DNA of 63,838 nucleotides, the filler included, from a bacterium (GTDB lineage Bacteria > UBA9089 > CG2-30-40-21 > SBAY01), in the NCBI GenBank assembly GCA_040757115.1. It is 15 parts of 15 records of this genome, joined end to end, with 100 filler letters (N's around TTAATTAATTAA, not from the genome) between each part and the next. Parts side by side here need not be neighbours in the genome. Positions count along the whole stretch, not along the records: positions 17,517 to 42,299 come from JBFLYA010000037.1; 14 more parts are not named here. One strand, written 5' to 3'. A model generated the notes under the pieces. It did no database searches. It worked only from the letters and a program-made list of their open reading frames with translations, and was not told where the DNA came from. The stretch's first letter is position 1. Each line of letters begins with the position of its first letter. A program made the translations under genes and the position numbers. Shown here one piece after another: positions 1-63,838 of the stretch.

Positions 1-8
1 ATTCACTT

Positions 9-113
9 GTATCCGAACATACTATTTTTGTGCCTTTTTAGGGATATAAGTCAAGAAAAATATTTTTAAAAAAACTTAATTTTTTACTTGACATTTCACC
101 ATAAGACTTTGTG
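9..113. repeat. Dispersed repeat at contig end, reverse complement of 53274-53378
   Basis: Near-identical sequence seen at both positions; contains back-to-back TTGAC motifs. Confidence 0.85.
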
Positions 114-430
114 CCCACTCCCTGTGGGCATGACTGTTTCCCCTGAAAATAGCGAATTAGTGAATTAGAGATTAGCGAATTAGTATAGTATCCACAGACT
201 CGTATCCTCTGGTTTAGAACACATATTCCCCCTTAATAAAGGGGGTTAGGGGGTTGTCCTTCTCCCATTTTCATTGCCCTTTGTGAGCCTTGGTTCATGT
301 CCGTTTCCCCTGAAAATAGACCAAAGACTAAAGACCAAAAGAGCCGACGGTCGCAAGTATATTCCCCCTTAATAAAGGGGCTCTTCTTTAATTCATGAAC
401 TCTTGGCTCCTCATAACAGGTTTCACGCTC

Positions 431-580
431 TTAGAAAAAGGTATAACTTATGGCTATCAATATCCCTAAAAGAATTACTCCCAGAATCAGGCTTGAGGCA
501 ATAAGTTTTTTTTCTGCAGGAAGTAATGGCTCATATTCCATTTTCTGCATTTCTTCTGAAATTTTAAGTTCTTCTGCCAT
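431..580 (-). CDS. 49-aa small membrane protein downstream of the YeiH-like transporter (not in ORF track)
   Basis: Manual translation MAEELKISEEMQKMEYEPLLPAEKKLIASSLILGVILLGILIAISYTFF*; GAGG RBS; single C-terminal TM helix. Confidence 0.75.
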   Translation of the reverse strand: MAEELKISEEMQKMEYEPLLPAEKKLIASSLILGVILLGILIAISYTFF

Positions 581-649
581 TTTAAAACACCTCGTTTAGA
601 TTTTTAGCCACTGAACTCACTGAATTTCAAACAATATTCTCTTCATCCT

Positions 650-2101
650 CTATATTACTGGCGGTTTTATGCCATGGAAAAATATCCAGGAGATAAATAG
701 TCCGACCCAGATGATAAAACCAAAAAGACAGAGGACATAGACGGCAGTTAATTTCCCTATCCCTTCTTGCCAGAGTTGTCTGAAATTCGAGACTGCACCG
801 ATGGAAAAGAATGTCATCGCAAAGAATAGCTTGCGAAAGACATCACATTGTTCTGTTGTTTCTTTTAAGCCAGGGATAAGACCTGATGAAATAAGGCATA
901 GTGCTAACATAACTAAGAATGTGACGCAATAACCAATCACAAATTTGGGAAACCTATGCCACATTTCAATAGGTTTAACCTTTTCACCTGGTTTTTTCTC
1001 TATGGCATATACCCAGACCAGTGCCAGAATAAATGCCCAAATACCAATAAAGATATCGATAAATATCTTGGTGGTAGTAGAGGTCATAAGTATCCAGCCT
1101 TCTTTATAATTAATACCTTGCAAGGCTAATACTTTCGCTCGGATAAAAGAATCGGTGATAGCACCACTGGCTACTGCCGCACCATCAGTTTTAACCGCTA
1201 ATCCCATCCAGGCACCGGCAACCATTGGCTCTTTGTACAGAAATATCTGACTAAGAAAAGGTAAGAGTATCAATTCAATCACCGCAAAGACAACCACTAA
1301 TGAGGAAACCATAATTGCTACCCTGGGTTTAGCTTTAATAGCCGCTCCGGTAGCTATAGCGGCTGAGACACCACAAATAGATATTCCTGAGGCAAGTGGT
1401 GCCACCCATTCTCGGCTGAATTTGAAATATTTTCGGGCAATAAAATAAACTACCGCCCAATAGATGAGATATGCCTCTACAATCGCACAAAAACCACGAA
1501 AGATAACACTGGTGGCTAACCCTAATGCCTCAACTGCCTTCACACCTAATCCTGCTCCTAAAATAACTATTGCTGTCTTAATATACCATTCTGGTTTAAT
1601 TCCTTCTTTAAGAGCATTTGTTACCTGGGGAAAGAAATTCCCAATGCACAATCCTACCAGAAGTGCGATAATAAGCCCTGCCTCACCGGTAAGATTACAT
1701 GACCACCCAATCCCAAATTTCTGAAGTTGGTCAGGGGTAGCGGCAATGTAGGCATAATGACCAAGCGTCCAACAGACAAAACTTATCCCAAAAACTATGG
1801 TAAAACTCAAGATAAATTTTTTAAGAGACACACCTAATCCCATAGCTCCAATAGTCATAATGACTAATAAAAATAGGTAGGTCAAGACTAAAGAAATTAT
1901 TGGAGGCATTTCTGTATATGTTTTGGAAACCGCGGCAAAACTCTTACCCAAATCCATCCAGACACTATTTTTCACTACCCAGCCCAAAACATCTGTCCCA
2001 CAACAAACTTTTAATAGCCCCAGACAAAATATGAAAAGCCCCAACCATACTGCTAACCAGTCTTCATTACTAAAAAGTGTATTTTTTGTTTTCCCTTCCA
2101 T
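650..2101 (-). CDS. Putative sulfate exporter family (YeiH-like) membrane transporter
   Basis: Multi-TM protein with the SICGVSAAIA motif typical of the family; TTGACA-17-TAATAT promoter at 2290-2262. Confidence 0.85.
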   Translation of the reverse strand: MEGKTKNTLFSNEDWLAVWLGLFIFCLGLLKVCCGTDVLGWVVKNSVWMDLGKSFAAVSKTYTEMPPIISLVLTYLFLLVIMTIGAMGLGVSLKKFILSFTIVFGISFVCWTLGHYAYIAATPDQLQKFGIGWSCNLTGEAGLIIALLVGLCIGNFFPQVTNALKEGIKPEWYIKTAIVILGAGLGVKAVEALGLATSVIFRGFCAIVEAYLIYWAVVYFIARKYFKFSREWVAPLASGISICGVSAAIATGAAIKAKPRVAIMVSSLVVVFAVIELILLPFLSQIFLYKEPMVAGAWMGLAVKTDGAAVASGAITDSFIRAKVLALQGINYKEGWILMTSTTTKIFIDIFIGIWAFILALVWVYAIEKKPGEKVKPIEMWHRFPKFVIGYCVTFLVMLALCLISSGLIPGLKETTEQCDVFRKLFFAMTFFSIGAVSNFRQLWQEGIGKLTAVYVLCLFGFIIWVGLFISWIFFHGIKPPVI

Positions 2102-2351
2102 TTTTTTACTCCTATTAGTTTATGTTCCGTTCAATTTTGACCTATTTTCCACCTGTGCAATTAGAAATAAAAGGATAATATTTTGTTCCTTTATTTCTAC
2201 CTGCACAGGTCGAGATTTTTTAATAGGAACTCGATAGGCAGGTAATATAGGGTTTTGAAAAATATTACCATAGTGTTAAACAAATGTCAACAATTATTTC
2301 TCGACTTAAAAAAATTAATTGCATTTTATTTATTAATATGATATAATATTT

Positions 2352-2628
2352 GTAACTGTTCAGGTGGTAATTTACCGCAGAGACGCAGAGGAACAGAGAA
2401 GACATAGAAATAAATCAGATAACAGAAAAGATTATTGGTGCAGACATGGAAACACATAGGGCATGGTGACCAGATTTGTTAATCAATCCCTGATTTTCAT
2501 CAGGGCAAGTTTAATGTTGGTGTACTCAAGAGCTTGCCTTGAGGAAAAAGAGGGACGGATTTAAGCGTATCGTCCATAGATTTTAATTTTTTTCTCTGCG
2601 TCTCTGTGTCTCTGCGGTGAACGGTTAC
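2352..2628 (+). mobile_element. MITE with IS66-type ends carrying a decayed GxxExxY gene
   Basis: GTAACTGTTCA...TGAACGGTTAC ends; 8-bp direct repeat TAATATTT on both flanks; internal remnant reads EINQITEKIIGA. Confidence 0.85.
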
Positions 2629-2784
2629 TAATATTTTTTGATAATTACTCACCGCAGAGGACGCAGAGAAGATGAATATAAATGAATTAACTGGATTATT
2701 AGATATCTAATGGATGGTATCAGGAGCAAAATTCCTGATGAAGTAGTGGAGGCAGACTATAAGAATTTTAAAGAAGGTAGAGAT

Positions 2785-2853
2785 ATGGATATAAAAAGGG
2801 TTAATAAATTAATTACCATTATGGAAGAGGAAAACCTATCAGAAGTAGAGATA
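2785..2853 (+). CDS. accB: Biotin carboxyl carrier protein N-terminus (cut by contig end)
   Basis: MDIKRVNKLITIMEEENLSEVEI matches the AccB N-terminal pattern. Confidence 0.6.
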
Positions 2854-2953
2854 NNNNNNNNNNNNNNNNNNNNNNNNNNNNNNNNNNNNNNNNNNNNTTA
2901 ATTAATTAANNNNNNNNNNNNNNNNNNNNNNNNNNNNNNNNNNNNNNNNNNNN
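2854..2953. other. Artificial contig spacer (also 5798-5897, 8711-8810, 11621-11720, 14530-14629, 17417-17516, 42300-42399, 45157-45256, 48010-48109, 50709-50808, 53379-53478, 56029-56128, 58669-58768, 61295-61394)
   Basis: N44-TTAATTAATTAA-N44, a six-frame stop linker, repeated identically 14 times. Confidence 0.98.
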
Positions 2954-2954
2954 T

Positions 2955-4298
2955 ATTCGCAGATTGTTAATGGAGTTAGTAAATATTGGTAAAGCAGGCG
3001 TACCAACATTAATAAAAGTAATTAAGGATAGAAGAAAAAACTGGCAGTTTCGAGCACTTATTATTTATGTGATAGTAGAGGAGATAAAAGATGATAGAAT
3101 AATTGAGCACTTAATAGAAATAGTGAATGATGAAAAGGAAGATATAGTAGTTCGTAACGAAATAGTTGGTTTATTGAATGAGAAATTCGGTAAGAACTTT
3201 CCAAATATTAAGATTTCAGATAAAGAGAAGGGAAAAATTGAGAAGGAAGTAAAGAAAGCAATTAATAGTATAGACAAGAAATGTAAGTTGATGATGAAAA
3301 ATGATATAGATGATGTGTTAGTAAGTTTGATAATAGATGGAGAGATCGGGAGATTAATAAGAATTGGTAAACCTGGCATACCATTCATGATAGGAGTAAT
3401 TAAGGATAAGAAAAAACATTGGTACTGTAGAATCAGGGTGTTTATAACAGGTTGTATTATAGGAGATAAGAGGGTAATTAAACCACTAATGGAAATATTA
3501 GAGGATAAGAGTGATGATAGTAGGGTTCGATCTGAGGCAGCATATAGATTGGCTAAAAATAATCTTGTTGGAGCTGAATATTTACTTGGGATACTAAAAG
3601 ATGAAAGTGATACCTGTGTTCGAATTGAGATATTAAGAGGATTAGGAACATGTCTAAGGGATAAGAAGGCAATAGATGCATTAGTAGAGGCATTAGATGA
3701 TGAGAATGAGATAGTTGCCGCAATATCCGTAGATGGATTAGGTTTTATTGGCGGGGAAAAGGTAGTAGAACCGCTAATAAATGCACTAAAGAATAATAGA
3801 CATACTTTGGTTCGAGCTCGTGCAGCGGAGGCTTTAGGTAGGACAAAGAGTAAGAGGGCAATTGAACCGTTGATAGAAAATTTGAAGAAGGGTGATATGT
3901 GGGCGGCTGATGCATTGGGAGAATTAGGTAAAGAGATGAAAGGTAATGATAGGGATAGGATTGTGAAGGCGTTGATTGAAGGATTAGAAATATACAAAAT
4001 AAATCTAGATAGTTTAAGCTGGGATATTGCTGCAAAAGCCTTAGGTAAAATAGGTGATAAAAGAGCAGTTGAACCATTGATAGAAGCTTTATGGGCAACA
4101 AAAGGTAGTTCAGACAGTTGGTTGATAATAAACGCGTTAGGTGAAATAGGCGATAAAAGGGCAATCGAACCTTTAGAAAAAGCATTACAAGATGAAAGAT
4201 ATAAGAATGCAATAATTAATATATTAGGTGCCTTATCACAACTTACGGGTGAAGATTATAAAAGCTTAAAGGCTAAATATAAAGTTTTAAGGAGGTAG
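2955..4298 (+). CDS. HEAT/PBS-lyase repeat protein (5' truncated)
   Basis: Repeated VRxxAAxALGxIGDKRAVEPLIEAL motifs; frame open to the contig start. Confidence 0.9.
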   Translation: MRRLLMELVNIGKAGVPTLIKVIKDRRKNWQFRALIIYVIVEEIKDDRIIEHLIEIVNDEKEDIVVRNEIVGLLNEKFGKNFPNIKISDKEKGKIEKEVKKAINSIDKKCKLMMKNDIDDVLVSLIIDGEIGRLIRIGKPGIPFMIGVIKDKKKHWYCRIRVFITGCIIGDKRVIKPLMEILEDKSDDSRVRSEAAYRLAKNNLVGAEYLLGILKDESDTCVRIEILRGLGTCLRDKKAIDALVEALDDENEIVAAISVDGLGFIGGEKVVEPLINALKNNRHTLVRARAAEALGRTKSKRAIEPLIENLKKGDMWAADALGELGKEMKGNDRDRIVKALIEGLEIYKINLDSLSWDIAAKALGKIGDKRAVEPLIEALWATKGSSDSWLIINALGEIGDKRAIEPLEKALQDERYKNAIINILGALSQLTGEDYKSLKAKYKVLRR

Positions 4299-4303
4299 AG
4301 ACT

Positions 4304-5797
4304 ATGTATAAGTCAGGTAAAGCTCAAATATTAGGATTAGCTATGTTTGTGATGTTAGTAAGTGTAGGGAGTTTATATGCTGGAAAAGGGCCAGATTGCG
4401 AGATGGGGGATGCTGTGTTTAGGCATAAAACAGAAGAGGCTTTGTTAGGTGTGGGATTCCATCATGCGGGAATTTATTTCTGTTCTCACTCAAAAGGTGA
4501 TGAGGTCTATGTTGAAACAACTCCTCCATATTACATCAATATTACAGATTCTGACATCCAACATAGTGTAATTGAGGCAGTTGGGTATAATGGAACACTG
4601 AGCTGTCAGCCATTTATTAAGTCTTATATTAATTTCCCAGGGGGTTACAAGGGTGGATATAATAGTGGTGATTTAACTGCTCGCAAACGCAGACAGATCA
4701 TTGCCACTGCTTGGGAACAGAAAGGGAAAAAATATGTTACTGGTAACCCTGAAAAAGAAGAGAAACCTGAAGATATAAAGAAACCAGGTGCATCTTTCCG
4801 TTGTGATGGACTTGTGGAATATTGTTATGAAGTGATTGGATATGAAGGTGAGACTGCAAAGGGCAATCGATGTATGGGATTCTTTGGTGATGGAAGAATG
4901 GGTGAAGAGAATGAAGAGAAGAATTGCTGGCTTTCTGGACTACCAGGGGCCCTTAAAGCTTTATGGGCAGCTTTTTTTGTCAAAAAAGATGCCTTCTACC
5001 CAAAAAGTTTAATGGTAAGGATGGCAAAAGTAGGTGGAAAACAGGTTGGTAAACCACCAGAAGTAACTGAGTTTAAGGTATATGATAAGAATGGTAAGGA
5101 AGTAAAACAGTGTAGTTTTGTAAGTGGCAAGCTTACAATAAAGGCAAAAGTTACAGATGGTAATGGTGGTTCAGGGATAGATAGAGTGGAGTTTTATTGG
5201 AGTCTGTCTGATTTAGTAGAGAAAAAAATTGGAACCAATGATGGGGATGCTGATGTAGGTACCATATCTACATGTGAATGGGAGCCGGGTTTGGCTTTTG
5301 CATTTTCTAAGTTGTATGTGAAAACATACGATAGAGCTGGTAACAAAACAGAAAAAGGTAGAAGATTCTGGCTTGGCTCACCTTACCATGTAGAAGAGCC
5401 CTTTGAAGTCATCATCGACAATGAGCCCCCACAGGTAGCCAGCACTAAACCGGCTAATGGCCAAACCAAGGTTTATCTTGGTAACCGCATTCGCATTACA
5501 TTCTCAGAGGAGATGGGGACAGAGACAATTAATGAGAATACAATTCTACTTAATAATGGTGCTGTTGTTGGTTCTGTAAGCTATAACCCGGACATCAGAA
5601 GTGCATTTTTTACACCAACACAACCACTAAATATTGGCACTAATTATACTATTTTAGTCAAAAGTGGCGAAACTGGGGTAAAGGATTTGGCTGGTAATCC
5701 ATTAGAGGTAGATTACACATCTTCCTTTACTACCGTAACTGATTTAATACCAGGTAAGGTCATAGAGGTGCCGGTATGTTACACCGATGAAAGCGGG
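4304..5797 (+). CDS. Secreted protein: permuted papain-like (YiiX/YebB-type NlpC/P60) domain plus Ig-like and SbsA/Big_5 domains (3' truncated)
   Basis: Signal peptide; GDAVFR...HHAGIY...FRCDGLVEYCY (His before Cys); PPQVASTKPANG...ITFSEEM...DLAGNPL. Confidence 0.7.
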
Positions 5798-5897
5798 NNN
5801 NNNNNNNNNNNNNNNNNNNNNNNNNNNNNNNNNNNNNNNNNTTAATTAATTAANNNNNNNNNNNNNNNNNNNNNNNNNNNNNNNNNNNNNNNNNNNN

Positions 5898-8710
5898 AAT
5901 GCTCCAATACTTACCTGGACAGGTGAGTCGGGATTTACATCTGATGCAGTTGACCCTGATTATGGCACAGTAAATGTAACTTTATTTACTTATAAAGTTC
6001 GATATTATGATGCGGATGGGAATCCACCAAAATATGTTCACCTGTGGATATATAAAGATGGGAAAAGCATTTTTGGTAGTCCCTTTCCAATGGGGTTTGT
6101 TCCGACGAGTGGAAATTTAGCCGATGGAGATTATTATGCTAACATTAGTTTTACAGAGTCAGGAAATTACACTTATTTGATAGAGGCAAAAGAGAAACCT
6201 GGAATCAATCTTAATCCTTTAGAGATAGGGAGTGAGTCACCATCTGCAAAAACGGCTACTTTAGAAGCAATTGGAGAGCCGAGTTTGGTCGGGGAATTTT
6301 CCCCTTCACAAGTTGATATATTTGCTGATTTAGGGGAAGATGAGTTAATTATGGTAGACTGGACAGATGGAGTTTCTGCGGTCGGACCTGCGACTTTAGA
6401 GATGGTTGGACCAATAATTGGTCAGGCACCAGTATTAAGCTGGACTGGTGAACCTGATTACGAAGGAGGTGGAGTTTATCCGACAAGTACTTCACCATCG
6501 GGTTATTATACTTATCGGATAAAATATCAAGACCCGGATGGTGATGCCCCGGATAAAGGGTATGTCTATGTAAAGATTTATCGGGATGGGAAGTTATATT
6601 ATCCAGAGCCAATTGCGATACCGAAGGTTTCCGGTGACCCTGTGAATGGTCAGATACATTCGTTATCATATCCACTAACTCAGAGTGGCAACTATACTTG
6701 TCTATTTGAGGCAAAGGATATAGATGGAATTCCAGCCGAAGGAACACCTACATTTACCTTCACGGTAGGTCCAATAATCGCTAATCCACCCGTATTGAGC
6801 TGGACTGGTGAACCTAACTACCAGGAAGGTGGAGTTTATCCGATAAGTACTTCTCCACATAATCTTTATACTTATCGGATAAAATATCAAGATCCCGCAG
6901 GTAACCAGCCATATGGCAATAGGGTATATGTAAAGGTTTATAGAGAGGGAAACTTACTCAATACACTTCCAATGTCCTATGTTTCCGGTAACCCTCAGAC
7001 TGGTCAGATACATTCGGTGCAATATCCACTGACTCTCGAAGGCATTTATACATATATATTTGAGGCAAAGAATATAAATGGAGTTTCAGCTGAAGGCACA
7101 CCAACCGTTACCTTGATGGTTGGACCAATAATTGGTCAGCCACCAGTATTAAGTTGGGCAGGAATTAGTGATTATGTGTATGATGGTATTGAACCAGAAA
7201 CAGGTAAATCTGGAGATACATTTACTTATCTGGTAAAATATACCGATGATGATAATGACCCACCATTAGCTGGCTATCCATTACTGTATGTTTTTAGAGG
7301 TGATAATGAAGCCGTGCCCGGTAGCCCTTATGTGATGGACCATAATGACCCATTAGATATAACTTATACAGATGGTAAGTTATATAAGAAAGAATTATCA
7401 TTACGCTTAACGGGCACAGACTATAAATATAGATTTGAGGTAAAGGATATAAAGGGAGTTTCATCAGTTTATCCTCAATCTCAGGCAATGGGAACAAAGA
7501 CAGGACCTACAATAAGTAATCCACCGGTATTAAGTTTTATTTCACAAACACCTTATAATGGCACGAGCGGCGTGGATATTCAAACTGGTGCAAAACCCAA
7601 AGTAGTTACCTTTAAAGTGATATATCAAGATATTGATGGAGATTGTCCGTCGCCTACCGATAATGTAAGAGTATATATCCGTCGAAATGGAGCGGGGTAT
7701 CCTTATGAGGGTATATATTATTCGATGCTGTATAAAGTTCCTATTGATTATGTTAAGGGAGTAGAATATTATAGTGTTATCAATTTACCTTATTCGGGGA
7801 CATACACATATCGTTTTGCGGCAAAAGATAGAAATGGAGTATTAGCCCCTGGAACACCGACTCAAGAATATATTGGGCCTATATTGACCGGGGTTGATGC
7901 TCCTGTCGCACCGCTCTTGTTATGGACAGGTGAAAGGAACTATCTGTATGATGGGTTAGACCCAGAACAAGGTGAGCCAAATAGCACTATATTTACCTAT
8001 AGAGTAAAATATAGTGATGGGAATAATGAGGCACCATTAGACGGATATCCACGGGTAAAAATTAAGACCACAGGAGGAACAGAGACAATCTTACCGTTAA
8101 CCAGAGTAAGTCCAGCAACGGTTACTTATGCGGCGGGTGTCCTATATGAAACAAGGACTACTTTACCTGCACCTACAGGTATCTATACCTATCAATTTGA
8201 AGCAAAAGATATAACAGGATTGACAGCTGGTGGTGCAGGGATTCAAGTGAAGATAGCACCTACTGTTAATAGTGCACCAGTATTATCTAATGGTACGGTG
8301 AATCCAACTAATGGTAATGTAAGCACCCTGTATACTTTCTCAGTTAAATATCAAGATTCAGAAGGGACTGTGCCTCATTCTGGCTATCCGAAGGTTCATA
8401 TATTAATTGGTGGAGTAGATATTCCAGGAAGTCCAATTATACTACCTTATCATGATGGAGGAAATATTAGTTCTGGTAGGGTATATTCTAATCCTCTAAT
8501 ACTTTCATATAATAACTCAAATTATTCCTACTATTTTGAAGCAATGGATATATATCGGAAGATGGCAACACCTACTTCTACTAATGATGGTCCTGTAGTT
8601 ACTGGTGGAGGTAATTGTGGACCAGAATTATTATGGGTAGGGACAGGTGGTTATGTCTCTGATGGATTAGAGCCGGAAATGGGAACAAGAGGAACTATCT
8701 TTACCTTCAA
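5898..8710 (+). CDS. Large extracellular protein fragment with tandem ~120-aa beta-rich repeats
   Basis: Frame open at both contig ends; repeated PVLSWTGE...GVxP...FTYRIKYQDxDGD.P...YTYxFEAKD units. Confidence 0.85.
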
Positions 8711-8810
8711 NNNNNNNNNNNNNNNNNNNNNNNNNNNNNNNNNNNNNNNNNNNNTTAATTAATTAANNNNNNNNNNNNNNNNNNNNNNNNNNNNNNNNNN
8801 NNNNNNNNNN

Positions 8811-8926
8811 AAACAACAAATTTCCATAAATTTCTATTAGTTTCTATTAATTTCAATTTTTTTAATAATATCTCCCTATCTCCTTAATCTCCACATCTCC
8901 TTTTGTTACACCACCTGAACGCTTAC
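8811..8926 (-). mobile_element. End of high-copy ~240-bp IS66-type-ended MITE
   Basis: Ends CTGAACGCTTAC; same sequence as 53479-53620 and reverse complement of 55869-56028. Confidence 0.8.
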
Positions 8927-9041
8927 CCTTTTTTAACCGCAAAGAACGCAAAGAAATCGACCGCAAAGAACGCAAAGATTAAAGGAGAAAAGAATCATAG
9001 AAAATTCACGAAACTCCAGTAGAAGCCTCTCCCCTTTTTAC

Positions 9042-10688
9042 TCACCTACTTGCCGATTTCAGGTTTATTGCTTCTTGATACGGAGTGATTTCGATTTTTC
9101 CGCCTTTAGCGGTAAAGGTTACATATTTATATTCCTCAAAGGTATGGAGGATGGCGTTATGGATAGAGATTTTTACACCAGGATAAATGATGTTGAGTAT
9201 GGCTATTCTTCCACCGCTATCAAAAGATGTTCTTTTTTGTAATGTGGTTATTTTTTCCGTTGCCTCGCGTAATTTTTCGATTAATAAATCCTGGGCTTTA
9301 AGATGGGTGGTTAATAATTCCTCTTTTCCTTCAGGTAGGTGACCATTAGTAGATGCTTTTAAGTTAAGTAATGTTTTTATGCCTAATTTTAGTTCCTGGA
9401 ATTTTTTCTTATCTTCAGCAATCTCGTAGGCTAAACGGTGGATTTCTTCGCGAGATTGTGGGTCTAATCCTACTTCTAACTCAGTTGGGACTTCAGTCCA
9501 TGCCCCGATAGCTTTAGCTCGTATCTCTACGCCGGCACGAACTCTACCACCAAGGATTACACCTAATCTCCCTGTTAGAATAACTTTATGTTTAGCATTG
9601 ATGTAGCTATGGACAATAGATTCACTGACAATGACATCGTGATGGGAATCTATTTTACTGTGTTCTATGAATTTAGCGGATACATCCCCCAATGCGTAGA
9701 GATGAGCCTCATTTTTTCCTAAAATTCCATTTCCGACATTAATGTTTCTGCCAGCCTTAATGTGTGCATTTTCTATACAACCAGCGATAAATATATCTCC
9801 ACCTGCCTTGACACTAAACCCACCTAAGACATCTCCATTAATCACAACCGTTCCTGGAAAATCGATATTTCCGGTGGAATAATCTACATTTCCATTGATA
9901 TTATAGACCGGGTCTATATTAATTTTATCTTTGTCAAATATCAGTCGTCCAGAAATGCTTGCTTTCAATTCTAATCCATCTGGCGAAACCTCTATGTTTT
10001 TCCCTTGAGGAAAAGGGACATCTTTACCTGGTTGTGGGGGTATTAATCTGCTGGTAACCGTAATTCCTGGTTTGCCGGAAGTCGCTTTAGTTTTAACTGC
10101 AATTACTTCGTTTTGCTGGACAATATCAATTGGGCACATCTGTTTAAAATCTACCTTTCCAGCAACTTCTTCAAATTTAATCTCTTTTTGTTTTTTAAAT
10201 TTAAAGGTTATTTCTGCATCTTTTCCATTTTCTGGCGGGATACCTTCTGCGACTAAAAACACCCTGTTAAATTCCTCTCTCTTTAAAACCCCGGCTAATT
10301 TATCCTCCTGTATTCCATAGACTACCTTTTGTTTAGCCAGTTCTTCAAGAATACTTTTAATGGTGATTACTTTTCCTCCTTCAGGTGGATAGAGAATGGT
10401 TAAATAGGCTTTTAATTCATCCTCACTAATTTCGACTAAGAGTATATCAACGACTGATTCAACTCGATATTCGCCAATCCTTACTGAGACACCATTGCTT
10501 AGTTTTACAGCCTCCGTAATTGCCTCGAAGTCAACATCTTTTATCCGCTCATTATCTTTAACTTGAATTAAAACTTCTTCTAAATCAACTCTTTTCCCTT
10601 CACCCAGTGGTGGATAGACCGTTAAATAAACACCCGTAGGCACTGAGGCGATTTTAAAATAACCATCGACATCATAAGGTCGTTTCAT
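9042..10688 (-). CDS. Flagellar assembly protein A (FapA/DUF342)
   Basis: GNVDYSTGNIDFPGTVVINGDV beta-helix signature; follows fliA. Confidence 0.9.
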   Translation of the reverse strand: MKRPYDVDGYFKIASVPTGVYLTVYPPLGEGKRVDLEEVLIQVKDNERIKDVDFEAITEAVKLSNGVSVRIGEYRVESVVDILLVEISEDELKAYLTILYPPEGGKVITIKSILEELAKQKVVYGIQEDKLAGVLKREEFNRVFLVAEGIPPENGKDAEITFKFKKQKEIKFEEVAGKVDFKQMCPIDIVQQNEVIAVKTKATSGKPGITVTSRLIPPQPGKDVPFPQGKNIEVSPDGLELKASISGRLIFDKDKINIDPVYNINGNVDYSTGNIDFPGTVVINGDVLGGFSVKAGGDIFIAGCIENAHIKAGRNINVGNGILGKNEAHLYALGDVSAKFIEHSKIDSHHDVIVSESIVHSYINAKHKVILTGRLGVILGGRVRAGVEIRAKAIGAWTEVPTELEVGLDPQSREEIHRLAYEIAEDKKKFQELKLGIKTLLNLKASTNGHLPEGKEELLTTHLKAQDLLIEKLREATEKITTLQKRTSFDSGGRIAILNIIYPGVKISIHNAILHTFEEYKYVTFTAKGGKIEITPYQEAINLKSASR

Positions 10689-10706
10689 TGGTTCTCCTCT
10701 GACTTT

Positions 10707-11477
10707 TTATCCCTCAAACATTTCCTGTATTTTGTTCAAATATCCTCTTAATCGCAATATTGCTTTGCTATGTAATTGACATATCCTTGATTCTGTAACG
10801 CCCAACACTTTTCCAATCTCTTTCAATGTTAAATCATCATAATAATATAAAACAACAATTTCCTTTTCTCGCACCGGAAGATTATTGATAGCCTGAATAA
10901 GAAGTCTTTTCAATTCTTCTTGTTCTAATTTTGCATCAGGTCCTTGTTCAGGAGGGGTTTTAATCGTATCGATTACTTCTATTTTCTCTTCATCATCTAA
11001 ACGCCAGATATCATCTAAGGAAATCAATGATATGCCACTCATCTGTAAGAGTAATTGGGAGAGTTCTTCTTCAGTTATCCCCAGGGCAGATGCTACTTCC
11101 TGGTCTGTAGCCGGGCGACCTAATTTATACTCTAACTCCCCATAGATTTTCTCAATCTGTTTAGCCTTTTGTCGTAATGACCTTGGGACCCAATCTAAAA
11201 TCCTTAGTTCATCAATTATTGTGCCTTTTATTCGAGTAATGGCATAAGTTTTGAATGTAGTTCCTATTGTCGGGTTATATTTTTCAATGGCATCGATTAA
11301 TCCTAAAATCCCATAACTCACTAAATCATCATATTCCACCTGTGGTGGTGTGCTCATCGCGATTTTACCGGCAATATATTTCACCGTCCCGGCATATTTA
11401 AGGATTAATTCTTCCCTTATCTTAGGATTGTTAGTGCGTTTATATTCTTTCCATAGTTCTTCTTCTGTTTTTGCCAT
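10707..11477 (-). CDS. fliA: RNA polymerase sigma-28 factor FliA/WhiG
   Basis: DLVSYGILGLIDAIEKY, DELRILDWVPRSLR, TLKEIGKVLGVTESRICQLH. Confidence 0.93.
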   Translation of the reverse strand: MAKTEEELWKEYKRTNNPKIREELILKYAGTVKYIAGKIAMSTPPQVEYDDLVSYGILGLIDAIEKYNPTIGTTFKTYAITRIKGTIIDELRILDWVPRSLRQKAKQIEKIYGELEYKLGRPATDQEVASALGITEEELSQLLLQMSGISLISLDDIWRLDDEEKIEVIDTIKTPPEQGPDAKLEQEELKRLLIQAINNLPVREKEIVVLYYYDDLTLKEIGKVLGVTESRICQLHSKAILRLRGYLNKIQEMFEG

Positions 11478-11494
11478 ATTTTTTACTCCTTAAT

Positions 11495-11620
11495 GTAACT
11501 ATTCACCACGAAGAGCACGAAGGGCAGGGAGATGTTACAGAACAAATCTCTTTATGCCTTCTTCCAATCTTTCCACATTGAAATTTATCAATAGACCAAC
11601 CTTGATATTTGCCAATTTCA
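11495..11620 (-). pseudogene. MITE end plus GxxExxY C-terminal fragment
   Basis: GTAACTATTCACCACGAAG end; reverse strand reads [20 protein letters not shown]. Confidence 0.75.
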
Positions 11621-12112
11621 NNNNNNNNNNNNNNNNNNNNNNNNNNNNNNNNNNNNNNNNNNNNTTAATTAATTAANNNNNNNNNNNNNNNNNNNNNNNN
11701 NNNNNNNNNNNNNNNNNNNNTGGAATTTGGAATTTATTTGGAATTTGGTGCTTGGAATTTGGAATTTCTATCTAATCTGTCCACTAAAAGATGTGGGTAA
11801 TGATTAGGCCAAGGGAGGACATCAATTGAGTAGCGACAGAGCACTAGGCTACTCAGGAAAAGTCGCTGACGAAAAATGGAGGTAATCGTTCAGTCCTTAC
11901 TTGATTAGATGAGGGAGGGTGCGGGTTGGTCAGCACGATAGTTTTGCACAGCCTTCAACAGCAATTCTCGGTGAATTTTTAGAGACTGAATTCACCTATG
12001 TTGAGGAGAGATAGAGAAAAAAATTTTTCGTAAAGATTTTGAGAGGAAAATAAGGAATAATGAGTCTCTATCTAATTTTTCACCGAGAATTTCTGAGCCT
12101 TCAAAAAAATGC

Positions 12113-12141
12113 TTGACAAAAGAGCTGGTTCTAATTAAAAT
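12113..12141 (+). promoter_or_regulatory. Sigma-70 promoter directly abutting the MITE
   Basis: TTGACA-17-TAAAAT. Confidence 0.6.
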
Positions 12142-12409
12142 GTAACTATTCACCACGAAGGGCACGGAGAGCACGAAGTGAAATTTGATGAATTATCGAA
12201 TAGAGTCATTGGATGCGCTATAGCGGTGCATCGAACTCTTGGGCCAGGTTTGCTTGAATCCACTTACGAACAATGCTTGGATAGAGAGATGGATCTATTA
12301 GGGATATCATTCAAACTACAGTTTCCTTTGTCTGTTGAGTATAAAGGCATAAAGAGGTTTGTTCTGTAACATCTTCGTGCTCTTCGTGCTCTTCGTGGTG
12401 AATAGTTAC
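12142..12409 (+). mobile_element. MITE with 19-bp perfect terminal inverted repeats containing an internally deleted GxxExxY ORF (12178-12369)
   Basis: GTAACTATTCACCACGAAG / CTTCGTGGTGAATAGTTAC; ORF has GLLESTY motif fused directly to the C-terminal GIKRFVL. Confidence 0.88.
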
Positions 12410-12648
12410 GGCAAATTTGCAAATTCTCTGAAAAACTTAAAACTAAAAGCGTAAAACCAAAAACCGTTGATAGTTGATAGTTAATAGTTTATAGTTTATA
12501 GTTGAAGGACTATAAACCATAAACTATAAACGAGTTTTGCATTTTGCTTTTTGGAGGAAATAGAGGTTTTAAATACCCGCTTAAAAACTACAGTTTCCTG
12601 GTTTTGCAGAACTCTATAATCCACCTAAAGAAAGGAGAAGAAGCTTTT

Positions 12649-14121
12649 ATGGAAAGACCAGACGAGATTAAAAAATTAAGTAAAAAGATAGTAGAGTTAG
12701 AGAGAACAAATGCGGATTTAAAAAGAAATAATCAGGCAAAGTCTGAATTTGTTTCCATCGCATCTCATGAATTACGCACCCCACTTACCGTTATTAAAGG
12801 ATATATTTCTTTACTTAAGCAGGAAGATATAGGTAATAATCCTGAAAAACGCCTGGATTTCCTTCATCGCATGGATGTTCAAACCAATCATATGATAAAA
12901 TTAGTTAATAATCTTCTCAATGTATCCCGAATAGAAAGGGGTTGGTTTGGAATTTATCGAGATGTAATAGATATAGCTGTATTGGTAAAATCTGTGGTTG
13001 ACAATCTAATCTCAACTACATCCATTCATCAATTCAGAATAAACTTTCCCTCAGATTTTCCTGTGATTATAGGAGATAAAGATAGATTAGAGGAAGTACT
13101 TACTAACTTGATTGATAATGGAATTAGATATTCACCACAAGGTGGTGAGATTATAATTGAAGGAATGGTAGAAGAAGATGAGGTGAAAATAATCGTTCAA
13201 GACCAGGGGATGGGTATTTCAGATGAATATTTACCTCATCTCTTTGAAAAATTCCAAAGAGTAGAACCACATCTTGTCAAAGGGACAGGTTTAGGACTGG
13301 CAATTAGTAAAGGGATTGTAGAAGCCCATGGTGGTAAAATATGGGTAGAAAGTGCCATCGGTAGAGGCAGTAAGTTTATCTTTACCCTGCCAATAAAACT
13401 AACATTAGCCGAAGAATTAGAAAATGTAAAATTTATTGAGATACTTAAAGAAGCCGAGCGTATATCTATGAGTGATATTAAAAAGGCAGTAGATTTTCTA
13501 TCCAAACAAGGTGAACTCGTATCAAAAATGAAAAATGTAAAAATCTCTGATTTGTTAAATAACTCACTGGGACCATTCAAAACATTGTTAATGGCGATAG
13601 ATGCTAAAACCCCTTACACATTAGACCATTCTATGAAGGTAACTGAATATGCGATGATGATTGCAGATGAATTAGAGATGTCACTTACAGAAAAGCGAAA
13701 TTTGCGATTATCGGCTCTATTACATGATATAGGCAGGGTAGAAGTTCCTGAGGAAATTCTTTGTAAACAAAGCAAATTAACAGAGGATGAACTTAAAAGA
13801 ATACAGGAACATCCATTAGCAGGAGTCCGAATTCTGGCTCCATTACGGGGATTAGAATGGGTGATTGGAGGTGTCCTTCATCATCATGAACGATTTGATG
13901 GCACTGGCTATCCAGATAAATTGAGGGGTGAAGCGATTCCCCTATTCGCTCGAATTATAGGGATAGCTGATGCCTATAGTGCTATGATTTCCCGCAGACC
14001 TTACCGTAAAGAACTAAGTAAAGAAGAGGCGTTATCTGAAATCAAAAGAAATGAAGGGCAACAGTTTGACCCATATATTGCTGAAGTGTTTTTAAAAATT
14101 ATGCAGATAAATAAAAAATAA
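12649..14121 (+). CDS. Cytoplasmic histidine kinase (HisKA-HATPase) fused to a C-terminal HD-GYP phosphodiesterase
   Basis: SHELRTPLT, NLIDNGIRYS, GTGLGL; then LLHDIG and HHHERFDGTGYP. Start chosen after AAGGAG. Confidence 0.88.
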   Translation: MERPDEIKKLSKKIVELERTNADLKRNNQAKSEFVSIASHELRTPLTVIKGYISLLKQEDIGNNPEKRLDFLHRMDVQTNHMIKLVNNLLNVSRIERGWFGIYRDVIDIAVLVKSVVDNLISTTSIHQFRINFPSDFPVIIGDKDRLEEVLTNLIDNGIRYSPQGGEIIIEGMVEEDEVKIIVQDQGMGISDEYLPHLFEKFQRVEPHLVKGTGLGLAISKGIVEAHGGKIWVESAIGRGSKFIFTLPIKLTLAEELENVKFIEILKEAERISMSDIKKAVDFLSKQGELVSKMKNVKISDLLNNSLGPFKTLLMAIDAKTPYTLDHSMKVTEYAMMIADELEMSLTEKRNLRLSALLHDIGRVEVPEEILCKQSKLTEDELKRIQEHPLAGVRILAPLRGLEWVIGGVLHHHERFDGTGYPDKLRGEAIPLFARIIGIADAYSAMISRRPYRKELSKEEALSEIKRNEGQQFDPYIAEVFLKIMQINKK

Positions 14122-14404
14122 CCACGCTCTTCTCCTGAAAATAAGGAAGTAGAAAGTAGAGAGTAGAAAGTAGAAAGTAAAGAAAACATCACTCCTTAAG
14201 CCTATCTCCTTACCTCCCACCTTCTATCTCCTACCTACTATTTTCATCCTCATTTGTGAACCCACGGTTCATGAGCGTTTCCCCTGAAAATAATCCGCAG
14301 ATTTCGCAGAGGACACAGATTTTTATTTTTTTATCTCCCCACTGGCGGGAGATTAAGAGGTTAGGGGATTCTTTTATTCCCGAATCCCGAGCTCCGAGTT
14401 CCTT

Positions 14405-14529
14405 AATTTTCATCGTCCTCGTATAATATATATTGTTGGTCATTTTGAATGCCACAATCTTAATTCCTTATTAAATCCCCCACGATTGGGGGTTGGGGGT
14501 TGAAAATAAAATTAAAAAATTAATTATTA
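14405..14529. repeat. Dispersed repeat, reverse complement of ~48110-48233
   Basis: Near-identical sequence at both contig ends. Confidence 0.8.
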
Positions 14530-14629
14530 NNNNNNNNNNNNNNNNNNNNNNNNNNNNNNNNNNNNNNNNNNNNTTAATTAATTAANNNNNNNNNNNNNNN
14601 NNNNNNNNNNNNNNNNNNNNNNNNNNNNN

Positions 14630-14751
14630 TTCCACAATCAATTTCTACCTATTTCTATAAATTTCAATCTATTTCTATTATCTTATCTCCATATCACTCT
14701 TATCTCCTTATCCCCTTTCTTACACTTTTGATATATAGCCTGAACGGTTAC
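14630..14751 (+). mobile_element. End of high-copy ~240-bp MITE
   Basis: Ends CTGAACGGTTAC; same as 50809-50934 and reverse complement of 63784-63838. Confidence 0.8.
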
Positions 14752-14871
14752 AATTTCCATTGCACAGGTAGCTTTTTTTTCACTCTCATCCTCATATCTC
14801 TTATCAACAGAACTTCACGCATTTGTAGTATATCCATCTAAAGCAAAATAACTCCCAGTTATTATCTTTGG

Positions 14872-15288
14872 TTAAAGTAAATTACCAACTGATGTTATAA
14901 ACTCATCAAAATCCTTTAGGTCATATTTTGTATATCCTAAAATATTTCTGTCTTCAATCTCCAAATAACGGTGAATGAGTTTGTTTCTAAATTTTACCAT
15001 TTTCCTTAATCTTAAAACTAAATCTTCGTTTAAAACTCCTTCTTTCCCTAATATTTCAAAACATTCCCCAAAAGCCGAAATCCCTTTATTGAATCTTTTG
15101 GCGGCAATATGAACACAAATTCCACCTACAGCTTCAATGGCTTGTAATAAATAATATTTTACCGCAGCCATATTCTCTTTTTTAGACCAAAATTCTTTTT
15201 CGTCTACAGAAGTAAGTCGTTGTATTTCTTTTAAAGCTTCCCTAATCTCTGAAACCCTTTGTTTAATCTTTTCTTTGTCTATTTCCAT
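14872..15288 (-). CDS. HEPN (DUF86/HepT-like) toxin
   Basis: RNKLIHRY (R-X4-H-X-Y) motif; follows an MNT gene. Confidence 0.88.
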   Translation of the reverse strand: MEIDKEKIKQRVSEIREALKEIQRLTSVDEKEFWSKKENMAAVKYYLLQAIEAVGGICVHIAAKRFNKGISAFGECFEILGKEGVLNEDLVLRLRKMVKFRNKLIHRYLEIEDRNILGYTKYDLKDFDEFITSVGNLL

Positions 15289-15293
15289 AAGGA

Positions 15294-15722
15294 TTAACCC
15301 GCCACTAATTCTTTTAAAGATTGGTAAGCAATATATTCATTAGCCAGAGCATCTAAAGATGTGTTTTCTATCATCTCGGTGAGTAATTGATAATTTTTGC
15401 AAAAAAGCAATTGTCCACGATTGAAAATATTATTTAAAAAATAACCTGGTGCAAAGTTCAAGACCTTTATCTCAATAATATCAAACAGCAAGTTAGAGTC
15501 TTTAGCTACTATTTCGGAAAGTTCCAATTCAGAATTAAAGATGTCCCCTTTCTCTATATTGTCAAGATAAATACCAATATCAATATCTCTAAAAGATGGT
15601 CCATCTAAAAAAGAACCAAAAATAAAGGCAAAAACAATCTCATTTTTATTCAGGAGGGATTGTTTAATCTTCTCTATAATCTTTTGCCTTTGATTCTGTT
15701 TAAAAGATAAATATTCATTCAT
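15294..15722 (-). CDS. Minimal nucleotidyltransferase (MntA-like) antitoxin
   Basis: FIFGSF...RDIDIGI motif; paired with HEPN; TTGACA-17-TAAAAT promoter upstream near 15835. Confidence 0.88.
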   Translation of the reverse strand: MNEYLSFKQNQRQKIIEKIKQSLLNKNEIVFAFIFGSFLDGPSFRDIDIGIYLDNIEKGDIFNSELELSEIVAKDSNLLFDIIEIKVLNFAPGYFLNNIFNRGQLLFCKNYQLLTEMIENTSLDALANEYIAYQSLKELVAG

Positions 15723-15897
15723 AATTTGATGCCTCTTCCTTGACTGATAGGAATTTGCTTTTTGGGTCTTTTGGATTGTTTATTCATTTTTGCACCTTCT
15801 GAGGGTATTTTAGCAAAAATTTTAGCATATGTCAATAAAAAAATTCGACCTGTGAAATAGGTTTTAAGAGAGCGTTGCGTAGGACATAAAGTTATAT

Positions 15898-17292
15898 CTA
15901 TGGTCCCAGGCATTGTGTTACCTCATTTCTTGCCATCTTTTTGTATTTCTTGACATTTTGGAGTCCCAAAAGACAACCCAGAGGGTCATTAACCAGTCGA
16001 TAAAAGGGCATATCTTTAACTTCTGGCATAATTATCTCGAGTGGAGCCTTCCCGCTACCTGGTTGTTGCAAAAACAGATACATTACCAGAAAACACAAAA
16101 GCTCTCTCTTGGCACTCCCTACTGAAAAAAACCCACATCTTTTCTTGTAGAATTGGTTGAAATCCCTAAAAAATCGCTCTATGACATTATTTGTCTTAGG
16201 AAACTTCTTACTCCCTATAGCAGGCAAAAACTTCGGCAATATCTTTTCCGTGTTCTCTATCCAGCCTTGAATACCTAATTCCTTTCCATTCTCCTTCAGT
16301 CTTCCAAATCTCCTCTTTGCTGTCCGTTTATCATTAGTTTGCAATACCTTCTTTAGTTCCTTCTTCCGCTCTTTGAGGACTTCTTTATCCTTTTCTCCTC
16401 CACCATTATCAAATTGTTTCTTAACCCATCGACTCGTAGCTTCCTGATGATGAAAATGGCATAACAAATGCTTTATACATTTCCCTAACGCTTCTCTGAT
16501 ATATTCGTATCCCCCCATCCCATCCGTAATAAATACCCTGGGTATTTATCCCAACATCTTCAGTTGAGCCCCTATCCACCAACATGCCCATTTCCCTCTC
16601 GACTCCAAAAGTGATGTCAGTATTGGTAACCCTGTCTTCGCCTCTAATACTACAAACCAATAATACCATTTCCCTTGTATCTTTAGCCACTTCTCTTCTA
16701 TATACACCATGGTTGCCTTTACCTGCTTCTTTATCCACACAGACACTATTGGCCAAATCTCCAAACCTAATCCAACTATCCACCGTCCTACCGTAGTCTT
16801 ATCTACATAACACCATTTCCCCAACACAGACCCTGAAACACCATGATGATACAGTGCCCACAGAAAAGAGACCATCTGAAGTGGCTTATTGATAGAAGAT
16901 AGTGGAACTCCCGGAGTTAATAAGCTCCGTATGGCAGTCGGGTCTAAAATTGTTCTCTCCTTCATCTCAGGAACCACTATACCTGCTTGTTTCACTCTCT
17001 CTGAACTAAAACTCCCCATCATCTCCAAAAGCAGATATTCCTCTCGGTAATGTGCCTTCCCTTTGGATAGCCGTTGTCGTAGGACACCTCGTAAATCACT
17101 ATACGGTATTTGACTTAAGGCTGTTTGAATATTCCATTCTCTTATATCCTCTCGACCAAGACGCCTTTTTTTACTAACTCACATAATTCATTCACTTCAG
17201 CTAAAGGTTCCTTCCTTAACTCTAATAATACTGCTTCCACTACCTCTTTATCTACTTTCCGCTGACGGGTCAAAAACGCAAGCATATCCTCT
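15898..17292 (-). pseudogene. Frameshifted DDE transposase (IS6-like catalytic region)
   Basis: VYIEEKWLKIQGKWYYWFVVLE and TNNVIERFFR motifs split over several frames. Confidence 0.75.
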
Positions 17293-17416
17293 TGTCAATG
17301 GCAATTGAAAACTGAGCCATTTTTGGCAATTGAAAATTGACCCAGGGGGCTCCAATAATCCATCAAATTTGGCAATGAAAATTGACCCACCCCCCAACGC
17401 ATTTGTGTTACGAAAT
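17293..17416. mobile_element. IS21-family terminus truncating the transposase
   Basis: Starts TGTCAAT; reiterated GGCAATTGAAAACTGAGCCA / GGCAATTGAAAATTGACCCA / GGCAATGAAAATTGACCCA motifs typical of IS21 ends. Confidence 0.7.
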
Positions 17417-17714
17417 NNNNNNNNNNNNNNNNNNNNNNNNNNNNNNNNNNNNNNNNNNNNTTAATTAATTAANNNNNNNNNNNNNNNNNNNNNNNNNNNN
17501 NNNNNNNNNNNNNNNNTGTTAATTTACAAGTATTTTTGCATTTTGCATTGTAATTTTGATATTTGCATTTTGATATTTACATTAAAGTTCTTCTTGCTAT
17601 CGCTCTCCCCAAAAGAGGAACCTATTTATGAAAAAGCAATAAGATTCGCACTACATTTATGGGATGTCAGAGGTTAATTCGTGTGCCTCTGTGCCTGACG
17701 GTTACAAATTTTGA

Positions 17715-17743
17715 TTGACATATTGGTTAAAATTTGATAAAAT
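17715..17743 (+). promoter_or_regulatory. Sigma-70 promoter of aroC
   Basis: TTGACA-17-TAAAAT. Confidence 0.7.
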
Positions 17744-17810
17744 GTAGCTAGAGAAAGATAGTGGGTCAGACCTCGAAAGGCCCTCCAGGTCGAAATATTT
17801 TGAGGATAAA

Positions 17811-18974
17811 ATGCTACAATATTTAACTGCTGGTGAATCACACGGGAAAAGTTTACTCGTAATTATTGAAGGGATACCGGCTAATCTAAAGATAAATATC
17901 GATGAAATTAATGACCAACTAAGAGAAAGACAGGTGGGATTTGGCCGCGGGGAGAGAATGCTGATAGAAAAAGACTATGTGGAAGTTCTGTCCGGAATAA
18001 GGCATAATCTTACACTGGGTAGCCCAATTACTCTGATTATTCCAAATAAAGATTGGGAAAATTGGGAAAAGGTAATGAGTCCTACGATGGAATCTGAGTT
18101 TGAGTTTGAAGAAACGGCTATTTCACCGCGACCAGGACATGCAGATTTAGCCGGAGCGATAAAATATGGACACAAAGACCTGCGGAATGTCTTAGAAAGA
18201 GCCAGTGCCCGCGAAACTGCGGCCAGGGTTGCCGTAGCCGCTATTGCCAAAACACTTCTGCGTGAATTTAATATCCAGTTACTCAGCTATGTCCTTCAAA
18301 TAGGAGATATCCAGGCAAAACTTGAGGAAAAAAATTTTGAGGTGCTCAAAGAAAGAGTTTTAATCTCACTTTTACGATGTGCGGATAAAGAGGCAGAAAC
18401 AGAGATGATTAAATTGATTGAGGAGGCAAAAAAAGAAGGTGATACTGTCGGCGGAGTATTTGAAGTTATGGCGATTGGTGTTCCAATTGGTTTAGGGAGT
18501 TATTCACAATGGGATAAACGGCTTGATGCCCGATTAGCCTGTGCCGTGATGAGTATTCCTGCAATTAAAGGCATAGAAATAGGATTAGGGTTTGAATGTG
18601 CGAAAACACCTGGCTCAAAGGTTCATGATGAAATATTTTACAGCAAAACCAGAGGTTTTTTCAGAAAGACAAATCATGCGGGTGGATTAGAAGGTGGTGT
18701 AACCAATGGCCAACCGATTGTTTTACGGGCAGTGATGAAGCCTATTCCAACTTTAAGAAAACCACTTGCCTCAGTTAATTTCCAAACCAAAGAACCAACT
18801 ATAGCAAGTTATGAACGCTCAGATGTCTGTGCTGTGCCTTCTGCGTCTGTAGTTGGAGAATCTGTTGTGGCTATTGAATTATGTAAAGCCATGCAAGAAA
18901 AATTCGGCGGCGATAGCTTGGATGAAATGAAAAAAAATTACCATAATTACATAGAATATGTTAAAAAAGTATAA
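17811..18974 (+). CDS. aroC: Chorismate synthase
   Basis: TAGESHG, RPGHAD, ERASARETAARVA, MKPIPT. Confidence 0.97.
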   Translation: MLQYLTAGESHGKSLLVIIEGIPANLKINIDEINDQLRERQVGFGRGERMLIEKDYVEVLSGIRHNLTLGSPITLIIPNKDWENWEKVMSPTMESEFEFEETAISPRPGHADLAGAIKYGHKDLRNVLERASARETAARVAVAAIAKTLLREFNIQLLSYVLQIGDIQAKLEEKNFEVLKERVLISLLRCADKEAETEMIKLIEEAKKEGDTVGGVFEVMAIGVPIGLGSYSQWDKRLDARLACAVMSIPAIKGIEIGLGFECAKTPGSKVHDEIFYSKTRGFFRKTNHAGGLEGGVTNGQPIVLRAVMKPIPTLRKPLASVNFQTKEPTIASYERSDVCAVPSASVVGESVVAIELCKAMQEKFGGDSLDEMKKNYHNYIEYVKKV

Positions 18975-18987
18975 ATAAAACTTTTTC

Positions 18988-19016
18988 TTGACAGAAAAGG
19001 AGATTTACGATAAAAT
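18988..19016 (+). promoter_or_regulatory. Sigma-70 promoter of the rpmH operon
   Basis: TTGACA-17-TAAAAT. Confidence 0.7.
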
Positions 19017-19051
19017 ATTATGTAGGTGTTTAATACGAATTTTGCAAAGAG

Positions 19052-19296
19052 GTAACTGTTCACCGCAGAGACACAGAGACGCAGAGAAAAAAATTAAAAT
19101 CTATGGACGAGACGCTTAACATCCCTGATTTTCATCAGGGATGGATTAACAAATCTGGCTTGCCTGCTAAACATTCGGCAAGCAGGTCAGAAGTATTTCC
19201 ATGTCTGCATCAATAATCTTTTATGTGAGCTAATTTATTTCTATATCTTCTCTGTTCCTCTGCGTCTCTGCGGTAAAGGACTACCTGAACGGTTAC
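19052..19296 (-). mobile_element. MITE, inverted relative of 2352-2628, in the rpmH 5' region
   Basis: GTAACTGTTCA...TGAACGGTTAC; 8-bp direct repeat GCAAAGAG on both flanks. Confidence 0.88.
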
Positions 19297-19316
19297 GCAA
19301 AGAGAGGAGATTTTTG

Positions 19317-19451
19317 ATGAAAAGAACTTTTCAGCCTTCTAATCGAAAAAAGGCAAGAACACATGGATTTAGGGAAAGAATGAGCACTGTGGGTGGAAGA
19401 AAGGTTTTAAAAAGAAGACGAGCTAAAGACCGCACCAGATTAACTCCATAA
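19317..19451 (+). CDS. rpmH: 50S ribosomal protein L34 (not in ORF track)
   Basis: Manual translation [44 protein letters not shown]. Confidence 0.97.
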
Positions 19452-19455
19452 GGCT

Positions 19456-19833
19456 ATGGATTATAAATTTACTAAAAAAGAACGACTACTGCAAACTAAG
19501 GATTTTCAAAATGTCTATACCAGCGGAAAAAGGTATCATAGTAAAAACTTGATTCTATTTGTCATGCCCACTTCTAACTCTCTAACAAGAATAGGTTTTT
19601 CTATTAGTCGCAAGAAAATTGGTAAGGCAGTTAAAAGAAATCGTATTAAAAGATTATTACGAGAGGCATATCGATTAAACAAAAATAGCTTGATTGGTGG
19701 AGTTGACCTGGTTGTTGTGCTAAAAAACGAATCTGTTGAATTACTTAATTTTAAAGATGTAGAAAGGGAACTGTTAAGTTTATTCAAAAGGGCAGGATTG
19801 GATGATAAGAAAAAGCATACTTTTATTAATTAA
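19456..19833 (+). CDS. rnpA: Ribonuclease P protein component
   Basis: [26 protein letters not shown]. Confidence 0.95.
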
Positions 19834-20011
19834 GATATATCAACAATATATATCTATCCTCTTTCTTCCTACCTGTAGATTTTTCCCAAGTTGCTCTCAT
19901 TATACTTATGAGGCAATTACCAGGTATGGAGTGATGAAAGGGTTATGGCGGGCTGGTTTGAGACTTTTGAAATGTCACCCTTTTCATCCTGGGGGCTACG
20001 ACCCTGCCTGA
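19802..20011 (+). CDS. yidD: Membrane protein insertion efficiency factor
   Basis: [10 protein letters not shown]...[12 protein letters not shown]. Confidence 0.95.
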
Positions 20012-20387
20012 AGAATTGGTAACTGGTAACCATTTAAGTATACTCTGCAAGGTAACAATTTGTGATTCTTTGGTAAGCAATTTTCGTAAAAATTAACTCA
20101 AAAGTTAAATGTCAAAACTCAAAACTGAAACTCAAAACCTTAAAACTGATTCAATGCCATTCTGAATTGAAGTTAAAGAATCTAAGATTCCTGGAAAGCC
20201 TGCGAAAATCCACAAGAAAAATAGTTTTGAGATTTGAGTTGTAGCTTTGAGTTTTGCGTTTTGAGATTTGAGTTAATTAATCACAATTTATAGCGATATA
20301 AACTATAATTACCATTCACCAATTACCAGTTACCAGTTACCAATTACCAGTTACCAATTACCAAATTAAAGGGAGATAATATCTTAA

Positions 20388-21986
20388 ATGGAAAAACGAT
20401 TGTTATTAGCTATTGTCCTGTCTGTTTTAGTCCTTTTCTTGTATAATTTATTTTATTACAATGAGACGGTAAAAAGACAAAATTTAGTTAAAAAGCCAAT
20501 AAAAAAGGAAGAAATCCTTAAATTATTACCGAAAAAAACTACGGTTCAAGAGATAGAAAAACCTGGAGTGAAAATCAAGGAAGAGGAATTATTAATCAGA
20601 ACAAATTTAACCGCGATAAAATTAAGTCCTGATGGAAAAATTAGCAGCTGGAAATTATTTCAATTCAAAGAGAAAAACACTGACCTGGTAGAATTGGTTA
20701 ATCCACAGGGTAATCCTTCGTTAACTATTTTATTAGGGAATAATGAGCTTATCACGACTAACTTTTCAACATTAGACAATGGGATAAAGGAATTTGTTTA
20801 TCAGGTTGTAAATATGCCGCAGGTAGAAGTAATTAAACAATTTTCTTTTTACCCTGATTCTTATGCCATAGATGTCCATATAAAGGTCGTAAATAATTCA
20901 GAGATTCCTCTCGAAAAGCAAGATTTGTTATTGCAATGGGAAGTTCCTGCCAATCCTCGTTATGCTACCGCCTCTCATTCAACTATTCTTGGTCAAGAGT
21001 GTTTCCTCGATGGTAAAATGGAAAAAATTCAACATAAATCTAAAGGATTTTTAGATGGGATGTTGTCTGCAATAGGATTAATTCCCCCTACCACACCAGA
21101 AGATTCTGTCAGGATAAAAGAGGGTAAAATCGGTTGGATAGCTTGCGAGAGTCAATATTTCTTAAATATCTTGCTACCAACTAAATTTGTTGAAAAGGCT
21201 ATATTTACAAAAAAACTCGATGGCCAATTAATAATGGGTTTAGTCATTCCTGAAGTCCATCTTTTGCCTGGCAAAACTTGCTCTTTTAATTTTAGGATTT
21301 ATGGTGGACCCAAGGATATAGATATTCTAAAATCATTAACCTTTGGGGCAGAAAGATTAACAGGAATAGATGTTTTAGCCGGAGTAATCCGTTTTATCTT
21401 AAAAAAACTTTATAACCTGACTCATAATTATGGAATTGCTATTATTCTTTTAACCTTTATTATTAAAATTTTACTCCATCCATTGACCAGGAAAAATTTT
21501 ATCATAATGAAAGATATGCAAAAGAAAATGAAGGCACTTCATCCTGAATTAGAGAAATTAAAGGAAAAACATAAAGAAGACAAAGAAACCTTAAATCGTG
21601 AGATGATGGAGCTTTATAAAAGATATAAGGTTAATCCCTTAGGTGGCTGTTTGCCAATGCTTTTGCAAATGCCGGTATTTTTTGCCTTATTTAATGCCTT
21701 GAAACAGTGTATAGAATTAAGAGGGGCGAATTTTCTTATCTGGCAGGATTTATCTTCACAAGACCCATTTTTTATCCTGCCAATTTTAATGGGGGCAACA
21801 ATGTTTATCCAACAAAAAATGACTCCAACAACAGACCCTAATCAGGCTAAAATAGGACAACTGATGACTATATTTTTTACATTTATCTTCTTGAGTTTCC
21901 CGGTTGGTTTAGTTTTATACTGGCTGATTCAAAATATACTCACTATCGGTGAGCAATATTTAATTAATAAAGGAATAGAAAAGTAA
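20388..21986 (+). CDS. yidC: Membrane protein insertase YidC (long periplasmic domain)
   Basis: MEKRLLLAIVLS, NYGIAIILLT, NPLGGCLPMLLQMPVF, GLVLYW. Confidence 0.96.
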   Translation: MEKRLLLAIVLSVLVLFLYNLFYYNETVKRQNLVKKPIKKEEILKLLPKKTTVQEIEKPGVKIKEEELLIRTNLTAIKLSPDGKISSWKLFQFKEKNTDLVELVNPQGNPSLTILLGNNELITTNFSTLDNGIKEFVYQVVNMPQVEVIKQFSFYPDSYAIDVHIKVVNNSEIPLEKQDLLLQWEVPANPRYATASHSTILGQECFLDGKMEKIQHKSKGFLDGMLSAIGLIPPTTPEDSVRIKEGKIGWIACESQYFLNILLPTKFVEKAIFTKKLDGQLIMGLVIPEVHLLPGKTCSFNFRIYGGPKDIDILKSLTFGAERLTGIDVLAGVIRFILKKLYNLTHNYGIAIILLTFIIKILLHPLTRKNFIIMKDMQKKMKALHPELEKLKEKHKEDKETLNREMMELYKRYKVNPLGGCLPMLLQMPVFFALFNALKQCIELRGANFLIWQDLSSQDPFFILPILMGATMFIQQKMTPTTDPNQAKIGQLMTIFFTFIFLSFPVGLVLYWLIQNILTIGEQYLINKGIEK

Positions 21987-22052
21987 CTGGTAATTGGTAA
22001 CTTATTACCATTTAACCAGTTACCAGTTACCAAAAAATAGGAGGTAAAAATT

Positions 22053-22682
22053 ATGAGATTTGTAGAGGAAACAGGAAAAACGGCTGATGAGGCAATTGAG
22101 AAGGCATTGAAAACTTTAGGTGCGGCAAAAGAAGAGGTCAAGATTGAAGTAATGGAGGAAGAAAATAAAGGATTATTTGGTTTTGGAGCATCAAAATTGG
22201 TTAAGGTGAAGGTAAGTCTTTTTAAAAACAGTGGAATCGGCGAATTGAGTAAAGAAATATTAAGTCGGATTTTAGAATTAATGGAGATAAAAGCAGAGGT
22301 AATTATAAAAGAGACACCGGAAATAGTCAATTTAGAAATTAAAACTGATGATGCGGCTATTCTTATTGGCAAACGAGGACAAACACTTAATGCCCTTCAA
22401 GAAATTGTTACTTTGATATCTAATCAGAAAAGTGGCGGAGAACTCAAAAAAAGAATTGTTGTCGATACTGAAGACTACCGTATTAGACGAGCTGATGTCC
22501 TGATTGGTTTAGCCAGAAAAACGGCTCAAGATGTTATTAAAACAAGACAGAAGATTGAATTAGAACCAATGCCGTCCCAGGAACGATATGTTATTCACTC
22601 AACATTACAAAATCATCCTCAGGTAAAAACAGAAAGCGTCGGTGAGGGAATAGAACGAAGAGTGGTAATTTTACCTAAATAA
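22053..22682 (+). CDS. jag: Jag/KhpB (EloR) RNA-binding protein
   Basis: Jag_N, KH (LIGKRGQTLNALQ) and R3H (ERYVIH) domains. Confidence 0.92.
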   Translation: MRFVEETGKTADEAIEKALKTLGAAKEEVKIEVMEEENKGLFGFGASKLVKVKVSLFKNSGIGELSKEILSRILELMEIKAEVIIKETPEIVNLEIKTDDAAILIGKRGQTLNALQEIVTLISNQKSGGELKKRIVVDTEDYRIRRADVLIGLARKTAQDVIKTRQKIELEPMPSQERYVIHSTLQNHPQVKTESVGEGIERRVVILPK

Positions 22683-22686
22683 TGAG

Positions 22687-22975
22687 GTAACTATTCACCA
22701 CGAAGAGCACGAAGGACACGGAGGTGTTACAGAACAAATCTCTTTATGCCTTCTTTCAATCTTTCCACATTGAAATTTATCAATAGACCAACCTTGATAT
22801 TTGCCAATTTCATATATGGTAATGGGTCAGTGAAATGGGGGATTCTCCTGAAAGTAGGAAGTAGGAGAGTAGGAAAGTAGGAAAGGGGGAGACATTGCCC
22901 CCAGAAGAGGAATACTGTGCACATCCTTTATCCCTTTCCTACTTACCTACTACCTACTTGCCTACTATTTTCATT
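22687..22975 (-). pseudogene. MITE end with GxxExxY C-terminal remnant interrupted by other repeats
   Basis: GTAACTATTCACC end; [22 protein letters not shown]; adjacent block also present inverted at ~53145-53245. Confidence 0.7.
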
Positions 22976-23099
22976 GCTTTGTCCTCCGCAGGTTAATGTT
23001 CATTTCCCCAAATAACTGACGTATTACATCGGTCTTTATCACATAACATTCGGCTAATCTTAAAACTTCCTCTTTGGCTCCCTTTAGCGAGATTTTTCC

Positions 23100-23128
23100 T
23101 TGACAATAATGGCTTAAAGGGTTATAAT
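23100..23128 (+). promoter_or_regulatory. Consensus sigma-70 promoter of the surface-protein operon
   Basis: TTGACA-17-TATAAT. Confidence 0.8.
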
Positions 23129-23259
23129 GTAAAAAATCGATAAAAAGTAAAAAATTTAACTAATTACTTTCTCTATTTATAGTTATAAGCGATAGTAGAA
23201 ATTAAGATAATATTTTTGGGGCGGGGAATACTTTAAATTATGAGAATCTGTAAGTAGTT

Positions 23260-26200
23260 ATGAAAAGGAAAGATAATATATTAATCTTATGGATAATATT
23301 ACTCATACTTTTAATACCTAAATGTATTAATGCAGAACAATTTCAAGATAGCTTCACTCAGCCAGATGGTCCTGCAAAGAATTGGGAACCTAACCATAGA
23401 TGGGGAGTATGGCAGATTGAGAGTAAAGAATATAGTGGTTGTTCCGCAGCAGATGAACCATGTTATACCTTTACGGGTGATAAAAGATGGACTGATTATA
23501 CCTTTCAAGTAAGATGTAAATTAATAGAGGGTGTTTCTCCTGAAAGAATAGGAATTGTTTTTAGAGCTACTGATCCTAATAATCTATATCGGTTTCGTTT
23601 CTTAGGAGGGACATATCAATGGTTAGATTTATATGTAAGAAAAGAAGGACAATGGACTCAACTTGGTGCCACAAAACCATATACTATTAATTTTAATACA
23701 TGGTATACCTTTAAAGTAGAAATTCAAGATGAAGGTTCGGGTGTAAGGATAAAATGTTATGTTAATGATGTAGAACAAATAAATTATTTAGAGGCACCAA
23801 GAACTTTCTCTTCCGGTAGAATTGGTTTATATAATTGGCAAAGCCATACTCATTTTGATGATGTGATTGTTATCTCCCCCGGAGGTAGTCCTCTATTTGA
23901 AGATACCTTTACAGAGCCAGATGGTCCTGCAGGTAACTGGGAGCCCGTAGAACCTATAGTTAAATGGGAGATCGAAGAGCAAGAGTATAGTGGCTTTGCC
24001 TCTGCAAATCAAGAAGGTTATACCTTTGCAGGGAATACCTCTTGGACTAATTATTCTTATGAGGCAAGATGTAAATTAATAGAAGGAGTCTCCCCAGAGC
24101 GTATAGGAATTGTTTTTAGAGCTACTGATAGATATAATCTCTATCGGTTTCGTTTCTTAGGCGGAAGTTACCAACAATTAGATTTATATGTAAGAAGAAA
24201 TGGTGCGTGGACATATCTTGGCAGGAAACAACCCTATAATCTTAATTTTAATGAGTGGTATACATTTAGAGTTGAAGTCCAAGATGAAGGTGCTGGTGTA
24301 AGAATAAAATGTTATGTTAATAATGTAGAGCAAATAAATGTCCTCGAAAACCCAAAAACATTCTCATCCGGAAGAATTGGGCTATATACTTATCAGAGTC
24401 ATAACCATTTTGATGATGTAAAAGTAACCTCCATTCCTACGGGTACTATTTTATTTGAAGATACCTTTACAGAACCAAATGGTCCTGCAATTAACTGGGA
24501 ATTTGAAGGTATACAACCTATATGGTGGGTTGAAAGTCAGGAGTATAGCGCCTATACATCAAAATGGGAAAGTGCATTCTCCTTTGCAGGAAGAACTACC
24601 TGGTCAGATTATTCATATCAAGCAAGATGTAAATTAATAGAAGGGACATCCCCTGAACGTCTAGGAATTTGTTTTAGAGCTACAGACCAATACAATCTCT
24701 ATCTTTTATACTATATCGGAGGAAGTTATAAACGGTTATATTTATATAGAATAGAAGATGGTTCCTGGAGTAATCTTAGGAATGTATCGTATACCCTTAC
24801 TCCTGATGTCTGGTATACCTTCAAAGTGGAAGTTCAAGATGAAGGTAGTGGCGTAAGGATAAAATGTTATGTTAATGATGTAGAAAGAATAAATTATTTA
24901 GAGTCACCAAGAACTTTCTCTTCCGGAAGAATTGGGTTATATAATTATCAGTGCCATTCACATTTTGATGATGTAATTGTAACCTTATTTAAACCTGTAA
25001 TCAATAGTCTCACTGTAACCCCTGATCCTACTGGAGTGCAGCCAGTAGGTGGCTTAGAGTTTAAAATAGTATTTAGCGAGAGTATGGATACAGGTGTAGA
25101 GCCTACCGTAACCTACGATCCTCAAGGACCTACTGGACCTCAACCATGTACTGGTGGAAGTTGGTCAACTACTACCAATACTAATGATACCTATATTGTC
25201 TACAACAATAATCCTATTATTTCTACTACTGGCGATGGCGTAGCAACTATATTAGTTTCCGGGGCACAGAATTTAGCAGCCGTGGTAATGGATGATGATA
25301 CAACTTATTTCTTCAATATAGATGCGGCTAATAATCCTCCTAATCCACCTACTACTGGATTCTTTCCATCTCAAGGTACTACTTCTACTACACAGACTCC
25401 AACCATAAGATGGAATTATGCCTCTGATCCTGATCCTGCTGATATACCCGATACATTACATTATGTTTTAAGACTTGATGATGATGGGGAGGTTATTACA
25501 AACTACGATTATGAATATACCACATTAGATGGAGTATGCATATCTACAATAACTAATACATTAGCTAATAAGACATATTGGTACTATGCGATAAAGACGG
25601 TTGATGATGAATTAGCAGAATCAAGTTGGTCAACTATTCAAAATTTTTATATTAACGCTCCACCTACAGTCAGTTCAATCATCCCAAATACTGGTGTAAA
25701 TACAGGAACCCTATCTACTACTATTACTGGAACTAACTTCCAATCAGGTGCTACTGCTACCTTAACTCGTGCTGGTCAACCTGATATTATTGGAACTACT
25801 ACATTCATAAGCTCTGGAACACTGACTGCTATATTTGACCTAACAGGTGCACAACCTGGAGTCTGGAGTGTAGTGGTAATAAATCCTGATGGTCAATCAG
25901 GCACCCTGACTGATGGATTTACTATTATCGACGCAAATATTATCGTGACTAAAGATATGATTATTAATCATACATGGGATAGCGGGACAAATACTGTCCC
26001 CGGAGCTACTATAATATATATCATTACATATACTAACAATGGTAATGATACTGCAGGTTCGGTTACTATTACAGATAAACTAATGAATTATGCCAGCTAT
26101 GCTACTAATAGCTTGAGGATAGGAACATCAGGCTCTACTTATGAAAGTGCTACCCCTAAGACAGATGCAAAAGATATAGAATCTGGTGGTAGTGCAGACT

Positions 26201-26295
26201 GGAATGTAAGTAGTTCCCAAGCAGTAACATTTGAACTTGGGAGTATTCCTGTTGGTGCATCAGGCAGGCTTTACTTTAAGATTAGAGTTGACTAA
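23260..26295 (+). CDS. Secreted protein: three DUF1080/ConA-like beta-sandwich repeats, Ig/FN3-like and IPT/TIG domains, C-terminal DUF11; putative fimbrial tip adhesin
   Basis: Signal peptide; three repeats ending FSSGRIGLY...HFDDV; IIVTK...PGATIIYIITYTNNG...TITDKL...RLYFKIRVD. Confidence 0.8.
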   Translation: MKRKDNILILWIILLILLIPKCINAEQFQDSFTQPDGPAKNWEPNHRWGVWQIESKEYSGCSAADEPCYTFTGDKRWTDYTFQVRCKLIEGVSPERIGIVFRATDPNNLYRFRFLGGTYQWLDLYVRKEGQWTQLGATKPYTINFNTWYTFKVEIQDEGSGVRIKCYVNDVEQINYLEAPRTFSSGRIGLYNWQSHTHFDDVIVISPGGSPLFEDTFTEPDGPAGNWEPVEPIVKWEIEEQEYSGFASANQEGYTFAGNTSWTNYSYEARCKLIEGVSPERIGIVFRATDRYNLYRFRFLGGSYQQLDLYVRRNGAWTYLGRKQPYNLNFNEWYTFRVEVQDEGAGVRIKCYVNNVEQINVLENPKTFSSGRIGLYTYQSHNHFDDVKVTSIPTGTILFEDTFTEPNGPAINWEFEGIQPIWWVESQEYSAYTSKWESAFSFAGRTTWSDYSYQARCKLIEGTSPERLGICFRATDQYNLYLLYYIGGSYKRLYLYRIEDGSWSNLRNVSYTLTPDVWYTFKVEVQDEGSGVRIKCYVNDVERINYLESPRTFSSGRIGLYNYQCHSHFDDVIVTLFKPVINSLTVTPDPTGVQPVGGLEFKIVFSESMDTGVEPTVTYDPQGPTGPQPCTGGSWSTTTNTNDTYIVYNNNPIISTTGDGVATILVSGAQNLAAVVMDDDTTYFFNIDAANNPPNPPTTGFFPSQGTTSTTQTPTIRWNYASDPDPADIPDTLHYVLRLDDDGEVITNYDYEYTTLDGVCISTITNTLANKTYWYYAIKTVDDELAESSWSTIQNFYINAPPTVSSIIPNTGVNTGTLSTTITGTNFQSGATATLTRAGQPDIIGTTTFISSGTLTAIFDLTGAQPGVWSVVVINPDGQSGTLTDGFTIIDANIIVTKDMIINHTWDSGTNTVPGATIIYIITYTNNGNDTAGSVTITDKLMNYASYATNSLRIGTSGSTYESATPKTDAKDIESGGSADWNVSSSQAVTFELGSIPVGASGRLYFKIRVD

Positions 26296-26320
26296 AGTAA
26301 TCGTTTGTAGTAATTAATAA

Positions 26321-26541
26321 TATAGCACTTATTAATCGAAATTTGAGCCAGATATGGCTATGGAATTCCAAATCACAAATTCCAAATTCCAAACAAATTC
26401 GAATGACCAAAATTCAAAACATTACTCCCATAGTTTGGTATTTAGTACTTGAAATTTGGTGCTTATTTGAGATTTGATGCTTGAGATTTGGGATTTTTTA
26501 CTTATTCACCCTGAGTAAAATTTTGACTAATAACTGCTATA
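26321..26541. mobile_element. Small inverted-repeat-bounded element filled with heptamer repeats
   Basis: TATAGCACTTATT...AATAACTGCTATA ends (IS630-like appearance); internal AAATTCC/AAATCAC units. Confidence 0.5.
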
Positions 26542-26663
26542 TGGAGTACGAAAACTTGCTTTCGCTTTGCTCAAAGCGGTGGCAAGCCACCGCACTCCCA
26601 AAAGGGAACACACTTTTGCAAAAGCCATAATGCGGTCACTACCAACGAAAGGAGAAAAAAATC

Positions 26664-28226
26664 ATGCCTGACCAAAAATTACTAATATTTTTAATCTTTA
26701 CCACCTTCCTGAATATAGATATTGCTTTTGGAAAAGACAATTCCATGAGTAGCAAGACTAATATTGCCTTGCATAAATCAGTAATCGGTAGTTTTGAACA
26801 CAAAACAAATGCCACTGACGGCAATAATGAGTCTTTAGCTACTTCTCAAGATGTTACTGTATCTTCCCAATATTTAATCATTGACCTGGGCAAGCCTTAT
26901 TACATCAATTTAGTAAGGATATTTTGGGATAAAGAAAGAGTTAGCAGTAACTATCAAATAAAGACAAGCATGGATTTCATCAATTGGACTAAAGTTGCAA
27001 GAGATATGGATGGAACAACGGGTGAAGTAAAAGGGAATATGATTATAAAAGATACATCATGTGAAGGAATAGCTGCTCAATATATACAGCTATTTATTCC
27101 TAAAGGGTTAAGTGGTGTAATTAAAGAAAGCCAAGTAGCAGAATTACAGGTCTTCCCTGCCACTGAAATGAATGTTCAGATTGATGAAATAACCGCTACT
27201 GATATTACGGATAATAGTGTTAAAATTTTGTGGAAAACGAATATAGAAACTACGGGACAGGTACAGTATACTCCTACTTATGAGAATAAGAAGAATATCT
27301 CACTAAGCCTCGCTTCTGAAACTGACCATAACATACGCTTGAAAAACTTACTTCCAGGAACTACCTATTACTATCAAATAACAGCAAAGGATTATTATGG
27401 AAATTTAACTTTATCCGATTCCCATACCTTTACTACTACGGGTATTCCATTACCATTATTCTCAAGTATTGAAGTATCACAAGTATCTGAAACAACTACT
27501 GTTATAAACTGGATAACTAATGTACCAACCACCTCAGAACTTAGGTATGGAACAGATACCAATTATAAAAAAGGTATCTTGATAAATAAAAATCTTCTAC
27601 TTACTCATAATGCAGAGTTGAGTAGTCTTAGACCAAGTACAGTATATCATTTTGAAATAAGTGCAAAAGATGAATTTGGGCATAGAATAGTCTCAAAAGA
27701 TATTACATTTACTACATTAGAGAATAACATTGCCTTAAGAAAGTCAGTAACAGGTACATTTATTCATTGTCCTGATAAAAGATATATTTCACAAAAGACA
27801 GAATTTATCTCTCGTGTGACAGATGACTCAACAAGCTATTTTACAGGCATGGCTACCTCTGGTGATATTACTTTGGAAGACCAATATGTAATCATTGACA
27901 TTGGTAAAAAGTATCCTATTGATAAGATAATTGCCTATTGGCGAAGTTTAGCATATAGTCAAGATTATACCATTAAAGTAAGTTTGGACGGTACTGACTG
28001 GACTATTATTGATACAGGAATTAGTGGTGATGATGGTGTAAATGGTAGGTCTGATACTGGAGATCCAATGAAGATTGTCAGTACACCATGTGATGGAGTG
28101 GAGGCACAGTATGTACAGCTATTTATAGCTAAAGGTAGTGTTTATTACCATAAGCACAAGGAATGGAGATTTGTGCAGTTGATGGAATTAAAGGTCTATG
28201 GTATTTGGAAAGGAGGAGGTGAGTAA
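26664..28226 (+). CDS. Secreted discoidin (F5/8 type C)-FN3-FN3-discoidin protein
   Basis: NIALxKSV...IIDLGK...W...Y.IKxSxDxxxWT twice, flanking two WxTN...H...LxxLxPxTxYxY domains. Confidence 0.8.
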   Translation: MPDQKLLIFLIFTTFLNIDIAFGKDNSMSSKTNIALHKSVIGSFEHKTNATDGNNESLATSQDVTVSSQYLIIDLGKPYYINLVRIFWDKERVSSNYQIKTSMDFINWTKVARDMDGTTGEVKGNMIIKDTSCEGIAAQYIQLFIPKGLSGVIKESQVAELQVFPATEMNVQIDEITATDITDNSVKILWKTNIETTGQVQYTPTYENKKNISLSLASETDHNIRLKNLLPGTTYYYQITAKDYYGNLTLSDSHTFTTTGIPLPLFSSIEVSQVSETTTVINWITNVPTTSELRYGTDTNYKKGILINKNLLLTHNAELSSLRPSTVYHFEISAKDEFGHRIVSKDITFTTLENNIALRKSVTGTFIHCPDKRYISQKTEFISRVTDDSTSYFTGMATSGDITLEDQYVIIDIGKKYPIDKIIAYWRSLAYSQDYTIKVSLDGTDWTIIDTGISGDDGVNGRSDTGDPMKIVSTPCDGVEAQYVQLFIAKGSVYYHKHKEWRFVQLMELKVYGIWKGGGE

Positions 28227-28400
28227 ACTGTAAAATTAACCCCTTAACAGGGATAACATATTTTTGCCTTTTCAAGAAAATAGGCAAAGAGACAAAAAGA
28301 ATCTTAAAAAGAAAGGAGGTAGATAAAAAATGGCAAGGTCGGAAATGGAAAGGAAAAATCTTAAAAAGAAAGGAGGTGATAAAGAAATGCAAAATGCAAA

Positions 28401-29393
28401 ATGCAAAAAGGTTTCTTATTAGCTGTGCTAAGCTTAGGGCTAATGATGATTTTAGCCCCAAAGACAGCAGATGCACAAGTAGGTACCAGTGGTACTACCG
28501 CAGGCTCAGAGATTATCAATGGTACTGATACAGGTACTATTGGTATAGCAGACCAGGCGGGAGACATTGTAGTCACCTATATGGTTGGTAGTGTAGGAAG
28601 AACCTCAACTACTGCATCAGTGTTAACTCGTGTTGTAGAACAGATATACGGTGGAGAATGGGGTACTCTTCCTGAAAATGGGACAGATACACCGGGTGCG
28701 GCAGTAGACTATCTCTATACACTGGAGAATAAAGGTAACGCTGCTGATACCTTTTACCTGTCACTGAATACTACTGGATTGCTAGTCGGCTGGACAGCGG
28801 AGATTCTAAAAGATGGTGTGGCGACGACTACTATTACCTTAGCTGAAGATGCAGAGGGAACATTTACGGTTAGAGTAACCATATCAGGGACGGCAGCAAA
28901 TCTTGAGACAGGCGCGGTGATTGTAACTGGCACAACTACGGATGATGGTGGGACATACACAGTTGGTAATTGGATTTACGGTGGGGCAGATACTCTTACT
29001 CATCGGGGAACAACTACTGCTTTAGCCGCTGTTGTAACCTTAACCAAGAGTATGGAGTATGCTACACCAACAGGGTATCTGGGTAATAACCGCTATGTAC
29101 CAGGTGGAACGATAACCTATATTATCACCTGCTACAATGCTGGTTCTTATACAGCAGGCTCTGTGACAATTACTGACAAGTTACCACTACATACGAGTTA
29201 TGCTACGGGAACATTAAGAATGGGTACTGCAGGTGATACTTACAATACTGCTGGCACGAAGACCGATGGATATGATAACCAAGGTACTTGGGATGCTGAT
29301 TGGAACGATAGTAATCAGATAGTACGATTTGAAATTGACACTATTGAGCCAGCTGAAACAGTAAAACTATACTTTAGAGTGTACATTAAGTAA
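28401..29393 (+). CDS. DUF11-containing secreted protein, putative fimbrial subunit 1
   Basis: Sec signal ending ADA; GTTAGSEIIN N-terminal segment; C-terminal VTLTK...PGGTITYII...TITDKLP...LYFRVYIK. Confidence 0.8.
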   Translation: MQKGFLLAVLSLGLMMILAPKTADAQVGTSGTTAGSEIINGTDTGTIGIADQAGDIVVTYMVGSVGRTSTTASVLTRVVEQIYGGEWGTLPENGTDTPGAAVDYLYTLENKGNAADTFYLSLNTTGLLVGWTAEILKDGVATTTITLAEDAEGTFTVRVTISGTAANLETGAVIVTGTTTDDGGTYTVGNWIYGGADTLTHRGTTTALAAVVTLTKSMEYATPTGYLGNNRYVPGGTITYIITCYNAGSYTAGSVTITDKLPLHTSYATGTLRMGTAGDTYNTAGTKTDGYDNQGTWDADWNDSNQIVRFEIDTIEPAETVKLYFRVYIK

Positions 29394-29684
29394 TTGAGAG
29401 TTAAAAGTAGATAGTTAAAAAAAAACTCATAACTTATATAACTCTATACTTGTGTCTGCTGTATGAATGGTAGAATTGTCTTCCCAAAAGGATAAAAGTG
29501 TCTAAAACTATCTTTGTGCATCAAAGGACAAATATAAAGGTAGGACTATCTCTAAGTGTAACTTTTTAGAGGCATAATTGCGACCTGTGCAGTTAAGATA
29601 AACCACGAAGGACACAAAGCCCACGAAGAAAAAATATGGTAACTATTCAGTAATTATTCCACCACAGATTAACACGGATAAATA

Positions 29685-29778
29685 GCAGAGGACAGAGGGC
29701 AGAAGGCAGAGGGCAGAGGACAGAGGGCAGAAGGCAGAGGGCAGAAGGCAGAGGGCAGAAGGCAGAGGGCAGAGGACA
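29685..29778 (+). repeat. Heptamer tandem array (GCAGAGG/GCAGAAG/ACAGAGG)n
   Basis: About 13 units directly visible, downstream of a GTAACTATTCAG end at 29639. Confidence 0.9.
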
Positions 29779-29997
29779 ACAGGAGAAAAAACCTTTAGCC
29801 TAATTACGGACACGGATACCGGACACGCCTCACAGATTACACACAGAGAGTAGAATGTTTATCCATTTTAACCCCTTATAAATAAAAGGGATAATATATA
29901 TTTTGCCATTGTCAAAAAGAAAGGAGGTAGATAAAAAATGGCAATTTCAAAAAGACAAAATGGGGAAAATCTTAAAAAGAAAGGAGGTGATAAAGGA

Positions 29998-30963
29998 ATG
30001 CAAAATGCAAAATGCAAAATGCAAAAAGGTTTCTCATTAGCTGTGCTAAGCTTAGGGCTGATGATGGTTTTAGCACCAGAGACAGTTAATGCACAAGTAG
30101 GGACGAGTGGGACGACTGCAAATACACAGATACTTAACATGGCAACTGCTACCTATGTAATAGGTGGTAACACCAGAACTACCACCACGAATATCTCTAT
30201 CACAGTAGGACAGATATACGGTGGTAGCTGGACTGTCCCGGCAGATAAGGATGGTATACCCAATGGAACGGTAGAGTATATCTATATTCTAGATAACGAG
30301 GGGAATGCCGCAGATACCTTTAACTTAACCTTAGGTACTACCAGTTTGCCAAGCGGTTGGACTGCCGAAATTCGAGTAAATGGTGTTGCGACGACTACTC
30401 TTACCTTAGCTGAAGATGCTGTTGGCACATTTGCAGTCAGAGTATCAATATCAGCTACGGCACAAAATGGTGATAAAGGGACGGTAAGTATAACAACAAC
30501 TACTACTGACGATGGTGGGACATATACGGTTGGTAATTGGATATACGGCGGGTTAGACTTGCTCAGCGACACAAGAACAACTACAGCACAGTCAGCAGTG
30601 ATAACTCTGACCAAAACTATTTATTCATACGGAACACCAACAGGATATGAAGGTAGTAACTCATATATACCAGGTGGGACGATAACTTACATGATTACCT
30701 ACCGCAATGAGGGTGCAGCCACAGCAACAGATGTGACAATTACTGATATAATCCCAGCTCATACAACTTATGCTCCGGAGACAATGAGAATAGGGACTTC
30801 AGGCGCTACCTATGAAAGTGCTAATGTCGAAGATGATGATGATGGAGAATCACCACCTTGTGCAAATTGGAACATTACCACTACTGGTGCAGTAACATTT
30901 AAACTGGGTGATGTTAGACCTAATGCAGAGGGAAGATTATTCTTTAGAGTATACATCAAGTAG
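29998..30963 (+). CDS. DUF11-containing secreted protein, putative major fimbrial subunit 2 (alternative in-frame starts 29938, 30019)
   Basis: Signal ending VNA; GTTANTQILNMATATY; ITLTK...TITDIIP...LFFRVYIK. Confidence 0.82.
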   Translation: MQNAKCKMQKGFSLAVLSLGLMMVLAPETVNAQVGTSGTTANTQILNMATATYVIGGNTRTTTTNISITVGQIYGGSWTVPADKDGIPNGTVEYIYILDNEGNAADTFNLTLGTTSLPSGWTAEIRVNGVATTTLTLAEDAVGTFAVRVSISATAQNGDKGTVSITTTTTDDGGTYTVGNWIYGGLDLLSDTRTTTAQSAVITLTKTIYSYGTPTGYEGSNSYIPGGTITYMITYRNEGAATATDVTITDIIPAHTTYAPETMRIGTSGATYESANVEDDDDGESPPCANWNITTTGAVTFKLGDVRPNAEGRLFFRVYIK

Positions 30964-31439
30964 TTAAAAGATGAGGGTTAAAAAAGTCATAGCTGGTGTA
31001 TGCAGTATCAAAACTATAGTTGTGTCCAATTTGTAGAGAGATTAGTGTGCGTAAAATAGTATTGTAGGTCGAGATTTATATCTTGACAAAAAGAGAGATT
31101 GTCGATGTTAGAAAAATCGACTTAGAGTGGAGGACTGCGTGCAATGAAGGGACAAAGGTGTCTTTGTATCCAGAAGAGGCTTGGAGTGTCTTTGAGAAGC
31201 TACCATTGTGCTTGTAAGAGGATGTAATGAAGGAAAAAGGGAAGAAGATGAAAAAAATCCCCTTTCCCCTAATTTCCCCTTACACACAAAGAGTAGAATG
31301 TTTATCCATTTAACCCCTTATAAATAAAAGGGATAATATATATTTTGCCATTGTCAAGAAGAAAGGAGGTAGATAAAAAATGGCAATTTCAAAAAAACAA
31401 AATGTAGAAAATTTTAGAAAGAAAGGAGGTGATAAAGAA

Positions 31440-32417
31440 ATGCAAAATGCAAAAAGCAAAATGCAAAAAGGTTTCTTATTAGCTGTGCTAAGCTTAGGGC
31501 TGATGATGGTTTTAGCACCAGAGACAGTTAATGCACAAGTAGGGACGAGTGGGACGACTGCAAATACACAGATACTTAACATGGCAACTGCTACCTATGT
31601 AATAGGTGGTAACACCAGAACTACCACCACGAATATCTCTATCACAGTAGGACAGATATACGGTGGTAGCTGGACTGTCCCGGCAGATAAGGATGGTATA
31701 CCCAATGGAACGGTAGAGTATATCTATACTCTAGATAACAAGGGGAATGCCGCAGATACCTTTAACTTAACCTTAGGTACTACCAGTTTGCCAAGTGGTT
31801 GGACTGCCGAAATTCGAGTAAATGGTGTTGCGACGACTACTATTACCTTAGCTGAAGATGCTGTTGGCACATTTGCAGTCAGAGTATCAATATCAGCTAC
31901 GGCACAAAATGGTGATAAAGGGACGGTAAGTATAACAACAACTACTACTGCCGATGGTGGGACATATACGGTTGGTAATTGGATATACGGTGGATTAGAC
32001 TTGCTCAGCGACACAAGAACAACTACAGCACAGTCAGCAGTGATAACTCTGACCAAAACTATTTATTCATACGGAACACCAACAGGATATGGAGGTAGTA
32101 ACTCATATGTACCAGGTGGGACGATAACTTACATGATTACCTACCGCAATGAGGGTGCAGCCACAGCAACAGATGTGACAATTACTGATATAATTCCAGC
32201 TCATACAACTTATGCTCCGGAGACAATGAGAATAGGGACTTCAGGCGCTACCTATGAAAGTGCTGAATATGATAAGGCTGATGATGATGATGATGGTTCA
32301 GAATCACCACCTTGTGCAAATTGGAACATTACCACTACTGGCGCAGTAACATTTAAACTGGGTGATGTTAGACCTAATGCAGAGGGAAGATTATTCTTTA
32401 GAGTATACATCAAGTAG
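31440..32417 (+). CDS. DUF11-containing secreted protein, putative major fimbrial subunit 3 (near-identical paralog)
   Basis: Same architecture as subunit 2; differs mainly in the acidic loop (NVEDDDDG vs EYDKADDDDDGS). Confidence 0.82.
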   Translation: MQNAKSKMQKGFLLAVLSLGLMMVLAPETVNAQVGTSGTTANTQILNMATATYVIGGNTRTTTTNISITVGQIYGGSWTVPADKDGIPNGTVEYIYTLDNKGNAADTFNLTLGTTSLPSGWTAEIRVNGVATTTITLAEDAVGTFAVRVSISATAQNGDKGTVSITTTTTADGGTYTVGNWIYGGLDLLSDTRTTTAQSAVITLTKTIYSYGTPTGYGGSNSYVPGGTITYMITYRNEGAATATDVTITDIIPAHTTYAPETMRIGTSGATYESAEYDKADDDDDGSESPPCANWNITTTGAVTFKLGDVRPNAEGRLFFRVYIK

Positions 32418-32808
32418 TTAAAAGATGAGGGTTAAAAAAGTCATAACTGGTGTATGCAGTATCAAAACTATAGTTGTGTCCAATTTGTAGAGAGCTTAGT
32501 GTGCCTAAAATAGTATTGGAGGTCGAGATTTATATCTTGACAAAAAGAGAGATTGTCGATGTTAGAAAAATCGACTTAGAGTGGAGGACTGCGTGCAATG
32601 AAGGGACAAAGGTGTCTTTGTATCCAGAAGAGGCTTGGAGTGTCTTTTAGAAGCTACCATTGTGCTTGTAAGAGGATGTAATGAAGGAAAAAGGGAAAAA
32701 AGATTAACAAATATATAAACACAGATTATTTATAGATTTATCAGTGTTAATCTGGGTGAATCTGTGGTTAAATTTACCACGGTCATAAAAAAGGATAGGT
32801 TAAAGAAA

Positions 32809-34014
32809 ATGAAAAAGACAAAATTCTATCAGGTAATGATAACTATTTGTACTATATTAGTATCTTTGCAAGCTCCTATTGTATCTGCTCAGCTTACTCC
32901 AGCAGGAACTATCGTTACCAATGGTGGAGATAATGTTATCTTAAGTTATAATAATAAAGAACATAATGTCTGCAATGTTGTAAGTTTTCCAGTAGGACAG
33001 GTGTATGAACTCTCACTTACTAATCTCACAGGTGTAGGGTTAAGTATTTCTCCTGGAGAGACAGTTTATTATAGCTATACCGTGAAGAATACAGGAAATG
33101 GAACTGATACTATACACTTATCTTGTGAGATAACCCAAGGCTCTGGAGGAACCTGGACTGCACGATTAGTTTCATCTAATCCAGGAACTGGTTCTATTCC
33201 TCCTTCTATAAATATTCCACCAGATACTACTTATTCTTATTATATCAAAGTTACCTCTCCTATAACTTCAACTCCAGAAGACTACTGTGTTATCAGAGCA
33301 ATAGCAAAGAATTCTTATTATCATACCCATAACAGTAGCGATGGTTGGCCAATAGGAGCAAGTGCTGATATTCAAACTGATGCTATAACTACTACGATAT
33401 TACCTATCGGAATTATAAGTAAAATAGTGTTAAGTAGTAATATTACAACAATACAAGTGGATGCACCATCAACCTTATTTACTATTCAGACTCAAGATAA
33501 GTATAATAATCCTGTTAATGTTGGTACTGATACTTTAATTTGTTTAAATTCTACCTCTCCAACGGGTAAATTTGCTACTTCAAATATAGGGCCATGGGAT
33601 GATACACTATTAGTTATTATTCCTAATGGAAGTAATACTGTCAGTTTCTATTATAAAGATACCAATAATGGTATCTTCATCATTACTGCTACAGAATATC
33701 CAGATATGGGTTGGATTGAGGGCAAAAGACAGATAGTCATTGTTGTAGGAGACATTAGCAAAGTAACTAATTATCCCAATCCGTTTGATATGACGACAAT
33801 CAACAGTATCTCTATTGGACCATTACCACTTAATACACAGGTTAAAATATATACCTTAGATTTGAGATTAGTTCGGACATTATACGAGCAAAATGGAGAG
33901 GTGATTTGGGATGGTAGAAATGAAGGAGGAGAGAAGGTAGCAAGTGGAATTTATATCTATTTAGTTGAGTCTGATAAGGGACATAAGGTCGGTAAGATAA
34001 CCTTAATAAAATAA
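32809..34014 (+). CDS. Secreted protein with pilin-like N-terminal region and C-terminal T9SS-type A/FlgD-Ig sorting-like domain; putative fimbrial base
   Basis: TPAGTIVTN...LSY and YTVKNTGNGTDT shared with the subunits; NYPNPF...VKIYT...WDGRNEGGEKVASGIYIY...GKITLIK. Confidence 0.75.
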   Translation: MKKTKFYQVMITICTILVSLQAPIVSAQLTPAGTIVTNGGDNVILSYNNKEHNVCNVVSFPVGQVYELSLTNLTGVGLSISPGETVYYSYTVKNTGNGTDTIHLSCEITQGSGGTWTARLVSSNPGTGSIPPSINIPPDTTYSYYIKVTSPITSTPEDYCVIRAIAKNSYYHTHNSSDGWPIGASADIQTDAITTTILPIGIISKIVLSSNITTIQVDAPSTLFTIQTQDKYNNPVNVGTDTLICLNSTSPTGKFATSNIGPWDDTLLVIIPNGSNTVSFYYKDTNNGIFIITATEYPDMGWIEGKRQIVIVVGDISKVTNYPNPFDMTTINSISIGPLPLNTQVKIYTLDLRLVRTLYEQNGEVIWDGRNEGGEKVASGIYIYLVESDKGHKVGKITLIK

Positions 34015-34037
34015 ATTATTAAAAGGGGGTTTTAAAA

Positions 34038-35339
34038 ATGAGAAGAATAGTAATTTGTTGTATGTTGGTAGTACTGCTTTTAGTATTAGTAGCAGAGACT
34101 TATGCTGGGAGTGCTGGTAGTACTGGTGGAGCTTTTTTAAGGATTGGGATGGGTGCAAGAGCAATTGGTATAGGTAGTGCATTTACCTCAATAGCAGATG
34201 ATGTAAGTAGCATCTATTGGAATCCTGCAGGGTTGAGCAAGTTAAAATATAAAGAGGCATTATTTATGCATACCCAATGGGTGACAGATATTAAAAGTGA
34301 GTATTTAGCTCAAGCTCAACCACTTAAATATGGTGGTTATGGAGTTAGTCTACTATATTTATACACCACTGATATAAGACGTAATAAGTTAGGAAAAGAA
34401 AGTGGTAGTTTTAATAATTATGACTCCTGCGTTACATTAGCATACGGTTATAAGCTAAATTCTAATATTTCATTAGGCTTAAGTTTAAAAATTATCTCTG
34501 GCTGTCTTGATACTACCAAAGCAAATTCCTACTGCATAGATATTGGTGGATTATATAAAAGAGATAATTTAAGATTAGGTGCAGTAATACAAAATTTAGG
34601 TTTAGGAATGAAATTTCGAGATGAAAGTGACCCTATGCCAATTAATTTTAAGTTAGGTGCGGGATATAAATTATTAGATAAAAACCTTACCTTAGCCGTA
34701 GATATTGATAAACCCATAGATGATAACATTAGCATTAAGTTAGGTACAGAATATTCATATAAAGATACAATTATAGGCAGGATAGGGTATCAAATCGGTA
34801 GAGATGTAGGTGGTTTAAGTACAGGTATAGGATTTAAATTCAGGGATTATAAATTAGATTATGCCTTTGTACCCTATGATAAATTGGGTAATACTCATCG
34901 CATTTCACTTACTATGCAATTTGCTCCTAAAATAGAAGAAAAGCCACCTATCCCAAAAGTAATACCACCTATTCCCAAAGATCTAAAACCTACACCTGTT
35001 CCAGAAGTAATAGAAATGCAGCCAACTGTAATTGTTTATAATTGGAGAGGTATAATAACACCAGATGGAGATGGGATTGAGGATATGGCTACTTTTAATA
35101 TTAGAGTTGGAGGATTTAAATACCCAATAGAAACCTGGGAATTAAATATTACTACTACTGAAGATAAATCAGTCAAAATATTTGTCGGGTCAGGAAAACC
35201 GCCATTTACTATTGTATGGGATGGCAGAAACAATGAAGGTCAAATAGTACCTATTGGAACATATTTCTATATTTTATATATAAAAGATAGTGCTGGTAAT
35301 AAATTTTGCTCAGATAAACAGAGTGTTATAATAAGATAG
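34038..35339 (+). CDS. PorV/PorQ-like (UPF0164) outer-membrane beta-barrel with Pro-rich linker and C-terminal CHU_C/FlgD-like domain
   Basis: FLRIGMGARAIGIGSAF...IYWNPAGL, DYAFVPYDKLGNTHRISL; ITPDGDGIED...WDGRN. Confidence 0.82.
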   Translation: MRRIVICCMLVVLLLVLVAETYAGSAGSTGGAFLRIGMGARAIGIGSAFTSIADDVSSIYWNPAGLSKLKYKEALFMHTQWVTDIKSEYLAQAQPLKYGGYGVSLLYLYTTDIRRNKLGKESGSFNNYDSCVTLAYGYKLNSNISLGLSLKIISGCLDTTKANSYCIDIGGLYKRDNLRLGAVIQNLGLGMKFRDESDPMPINFKLGAGYKLLDKNLTLAVDIDKPIDDNISIKLGTEYSYKDTIIGRIGYQIGRDVGGLSTGIGFKFRDYKLDYAFVPYDKLGNTHRISLTMQFAPKIEEKPPIPKVIPPIPKDLKPTPVPEVIEMQPTVIVYNWRGIITPDGDGIEDMATFNIRVGGFKYPIETWELNITTTEDKSVKIFVGSGKPPFTIVWDGRNNEGQIVPIGTYFYILYIKDSAGNKFCSDKQSVIIR

Positions 35340-35423
35340 AAACATTATCTACTTCAACTGATAGGAAATTGCTTTTTGAGTGTTTTGGGTATTATATCCA
35401 TTTGTGCCTATTATAAAAATATT

Positions 35424-35730
35424 GTAACTATTCACCACGAAGAGCACGAAGGACACAAAGATTTTACAGAACAAATCTCTTTATGCCTTCTTTCAATCTT
35501 TCCACATTGAAATTTATCAATAGACCAACCTTGATATTTGCCAATTTCATATATGTCGGGACGGTTCATTTTATCGTTTTCCCTATGATTTGTTTCGGAT
35601 ATACATTTGTAAACATTCACAGAAAGTTGAAATTGGAAATTAGAAATTGGGCTTTTATTTCTCCCCCTAATTTCTAATTTCAACTCCATTTTCTAACCGC
35701 AAGTTTTCAAACAAAAGTGAACCGTTCCCC
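35424..35730. mobile_element. MITE end plus GxxExxY remnant interrupted by a GGGACGGTTCA...TGAACCGTTCCC element (35558-35730)
   Basis: Both ends and the GxxExxY C-terminal DNA are directly visible. Confidence 0.65.
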
Positions 35731-35774
35731 TTTTTTCTATTGACAATTTATGATTTTAGGGTATAATTTTAAGT

Positions 35775-38700
35775 ATGAGAATACCCATAATTATCTTTAT
35801 TGCCATTATTTTATCAGGTATTGGTATTTACTATGTCTGGCAAAAGGGCATTCCACAAGGTTGGGTAAAAACTAAGATTATTAATGAGGTAGAAAAAAGG
35901 ATTAATGGTAACCTCACGATAAAAAGCCTGCATTTTAAATTCCCGGACCAGGCCATCCTTGAGGGTGTAAAACTAAACTCTATTGCAGAAATAGAGAAAA
36001 TAGTCTGTAACTACAATTTAATAACACCAATTATCCAGCGGGGTAAATTGGAAAGCGGCGTATCTAAAATAGTTATTATTAACCCTTCTCTGGAGCTTTA
36101 TCGGGATAAGACAGGAAAGTGGAATGTTTCCTCTATCTTTAAAGATTCCTATGAACCAACAAAAAAATCTCCTTCAATGACTATCCTTATCAAAAAGGCA
36201 ACATTGAAAGTTAAAGATGAGATATTCGGAACTCAAACTACACTCACCGACCTCTACCTATCTTATTATCCCGAGGGGCCACCACCTTATTTTCACATTC
36301 GGCTGGGACATGAAATGAAAATCAGTGGCAATATTTATCAAACCTCTCCTTTAACAGCGAGTTTTAACCTACGGATTATCAAAAAGGAATTATCGCCTTA
36401 TGCCGAATTTTTAAAAACACCCTGGGTTAATTTATTACAGGGGCAAATAAGTGGAAATATCTCAGGTGAAATCAAAGATAAAAATATAACTTTATTCAAG
36501 AGTAATTTATATCTAAATAAAGGTGTAGTTAAATTAACACATCTTGAGCCGCCAATTACAAATATAACCGGTAATTTCTCACTGGAAGATAACCACAGTA
36601 TAATCGCTGAGAAGATAAAGTTTAAGTTCAAAGATATTGATTTTACTACTCAAAATTTCTACATCAAAAATATGGCCGGGGGAATAGAGTTTAGGACTTC
36701 TAAATTTTCTCCACAAAGTTTAGGAGATATTTTCCCATATTTGAAAAAATTAAACTTAAAAAGTATCTTAAAATTTAAAGGGAAATTTGATTTCGGACAT
36801 AGTTTTAGTTTGATGGGAGAGGCAGAATTGCTTAATCAAACACAAACAGGATACAAATTCCCCATCCTGACTAAATTCAGATATAAAAATAAGCGATTTG
36901 AGGAGATTTCTCTGGTTATTGCCAAAAACACACAAATAACAGGTAAATTAACCCTTCAACAAGAATTAAACCTTAAGGCTAAATTTGACCAGAGCAATTT
37001 ACTTCCTTTATTAACCCTCGCAGGTAAAGAAGAATTAGGAAAAGGCACGATTACCGGCGAAATAACCACCTTCGGAAAACTAAACGATATTCAATATAAT
37101 GGTGACTTGAAATTACAAATACAAGAAAATCCATCAGTTAATGAAATTGTGGCAAAACTTAAAGGGGATAAAAAATCTATTGTCTTTAGTGGACAGATTG
37201 TTCAACCTCAAGGGAAAATAGACATCGAAGGAAAAGGGACAAGAGCGGAGATGGATGAGCCTTTTTCGTTATTATTAAACGGTAAATTAAATGAATATAA
37301 CTTTCTCAATCGGTTTGTTTGTGCCAATATTTCCTTTGACGGTAAATTAAGCACGAAAACAAGATTGATTGGTGGACAAATTAAGGCAGAAAATATTATT
37401 ATTGATAAAAAATCTTACCTTCCCTGTCAGGGAAGTTTAATCTATAACCACCCAGACCTGAACATTACCACTTCACCTGAAAACAAACAATTAGAACTTG
37501 TGGCTAAAATCACACTTTCCCAACCCCTTTCTTACGCAATGCAAATTAAAACAAAAGATGTCAACCTGGGGATATTGACTCAAAACTTTGAAGGAACATT
37601 TGATGGAGAATTTGATATAAAAAAGATATTCGGGCAGAAAACAACTATCATTGGCAAATCATTTAAGGTTAATTTAATCAATGGTAGAAGTGTGGATGGG
37701 GATTTTAAACTCGAAAGAATAAAAAATAAGGTTTCTATCCTATCTCTTACCTTTAATGAACCGGAAAAAATGAATCTTTGGACTAAAGGAGAGGTAGATT
37801 TAACCAGTTCACTTATAAATTTAGATGGTAAAATCTGTTATTTAAAACATAAAGATTTAATCCTGACCGCTGATGCTAAATTCAAAGGATACCTTTCAAA
37901 ATCCGAGTTAAGTGGCATTTTAAACCTTACCGGGGGAAAAGTCAATGATTTTCTGATAGATTATGGGAAGATAGATTTTAAGTATGCCCATCAGAAGGTA
38001 ACCATTAAAGAATCGGGTATTGTTTTAAGTCACGGTGGGATATTGACTACATTTGGGACATTTACTCTGAAAGGTAATCTTGACCTAAAATTTTCTTTGT
38101 TGGGTATGGATTATGAAGATATGCCGTATGACTACTTTAAAAACTTTAAAGGAGAATTTGATGTCATTGGAGATGTGAAAGGAGATATTGATAATCCTGT
38201 TGTTGTGGCATCTGTTGAGGCTAAAAAGATAATTATTGGACATGAAAAGATAGCTAAAATAGCCGGTAAAGTTAATTATCTTAATCATGAATTTCAGATT
38301 GAGCAGGTAAAACTTAATGACAGGTCCTCCTTACAAGGCACATTTCGAGTTAAAGATAAATACATAAATGGTCTAATCCAGATTGACAATGAAAAATTAA
38401 GCACTATTGCCTGTTTATTCTCATTACCAAACCTTCAGGGAATTATAAAAGGGAAACTGACTGCTGAAGGTAACCTGGATAATTTAGTCTTAAAATGTGC
38501 GGTCGATATTGAGGATTTCCATATACCAGGTTTTGATGCCCGTTATGGTAAGGTTGAGTTCAGTCTCAAAGATAAGATTTTATTATTCCAAAAACTTTAT
38601 TTTACACAGCACGATGGCGGAAAAGTGGATTTTAAAAAATACCAGTTAGAGATAAAACCCAATGGTCAAGTAATCCTCACCGCCACCCTGACTAATCTCA

Positions 38701-40349
38701 TTATCACCAATACTATCTTTAATGGTAGAGTTTATTTCACAGGCGAAATTACTCCCTGGGATACAGCAAAGGGAACATTAACAACTAAGAATTTATTAAT
38801 AAATCAATCTGATGTTCTTAAAGTATTAGCGGCGCAAATTTCATACGAAAAAGGAATACTAAATTTCCTACCATTACCTGAACCCAATAGCCTTTCAGGT
38901 AGAATTAAATTCGGTCAGAAATTAGAATTTGAGGAAATTAAAATACTTAAAGCAAATGCCGAAAAGCTTAGTCTTAATGGTAGTATCGAATTAGTAGAAA
39001 AGAGGTATGATTTAAGGGTTGCAATGCAGAATTCTGATTTAAGGATTCTACCTTTATGGTTTAAAGAGATAAAACGGCCAGAAGGTAAAGTAGAAGGCTG
39101 GTTGCATATCTGTGGTAATTTTGACGAACCACAATTTGATGGGTCATTGATGATAACTAATGGTGCATTAAATAGGTATCCATTTGCTAAACGAGTAACC
39201 AATCTCAATGGACAGATTCGAATTGTCAATAATTGGATAGTCAGTAATTCTTTACAGGCAAAGGTTGGAGAGAGTATTTTAGTTATGCAAAGCACCACAC
39301 CATTTACATTAAAAAGTATAGATGTTAGTCTGAAAAACTCTCAGGAACCAGTGCCAATAAGTATACCTGGATTTTTTGAAGGCAATATAGATGTGAATAT
39401 ACAAATTAAAGGAGATATTACCGCACCTATCGGCAGTGGCGAAATAAAAATAGTAAATAGCAGATTTACTTTTCCTCCTAAAATAAAAACAGAAGAAGGC
39501 AGGATGCAATGGGATAGGATTATGATTACTGCGGATAAGAATGTTAAATATTATAACGAATATGTTGATGTAACGATAAAAAGAAAGGGTAGTTGGCTTA
39601 CAGTATCCAACAAAGGAGATGAAATTTGGGCACAAGGTATCATCTATGCCCAATCAGGTGGACGGGTCAATTATCTGGGCAAATTTTTTACGATAAAAAA
39701 AGCTTCACTTGAATTTAGAGAAGGCAATATTTTCCCTTATCTCTCAGGTTATGCAACCACCAGGCTGGATAAACGCCGAATTGCATTAATTTATGAAGGT
39801 TATCTAACTGAGGCAAAACCTATACTCCAGGCAATTGGCGGTTATCCACCGTTGAATGAAGAACAAATAATCAACGCCTTAGTTATTGGAAATACTGAAT
39901 ATCTGGGAACAACTGACCAGGAGACTATTCTAAGACTGGGATTTGAACAGGTCGTGGGCAAAGAGGTTGTTTTCACCTTGTTAGTCCCGCTTGAAAAACA
40001 ACTCAGTCAACTTATAGGTATGGATGTCGAGATTAAAACACAGGCATTAAACCGCCTTTTCCAGGAATCTGTTCAGGAAGAGGTAGAAGAACGAAAAACA
40101 TCATCTATATTTGAAGAGAGTGAATTTAAGATAGGAAAGTTTATCTCTGATGATGTTTATCTGACTTATCGCGGCATATTAGAACCATGGGAAGAAGAAG
40201 AATTCGCTCGACTTAAACTTAAACAAGAATTAGGATTAGAATACTACCTATCCGGAAACACATCTCTAAAATATAAATTTACCCCAGAGGGTGTCTGGGA
40301 AAAAGGGAATGAATACGAGGTGAGAATAGAACGAGAGGTAAGGTTTTAA
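35775..40349 (+). CDS. TamB/AsmA-like translocation and assembly module protein
   Basis: N-terminal TM anchor, long beta-taco repeats, C-terminal DUF490-like region ending YEVRIEREVRF. Confidence 0.8.
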   Translation: MRIPIIIFIAIILSGIGIYYVWQKGIPQGWVKTKIINEVEKRINGNLTIKSLHFKFPDQAILEGVKLNSIAEIEKIVCNYNLITPIIQRGKLESGVSKIVIINPSLELYRDKTGKWNVSSIFKDSYEPTKKSPSMTILIKKATLKVKDEIFGTQTTLTDLYLSYYPEGPPPYFHIRLGHEMKISGNIYQTSPLTASFNLRIIKKELSPYAEFLKTPWVNLLQGQISGNISGEIKDKNITLFKSNLYLNKGVVKLTHLEPPITNITGNFSLEDNHSIIAEKIKFKFKDIDFTTQNFYIKNMAGGIEFRTSKFSPQSLGDIFPYLKKLNLKSILKFKGKFDFGHSFSLMGEAELLNQTQTGYKFPILTKFRYKNKRFEEISLVIAKNTQITGKLTLQQELNLKAKFDQSNLLPLLTLAGKEELGKGTITGEITTFGKLNDIQYNGDLKLQIQENPSVNEIVAKLKGDKKSIVFSGQIVQPQGKIDIEGKGTRAEMDEPFSLLLNGKLNEYNFLNRFVCANISFDGKLSTKTRLIGGQIKAENIIIDKKSYLPCQGSLIYNHPDLNITTSPENKQLELVAKITLSQPLSYAMQIKTKDVNLGILTQNFEGTFDGEFDIKKIFGQKTTIIGKSFKVNLINGRSVDGDFKLERIKNKVSILSLTFNEPEKMNLWTKGEVDLTSSLINLDGKICYLKHKDLILTADAKFKGYLSKSELSGILNLTGGKVNDFLIDYGKIDFKYAHQKVTIKESGIVLSHGGILTTFGTFTLKGNLDLKFSLLGMDYEDMPYDYFKNFKGEFDVIGDVKGDIDNPVVVASVEAKKIIIGHEKIAKIAGKVNYLNHEFQIEQVKLNDRSSLQGTFRVKDKYINGLIQIDNEKLSTIACLFSLPNLQGIIKGKLTAEGNLDNLVLKCAVDIEDFHIPGFDARYGKVEFSLKDKILLFQKLYFTQHDGGKVDFKKYQLEIKPNGQVILTATLTNLIITNTIFNGRVYFTGEITPWDTAKGTLTTKNLLINQSDVLKVLAAQISYEKGILNFLPLPEPNSLSGRIKFGQKLEFEEIKILKANAEKLSLNGSIELVEKRYDLRVAMQNSDLRILPLWFKEIKRPEGKVEGWLHICGNFDEPQFDGSLMITNGALNRYPFAKRVTNLNGQIRIVNNWIVSNSLQAKVGESILVMQSTTPFTLKSIDVSLKNSQEPVPISIPGFFEGNIDVNIQIKGDITAPIGSGEIKIVNSRFTFPPKIKTEEGRMQWDRIMITADKNVKYYNEYVDVTIKRKGSWLTVSNKGDEIWAQGIIYAQSGGRVNYLGKFFTIKKASLEFREGNIFPYLSGYATTRLDKRRIALIYEGYLTEAKPILQAIGGYPPLNEEQIINALVIGNTEYLGTTDQETILRLGFEQVVGKEVVFTLLVPLEKQLSQLIGMDVEIKTQALNRLFQESVQEEVEERKTSSIFEESEFKIGKFISDDVYLTYRGILEPWEEEEFARLKLKQELGLEYYLSGNTSLKYKFTPEGVWEKGNEYEVRIEREVRF

Positions 40350-40615
40350 GTAACTATTCACCGCACAGACACAGAGACACGGAGAATAATTTTAGAAAAA
40401 GCACGGACAGAGCAAATAATTAGGGCTGAAATAGAAGTTCATCACATTTAATTTTGGGATACAACAACGAAAAATACGAAAAAAACATTCTTTATTTTTC
40501 GCATCTTTCGGGCCTTTCGTTGTTTATTACCCCTCTTTGAAAGATGAAATTATGAGACTTGTCCTTTAGATTCTTATCAGTGTCTCTGTATCTCCGTGGT
40601 GAGATGAATGGTTAC
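40350..40615 (+). mobile_element. MITE with GxxExxY N-terminal remnant
   Basis: GTAACTATTCACC...TGAATGGTTAC; remnant TEQIIRAEIEVHH; no target duplication seen. Confidence 0.7.
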
Positions 40616-40635
40616 GTAAAGATAAGGTCTTCTGT

Positions 40636-41385
40636 TTATGGTATAAATAACCGACATTTAATCAGCCCTAAATGATGAAGAATGTATTTAATCAGCGTCA
40701 TCAAGGTTTTTATCCCGTAAATGATACTTACTTTTAAATTGACCGAAGAGGCATCTTTAAAATATTTAGTTGTTACTGGAATTTCTGCAACCTTAAATTT
40801 AAAATGGACGGCTTGAGCAATTATCTCGGTATCAAAGACAAAATCATTTGAGTTGCGTAAAAAAGGAACGGTTTCAAGAAATTTTCGGCTATAGGCTCTA
40901 TAACCAGTATGACATTCAGAGAATTTCATCTGAAATACAAAATTCTCAATAGCGGTAAGAAATTTATTTGAGATAAATTTATAGAGAGGCATTTTGCCTT
41001 CTAATGCCTTGCCTTTAATTAACATTCTGGAGCCTAAAACCATATCTGCCTTGTTTTCTTTGATTGGTTCTATAAGTTGAGGTAGAATACTGGGGTCATA
41101 CTGACCATCTGGGTGGAGCATAATGACTATATCTGCTTTTTCTCTTAATGCCTCCATATAACAAGTCTTTTGATTTCCACCATAGCCAACATTATGTGGG
41201 TGAGTAATTACCTTTAAATTAAGCTTCTTAGCTACTTGAGTTGTTTCATCTTTACTGGCATCATCAACTAAGATAATTTCATCTGCTATTCCTTCGGGGA
41301 TTTCCACATAAGTCATATTAAGGGTTTTAGCCGCATTATAAGCCGGCATAATTATGACAACCTTTGGTCTGGTATTATTTTCCAT
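40636..41385 (-). CDS. Family 2 glycosyltransferase (DPM1-like)
   Basis: IIMPAYN, ILVDDASKD, GYGGNQK, HPDGQYDP. Confidence 0.92.
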   Translation of the reverse strand: MENNTRPKVVIIMPAYNAAKTLNMTYVEIPEGIADEIILVDDASKDETTQVAKKLNLKVITHPHNVGYGGNQKTCYMEALREKADIVIMLHPDGQYDPSILPQLIEPIKENKADMVLGSRMLIKGKALEGKMPLYKFISNKFLTAIENFVFQMKFSECHTGYRAYSRKFLETVPFLRNSNDFVFDTEIIAQAVHFKFKVAEIPVTTKYFKDASSVNLKVSIIYGIKTLMTLIKYILHHLGLIKCRLFIP

Positions 41386-41434
41386 CGTGATAGATATTAC
41401 TAAATTTTTTAGTAGATGTCAAGGAAAATTTCGC

Positions 41435-41904
41435 GTAACCATTCAGCCACAGAGTTCACAGAGAATTAGAAAAATTAGCCACAAATGGACACGAATTAAC
41501 CTCTGACATTCGATAAATGTAGTGCGAACCTTTAGGTTCGCTTTCCTGCTTGCCAGAAGCGAGGCTAATGGTTTTTGCAAAATTAACTTCCACTTTTCTG
41601 GAATACCATAAAATAAATTAAAAATCAAACATCAAAATGTAAAATTACAAATCAAAAATCAAAATATTCTCCAGCTACTTTGTTAATTTACAAGTATTTT
41701 TGCATTTTGCATTGTAATTTTGATATTTGCATTTTGATATTTACATTAAAGTTCTTCTTGCTATCGCTCTCCCCAAAAGAGGAACCTATTTATGAAAAAG
41801 CAATAAGCCTCGCACTACAAATCTTTTTATTATGCGTGTTTATTCGTGGTTATATATTCCCTCTGTGTTCTCTGTGACTCTGTGGCTATATCTTGAACGG
41901 TTAC
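41435..41904 (+). mobile_element. Composite MITE with a nested TGTAGTGCGA...TCGCACTACA element (41518-41819)
   Basis: GTAACCATTCA...TGAACGGTTAC; 8-bp direct repeat AATTTCGC on both flanks; inner block 41681-41807 repeated at 17517-17643. Confidence 0.85.
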
Positions 41905-42022
41905 AATTTCGCGTAATTATTGGAAGATTGGTTAAAGTATTTCCTTTAACCTTCGTGTCTTATAGCGGTTATTAACTGGAAGTTTACATAGGATAATACC
42001 CATAAATAAGGCATAAAAATAA

Positions 42023-42145
42023 TCGTTCCGTTAGGAACATAATATCGGTAGGAATAGATAGACAAATCAATCAGTTCCGTAGGAACGATATATTGGTAGA
42101 AAATTTATGGAAAGCCATTTACCGATATATTGTCCCTATGGGACA
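42023..42145. repeat. REP-like palindrome cluster
   Basis: GTTCCGTTAGGAAC, GTTCCGTAGGAAC and TGTCCCTATGGGACA hairpins with shared ATAT..GGTAG tails. Confidence 0.55.
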
Positions 42146-42399
42146 TTAAATGAAGGATGAGGTAGAATTTTCGGTGGTGTCTGAAAATAACTCTAATAGT
42201 GAAATCTATGCAGATTTGGTGTCCAAAAGGGATTTCCTCCAAAGAGCAAAATGCAAAACTCGTTTATAGTTTATGGTTTATAGTGTATAGTTTATAGTGN
42301 NNNNNNNNNNNNNNNNNNNNNNNNNNNNNNNNNNNNNNNNNNNTTAATTAATTAANNNNNNNNNNNNNNNNNNNNNNNNNNNNNNNNNNNNNNNNNNNN

Positions 42400-44227
42400 A
42401 GCCTGTAACCGTCCCGGGTAAAAACTCAAATTCATCACCATATTTCTGTGTAAAACATACTACCACCCCACCTTCCTCAACATATTTCCGTAACCTCCAT
42501 TCCAATATTTCAGAGGTATCTACACCGCTTAATCCATAGCTCGGAATGACCAGCACCTTGAAGTCGGATAACTTGCGAGGGATGATGGACGAGGGATGAG
42601 GGATGAAGGACGGAAGAGGAGGGACGAGGGATGAAAGAGGAAGTGACTTTTGGAGTCCAGGCTTTAGCCTTTCATTCGCAGCATTGGGCATTTGGATTTG
42701 ATTTGACATTTGGAATTTGGATTTTGGAATTTGTTTGTAATTTGGAATTTGTGATTTGGAATTTTCCTCGATGGAGGATGGTAACGGTTCAAGGTCACGA
42801 TCGATAAACCAGACCGGCTCTTTAAACCGTCCTAAAAGATGTGCTACACCATCTACAAATCCATTCAAATACACCCCAACCTCTGCCTCAGAATCTATCT
42901 TTGCCGGTGTTGGGTACCGTGGGTCTGAAATATCATAGGATTCATCCGGATGGTCAGTGACAATATTCTGACCATTGGCATACTGGATAGCAGAACTTTC
43001 TACACCTTCTATATCAACAATAATATAATGGATAAGATTATCATCAGGAATAAGTTCTTCACCTGAAGTAACCACAAAACAGGTAGAATCTTCTCCTTTA
43101 GCTGGTATCTCTAAGGTAGAAGCAGGATATTCAGTTATACTCAGACACTTTGATGCCTTAATAAGAATCATTGTTATGTTAGCTATTTTAGACTCGTTGG
43201 TATTATTTGTGATGGTGATGTAGTGTGTATGTGATTCGTATGGCTCTGTAAAATTCTCCCAGGCGGGGTAAATAGAGACAATAAAATTTTCTTTAACTTC
43301 AAAAGTCAATCTATAATCATCTTCAGGACTTTCATCTTCTTGTCCATCCTCATCGCCATCCAGAGTATTTCCATCACTATCTTCTGCTGTTCCTAAAATG
43401 GTAACGGTATAATTCTCAGCATCAAAATCCTGTGATGGATTAAAAGTAAAAGTCCTATTATTATTACTCCAACTAAACTCTCCTTGAATATCAGGATAGA
43501 TACGAAAAGCGTTCTCAACAGAAGTGGTATTCATTGGCTTACTGAAGTTTATTACAATATTTGTATCTATTCCTACACCTGTAGCTTCATTCTCTGGAGT
43601 AGTCGAAGTTACACGGGCGTCTGGGATATGATAAAAATGAGCTATTGGAAAAGGATCAGGAAAATACCAGCTTAAAGATTTATGGTATCGATTTTTATTA
43701 TGAGCATTTAGAATTATGTTATTCCCACTTCCTCCACTTACTATCACTGCATGACTATATGTATCATTAGAATTTCCAAAGATAATTACATCACCAGTGG
43801 TTAAGTTATCAGGTGGTGAACCACTGTCCCTTATAAAACTGTATTCAACATATTGATTATTAACCAGGTGTTGATGTAAATTATCACAATAAGGAATAGT
43901 AGCATCTATCCACTGATTATTAATATGTCTTTTCCCATAGCATCCAGGACCAGCAGTTAAATCAAGACCACCTTCAATTAAACATTGGGAAACAAAATTG
44001 GCACAATCTCCACCTGAATCATTATAATTTTTATAGTAGGAATTTGGATCATGGTTAGGATTATCTAAATCAGGATTATTATAGCCCCAAACATTATAAT
44101 CATCTTCGTCTGGTCCCCAATAAGTATTTCCATAAGTAGACACCTCATTTCGATTAAAAGATAATACAGTTGTAGCAATCATTAGACAAACAGAGAAAGT
44201 TATAAATATAAAATGTATCCTTTTCAT
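42400..44227 (-). CDS. Secreted protein: Amidase_6-type papain-like domain plus SbsA/Big_5 Ig domain (3' truncated)
   Basis: GGDCANFVSQCLIEGG...GDVIIFG...HAVIV...NAHNKNR; VTSTTPENEA...INFSKPMN...DSDGNTLDGD. Confidence 0.8.
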
Positions 44228-45132
44228 TTTTTACTCCCTTCAATTCCTAATCTTTTCAATATCCTATTGGCTATATACTGGATATTTTGGTCTTCGTCTT
44301 TACTTAACTCCTTTATAACTGATATGGCTTTTTCATTACCAATTTCCCCAAGATCCCGTAAGGCTTTATACCGTATTGTTTTTTTAGTCTTATCTATAAC
44401 TTTTTTTAATTCATCACTTGTAAAATCTCCATATCCTGATAAATCGATACTCCACTTATCCATATTCTCTCCTTTAGCAAGACTAATTAACACAGGTAAT
44501 GACTTTGTCTTCTCTCCAAGAGCAACTAATACTTTAGCTACAGTGGAACAGACTAATATATCCTTATCTTCTAATGCTTCTATTAAAGAAGGAATAGCTG
44601 ATTTGTTTCCTATTTGTCCTAATGCTTCAGCAGAGTCTCTTCGAGCCTCTGCACTTCGAGCTCCAGTAGTTTTATAATTTTTTAACACTTCAATTAATAC
44701 TGGTATTGCTTTCGGATCTCTTGAGAGTCCTACATAAGTAATACTCATATCTTCATGAGTCAGAGGATATAAAGTTTCCTCCTTCATTTTTGTCTTTATC
44801 TCTTTAATTATTTTAGGGATTTCGAGTAAATCTACTTTATCCTCTATTAACCCTAATCTGAACTCGACCTCTTTTTCTATTTTTTCTTTTGATACTCCTT
44901 CCATCCTACATTCTTCTCTTAATTTTTCTCTTATTTCTGCTCGTCTTTTTTCTAATGCCTTTTGTCTATCTACTATTTTACTTTCATTCTTTCCTTGTTC
45001 CTCTAGTGTAGTTTCTTTCACTTGACTTTTTTCTTTAGCTGGTTCCCCACCCATAGCTTGTAACACTGTACCTCCCCCAATCACCATACTTAAAACCACT
45101 AAAAACCCTAATACTTTTTTTACTTTAAACAT
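44224..45132 (-). CDS. Exported HEAT-repeat protein
   Basis: N-terminal signal/TM; RRDSAEALGQIGNKSAIPSLIEALEDKD; 4-bp ATGA overlap with the amidase gene. Confidence 0.85.
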   Translation of the reverse strand: MFKVKKVLGFLVVLSMVIGGGTVLQAMGGEPAKEKSQVKETTLEEQGKNESKIVDRQKALEKRRAEIREKLREECRMEGVSKEKIEKEVEFRLGLIEDKVDLLEIPKIIKEIKTKMKEETLYPLTHEDMSITYVGLSRDPKAIPVLIEVLKNYKTTGARSAEARRDSAEALGQIGNKSAIPSLIEALEDKDILVCSTVAKVLVALGEKTKSLPVLISLAKGENMDKWSIDLSGYGDFTSDELKKVIDKTKKTIRYKALRDLGEIGNEKAISVIKELSKDEDQNIQYIANRILKRLGIEGSKK

Positions 45133-45453
45133 CTTTCAAACACCTCCTAAAATTTTNNNNNNNNNNNNNNNNNNNNNNNNNNNNNNNNNNNNNNNNNNNN
45201 TTAATTAATTAANNNNNNNNNNNNNNNNNNNNNNNNNNNNNNNNNNNNNNNNNNNNATATTAAAAATCAAAAATAAGAATAAAAGAATTCCTTAATTTTG
45301 ATATTTGCTCTTTGATTTTTGATATGATATTTGATATGTCATTTTGCATTTTAATATTTAATTTTTGATTTTGTATTACACAAAAGGTAAGGGAAGAATA
45401 ATAATTTTAAACCTACCTGCACAGGATAAAATCTCCATTAAATTTACTATTTC

Positions 45454-45544
45454 GCATAACGCCTGGTGGGTATCTGAAGTCCGAGCGAAGTGAGGATTTG
45501 GGCGGAGGTGCGAAGCACCGAAGCCAGATACCCGTCTGTTATAT
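45454..45544 (-). other. attC-like recombination site (91 bp)
   Basis: GCATAAC...GGGTATCTG/CAGATACCC stem...GTTATAT. Confidence 0.6.
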
Positions 45545-45629
45545 GACCTCGCCGAAGGCGAGGCAAGGAAACCGAAGGTTTCCGCAGAGTTCCGCACCCC
45601 ACTCATTCTTTTACTTTGCACTCATCTCC

Positions 45630-46121
45630 TTATATTTGTGGTTCTACCAAACATTTCTCAAAATCGACAACAAGATATTTTTTGCCTTTTTGGATTACTT
45701 TATGTCCCTCCTTTTCTAAAAGTTTCTTTTGACTTTCGATTCCACCAGGATATTTTTCATTTATTATCCCATCAACTTTTAATGTTCGCCAATAAGGAGT
45801 GGTATTTTTTTCTCCTTTACTTATTGACTCTGTTGCTGCTTCAGCGGCAATTCGAGCAAAAATCCCAGTGGTCATTGGACAAGCAATTGTGGTATTGTGT
45901 TTTTTTGCAAGAGCGTTTCGAATTTCATTAATTGTAACAATCTTTCCATTAGGAACCTCTCTCATAATTTCATCAACTTCAATTGGCGCCGGGATTACCA
46001 TTGTATCACCAATTTTTTTCGTTCCCCATTTACCGACCATTTTTGGCGGTATTTTTATTGTTTTCGGAAGCCCTTTGCTATCCTCCAATTTTTCTTTCCA
46101 GGATTTGCGTTTTTTAGACAT
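45630..46121 (-). CDS. MGMT/alkyltransferase-like DNA-binding protein (cassette)
   Basis: VPNGKIVTI...PYWRTLK, the family's PxxR motif without the catalytic Cys. Confidence 0.75.
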   Translation of the reverse strand: MSKKRKSWKEKLEDSKGLPKTIKIPPKMVGKWGTKKIGDTMVIPAPIEVDEIMREVPNGKIVTINEIRNALAKKHNTTIACPMTTGIFARIAAEAATESISKGEKNTTPYWRTLKVDGIINEKYPGGIESQKKLLEKEGHKVIQKGKKYLVVDFEKCLVEPQI

Positions 46122-46194
46122 ATTTTTCACCTCTATATAGATTATCTTTGACCTTTAAATATTCTCCTTTCCCCAAGCAAGGGTTCGGAATTTC

Positions 46195-46540
46195 ATATAA
46201 CGGGGTGCGGATGAGCGAAGTGCCCCGAAAGGGGCATAGGTTCGACAGGCTCACTATAAGTTTTGGCTTCAGCCCCGACCCGCAAGCGCGCCCCACCCTG
46301 TGTGTTCCCCCGCCACCGCTGCTGATAGCCAAAATGACGCTTCGCCACTTCCGATTTCAAGAAAAACTTCCGAACTACATCTGGCTGAAGCCTTTGGCTC
46401 ATCTGTATCCCAATAACCAAAATGCGAACTCAAAGGGTTCGAGCGAAGCGTCATTTTGGTTATCGTGTTGCGGATAAAAGAAGTTAGCCGGTAGGTGAAT
46501 TTGGGGAAATCTTTGATTTCCCTTTTATCCGCTGTTAGCT
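46195..46540 (-). other. Giant attC-like structured element, copy 1
   Basis: ATATAAC...GTTAGCT ends; internal stems A/A', B/B', C/C'; homologous to 47488-47839. Confidence 0.65.
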
Positions 46541-46549
46541 GAACCACCT

Positions 46550-47470
46550 TCAACTCGTACCAAACCGATTCCGGAGCGGAAAGTATATGATCCCCTCTTG
46601 CGCAGCCTTTTGAATCTTGAGATCTAATGCATCGATGAGAGAAATATGGCCCTCTAGAATTAAGCTCAAGTCTGAACCATCAAACAATACTATGTTGGAG
46701 CTGACCCCTCGAGTAAACTCCGAGATGACTTCTGGTCGAAAGCCAACGATGGAGAAGAAAATACCTCTTGTACTCTCTAGCTTTTTGTCGACTTTCGTCT
46801 TGAAAGCAGCGAGGTCTGCTTCTGAAGGAGGCTCGGCTCGCCATCTGGCCTCGACGAGATAATCAAAACCCTTGAATTCGAAGTAGCCATCGATCTGCTC
46901 CGTGGCCGTCCGATAGGGGCGGCGGTAAGAAATTTCATGCGCCTCAAAGAGCTCAGCAAGGATGTCCTCAAGCCCATAGCCTCGCTTTTGCGGATCATCT
47001 CGACTCATAACCATAGAGGCAAACGTGTTTCGTAGCTCCTCCATTTTCTGTGCTCTGGCTGCGAGCGCAGCCTGCTTACGGCGGGCTTCCTGTGCCCTTT
47101 GATCTGCAGCGCTCTTTTCTTCTTCAGCGACAAGTTTCTGTGTAATGGCAAGCTCCTTTAACCACTTTAAAGCCTTTAGCGCAGCATTTCGATCCGGAAC
47201 CGATTCGTCAGGTACATTCCGAAGATTGCAAAGCTCTGACACAATCCTCCGCTGGATCAGAAAACCCTCTTCATCTAAGGCTTCCAATTCAGCAAGGATG
47301 TGTCTAATAATCTTGTATTTGGATTCATGAGCGAAGCGGTCATAGATCTCAGGTGGCACGCCAGCGGATAGGAGAAAGGAACGGAAGGGATCCTTCAACC
47401 AAAATGCCTTCCCACATACCTGTACAATAGCCTCTTTTATTTCGAATGGGAGACGGTTTATCATTAACAT
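46550..47470 (-). CDS. Mrr-like (PD-(D/E)XK) restriction endonuclease domain protein (cassette)
   Basis: RGYGLEDIL...EQIDGYFEFKGFDYLVEARW...GIFFSIVGF; visibly GC-richer than the host; start moved to ATG 47470, since the longer ORF runs into the repeat. Confidence 0.78.
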   Translation of the reverse strand: MLMINRLPFEIKEAIVQVCGKAFWLKDPFRSFLLSAGVPPEIYDRFAHESKYKIIRHILAELEALDEEGFLIQRRIVSELCNLRNVPDESVPDRNAALKALKWLKELAITQKLVAEEEKSAADQRAQEARRKQAALAARAQKMEELRNTFASMVMSRDDPQKRGYGLEDILAELFEAHEISYRRPYRTATEQIDGYFEFKGFDYLVEARWRAEPPSEADLAAFKTKVDKKLESTRGIFFSIVGFRPEVISEFTRGVSSNIVLFDGSDLSLILEGHISLIDALDLKIQKAAQEGIIYFPLRNRFGTS

Positions 47471-47487
47471 ACCTACCTTTGCGGTTC

Positions 47488-47839
47488 GTCTAACGGGATG
47501 CGGATGAGCGAACTGCCCCTTTAGGGGCATAGGTTCGACAGGCTCACTACAAGTTTTGGCTTCAGCCCCGATCCACTTCGTGCGACCCACCCTGTAGGTT
47601 CCCCGGCGCCGCTGATAGCCGAAGTGACGCTTCGCAACTTCCCTTTTTCAAAGATTCCCTTTGAGTTACATAAAGCTTCCGCCTTTCGCTCATCCGCATC
47701 CCCGACCCGCCTGAGGCGGGTGCCCCGCAAAATGGAGCGAAGCGACATTTTGGTTATCGGTTTTGTGTATCTGACATTTTTCTGGTGCATAGCGGAAGAA
47801 AAATGGGGCTGTAGCCCTTTTAGATACACAATGTTAGGC
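47488..47839 (-). other. Giant attC-like structured element, copy 2
   Basis: GTCTAAC...GTTAGGC ends; same stem order as copy 1 with a different C/C' sequence. Confidence 0.65.
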
Positions 47840-48288
47840 GAAGTCTCGATCATTTATTCCCCAAAAAACCAAATTTTGTTTACATGACAAACATGACATT
47901 AAAACCTATTTTTTGTCATTATTGTCATTTTCTACTTTAAATAATCTTATATAAGCTCGAAACATCTTATCTGTAACCTCATACTTCCCCCTCTCTACTT
48001 TACTTAATANNNNNNNNNNNNNNNNNNNNNNNNNNNNNNNNNNNNNNNNNNNNTTAATTAATTAANNNNNNNNNNNNNNNNNNNNNNNNNNNNNNNNNNN
48101 NNNNNNNNNCTAATAATTAATTTTTTAATTTTATTTTCAACCCCCACCCCCCAATCTTGGGGGCTTTAATAAGGAATTAGGATTGTGGCATTCAAAATGA
48201 CCAACAATATATATTATACGAGGACGATGAAAATAGGGAGGGAACACACCCCTAACCCCTCTCAAGAGGGGAATACAACCCCCTGACC

Positions 48289-49751
48289 CAACGGCACTGA
48301 CTTAAGAAAAAATTAAATAAAAGACCTCCAAATGTCGATTAAGTATAATAGATAAAATTAACCTAATAGACAAAGGAGGTCTCAGATGAAACTATCTAAA
48401 AGTAATATCGACAAAAGGAGAAGAAAACTTAAAGCATTAAGAGAAAAATTAGTATCCACTCAGCTAAATGGAATACGAGAATTACTAACGAACAAAACAA
48501 TCGAAGGGATATGTAAGGAATGTGAGTATTATTTTAGAGAACGGCTTTTAACACCTGTAGTTACGATTTTTCACATGATAGGAGCAGGGATAAGTCGTGA
48601 GGGAAGTTTTCAGAGTGCATGGCATAATATAGGAGAGACAGGGAGATCAGATGCATTATCCAGAGCAAGGAAACGCTTACCATTAAAGGTATGGGAAGGG
48701 ATAGACAAGAAGGTAAGAAGAGATATGGGAGATGAATTCAGGGATAAGAGTTTATGGTGAGGGCATCGGGTAATAGGGATTGATGGAAGTTGTATATCCA
48801 TGGGAGATGAAGAGGAATTAGTTTCTGAGTTTGGGAGGAGTGAATTGCAGAATGGAGAGAATCGATTTCCTATAGGTAGGGTAGTATTTGGGTTTATGTT
48901 AAACACGATGGGATTGGTAGGGCATAAGGTAGGTTCATACAGAACGAGCGAGAATGCTCTTTTTGGGAAGTTAATGGAGGAACTTTTACCAGGGGATTTA
49001 ATTGTAGGAGATCGTCGTTTTGCCGGAGCAAAGTTATTTGTAGAATATAGACAGAAAGGGCTTGAGTTTATCATCAGAGCCCATCCAAGATTAAAGGTAG
49101 GATCATTAAAAGTAGTCAATATTTTGGGCAATAATGATTTGATAGTAGAGGTGCTTATCCCGAAGGTATATCGTCGTAAGGATCCTACCCTTCCAGAAGT
49201 AATTAATGTCCGAGCAATTAAGACAGAGGCAAAGATTCAGGGGAAGAAGGAAAGTTTTTGGTTAATGACATTTTGTTGGATAGTAAGAAATATCCTTCAG
49301 AGGAGATTAAATTATTGTACAAAAAGAGATGGAAAATGGAGGGATTAATTGAGGAGATAAAGATATGGTTGGGTGCGGATGTTTTAAGGTCAAAGACAAA
49401 AGAAGGGATTTATAAGGAGATGTAGCGAGGGTAATAGCTTACAATTTGGTTCATTGGTTAATGTTGAGAGCGGCTAAGAAACATAAAAAGGATGTAGGAA
49501 GGATCAGTTTTTCAGGGGCAATTAGATTAACAGCAGTGTATAGTATAAAGATAAGTGTAGCTCCTTTTTGGATGTTGCCATTACTTTATGAGGAATTACT
49601 TGAGAAAATAGGTTGTTCGGAGGTTCGATATCGGCAAATAGAAGTGAGCCGAGATTAAAGAAAGGTAGCCAAAAACGTTATCCAATGTTAAAAATATCTC
49701 GTGCAGAATGGAGGGATATCAATGGTCTCGTTGCTTAAGTCAGTGCCATTA
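48289..49751 (+). mobile_element. IS4-family insertion sequence with inactivated transposase
   Basis: Inverted ends CAACGGCACTGACTTAAG / CTTAAGTCAGTGCCATTA; VIGIDGS, LIVGDRRF, Y..RWKME motifs; stop at 48758 and later frameshifts. Confidence 0.88.
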
Positions 49752-49985
49752 ACCCCTACCCCCCCTTTGTTAAGGGGGAATAAACTTGCTTTTCATCGGT
49801 TCCTTGGTCTATAGTCTATGGTCTGTAGTCTATTTTCAGGAGAATCCCCCATTTCACTGACCCATTACTGAGAGGTTAAAATTTTAATTGACATAGCATG
49901 AAATCTTTGCTAAAATATACCTTAAGAAGTGAGTATAATAAAAATGAACAATTGACACCTGTATTCAATTCTTTATTCATTGTTC

Positions 49986-50319
49986 GTAACCGTTCAAGGT
50001 GTTAATGAAGGGAAAAGGGGAAATAATGGAAAAAGGGGAAATTTATTTTTATGTATAGGAATTTGAAAGTTGTTCTGCTCGTTCCCGCATTATAGTTTTT
50101 GCAAAAATAAGTTCCTTTTTTTTTAACGGAGTCCCAGATTTAGACGCTTCGCTTGATCTTCGATTCTGTGATACTGACAAAGCACACAATCTTCAATAAA
50201 CCTGTTCCTGACAGCTTCAGGAATTGAGGACTCCAAAAATTTAAAATGAAATTCTTTAATATTTTTCCCCTTTTCCCCCTACTTTTCCATTTTCCCTTAC
50301 TTACACCCTGAACGCTTAC
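49986..50319 (+). mobile_element. IS66-type-ended MITE with different cargo
   Basis: GTAACCGTTCA...TGAACGCTTAC; 8-bp direct repeat CATTGTTC on both flanks. Confidence 0.88.
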
Positions 50320-50377
50320 CATTGTTCGTTATTCGTTCTACAAATTACGAAACACGAATTCAAGGAGGAATAAAAAT

Positions 50378-50708
50378 ATGCAGTTTTTAGATGTAAAAAC
50401 AGACTTTGCCTTTAAAAAGGTATTTGGAAGCAAACAATCAAAAGATATACTTATAAACTTTATAAACTCAGTGGTTAAATTCAAAGATGGAAGCATTATT
50501 GAAGATTTAACCATAGTTGACCCATATCAGATACCGTTACTTAAAGGGATGAAGGATACCTATGTTGATGTCAAGGCAATGTTATCAGATGGTAGTGGCG
50601 TAATTATTGAGATGCAGATATTAAATTATGAAGGATTAGAAAAAAGGATTCTCTACAATGCGGCGAAGGCATATTCTACGCAACTTTTATGTGGTGATGA
50701 ATTTTATC
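50378..50708 (+). CDS. Rpn-family recombination-promoting nuclease / PD-(D/E)XK transposase-like protein (3' truncated)
   Basis: FLDVKTDFAFKKVFG...YVDVKA...IIEMQ...KRILYN. Confidence 0.9.
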
Positions 50709-50808
50709 NNNNNNNNNNNNNNNNNNNNNNNNNNNNNNNNNNNNNNNNNNNNTTAATTAATTAANNNNNNNNNNNNNNNNNNNNNNNNNNNNNNNNNNNN
50801 NNNNNNNN

Positions 50809-50934
50809 TGTTTCCCACAATCAATTTCTACCTATTTCTATAAATTTCAATCTATTTCTATTATCTTATCTCCATATCACCCTTATCTCCTTATCCCCTT
50901 TCTTACACTTTTGATATATAGCCTGAACGGTTAC
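50809..50934 (+). mobile_element. End of high-copy ~240-bp MITE
   Basis: Near-identical to 14630-14751. Confidence 0.8.
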
Positions 50935-51105
50935 CTATTTTTTATCCGCGAAATATCCGCAACATCCGCGTCATCAGCGTGCTATTAGTGGGTGAATAGA
51001 TACCTCTTTTTTACACAAGTTCTGCCATAATTAGATTAGCATTGTTGGTATTACCCCTCAAAATTTCATTGACATTTACCGCCTGAATATATATACTTAA
51101 TAAAT

Positions 51106-52170
51106 ATGAATAGAAGATATTCAAAACCTATTCGAGCAGGTAATCTTACAATCGGCGGAGATGCACCTATTTCAGTCCAATCAATGACCAAAACCAAAAC
51201 AAGTGATGTTAAAACAACGGTCAGGCAAATCAAGCAACTTGAAGATGTTGGTTGCGAAATTATTCGAGTTGGTGTGCCAGATATGGAATCAGCTAAGGTT
51301 TTAGGAGTGATTAAAAGACAAATTAGTATCCCTTTGGTTGCGGATATTCATTTTGATTATCGCCTGGCATTAGAGGCCATCGCTCAAGGGGTAGATAAAT
51401 TAAGGATTAATCCTGGGAATATCAAACAAACGGACAGGGTCGTCAAGATAGTTGAAAAGGCAAAAGAGAGAAATATCCCCATCCGAATTGGGGTAAATTC
51501 GGGTTCTGTTGATAGAAAAAAATTTGGCAAGGTAGGCGCAACAGCATTGGTTGAATCAGCCCTCCAGCATATTAAGATATTAGAAGATTTAGACTTCTTT
51601 GATATTGTTATTTCACTTAAAGCCACTGATGTGCCAATGACTATCGAGGCGTATCAATTGATGGCGACCAAAGTCGATTACCCCTTTCATATTGGCATAA
51701 CCGAATCAGGTCTTCCGTGGGCTGGAAGTATAAAATCAGCCGTCGGTATGGGTAGTCTACTTAGCCAGGGGTTAGGGGATACGATTAGAGTTTCTTTAAC
51801 CGCACAACCTATCGAGGAAGTAAAACTTGGTTATGAAATTTTAAAGGCATTACGGTTACGAGAGACAGGTCTGGAATTAATTTCCTGTCCTACCTGTGCC
51901 AGATGTGAAATAGATTTAATCAAGATTGCTAAACAGGTAGAAAAGGAGATTAAAAAATTAAAATTTAAAAAATTAAAATTTAAAATCGCCATTATGGGTT
52001 GTGTGGTCAATGGTCCAGGTGAAGCCGCTGACGCTGATATTGGCATTGCCGGGGGTAAAGGAATAGGATTAATATTTAAGAAAGGTAAAATTATAAAAAA
52101 GGTGCCGCAAACAGAGTTAGTTGAAACACTACTCTATGAGATTAAATTGATGAGAGATAGTTCACTTTAG
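51106..52170 (+). CDS. ispG: 4-hydroxy-3-methylbut-2-en-1-yl diphosphate synthase
   Basis: VQSMT, PLVADIHF, RINPGN, RIGVNSGS, SCPTCAR, MGCVVNGPGE. Confidence 0.97.
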   Translation: MNRRYSKPIRAGNLTIGGDAPISVQSMTKTKTSDVKTTVRQIKQLEDVGCEIIRVGVPDMESAKVLGVIKRQISIPLVADIHFDYRLALEAIAQGVDKLRINPGNIKQTDRVVKIVEKAKERNIPIRIGVNSGSVDRKKFGKVGATALVESALQHIKILEDLDFFDIVISLKATDVPMTIEAYQLMATKVDYPFHIGITESGLPWAGSIKSAVGMGSLLSQGLGDTIRVSLTAQPIEEVKLGYEILKALRLRETGLELISCPTCARCEIDLIKIAKQVEKEIKKLKFKKLKFKIAIMGCVVNGPGEAADADIGIAGGKGIGLIFKKGKIIKKVPQTELVETLLYEIKLMRDSSL

Positions 52171-52193
52171 GGTTAAAAAAGGGGTGCAGTTAC

Positions 52194-53081
52194 TTGTCCA
52201 AAAAAAATTTATTTAAACAAGAATTTAAGGCTAACTGGGAGATATTTAAGGCAAACAAATTAGGTTTATTTGGGCTTTGTTTGGTAATATTTTTTGGGAT
52301 AATGGCTTTAATTTCTCCTGTCCTACCAATGATAAATGAAATATATAAGCCTATGACCGGGGTTGACCCGGAGATTTTATGGGCAATGCCACCTTCAAAG
52401 ACTCATATCCTCGGCACAGATTTTATGGGCAGAGATATTTTAAGTCAATTAATGTGTGGGGCACAAATTGCCTTTGTTATTGGTATTACGGCGGCATTGG
52501 CCTCAGTCATAATTGGAACGGTCATCGGGTTAATTGCAGGTTATTTTGGTAATGTCATTGACACTTTATTTATGCGTCTGGCAGATATTGTGCTGACATT
52601 ACCTTCCCTGCCACTTATTATAATTATTGCCGCCGCTATTGGCAAACAGAGTATCTGGATTATTATCTTTATTATTGCCTTGCTTGGTTGGCCTTCTACG
52701 GCAAGGATAATTCGGGCTCAAACATTATCATTAAAAGAGCGTCCTTTTGTTGAAGCCGCACGCATTGCCGGGGCAAGTAACATGAGAATAATCTTTTACC
52801 ACATTGGACCTAATGTTCTCCCATTATCATTTTTGTATATGACCTTTGGGGTAAGTGGCGCAATTTTGACCGAAGCAGGACTAAGTTTTATTGGTCTGGG
52901 TGACCCATCGGTCGTAAGCTGGGGTATGATGCTCCAATGGTGTTTTACCACAGGTCATACATTCAAAGCACCTTACTGGATACTTCCACCGGGAATATGT
53001 ATTTCTCTTCTTACCTTCGCATTTTATCTTATCGGCAGGGCATTAGATGAAGTAATAAATCCAGGATTAAGAGAAAGATGA
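52194..53081 (+). CDS. Peptide/nickel ABC transporter permease (DppC/OppC-like)
   Basis: HILGTDFMGRD, FVEAARIAGAS (EAA loop), LSFIGLG...SWGMML. Confidence 0.92.
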   Translation: MSKKNLFKQEFKANWEIFKANKLGLFGLCLVIFFGIMALISPVLPMINEIYKPMTGVDPEILWAMPPSKTHILGTDFMGRDILSQLMCGAQIAFVIGITAALASVIIGTVIGLIAGYFGNVIDTLFMRLADIVLTLPSLPLIIIIAAAIGKQSIWIIIFIIALLGWPSTARIIRAQTLSLKERPFVEAARIAGASNMRIIFYHIGPNVLPLSFLYMTFGVSGAILTEAGLSFIGLGDPSVVSWGMMLQWCFTTGHTFKAPYWILPPGICISLLTFAFYLIGRALDEVINPGLRER

Positions 53082-53478
53082 ATTGGATTAAGGTGAATTT
53101 AGTAATCTATATCTTACAGGGTAATAAGTCAGTTATTTGGGGGAATGAAAATAGTAGGCAAGTAGGTAGTAGGTAAGTAGGAAAGGGATAAAGGATGTGC
53201 ACGGTATTCCTCTTCTGGGGGCAATGCCTCCCCCTTTCCTACTTTCAGGGAAAACGGTCATGAGTCTGCGACTCACAAAGTCTTATGGTGAAATGTCAAG
53301 TAAAAAATTAAGTTTTTTTAAAAATATTTTTCTTGACTTATATCCCTAAAAAGGCACAAAAATAGTATGTTCGGATACNNNNNNNNNNNNNNNNNNNNNN
53401 NNNNNNNNNNNNNNNNNNNNNNTTAATTAATTAANNNNNNNNNNNNNNNNNNNNNNNNNNNNNNNNNNNNNNNNNNNN

Positions 53479-53620
53479 AGAAATAGGTAGAAATTGATTG
53501 TGGAAAACAACAAATTTCCATAAATTTCTATTAGTTTCTACTAATTTCAATTTTTTTAATAATATCTCCCTATCTCCTTAATCTCCACATCTCCTTTTGT
53601 TACACTACCTGAACGCTTAC
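53479..53620 (-). mobile_element. End of high-copy ~240-bp MITE
   Basis: Ends CTGAACGCTTAC; matches 8811-8926. Confidence 0.8.
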
Positions 53621-53711
53621 GGGAATCTGTAACGATTTTGGATTTTCGATTTGGGATTTCCCTTCAATCCACAATCCAAAATTCTGTTTCCTGGGAGGGG
53701 GATAACAAAAA

Positions 53712-54329
53712 ATGCGAAAAGGATTACTCATTGCCTTATTTTGGGCGAGTATAGCCCTTGCCTCGCCACTGGTTATTTCTAAACCAACTGTCTTCCTTAA
53801 AGATACATTTTTGGCAACATCGTTTAAAACACAACATCTATTAGGACAACAAGAGATAAAAACTATCCAGAGCGGTTTTACGGTTACTATTAAGATTGAT
53901 GTTGAATTATGGAAGAAGGGTAGATTATTTCATGACCTGGAAACTACCCGTCAGATAACCAAAGAAATATCTTATGATATCTGGGAAAAAATCTATACAT
54001 TAAGATTTGATAAAGGAGATATATTAAAATTTGATAACCTGACAGATTTAAAAGAGACTTTAAACCAGGAAGATATTGTCCTCATTAGACCTTTAAAGGG
54101 ATTAGAAGGTAAAAAAGTATATTTTGTGCAAATCAGGGTTGATATTGAGTCAATTAATAAAAAAGAAATGGAAGAAATAGCAAAAAGAATCAATGGCGAC
54201 TCCCCAGCGTTTATAAATCTCCAGAAGATATTTGCGGTATTAGTTAGACATCGTTCTAAAGATATAAAGTCATATATCCAATCTGATAATTTTAAACCGG
54301 ATACATTAAAAGGAATCTCAAATGATTAA
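53712..54329 (+). CDS. DUF4390-like exported protein
   Basis: Signal peptide; IQSGFTVTI...ISYDIWEKIY; typical position upstream of an NtrY-like kinase. Confidence 0.65.
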   Translation: MRKGLLIALFWASIALASPLVISKPTVFLKDTFLATSFKTQHLLGQQEIKTIQSGFTVTIKIDVELWKKGRLFHDLETTRQITKEISYDIWEKIYTLRFDKGDILKFDNLTDLKETLNQEDIVLIRPLKGLEGKKVYFVQIRVDIESINKKEMEEIAKRINGDSPAFINLQKIFAVLVRHRSKDIKSYIQSDNFKPDTLKGISND

Positions 54330-55806
54330 TGTCATACTTTTATTAGCCATTTTGTTTATTATAATGGTAACAGTGATACAGGTGAGTAAAAAGATTCAGA
54401 TAAAAATGGTCGTTTGTTTCTTTTTAATCTCCTTAATGCCGATTATACCCCTTATCTTTGTTATTAATAGTATTATTGAAAAAAGCTTGAATATTGGGGT
54501 CAACAAGGAAATTATTGATACCCTTCAGAGTGCTAAGGTCTTAGTTGAAGAGGTTCTGGATAGAGAAAAGGAAAAGGTGGCTCAAGAGGCAGTATATTTG
54601 AGCAAAAACCCAGCCTTTATTTCTAAAACTAAGAATGCAGAATTATTAGAGGCACCCAATCCTCTGGTTAAAAAGGCAGGACATCTAAAAAAAACATTTA
54701 CAATAGTTTGTGGCGAAAATAACGAAATAGTCAAAGGTATTGCCCCGATATTTGAAGGGGATAGGGTTCAAAAAGTAGTTGTGGTTAGTTCTACATTAGA
54801 CAAGGAATTTATCCAGGGGGCACAGAAGCTTAAAAATAGCCTGAAATTTTATAGTTCATTAAATTTACTTCGAGTGCCTATTGAAAAAGGATATTTGCTA
54901 ATATTTATTTCTATTGCCCTGGTAATGATATTTCTGTCATTTTTAACTGGCTATGTCATTTCTCGAAAATTAACAAAACCACTTAAAAGCCTGATAAAAG
55001 GGTTAGAAGAAGTAGGTTTGGGGAATCTTGATTATCAGGTTAATGTCCAGACTAAAGATGAGATGGCCAGAACAATAAATTCATTTAATAAAATGGTAAA
55101 GGAATTAAAGGAAAGCAGGGAGTTATTGATTTTTGCGGAACGAGAATCTGCCTGGCGAGGGATAGCCCAGCGAATAGCCCATGAAATTAAGGGTCCCCTT
55201 ACACCTATCGTATTATCTTTGCAACATCTTCAGGATAAATTCTATAAAGACCCTAAATCTTTCGAGGCTATTCTAAAGGATTGCACTCGAAGGATAACCG
55301 AAGAGGTCGAGGTTTTACACAAGATGGCAAAGGAATTCTCGGAATTTGCCCGTATGCCCACACCTTGCTTTGAATTTACTGATGTAAATAAAATCCTCGA
55401 AGATACGGTTAGCCTTTTTGCCCAAATTAGTCCGGCGGTAGAGATTAAAGTAATCTACGGTGTTAATTTACCGCGAATTAAACTCGACCGTGAAAGGATG
55501 AAAATGGTCTTTAAAAATATCATTCAAAATGGAATTGATGCCTTCCTTGAGAAAACAGGTGAAATCAATATCGAAACCTCTTGCGATAGCGAATTTCTAA
55601 AGATAGAATTTAAAGATACAGGTACTGGCATGGATGAAGAGACGATAAAAAAAATCTTTACCCCATATTTCTCGACTAAATCTCACGGAATGGGGTTGGG
55701 ATTAGCCATTGTTGAGAAGATTATAAAAGAACATCATGGTCAGATTGATGTTAAAAGTCAGCCGAATAAAGGAACGACATTTATGATTATTTTACCGGTA
55801 AAATAA
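54322..55806 (+). CDS. NtrY-like HAMP-domain sensor histidine kinase
   Basis: TM-HAMP; AWRGIAQRIAHEIKGPLTP; FTPYFSTK..GMGLGL. Confidence 0.9.
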   Translation: MINVILLLAILFIIMVTVIQVSKKIQIKMVVCFFLISLMPIIPLIFVINSIIEKSLNIGVNKEIIDTLQSAKVLVEEVLDREKEKVAQEAVYLSKNPAFISKTKNAELLEAPNPLVKKAGHLKKTFTIVCGENNEIVKGIAPIFEGDRVQKVVVVSSTLDKEFIQGAQKLKNSLKFYSSLNLLRVPIEKGYLLIFISIALVMIFLSFLTGYVISRKLTKPLKSLIKGLEEVGLGNLDYQVNVQTKDEMARTINSFNKMVKELKESRELLIFAERESAWRGIAQRIAHEIKGPLTPIVLSLQHLQDKFYKDPKSFEAILKDCTRRITEEVEVLHKMAKEFSEFARMPTPCFEFTDVNKILEDTVSLFAQISPAVEIKVIYGVNLPRIKLDRERMKMVFKNIIQNGIDAFLEKTGEINIETSCDSEFLKIEFKDTGTGMDEETIKKIFTPYFSTKSHGMGLGLAIVEKIIKEHHGQIDVKSQPNKGTTFMIILPVK

Positions 55807-55809
55807 AGG

Positions 55810-56028
55810 GTAACCGTTCAGCCACAGAGGCACAGAGTTCACAGAGAATTAGAGAAATGAGCCACAAAGTAAGCGTTCAGGTGGTGTAACAAAAGGAGAT
55901 ATGGAGATTAAGGAGATAGGGAGATATTATAAAAAAATTGAAATTAATAGAAACTAATAGAAATTTATGGAAATTTGTTGTTTTCCACAATCAATTTCTA
56001 CCTATTTCTATAAATTTCAATCTATTTC
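55810..56028 (+). mobile_element. MITE start (55810) with the high-copy MITE nested inside it (from 55869)
   Basis: GTAACCGTTCAG followed 59 bp later by GTAAGCGTTCAG. Confidence 0.8.
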
Positions 56029-56221
56029 NNNNNNNNNNNNNNNNNNNNNNNNNNNNNNNNNNNNNNNNNNNNTTAATTAATTAANNNNNNNNNNNNNNNN
56101 NNNNNNNNNNNNNNNNNNNNNNNNNNNNCTGATTCGCTGTCTTTTCCTTTTCCTCTGCCTCACCGAATTATTCATTCACGGTTGACCCTAAAATATCCTT
56201 TTTTCTTAATTCACAATTCAA

Positions 56222-56470
56222 GATGTGACCCCTGACCTGACCGTGACCCCTGACCTGACCTGACCACAAGATGTGACCCCTGACCTGACCCTGACCCCTG
56301 ACCTGACCCCTGACCCTGCACGACCCCTGACCCTGCAGACCCCTGACCCTGCATGACCCCTGACCCTGCATGACCCCTGACCCTGCATGACCCCTGACCC
56401 TGACCTGACCCCTGACCCTGACCTGACCCCTGACCCTGACCGACCCCTGACCCTGCCCCTGCCCCTGCCC
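56222..56470. repeat. Imperfect tandem array of TGACCCC/TGACCC/TGACC units
   Basis: Directly visible GC-rich array. Confidence 0.93.
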
Positions 56471-56750
56471 TCTTTCTTATCTTGCAGAAGGGTGGACCAC
56501 CTCCATTCTTGCATCCTTTCTTGCAACGAAACTTGACCATAGCCCCAAGGACTTCGTAGCATTTGCTGTAATCCTTAAAGACTTTGCCAAAGCCCTCATC
56601 AGCAATAAATTCTGCAAACTTATCATATCTGCATACCCTCAGTTCTTTCCTGAGATCTCTTGCCAAATCAGGAATTTTGCCAGTATAGCCGTGGCAATCT
56701 CCGCAGTAGAGACCACAATATGCAATCAAATTTTTATCTTCCGCCTTCAT
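56471..56750 (-). pseudogene. DUF3795-like Cys-rich protein cassette, C-terminus replaced by the repeat array
   Basis: IAYCGLYCGDC...CKKGCKNGGGPPFCKIRK, then Gly/Gln-rich repeat translation; GGAGG RBS right after the GTTAGGT core site. Confidence 0.72.
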
Positions 56751-56766
56751 CTTTTCTCCTCCTGCC

Positions 56767-56898
56767 ACCTAACGATAAAGTTCAGGTGCGGCGGGGAGAA
56801 TTACCACAAAAGTTTGATAGCAAGATAAAACTTTGAGAGACCACAAAACTCTGACCACGGCACAGTCCCCCGCCGTCAACTGCAACGCAGGGTTAGAC
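56767..56898 (-). other. attC site (132 bp)
   Basis: ACCTAAC...GTTAGAC; GTTCAGGTGCGGCGGGG pairs with CCCCGCCGTCAACTGCAAC, with extrahelical bases. Confidence 0.82.
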
Positions 56899-57076
56899 AA
56901 AAGCTTTGATTCGCTGTCTTTTCCTTTTCCTCTGCCTCACCGAATTATTGTGCATTCCACATTCACGGTTGACCCTAAAATATCTCCCTTTTATTTTCTC
57001 ACACAAAGAACACAAAGGTTTATTGTTTTATTCAATTCCTTTGTGACTTTGTGTCTCTGTGTGATTATTTTTATTA
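56899..57076 (-). repeat. Repeated ORF-poor cassette (copies at 58218-58403 and partial 56129-56210)
   Basis: Near-identical sequence between attC sites. Confidence 0.85.
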
Positions 57077-57125
57077 GTCTAACGATAAAATAACCTGCTC
57101 TGTCAGGTTCATTGTTTTGTTAGGT
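57077..57125 (-). other. Very short attC site (49 bp)
   Basis: GTCTAAC-5-AATAACCT...AGGTT(C)ATT-5-GTTAGGT; the upstream gene's stop codon lies in the inverse core. Confidence 0.78.
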
Positions 57126-58067
57126 GTTTATAATCTTCTTCTGAGTTGTAGAACATTTTCCCCGGCCAATAATTGCTTCGATTCTATTCTTTAAGTCTTT
57201 GCGAGCTTGGTCAAAATCATCTTCTTTCCAAGTGATAAACTTATATTGCCTGACATCAAAATGAACTTCGTTGTTATCAACTTCATCTTGTTTGCACAAC
57301 CAAATTACGGGTAATCCCATACCCAATGCATAGCCAGCTTCAAAATAAACACCGTCCCGTTGTCCTGTAAAATCAGCAACAACAAACTTGCTTCTTTTTA
57401 TCATTGATATAATCTCATCATCTATACGATTTACATGCTCATGTTTATCTATACGCAAAGGTTTATAACCAGCATCTATTATTCCAGCCTCAATAACATT
57501 TCTTAAAAGAGGATCCAATTCTTTATCAAAACACATAGCTATAAAAGCAATTTGACTTTCTGGATTAATCTGACTCAATTCCTCAATATAAGCCCATCCT
57601 TCAGCGGTTATCTTATAATGATAATCTTTTGCTTCTTCCACCAGAAATTGCTTACACTTAACAAGATAATGATTAACTATAAAGGACAGTTCATCCTTAT
57701 TTTGTGTCCATGAAACTCCATTAACCTCTGGATTTTGATAAACTTGAAAAGTTTGTCCTGGAACAGGGTATTTTCTAACTAAAAACCTCAATAACTTTTC
57801 AGCCTTTTCTGCAACAGTTGGGGTTTTTATTTTTCTAAGATGTTCTATCTGCTCGGGTGTGATCATTTTTCCTTTATTCTCTCTGAACCATCCTGAAATA
57901 TTAGCTATCTCCAATTGAGTAAACGGGTAGTTTTTTATAATACTTCTATCATCTCTTGAAATTCTATAATCACTGCATCTTGGACAATCTACTATGTAGA
58001 CTGTACCACCATCATCCCTATATTCTGCATCTAACGAACATATGAAACATTTACATTTAGAAATCAT
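57120..58067 (-). CDS. Zn-ribbon plus nucleoside 2-deoxyribosyltransferase/TIR-like domain protein (cassette)
   Basis: CFIC...CPRC; AFIAMCF...IKRSKFVVADFTGQRDGVYFEAGYALG. Confidence 0.72.
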   Translation of the reverse strand: MISKCKCFICSLDAEYRDDGGTVYIVDCPRCSDYRISRDDRSIIKNYPFTQLEIANISGWFRENKGKMITPEQIEHLRKIKTPTVAEKAEKLLRFLVRKYPVPGQTFQVYQNPEVNGVSWTQNKDELSFIVNHYLVKCKQFLVEEAKDYHYKITAEGWAYIEELSQINPESQIAFIAMCFDKELDPLLRNVIEAGIIDAGYKPLRIDKHEHVNRIDDEIISMIKRSKFVVADFTGQRDGVYFEAGYALGMGLPVIWLCKQDEVDNNEVHFDVRQYKFITWKEDDFDQARKDLKNRIEAIIGRGKCSTTQKKIINT

Positions 58068-58086
58068 TTGTTTTCTCCATTTCTAC

Positions 58087-58217
58087 ATCTAACGATTGAG
58101 CTCACCTGCTGCGGGGCGGATTACCACCAAACTTTGTAAACAAGATAAAAGCTTAAGATACCACAAAACTCTAATTACGGCACAGCCCCCGCCGTCAACT
58201 GCAACGCAGGGTTAGAC
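58087..58217 (-). other. attC site (131 bp), homologous to 56767-56898
   Basis: ATCTAAC...GTTAGAC with a similar stem and variable region. Confidence 0.8.
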
Positions 58218-58403
58218 AAAAGCTCTGATTCGCTGTCTTTTCCTTTTCCTCTGCCTCACCGAATTATTGTGCATTCCACATTCACGGTTGACCCTAAAAT
58301 ATCTCCTTTTTATTTTCTCACACAAAGCCACAAAGAACACAAAGGTTTATTGTTTTATTCAATTCCTTTGTGACTTTGTGTCTCTGTGTGATTATTTTTA
58401 TTA

Positions 58404-58465
58404 TTCTAACGACTGAGCTCACCTGCCCGAGCGAAGCGATGGTCAAGTGCAGCGATGGGTTAGGT
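58404..58465 (-). other. attC site (62 bp)
   Basis: TTCTAAC...GCTCACCTG/CAAGTGCAGC...GTTAGGT. Confidence 0.78.
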
Positions 58466-58768
58466 GGCACTTTCCGTATACCAATACCTTTTCCCTTTAA
58501 GGAATTCTTCGGCTCCTTTTTTCTTAAGTGTTATTAGATTCTTTATCCTGAAATCGGCAAGTAGTTGAGTAAAAAGGGGGGAGTGGGGTAAAAAAGAAGG
58601 CTATTTTGACAAATTGGGGAGAGAATTAAGGAAAAGATGAAGGGAATTAGATAACAGATAGGATTAAGNNNNNNNNNNNNNNNNNNNNNNNNNNNNNNNN
58701 NNNNNNNNNNNNTTAATTAATTAANNNNNNNNNNNNNNNNNNNNNNNNNNNNNNNNNNNNNNNNNNNN

Positions 58769-61293
58769 GTATCTACTACAAAGGTACCCGTTCCAACACC
58801 ACTATTTCCATACAACTCTGCGGTATCCGTGCCGATAACGGCAATGGTGGCAGTGCCATCATAACCTGAAATTACCGTAGTATAAGTCCCAATATATACA
58901 GAGGTATAACCAGATTTCAAGGTAAAGGTAGCAAGGGTTATGGTTGAGGTGCCATTTTGAGTAACTGTGACTAATGGCGATATGCGTAATTCTTCAGAGG
59001 AAACGACAGTTATAATTACCGGTCCTCCTTTTGTCGGATCAGGTGTCGCAGAAATATCAAATGTAGGTCGTGTATTATCCACATATACTCGCATCAAATC
59101 CGAATAACCCCAATTCCCACTTAATTCTGTTGCCTTTATCTTTATCGTATGCCAACCATCTGTAAGCGTCCCTGTGAACCAATTATATGTCCCAGAACCA
59201 GTTTCGGTATATACTCCACCATCTATACTTATCCAACCGGATGTATTCGTCGCACCATCTACGGTAAATGTTACGGTTACTGTACTTCTCACCCTTAATC
59301 CCTCTGTTGGATAGGTTATAGCTATCGCTGGAAGGGTATTATCAACTCTAAATTCCGAACTGGTTGTACTACTTGCTAAATTTACTTCATCGGTAGCGGT
59401 TACTTTGACAGTGTAAGAACCATTATTTACCTCTTTAGTATTCCATATTATATTAAAGGGAGCACTTGTATCCTGACCAATTAGATACCACGAAATAGTA
59501 TTAGTGGAATATTCAAATAATACCGAGGCTACATCTGGAGAATAAGTACCAACATTTATTATAATAGTTCCTCTAACCACCCCAGTTTCAGTAATAGTAG
59601 CAATAGAAATCATCGGGGCTGTATTATCAACCTCAATATTTGCATTTGTATCTGTCCCAACTACCGTTCCCTCCCCAGCAAAAGCTGTTGCCCTGATAAT
59701 CCATGTTCCATCTGTAAATGCCTTTGTATTCCATAATGCACTCCAACCATCCGCTTTCGTTGTATCTGTATAAGAACCTATTGAGAAATCGCGTGGGTCA
59801 TACCATGTAGTTCCTCCTGTACCAATTTCAAACTGCACCCTATCAGTATCGCTTGGTGCTGAAACTCGTATTGTTACTGTTCCTGTTATATGTGCATCTT
59901 CAAGTGGCTCTAAAATTACCAGACCAGCCAATGTATTATCTATCTGAACAACTCGTATTGTAGAATAACCAATATTACCTTCAACATCTTCCCCTCTAAT
60001 TTGTAGTGTATGGGCACCATCTGGAATATCTTTTGTTACCCAAGTATAAGTTCCATAACCTGCTGAGTTCCATTGGGTTACCTCTCCTTTATTTTCACCG
60101 TCAATTAAAATAGTTGGTGTCCCATAAAACCATGTAGTTGCTTCCGTCCCGCAGAATATAACCGTAAGAGTTCCGTAAAGGATACTGGTCGTCGGTGGTG
60201 CCGTAATCTTAAACTCGGGTGCGGTATTATCTACTAATGTAGCCGCATAAGCGGTGTAAGTATTACCCACCTCATCCTTTGATGTCGCCTGAATTGTATA
60301 TGTACCATCTTTTAGCCCAAGTGTATTCCACCAGATTCCAAATGGAGAGGTTACATCAATCCCAATTGAATATGTTCCCATTCCTGAACCACATTCAAAG
60401 AAAATTTCATCTATATCACCCGCTAATGAACTGATTGTAATCGTGCCTTGTTTTGAAATAGGTGACCTGACATTCACAGTTATAGTTGCCGCAGTATTAT
60501 CTATTTCTATATCCGTTGATACCGCAGTTCCAAGTGTCTCGCTACCTGAATTATAAGCCCTTGCATAAACCTTATAATCCGATGCATCGGTAAAACTACC
60601 GGTAGTCCATGTTCCTGTCCAACCATCTACCCCATAAGTATCTGTGGTAGTAGCGAATGGCACACCCGTCAAACTCCATGTAGTCGAGGTATTTCCTCTG
60701 GCAATCCAGAATTCTACCCAAGCAGTATTTTGTGGTGCTGAAAGTCGCACTATCCAATCACCTCTGACATGAGCACCTGATGCTGGAGTAAGTATCACTA
60801 CCTCTTCTAAAGAATTATCTACTAATACACATCTTATTTCAGAATAACCAATATTACCTGCCTCATCCATTGCCCTTATTTGAAGTAAATGTGTAGTATC
60901 CATAACACTAAGTGTATTCCAGGAATGTGTGCCATATTGAGGTGACCATTGAGAAACAGATGTCCATGTTCCACCATCAATAGAAATAGTTGGTGTGCCT
61001 GAAATAGAAGTAGTATCATCCCATGCCCTGAATACGACAGGGACAACATTTTGTAGTATTTTTGCTCCCGGTAAGGCACCATCAATCAAATCGATAGTAA
61101 CTTGCGGGGCGGTATTATCCACCCGCACCTCTGAACTCGTGCTTGCCGTCAACCCAACTTCATCTACACTACTTGCCTTCACCGTATAACTCCCATCTTG
61201 CAAACCTATTGTATTCCAATCTGCCAGCCACGGGGCAATACTATCAATTAATATCGTGTAAGTCGCTGTTTCGTTTAACCGACTATATTCAAA
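58769..61293 (-). CDS. Large Ig-like (Big) repeat surface protein fragment
   Basis: Repeated WNT..L.DG.YT..A.A.DE.GN...VDNTAP units; open at both contig ends. Confidence 0.87.
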
Positions 61294-61492
61294 CNNNNNN
61301 NNNNNNNNNNNNNNNNNNNNNNNNNNNNNNNNNNNNNNTTAATTAATTAANNNNNNNNNNNNNNNNNNNNNNNNNNNNNNNNNNNNNNNNNNNNTTGTGT
61401 TTGATGTCCAGTGTCTGAATCGCAGGGACAGAACTTTTTCCTTGACAAAAGGACAAAAATTTGATATTCTTTACCTAAAAGAAGGATAAATT

Positions 61493-62782
61493 ATGTTCCC
61501 AAAAGAAAGACTCAAAGAAATCATAGTAGGTAATGGCGAATTTATCTTAAACCAGGTAGGCACAATTATCAAAAGGGAAGGGCTTTATCTTCCAGAAGGA
61601 TTAAATAAGGTCATTGTATTATACGGAGTAAGGAGAAGCGGTAAAACATTCATCCTTTATGATTTATTCAGAACCTTCCAAGATTCTGCCTTGTATATTG
61701 ATTTTGAGGATGAAAGATTGATTGATTTTAAGGTAAGTGATTTTGAAATCCTAAAAGAGGCTTTTTTAGAACTTAATCCACATCTTATAAATAAACCAAA
61801 AACATTTCTCTTCGACGAGATACAAAACATAAAGGATTGGGAAAGATTTGCCAGGCGAGCGGTTGAAAAAGAGAAAATAACCCTATTTGTAAGTGGTTCA
61901 TCCTCTAAAATTATGCCAGAAGAGATACATACATCCCTGAGGGGAAGGGCATGGAGCATACAGATAAATCCATTTTCTTTCAAAGAATACCTCAAAACCC
62001 AAAATATCTTGTCAAACAAAGACTTTATTTATACAGAGAAGAAAATACTCATCAAAAACCATTTTAAAGATTACTTAAGATGGGGTGGTTTCCCAGAGAT
62101 TATCTTAGGAAAGGGTGAGTTTGAGAAAGGTAAAATATTAAAGGAATATCTTGGCTCAATATTCTTTAAAGATTTAGTGGAAAGATTCAGAATAAATAAT
62201 ATCCCTCTTTTGGAACGATTAATCGATGCTCTATTTTCCTCATTCTCCCAAAGATTTTCACTCTCCTCTTTTTATAAGCAATATAAAGATAAACTTCCCT
62301 TCTCAAAGGATAGCCTGTTTAGTTATCATAAATACCTTCTTGAAAGTATGCTTATCTTTGAGGTAAGAAAATTTACTACATCTTCTTATAAAAGGATGAG
62401 GAATCCGGCTAAACTATATTTGGTAGATACAGGCATTACAAGAAGGATAACTCAACAAGACCTGGGTAGATTGTTAGAGAACATAGTCTTTTTAGAGTTA
62501 AGAAAATATACAGAGAATATCTTTTATTTTGAAGAGGAAAGGGAATGTGATTTTGTGGTAAATAAGGATGATAGACTATTTGCCTATCAGGTGTGTTATG
62601 AACTGAATGAAGAAAATAGAATCAGGGAATTGGAGGGATTAGTATCAGCTACACTACACATAGGATTAAAAGAGGGATGTATTTTAACCTATGACCAGGA
62701 GGAAGAATTATATAAGGATGGCGTCAGGATAAGGATAATGCCTGTCTGGAAATGGGTTATCGAAGATGCCAATCCTACTTAA
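61493..62782 (+). CDS. AAA_14 ATPase with DUF4143 domain
   Basis: GVRRSGKT, LFDEIQ, VSGSSS, WGGFPE, KLYLVDTG, ECDFVV; promoter TTGACA-17-TATTCT at 61442-61470. Confidence 0.9.
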   Translation: MFPKERLKEIIVGNGEFILNQVGTIIKREGLYLPEGLNKVIVLYGVRRSGKTFILYDLFRTFQDSALYIDFEDERLIDFKVSDFEILKEAFLELNPHLINKPKTFLFDEIQNIKDWERFARRAVEKEKITLFVSGSSSKIMPEEIHTSLRGRAWSIQINPFSFKEYLKTQNILSNKDFIYTEKKILIKNHFKDYLRWGGFPEIILGKGEFEKGKILKEYLGSIFFKDLVERFRINNIPLLERLIDALFSSFSQRFSLSSFYKQYKDKLPFSKDSLFSYHKYLLESMLIFEVRKFTTSSYKRMRNPAKLYLVDTGITRRITQQDLGRLLENIVFLELRKYTENIFYFEEERECDFVVNKDDRLFAYQVCYELNEENRIRELEGLVSATLHIGLKEGCILTYDQEEELYKDGVRIRIMPVWKWVIEDANPT

Positions 62783-62983
62783 AATCAGAACCAATAAGGG
62801 ACAAAGTATGTGTTAGCTAATCAGAAATGGGGAAAGAAAATCAAAATAAAATAAGCACTAAATGGCTTCGCAATACTTCGTATTGGTGTCTGGGATTTAT
62901 TTGATGTTTGCTCTACCACGCTTGGCTACTGCTTGCAAAAAACTTGATAAAAAGATGAAGACCGGGTAAATAATTAATAAGAA

Positions 62984-63775
62984 TCAATACCCCACCTCTA
63001 TCAAATATAATCCTTGCGGCGGGACAAGAGGACTTGCTTTTGCCCTATCCTTTGATTCTAAAATATGCTTAACATCTATCGGTGCTAATTTTTCACGACC
63101 AACATCTATCAAAGTCCCAACAATTGTCCGAATCATATTGAATAAAAAGGCGTTTGCCTTGATATTAAAAAATATAATCTCATTTTGTTCAGGAAACCAG
63201 AACTTGTTCGGGGTATTTTCCATCAACAAGTTGAGGCAGGCGTTAGTAGAAATACTAAGTTGTTGCACATCTCGGATAGGGTTTTTTACAGTTTTTATTT
63301 CTGAGGCAAAGGCACTGAAATCGTGAGTTCCAATCAGGAATTCACAGGCTTGACGCATCTTCTCTAAATTCAACTCAAATGGTAACCAATAGGTATAATG
63401 GCGATAAAATACATCAGGATATTTAGAATTAATGAGTAGATAGTGATATTTTCTATATTTAGCGGAAAAGCGGGCATGGAAGGTATCATCTACATAAGAG
63501 GCATCATAGACAACAATATCTTCGGGCAAATGGCTGTTTAGTGCCCTGGGAAATGCCTCGATTGGGATACGGGAATTCGTAAAGAAATTCACTACTTGAG
63601 TCCTCGCATGAACTTTCGCATCAGTTCTACTTGCACAGATGACTTTTATCTCCTCACCAGTCAATTCCTTTAAAGCCTTTTTTAATGTCCCACAAATCGT
63701 ATTTACATCTGGTTGAATTGCCCAACCATGATAATTTGTTCCATCGTAAGATAGAATGAGTTTGATATTTTTCAT
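62984..63775 (-). CDS. truA: tRNA pseudouridine(38-40) synthase
   Basis: YDGTNYHGW, SRTDAKVHA, FHARFSA, GTHDFSAF, FLFNMIR. Confidence 0.96.
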   Translation of the reverse strand: MKNIKLILSYDGTNYHGWAIQPDVNTICGTLKKALKELTGEEIKVICASRTDAKVHARTQVVNFFTNSRIPIEAFPRALNSHLPEDIVVYDASYVDDTFHARFSAKYRKYHYLLINSKYPDVFYRHYTYWLPFELNLEKMRQACEFLIGTHDFSAFASEIKTVKNPIRDVQQLSISTNACLNLLMENTPNKFWFPEQNEIIFFNIKANAFLFNMIRTIVGTLIDVGREKLAPIDVKHILESKDRAKASPLVPPQGLYLIEVGY

Positions 63776-63783
63776 CTGATTTT

Positions 63784-63838
63784 GTAACCGTTCAGGCTAT
63801 ATATCAAAAGTGTAAGAAAGGGGATAAGGAGATAAGGG
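63784..63838 (-). mobile_element. End of high-copy ~240-bp MITE
   Basis: GTAACCGTTCAGGCTATATATCAAAAG, reverse complement of the 14751 end. Confidence 0.8.

Follow-up and report, generated by a model that had tools for sequence, protein, structure and literature searches.

A candidate donor-strand surface fibre built from split CLIPPER (DUF11) domains in an uncultured bacterium

The operon at positions 23260-35339 (+ strand) probably encodes a donor-strand fibre whose joints would carry a Lys-Asn lock, a variant of a principle already known. It lies in a window of 63,838 nucleotides (the whole stretch of DNA that was analysed, filler included) and codes for a lectin-like tip, an F5/8C-FN3 protein, three pilin-like paralogs, a base protein, and a PorV/PorQ-family barrel. 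The host is an uncultured groundwater bacterium. With moderate confidence, we favor a model in which "register-shifted" slices of a CLIPPER (DUF11) adhesin stalk would make up a surface fibre or stalk, joined by strand complementation, locked by Lys-Asn bonds, and anchored by the barrel.

In this model, the mature N-terminus of a subunit would correspond to the two strands that end a complete CLIPPER domain, including the Asn-bearing strand (I-x-N-x-A). A middle Ig-like domain would follow, and then a C-terminal CLIPPER domain that stops short of those strands while retaining the Lys and the catalytic Asp. Subunits would join by donor-strand complementation, the N-terminal strand of each being inserted into its neighbor's open C-terminal domain. 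Because this insertion would put the Asn beside the Lys and the Asp, an autocatalytic isopeptide bond could form and would then lock the joint. The lectin-like tip would sit at the distal end, since it is an acceptor only, and the base protein would end the chain, since it is a donor only.

The gene cluster and its products

The features of the cluster are the following.

23100..23128, + strand: promoter-like site TTGACA-17-TATAAT, about 130 nt 5' of the tip gene (12/12 consensus match only)
23260..26295, + strand: tip protein, 1011 aa (family and profile matches)
26664..28226, + strand: secreted F5/8C - FN3 - FN3 - F5/8C protein, 520 aa (Pfam-type domain matches, phmmer)
28401..29393, + strand: subunit A, 330 aa (profile match, alignment)
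29998..30963, + strand: subunit B1 (ORF 29938-30963; likely start 29998 or 30019)
31440..32417, + strand: subunit B2 (ORF 31380-32417; parts as in subunit B1)
32764..34014, + strand: base protein (ORF starts at GTG 32764; likely ATG at 32809)
34038..35339, + strand: PorV/PorQ-family outer-membrane barrel with a CHU_C/FlgD-Ig-like domain (NF033709 match)
35775, 3' of the barrel gene: TamB-like gene

Promoter-like sites are not enriched across the region (44 found vs. 50.9 expected). The sequence features listed in the original prediction were each found at or near the positions given there. As it had also stated, the cluster is devoid of sortase, usher, and type IV pilus genes: family searches of 8 cluster and 10 flanking proteins detected none of these families and no PapD-like protein. 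Genome-level statements rest on the nearest genome, G001, which shares 41% of the sampled words of the window; searches for an usher, a PapD-like chaperone, and a sortase were negative there too, with working positive controls. A PorV-like barrel and an adjacent TamB had been noted, and both are present, but the adjacency of TamB is not conserved. The TamB-like gene does not adjoin the cluster in the relatives' loci L002, L003, and L009 and has its own perfect consensus promoter, so that it is probably unrelated to the fibre cluster.

In the tip protein, a signal peptide, three modules resembling 3-keto-disaccharide hydrolase/DUF1080, and Ig-like linkers precede a truncated DUF11/CLIPPER acceptor at the C-terminus (residues 892-1011, nt 25933-26292), which holds the Lys in IIVTK and the Asp in TITD. 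A profile of the donor and middle domain found no match in the tip, indicating that the donor strand is absent, and the earlier description of this protein as an acceptor without a donor thus holds. The 520-aa protein (F5_F8_type_C 87.8 bits, fn3 45.2 bits) has neither donor nor acceptor and is a candidate assembly factor or lectin. The original prediction did not mention its gene, yet it is the best-conserved member of the cluster, with homologues in L002, L003, L006, L008, and L009-L011 (phmmer E 1.5e-56 to 6.7e-115), in G001 (E 0), and in G002 and G021.

The short-donor paralogs B1 and B2 are 97% identical to each other, and each is 58-59% identical to subunit A. A GGAGG box precedes the starts at 29998 and 31440, while 30019 and 31461 correspond to the start of the first paralog. 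Numbered from 30019, B1 consists of a signal peptide (1-25), a donor hairpin (35-63, ILN40MATATY), a middle Ig-like domain (about 66-192), and a truncated CLIPPER acceptor (193-314, with Lys199 and Asp243). Subunit A has a long form of the donor within mature residues 26-66 (EIIN and IVVTY, separated by a loop of about 15 residues), followed by the middle Ig-like domain and the truncated acceptor (201-330, with Lys216 and Asp259).

The truncated domain and its candidate donor strand

CLIPPER domains make intramolecular Lys-Asp-Asn isopeptide bonds, as described for PDB 9IFR (K715, D748, and N806; PMC12617251). We used as reference a profile of 149 positions built from 395 complete DUF11/CLIPPER repeats of long multi-repeat proteins, in which the Lys is conserved at 87%, the Asp at 89%, and the tail Asn at 93%. 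In the tip and the three paralogs, all above the TIGR01451 cut-off, the C-terminal domain aligns up to position 103-106 and the protein ends 0-3 residues further on. The tail Asn is position 118, 12 past this truncation point; for complete internal repeats of the nearest genome, the same search gives alignments reaching position 134-139. In total, 32 of the 44 domain rows above 15 bits, the four of the window included, end at position 103-106 with 0-3 residues left. The claim that the paralogs stop after F(R/K)VYIK with Lys and Asp and no Asn strand is therefore borne out by the profile, and FRVYIK, TLTK, and TITD are seen in all three. Compared with CLIPPER adhesins, with which it shares the domain family (PF01345), the Lys, the Asp-x-(L/I)-P motif, and the role of adhesin stalk module (PMC12617251), the window's domain stops before the Asn strand, and this strand appears to stand first in another polypeptide. 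As a result, the bond would link two molecules and not lie within a domain.

The Asn strands at the mature N-termini read as had been stated, but in the window's proteins their likeness to the canonical last strand stays at the level of a motif and is not statistically supported. The scores of these proteins against the tail profile were matched or beaten by 106, 230, and 218 of 300 shuffles, and 2 of 19 donors stood out in this test. With hhalign, 22 donors compared with complete repeats gave a probability of 1.7% and aligned to a different region, and isolated N-terminal segments had no Pfam match. These statistics favor a reading, unlikely in our opinion, in which no strand passes between proteins. 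The hairpin would then complete the C-terminal domain of its own chain, which would make the protein a CLIPPER in circular permutation with a domain inserted into it, or belong to the middle domain, the truncated domain being stable alone. In either case, the genes would encode separate surface or cargo proteins sharing modules. In line with this, the monomer model of the subunit forms strands at residues 41-60 (pLDDT 63-70), and some relatives have an internal donor-middle-acceptor module behind a beta-propeller/Kelch head (L043 6410-8287, L044 1759-3927, L062, L063, and L065), a layout that would also fit self-completion.

Several observations argue against this reading and for exchange between subunits. 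In the monomer models, the donor region is poorly defined beside a confident middle domain: pLDDT is <50 at residues 26-40 of the subunit and at residues 19-64 of the base protein, where the blocks spanning 71-170 average 75-90. Acceptor-only and donor-only proteins would stay incomplete without a partner. In minimal relatives (L038 1214-1756 of G001, 180 aa, and L003 2993-3559, 188 aa), the middle domain is missing and the donor hairpin leads straight into the acceptor. The linker in the L038 protein is about 4 residues, which, judging from how tandem Ig arrays are built, should bar self-completion, and its donor, ITNTAELEY, beats 298 of 300 shuffles against the canonical tail profile.

Finally, two copies of mature B1, modelled in three runs with ESMFold2 and an alignment of our own (16 rows), were predicted to pair in trans with both options open. 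The ipSAE values were 0.71, 0.67, and 0.71, and none of 3 controls exceeded 0.00; in calibration, the mark used was reached by 20 of 30 proteins solved as one-chain pairs and by 1 of 23 solved as single chains. At least 93% of contacts are shared between the runs, and the partner pLDDT is at least 88. The predicted contact is head-to-tail: residues 29-66, 96, and 164-176 of copy 2 face 192-249, 299, and 311-314 of copy 1, with 243-42, 242-42/44, 238/239-46, and 195-44/46 as closest pairs. The N-terminal strand 38-49 of one copy is placed in the C-terminal domain of the other, antiparallel to strand 236-243 and adjoining the Lys strand, and Asn40, Lys199, and Asp243 are all among the modelled interface residues. 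A predicted dimer had been suggested as a check of strand donation; it gave the trans pairing and the three residues in the interface, in the form of a confidence score and not a measurement, and the model may have rebuilt the fold from remembered complete CLIPPER domains.

Relatives and the nature of the joints

Members of the family occur in 11 of the 24 genomes from a single candidate phylum; one of the loci belongs to a Candidatus Desantisbacteria MAG. Conservation of gene order, proposed earlier as a check, was observed: six further distinct loci have parts of it, and four of these have it in full, from tip and F5/8C-FN3 protein to subunit, base, and barrel (L002, L003, L009/L010/L011 with G002, and G021). 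In L004, L006, and L008 it is incomplete or interrupted by a contig end, and in G001 it is spread over two contigs. The truncation recurs, and so do the acceptor-only proteins, which always carry the domain at their extreme C-terminus, and the donor-only proteins, which carry a C-terminal sorting domain (CTD).

We infer a covalent Lys-Asn bond between subunits from the residues of the triad. All subunit acceptor rows keep Lys and Asp, and the donor Asn is invariant in 10/10 aligned base homologues. However, the donor Asn is replaced by Ser, with acceptor Lys and Asp kept, in the subunits of L001-L005, L008-L011, P0124, and P0044, so that subunit-subunit joints there cannot be Lys-Asn at the donor position. 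An Asn lock universal in the family is thus ruled out, one genus having Ser at this place. These Ser donors, together with several tips without Lys and sometimes without Asp, favor donor-strand complementation with no covalent joints, Lys and Asp being CLIPPER relics or serving stability only. Moreover, strand exchange alone can be very stable, as oligomers of BsaA N35A are described as SDS-resistant until heated (PMC11580942). We nevertheless hold this alternative to be rather unlikely. Besides the conserved triad residues, the loss of Lys from tips tracks the Ser donors, as expected if the triad is selected where both partners have it: in the three distinct Ser-donor loci (L002/L008, L003, and L009-11/L057) the tip acceptor expected to receive that donor has no Lys, whereas in the three Asn-donor loci with a known tip (window, G001, and L006) the tip keeps Lys and Asp. 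The Ser-donor genomes G002-G006 are all in one genus, g2, and probably represent one lineage, so this covariation amounts to about one event.

A further reading concerns the length of the product. Strand exchange might be real and yield a short covalent display stalk of cargo, zero or few adaptors, and anchor, that is, a natural "Tag/Catcher" plugging varied acceptor-tagged cargo onto CTD-anchored donors. At least six further secreted proteins of the nearest genome, with differing heads, end in a truncated domain with Lys and Asp (L036, L037, L038 1858-5133, L039, and two in L041), vs. about four donor-only proteins, and small three-part loci exist (L038, L043, and L062). On the other side, the presence of three subunit genes in the window, including a pair at 97% identity, points to a demand for high dosage, and the model has the subunit pairing with its own kind, so that nothing would limit the chain. 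A short stalk appears quite improbable to us, and a fibre of more than a few subunits would be the likelier product.

Anchoring, export, and comparison with known systems

In the base protein (416 aa), the signal peptide is followed by a donor at the N-terminus (TIVTN...LSY, nt ~32893-32964) and a middle domain that shares homology with the subunits' middle domain. [quoted passage not shown] Profile search found no acceptor domain in it, in agreement with the donor-only protein with a sorting-like end that had been predicted. The barrel belongs to the PorV/PorQ family over residues 29-295 (NF033709 197.5 bits vs. 90; T9SS_PorQ 111.7 bits, under its cut-off) and continues with a Pro-rich linker and the C-terminal CHU_C/FlgD-Ig-like domain. 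Its gene follows the base gene in L002, L003, L004, L006, and L009/L010, and it is presumed to be the cognate shuttle or anchor of the base CTD.

CTD cargo is described as held by genetically linked PorP/SprF-type shuttles (PMC9143113, PMC12618676), and by analogy with cargo of PorP/SprF/PorV-type shuttles, the base CTD would be held by the barrel encoded next to it. The pairs type B CTD-PorP/SprF, PorU-PorV, and PorZ-PorQ likewise associate a CTD protein with a neighbor-encoded PorV/PorQ-family barrel. Here, the anchored protein would instead be the foot of a multi-protein fibre, and the barrel has an additional Ig-like domain. As a guess, the chain would form in the periplasm and the base CTD would take it through an SprA-like translocon; the subunits and the tip have no CTD. 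Marker searches in the nearest genome did not demonstrate a full Bacteroidota-type T9SS: an SprA-like ORF reaches 100 bits vs. a curated cut-off of 200 and is not called SprA by Pfam, GldK matches are generic, and GldM is unmatched, though its controls were silent too.

Chaperone-usher pili (type 1 and P pili) have the same polarity, with an acceptor-only tip adhesin, N-terminal donor subunits, and a terminating base subunit, but a different fold; here, joints are presumed to be covalent and neither cluster nor nearest genome has an usher or a PapD-like protein. Type V pili of Bacteroidota (FimA/Mfa1) are also strand-exchange polymers made by a diderm, assembled from tip, shaft, and anchor subunits and linked to T9SS. 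Type V pilins are lipoproteins that are proteolytically activated and donate C-terminal strands, whereas the cluster has N-terminal donors, no lipobox Cys, and no FimA-family match in the family search. The SpyTag/SpyCatcher and SnoopTag/SnoopCatcher pairs were split in the laboratory from CnaB-type domains. They too combine a peptide strand bearing a reactive residue with a truncated Ig-like domain carrying a Lys and a catalytic acid; in the present case, nature itself would have split a CLIPPER domain, which is CnaA-like.

Also close in principle are the "exchange and lock" fibres of the BsaA/TasA family in Clostridium perfringens, in which an N-terminal strand enters the neighbor's sheet and a spontaneous Asn-acid-Lys isopeptide bond, for which no sortase is needed, then locks the joint (PMC11580942). 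As presented in that source, they differ by a TasA/camelysin fold, a Glu catalyst, a Gram-positive host, and secretion associated with SipW and type IV pili, and show no tip/base division or outer-membrane anchor (PMC11580942). Archaeal threads (Saci_0406 of Sulfolobus acidocaldarius) combine donor-strand complementation with proposed inter-subunit isopeptide bonds and have no known sortase, but there Asn57 is bonded to the N-terminal amine of subunit n+2, and the threads are archaeal and heavily glycosylated (PMC9715654). In the text of PMC9715654, the term DUF11 is absent and the thread subunit is not reported as such.

In view of what these two sources describe, "new fimbrial system" overstated the case. 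The proposed path from tip to shaft, base, and anchor fits the data, with trans pairing modelled and acceptor-only and donor-only proteins recurring, but TamB, a universal lock, and novelty of the principle have to be dropped from it. If true, it would nonetheless add a new route by which bacteria with two membranes make a surface fibre.

The gene cluster and its CLIPPER domains

The cluster is made up of seven co-directional genes on the + strand (window 23260-35339).

Genes of the cluster, with domains as given by family scans
23260-26295, + strand: tip, a secreted protein of 1011 aa with three 3-keto-disaccharide-hydrolase/DUF1080-like modules and a C-terminal DUF11 match
26664-28226, + strand: F5/8C-FN3 protein, secreted, 520 aa, with F5/8 type C and FN3 domains
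28401-29393, + strand: subunit A, first of three paralogs, DUF11/TIGR01451
29998-30963, inside ORF 29938-30963, + strand: subunit B1, DUF11/TIGR01451
31440-32417, inside ORF 31380-32417, + strand: subunit B2, DUF11/TIGR01451
[quoted passage not shown]
34038-35339, + strand: barrel, 433 aa, PorV/PorQ family (NF033709), plus a C-terminal CHU_C/FlgD-Ig-like domain

The surrounding genes are housekeeping genes, with yidC and jag upstream. Downstream are a TamB-like gene, a GT2 glycosyltransferase gene and a gene for an amidase-like protein. As consensus matches only, a perfect -35/-10 pair is found 130 nt 5' of the tip gene and a perfect TTGACA-16-TATAAT directly 5' of the TamB-like gene (35740-35767), which suggests that the latter is transcribed separately from the cluster. 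TamB, noted as adjacent in the original prediction, is set aside as part of the system, because it has this promoter-like site of its own and is not adjacent in the loci L002, L003 and L009 of relatives.

Several repeats occur near the subunit genes. The 600-nt spacer upstream of B1 contains a GCAGAGG tandem repeat of 13 copies (29685-29778), with a 28-nt unit present 3.4 times; none is reported upstream of B2. The heptanucleotide AATGCAA is repeated about 4.3 times at the 5' ends of the B1 and B2 genes (29997-30026 and 31438-31468), where it encodes an 'NAKCKMQ' stretch. Gain or loss of copies would put the gene out of frame or displace its start codon, so that the repeat could be a phase-variation switch. 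Elsewhere, G+C reaches 0.468 at 46001-48000, vs. about 0.35 in the rest of the window. The 346-aa ORF at 46550-47590 on the - strand matches no Pfam family; a search of the whole window for Rfam families gave none. In a search of sequencing runs, two DNA runs from one groundwater metagenome study contain all or part of the stretch, and no RNA run is listed as containing it.

DUF11, renamed CLIPPER, has an intramolecular Lys-Asp-Asn isopeptide, corresponding to K715, D748, and N806 in PDB 9IFR (PMC12617251). With Pfam DUF11 (PF01345, cut-off 24.6 bits), the tip scores 29.6, B1 32.6, B2 32.1, and A 24.1, just under the cut-off. With TIGR01451 (cut-off 24), all four proteins are above (26.1, 44.6, 45.0, and 32.6, respectively). 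In the paralogs, the Pfam match spans only profile positions 10-67 of 114. The Lys and catalytic Asp motifs read TLTK and TITD in the three subunits, IIVTK and TITD in the tip.

A profile of complete repeats was derived from 1795 repeat units of long multi-repeat proteins, collected by an exhaustive HMMER search; keeping at most three units per protein left 395 units and a profile of 149 positions. Lys is conserved in 87% of these 395 repeats, Asp in 89%, and the tail Asn in 93%; in the consensus, a 'TvTftVtVd' strand precedes '..ItNtAtv..' and one further strand. Searched against the ORFs of the window and of the relatives' loci L001-L012 and L036-L046, the profile gave 44 domain rows above 15 bits. 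Thirty-two of them, including the tip and the three paralogs, end at profile position 103-106 with 0-3 protein residues left. The tail Asn stands beyond these ends, at position 118 of 149. Hence, by this profile, the Asn strand (I-x-N-x-A) is absent within the CLIPPER domains of the tip and subunits. In the same search, complete internal repeats in other proteins of G001, the genome nearest to the window's, run to position 134-139. The 12 remaining rows comprise four from a divergent family devoid of Lys and Asp, three from near-identical subunits that carry a 159-aa extension, three from internal repeats of a single long protein, one alignment that ends early (L044) and one that is partial (L038 1214-1756). 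The acceptor domain of the tip and three paralogs is thus incomplete, as originally predicted, and judged from these alignments the truncation is a trait of the family and no assembly artefact. Two proteins of G001, in L040 and L042, were excluded as acceptors: their C-terminal Ig domain is divergent, has neither Lys nor Asp and is followed by 31-36 extra residues.

Searching the sequences of solved structures with a subunit and with the family profile gave no match, even at E 1 and E 10. With a monomer model of a subunit, the matches from Foldseek (PDB) and VIA-align were all to generic folds of the tandem-Ig, PapD-like and macroglobulin-like kinds; they mostly cover the middle domain (66-192) and are uninformative on the acceptor, 9IFR being absent among the rows listed. 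Look-alikes in the ESM Atlas, to be taken as leads only, are DUF11 proteins of 300-900 aa (scores 0.92-0.95) from Gemmatimonadota, Pseudomonadota, Acidobacteriota and others.

Putative donor strands and predicted pairing between subunits

The mature N-termini of B1/B2, A and the base carry the Asn-containing donor segments described in the original prediction. In B1 and B2 the segment reads '..TQILNMATATYVIGGNTRTTTTNISITV..'; in subunit A this frame is broken by a loop of about 15 residues, and in the base the segment reads 'TIVTNGGDNVILSY'. By eye, the short-form donor resembles the last two strands of complete repeats. As for statistics, Pfam found no family in the isolated N-terminal segments, and hhalign of the donors against complete repeats gave a probability of 1.7% with a different region aligned. 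Of 300 shuffles, 106, 230, and 218 reached the tail-profile scores of the three donor types in the window. Two of 19 donors stand out, each at 2/300: the base of L006 and a minimal 180-aa subunit of G001 (L038 1214-1756), the donor of which reads ITNTAELEY. An iterated profile of the 'tail' segment remained weak (17, 24, and 38 domains over three rounds). Sequence statistics thus give no support to the identification of the window's donors with the missing CLIPPER strands.

Mature B1 (residues counted from 30019) was modeled in two copies with ESMFold2, using its own alignment of 16 rows and three controls. The ipSAE, a confidence value from a program that may complete a fold known from whole CLIPPER domains, was 0.71, 0.67, and 0.71, vs. 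0.00 for the best control; in calibration, the ipSAE mark was reached by 20 of 30 proteins whose solved structure is a pair of one chain and by 1 of 23 whose solved structure is a single chain. Contact agreement between runs is at least 93% and the partner pLDDT at least 88. The predicted interface is head-to-tail, residues 29-66 of copy 2 (plus loops at 96 and 164-176) packing against 192-249, 299, and 311-314 of copy 1. Its closest pairs (243-42, 242-42/44, 238/239-46, 195-44/46) would set the donor antiparallel to the strand ending in Asp243 and beside the Lys199 strand. Asn40, Lys199 and Asp243 all belong to the modeled interface and, from the register, we infer a triad geometry in which Asn40 lies beside both other residues. 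Thus, the donor strand enters the neighbor's C-terminal domain in the model, as had been anticipated for a subunit dimer, and the anticipated clustering of Lys, Asp and Asn would follow from the register.

The donor could also complete the C-terminal domain of its own chain. Some relatives have a Kelch or YVTN propeller ahead of an internal donor-middle-acceptor module, with acceptor-only proteins of 153-164 aa and donor-CTD bases (CTD, T9SS-type C-terminal domain) encoded beside them. Such sets could make up a chain of three parts (cap, adhesin and base) but would fit self-completion as well, and because of them we keep pairing in cis as an unlikely but not negligible reading. Three lines argue for pairing in trans. 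First, the B1 model is an open head-to-tail pair, even though self-completion would have satisfied both copies. Second, relatives display a division of labor in seven further loci from genomes and metagenomes: in acceptor-only proteins the domain is always at the extreme C-terminus, behind heads as varied as propellers, a glycoside-hydrolase-like head or giants of 1739 to more than 2198 aa, and donor-only proteins carry a CTD. G001 encodes at least six further orphan secreted proteins ending in a truncated domain with Lys and Asp. Third, in the minimal relatives L038 1214-1756 and L003 2993-3559, the middle domain is missing between donor hairpin and acceptor; in the former, the linker of about 4 residues equals the spacing of successive domains in tandem arrays, and from Ig-array geometry the donor strands should not fold back. 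Monomer models agree weakly with trans pairing: built from shallow alignments of 11 and 10 rows, they give the donors a pLDDT below 50 (subunit residues 26-40, base residues 19-64), with middle domains averaging 75-93 in 10-residue blocks.

The order tip, F5/8C-FN3 protein, subunit, base, PorV-like barrel, for which conservation in other genomes had been proposed as a check, is kept fully or partly in these loci. Of all cluster members, the F5/8C-FN3 protein is the best conserved (E 1.5e-56 to 6.7e-115 in relatives). With neither donor nor acceptor, it may be an assembly factor that acts like a chaperone, or else an accessory lectin.

None of the subunit acceptors examined lacks Lys or Asp, and the donor Asn of the base is invariant (10 of 10 aligned). 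Asn is the donor residue in subunits of the window, of G001, L006 and G021, and of some others; Ser stands there in L001-L005, L008-L011 and the proteins P0124 and P0044. Three distinct loci of the Ser type have a known tip or adaptor; in these, the acceptor meant for the Ser donor lacks Lys and sometimes also Asp. The Asn-type loci in which the tip is known also number three, and their tips retain both residues. L003 combines the two states: next after an upstream tip that has Lys and Asp comes a 188-aa adaptor, which has a donor Asn and an acceptor of its own devoid of Lys and Asp, and the donor of the major subunit has Ser. Partner-specific selection on a cross-link would produce this pattern, but it counts as about one evolutionary event because the Ser-donor genomes G002-G006 all fall in one genus. 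A Lys-Asn bond is likely in the window's system and is certainly not universal in the family. The original observation is thus confirmed and its interpretation supported in part, for the predicted trans pairing, the division of labor and the gene order; TamB is probably unrelated, and the Asn lock does not extend to the whole family.

Proposed anchoring and export, and known surface fibers

The base barely meets the cut-off of TIGR04183 (23.1 bits vs. 23), and its residues 330-415 also match the CTD parts of the PorZ (E 7.3e-14) and PorU (E 4e-6) models. The barrel scores 197.5 bits with NF033709 (cut-off 90) and lies below the equivalog cut-offs of PorQ (111.7 vs. 220) and PorV (89 vs. 250). 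Anchoring of T9SS cargo by genetically linked shuttles is a known theme (PMC9143113, PMC12618676), and a putative CTD base next to a PorV/PorQ-family barrel fits it.

Genome-level searches were carried out on G001. It encodes dozens of proteins with a CTD-like C-terminal domain, as well as PorU-like C25 domains. A 1997-aa ORF of G001 scores 100, 54, and 49 bits with the SprA model TIGR04189, below its cut-off of 200, and receives no SprA call from Pfam. GldK matches are generic, and the GldM profile found no match in G001 but was silent on the controls too. The tip and subunits have Sec signal peptides only. Our guess is that the chain would form in the periplasm and then be capped by the base, the CTD of which would take the capped chain out through an SprA-like channel.

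Chaperone-usher pili also rely on an incomplete Ig fold completed by the N-terminal strand of a neighbor, a principle shared here in silico only. However, no usher (PF00577) was found in the 8 cluster and 10 flanking proteins or in G001 (0 matches, E. coli control positive), nor any PapD-like chaperone (PF00345) in the cluster or in G001 (0 matches, controls positive); the likeness of the subunit middle domain to PapD-like Ig folds is that of a common fold (Z 9-10). In contrast with sortase-assembled pili, the subunits end with FRVYIK, without LPXTG or membrane anchor, and G001 gave no sortase match with positive controls. The TasA/camelysin fold of TasA/BsaA fibers was not found, the Pfam scan of the subunits giving only DUF11-related and other Ig-like families. 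Unlike in type V pili, the signal peptides have A-x-A type sites without Cys, and there is no FimA-family match.

For BsaA, a spontaneous isopeptide lock after strand exchange is already in the literature (PMC11580942). Archaeal threads have been described as relying on donor-strand complementation, and isopeptide bonds between their subunits have been proposed (PMC9715654). Hence, the system would be a variant of a known principle. Full-text literature searches, which leave out the supplementary tables of PMC12617251 and PMC11580942 where such truncated domains might be listed, came upon neither a split DUF11 pilus nor any pili in this phylum.

Distribution and significance

The family is rare. 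A word-indexed search of 5.8 billion proteins returned 7 members, and the best 150 of 9177 HMMER matches comprise five full-length relatives and one fragment, the rest being multi-repeat DUF11 proteins. Pattern scans of species genomes gave 7 loci, those of JGI metagenomes 5. A donor+middle profile matches 11 of the 24 genomes of G001's phylum (9 of 17 high-quality ones), in three of eight families; one of these 11 genomes includes a contig named Candidatus Desantisbacteria MAG. L004 (DYDG01000139.1), labeled as a Marinifilum sp. MAG, shares its length (5084) and match coordinates with contig C99 of G004, a genome placed in the same order as G001; the Marinifilum label is probably due to mis-binning or mis-assignment.

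Related loci vary in composition. The 485-aa sole subunit of L009, L010 and L011 (7965-9422), L057 (9204-10661) and P0013 has a 159-aa C-terminal extension after the acceptor. We take this extension to be DUF1566/Lcl-like, so that each shaft unit would display a lectin-like module. In L009-L011, a 440-aa ORF between the tip and the F5/8C-FN3 protein, presumably a cytoplasmic regulator-like protein (AlbA_2-like), matches no cluster protein or profile and was treated as an insertion. A second and a third type of system are found in L043 (G001:C1), L044 (G001:C204), L062 (G009:C294) and L038 (G001:C105). One consists of a propeller or Kelch head fused ahead of an internal donor-middle-acceptor module, along with a donor-CTD base and an acceptor-only 'cap' of 153-164 aa; the other is a trio of tip, 180-aa minimal subunit and base with textbook I-[TV]-N-T-A donors. 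In the Desantisbacteria MAG, orphan subunit paralogs (L001 113-1690 and 2862-4130; L005 1-756 and 1811-2662) may lie inside a repeated or mobile unit: the genes on either side of them, each of about 525 aa and presumably of AAA-ATPase/PD-(D/E)XK type, are nearly identical copies.

Taken together, a head-to-tail donor-strand fiber or stalk of split CLIPPER domains is the best reading of the cluster, one to which we lean. In this organism, the fiber would probably be locked by Lys-Asn bonds and moored via the CTD base to the PorV-like barrel. More tentatively, and with the balance rather against it, the system may represent an unrecognized class of diderm fibers, a natural 'Tag/Catcher' in which CLIPPER is split between polypeptides. 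In such a class, the subunits would polymerize by themselves through strand donation, lock autocatalytically and need no chaperone, usher or sortase. The donor-only base would cap the chain, and its CTD would export the finished chain and moor it to a dedicated PorV-like barrel. Acceptor-tagged proteins encoded throughout the genome would plug covalently onto the same anchors.

Confirmation would make this the first fiber of a two-membrane bacterium built by donor-strand exchange and a spontaneous isopeptide lock, and the first natural case of the widespread CLIPPER/DUF11 domain acting between molecules. A question that follows is how a covalent polymer whose subunits have no export signal crosses the outer membrane, to which a single T9SS-type domain on the terminating subunit is a possible answer. 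As natural counterparts of engineered peptide-protein ligation pairs, the donors and compact acceptors could be orthogonal tools. Finally, proteins of a groundwater candidate phylum that has barely been studied would receive a concrete function.
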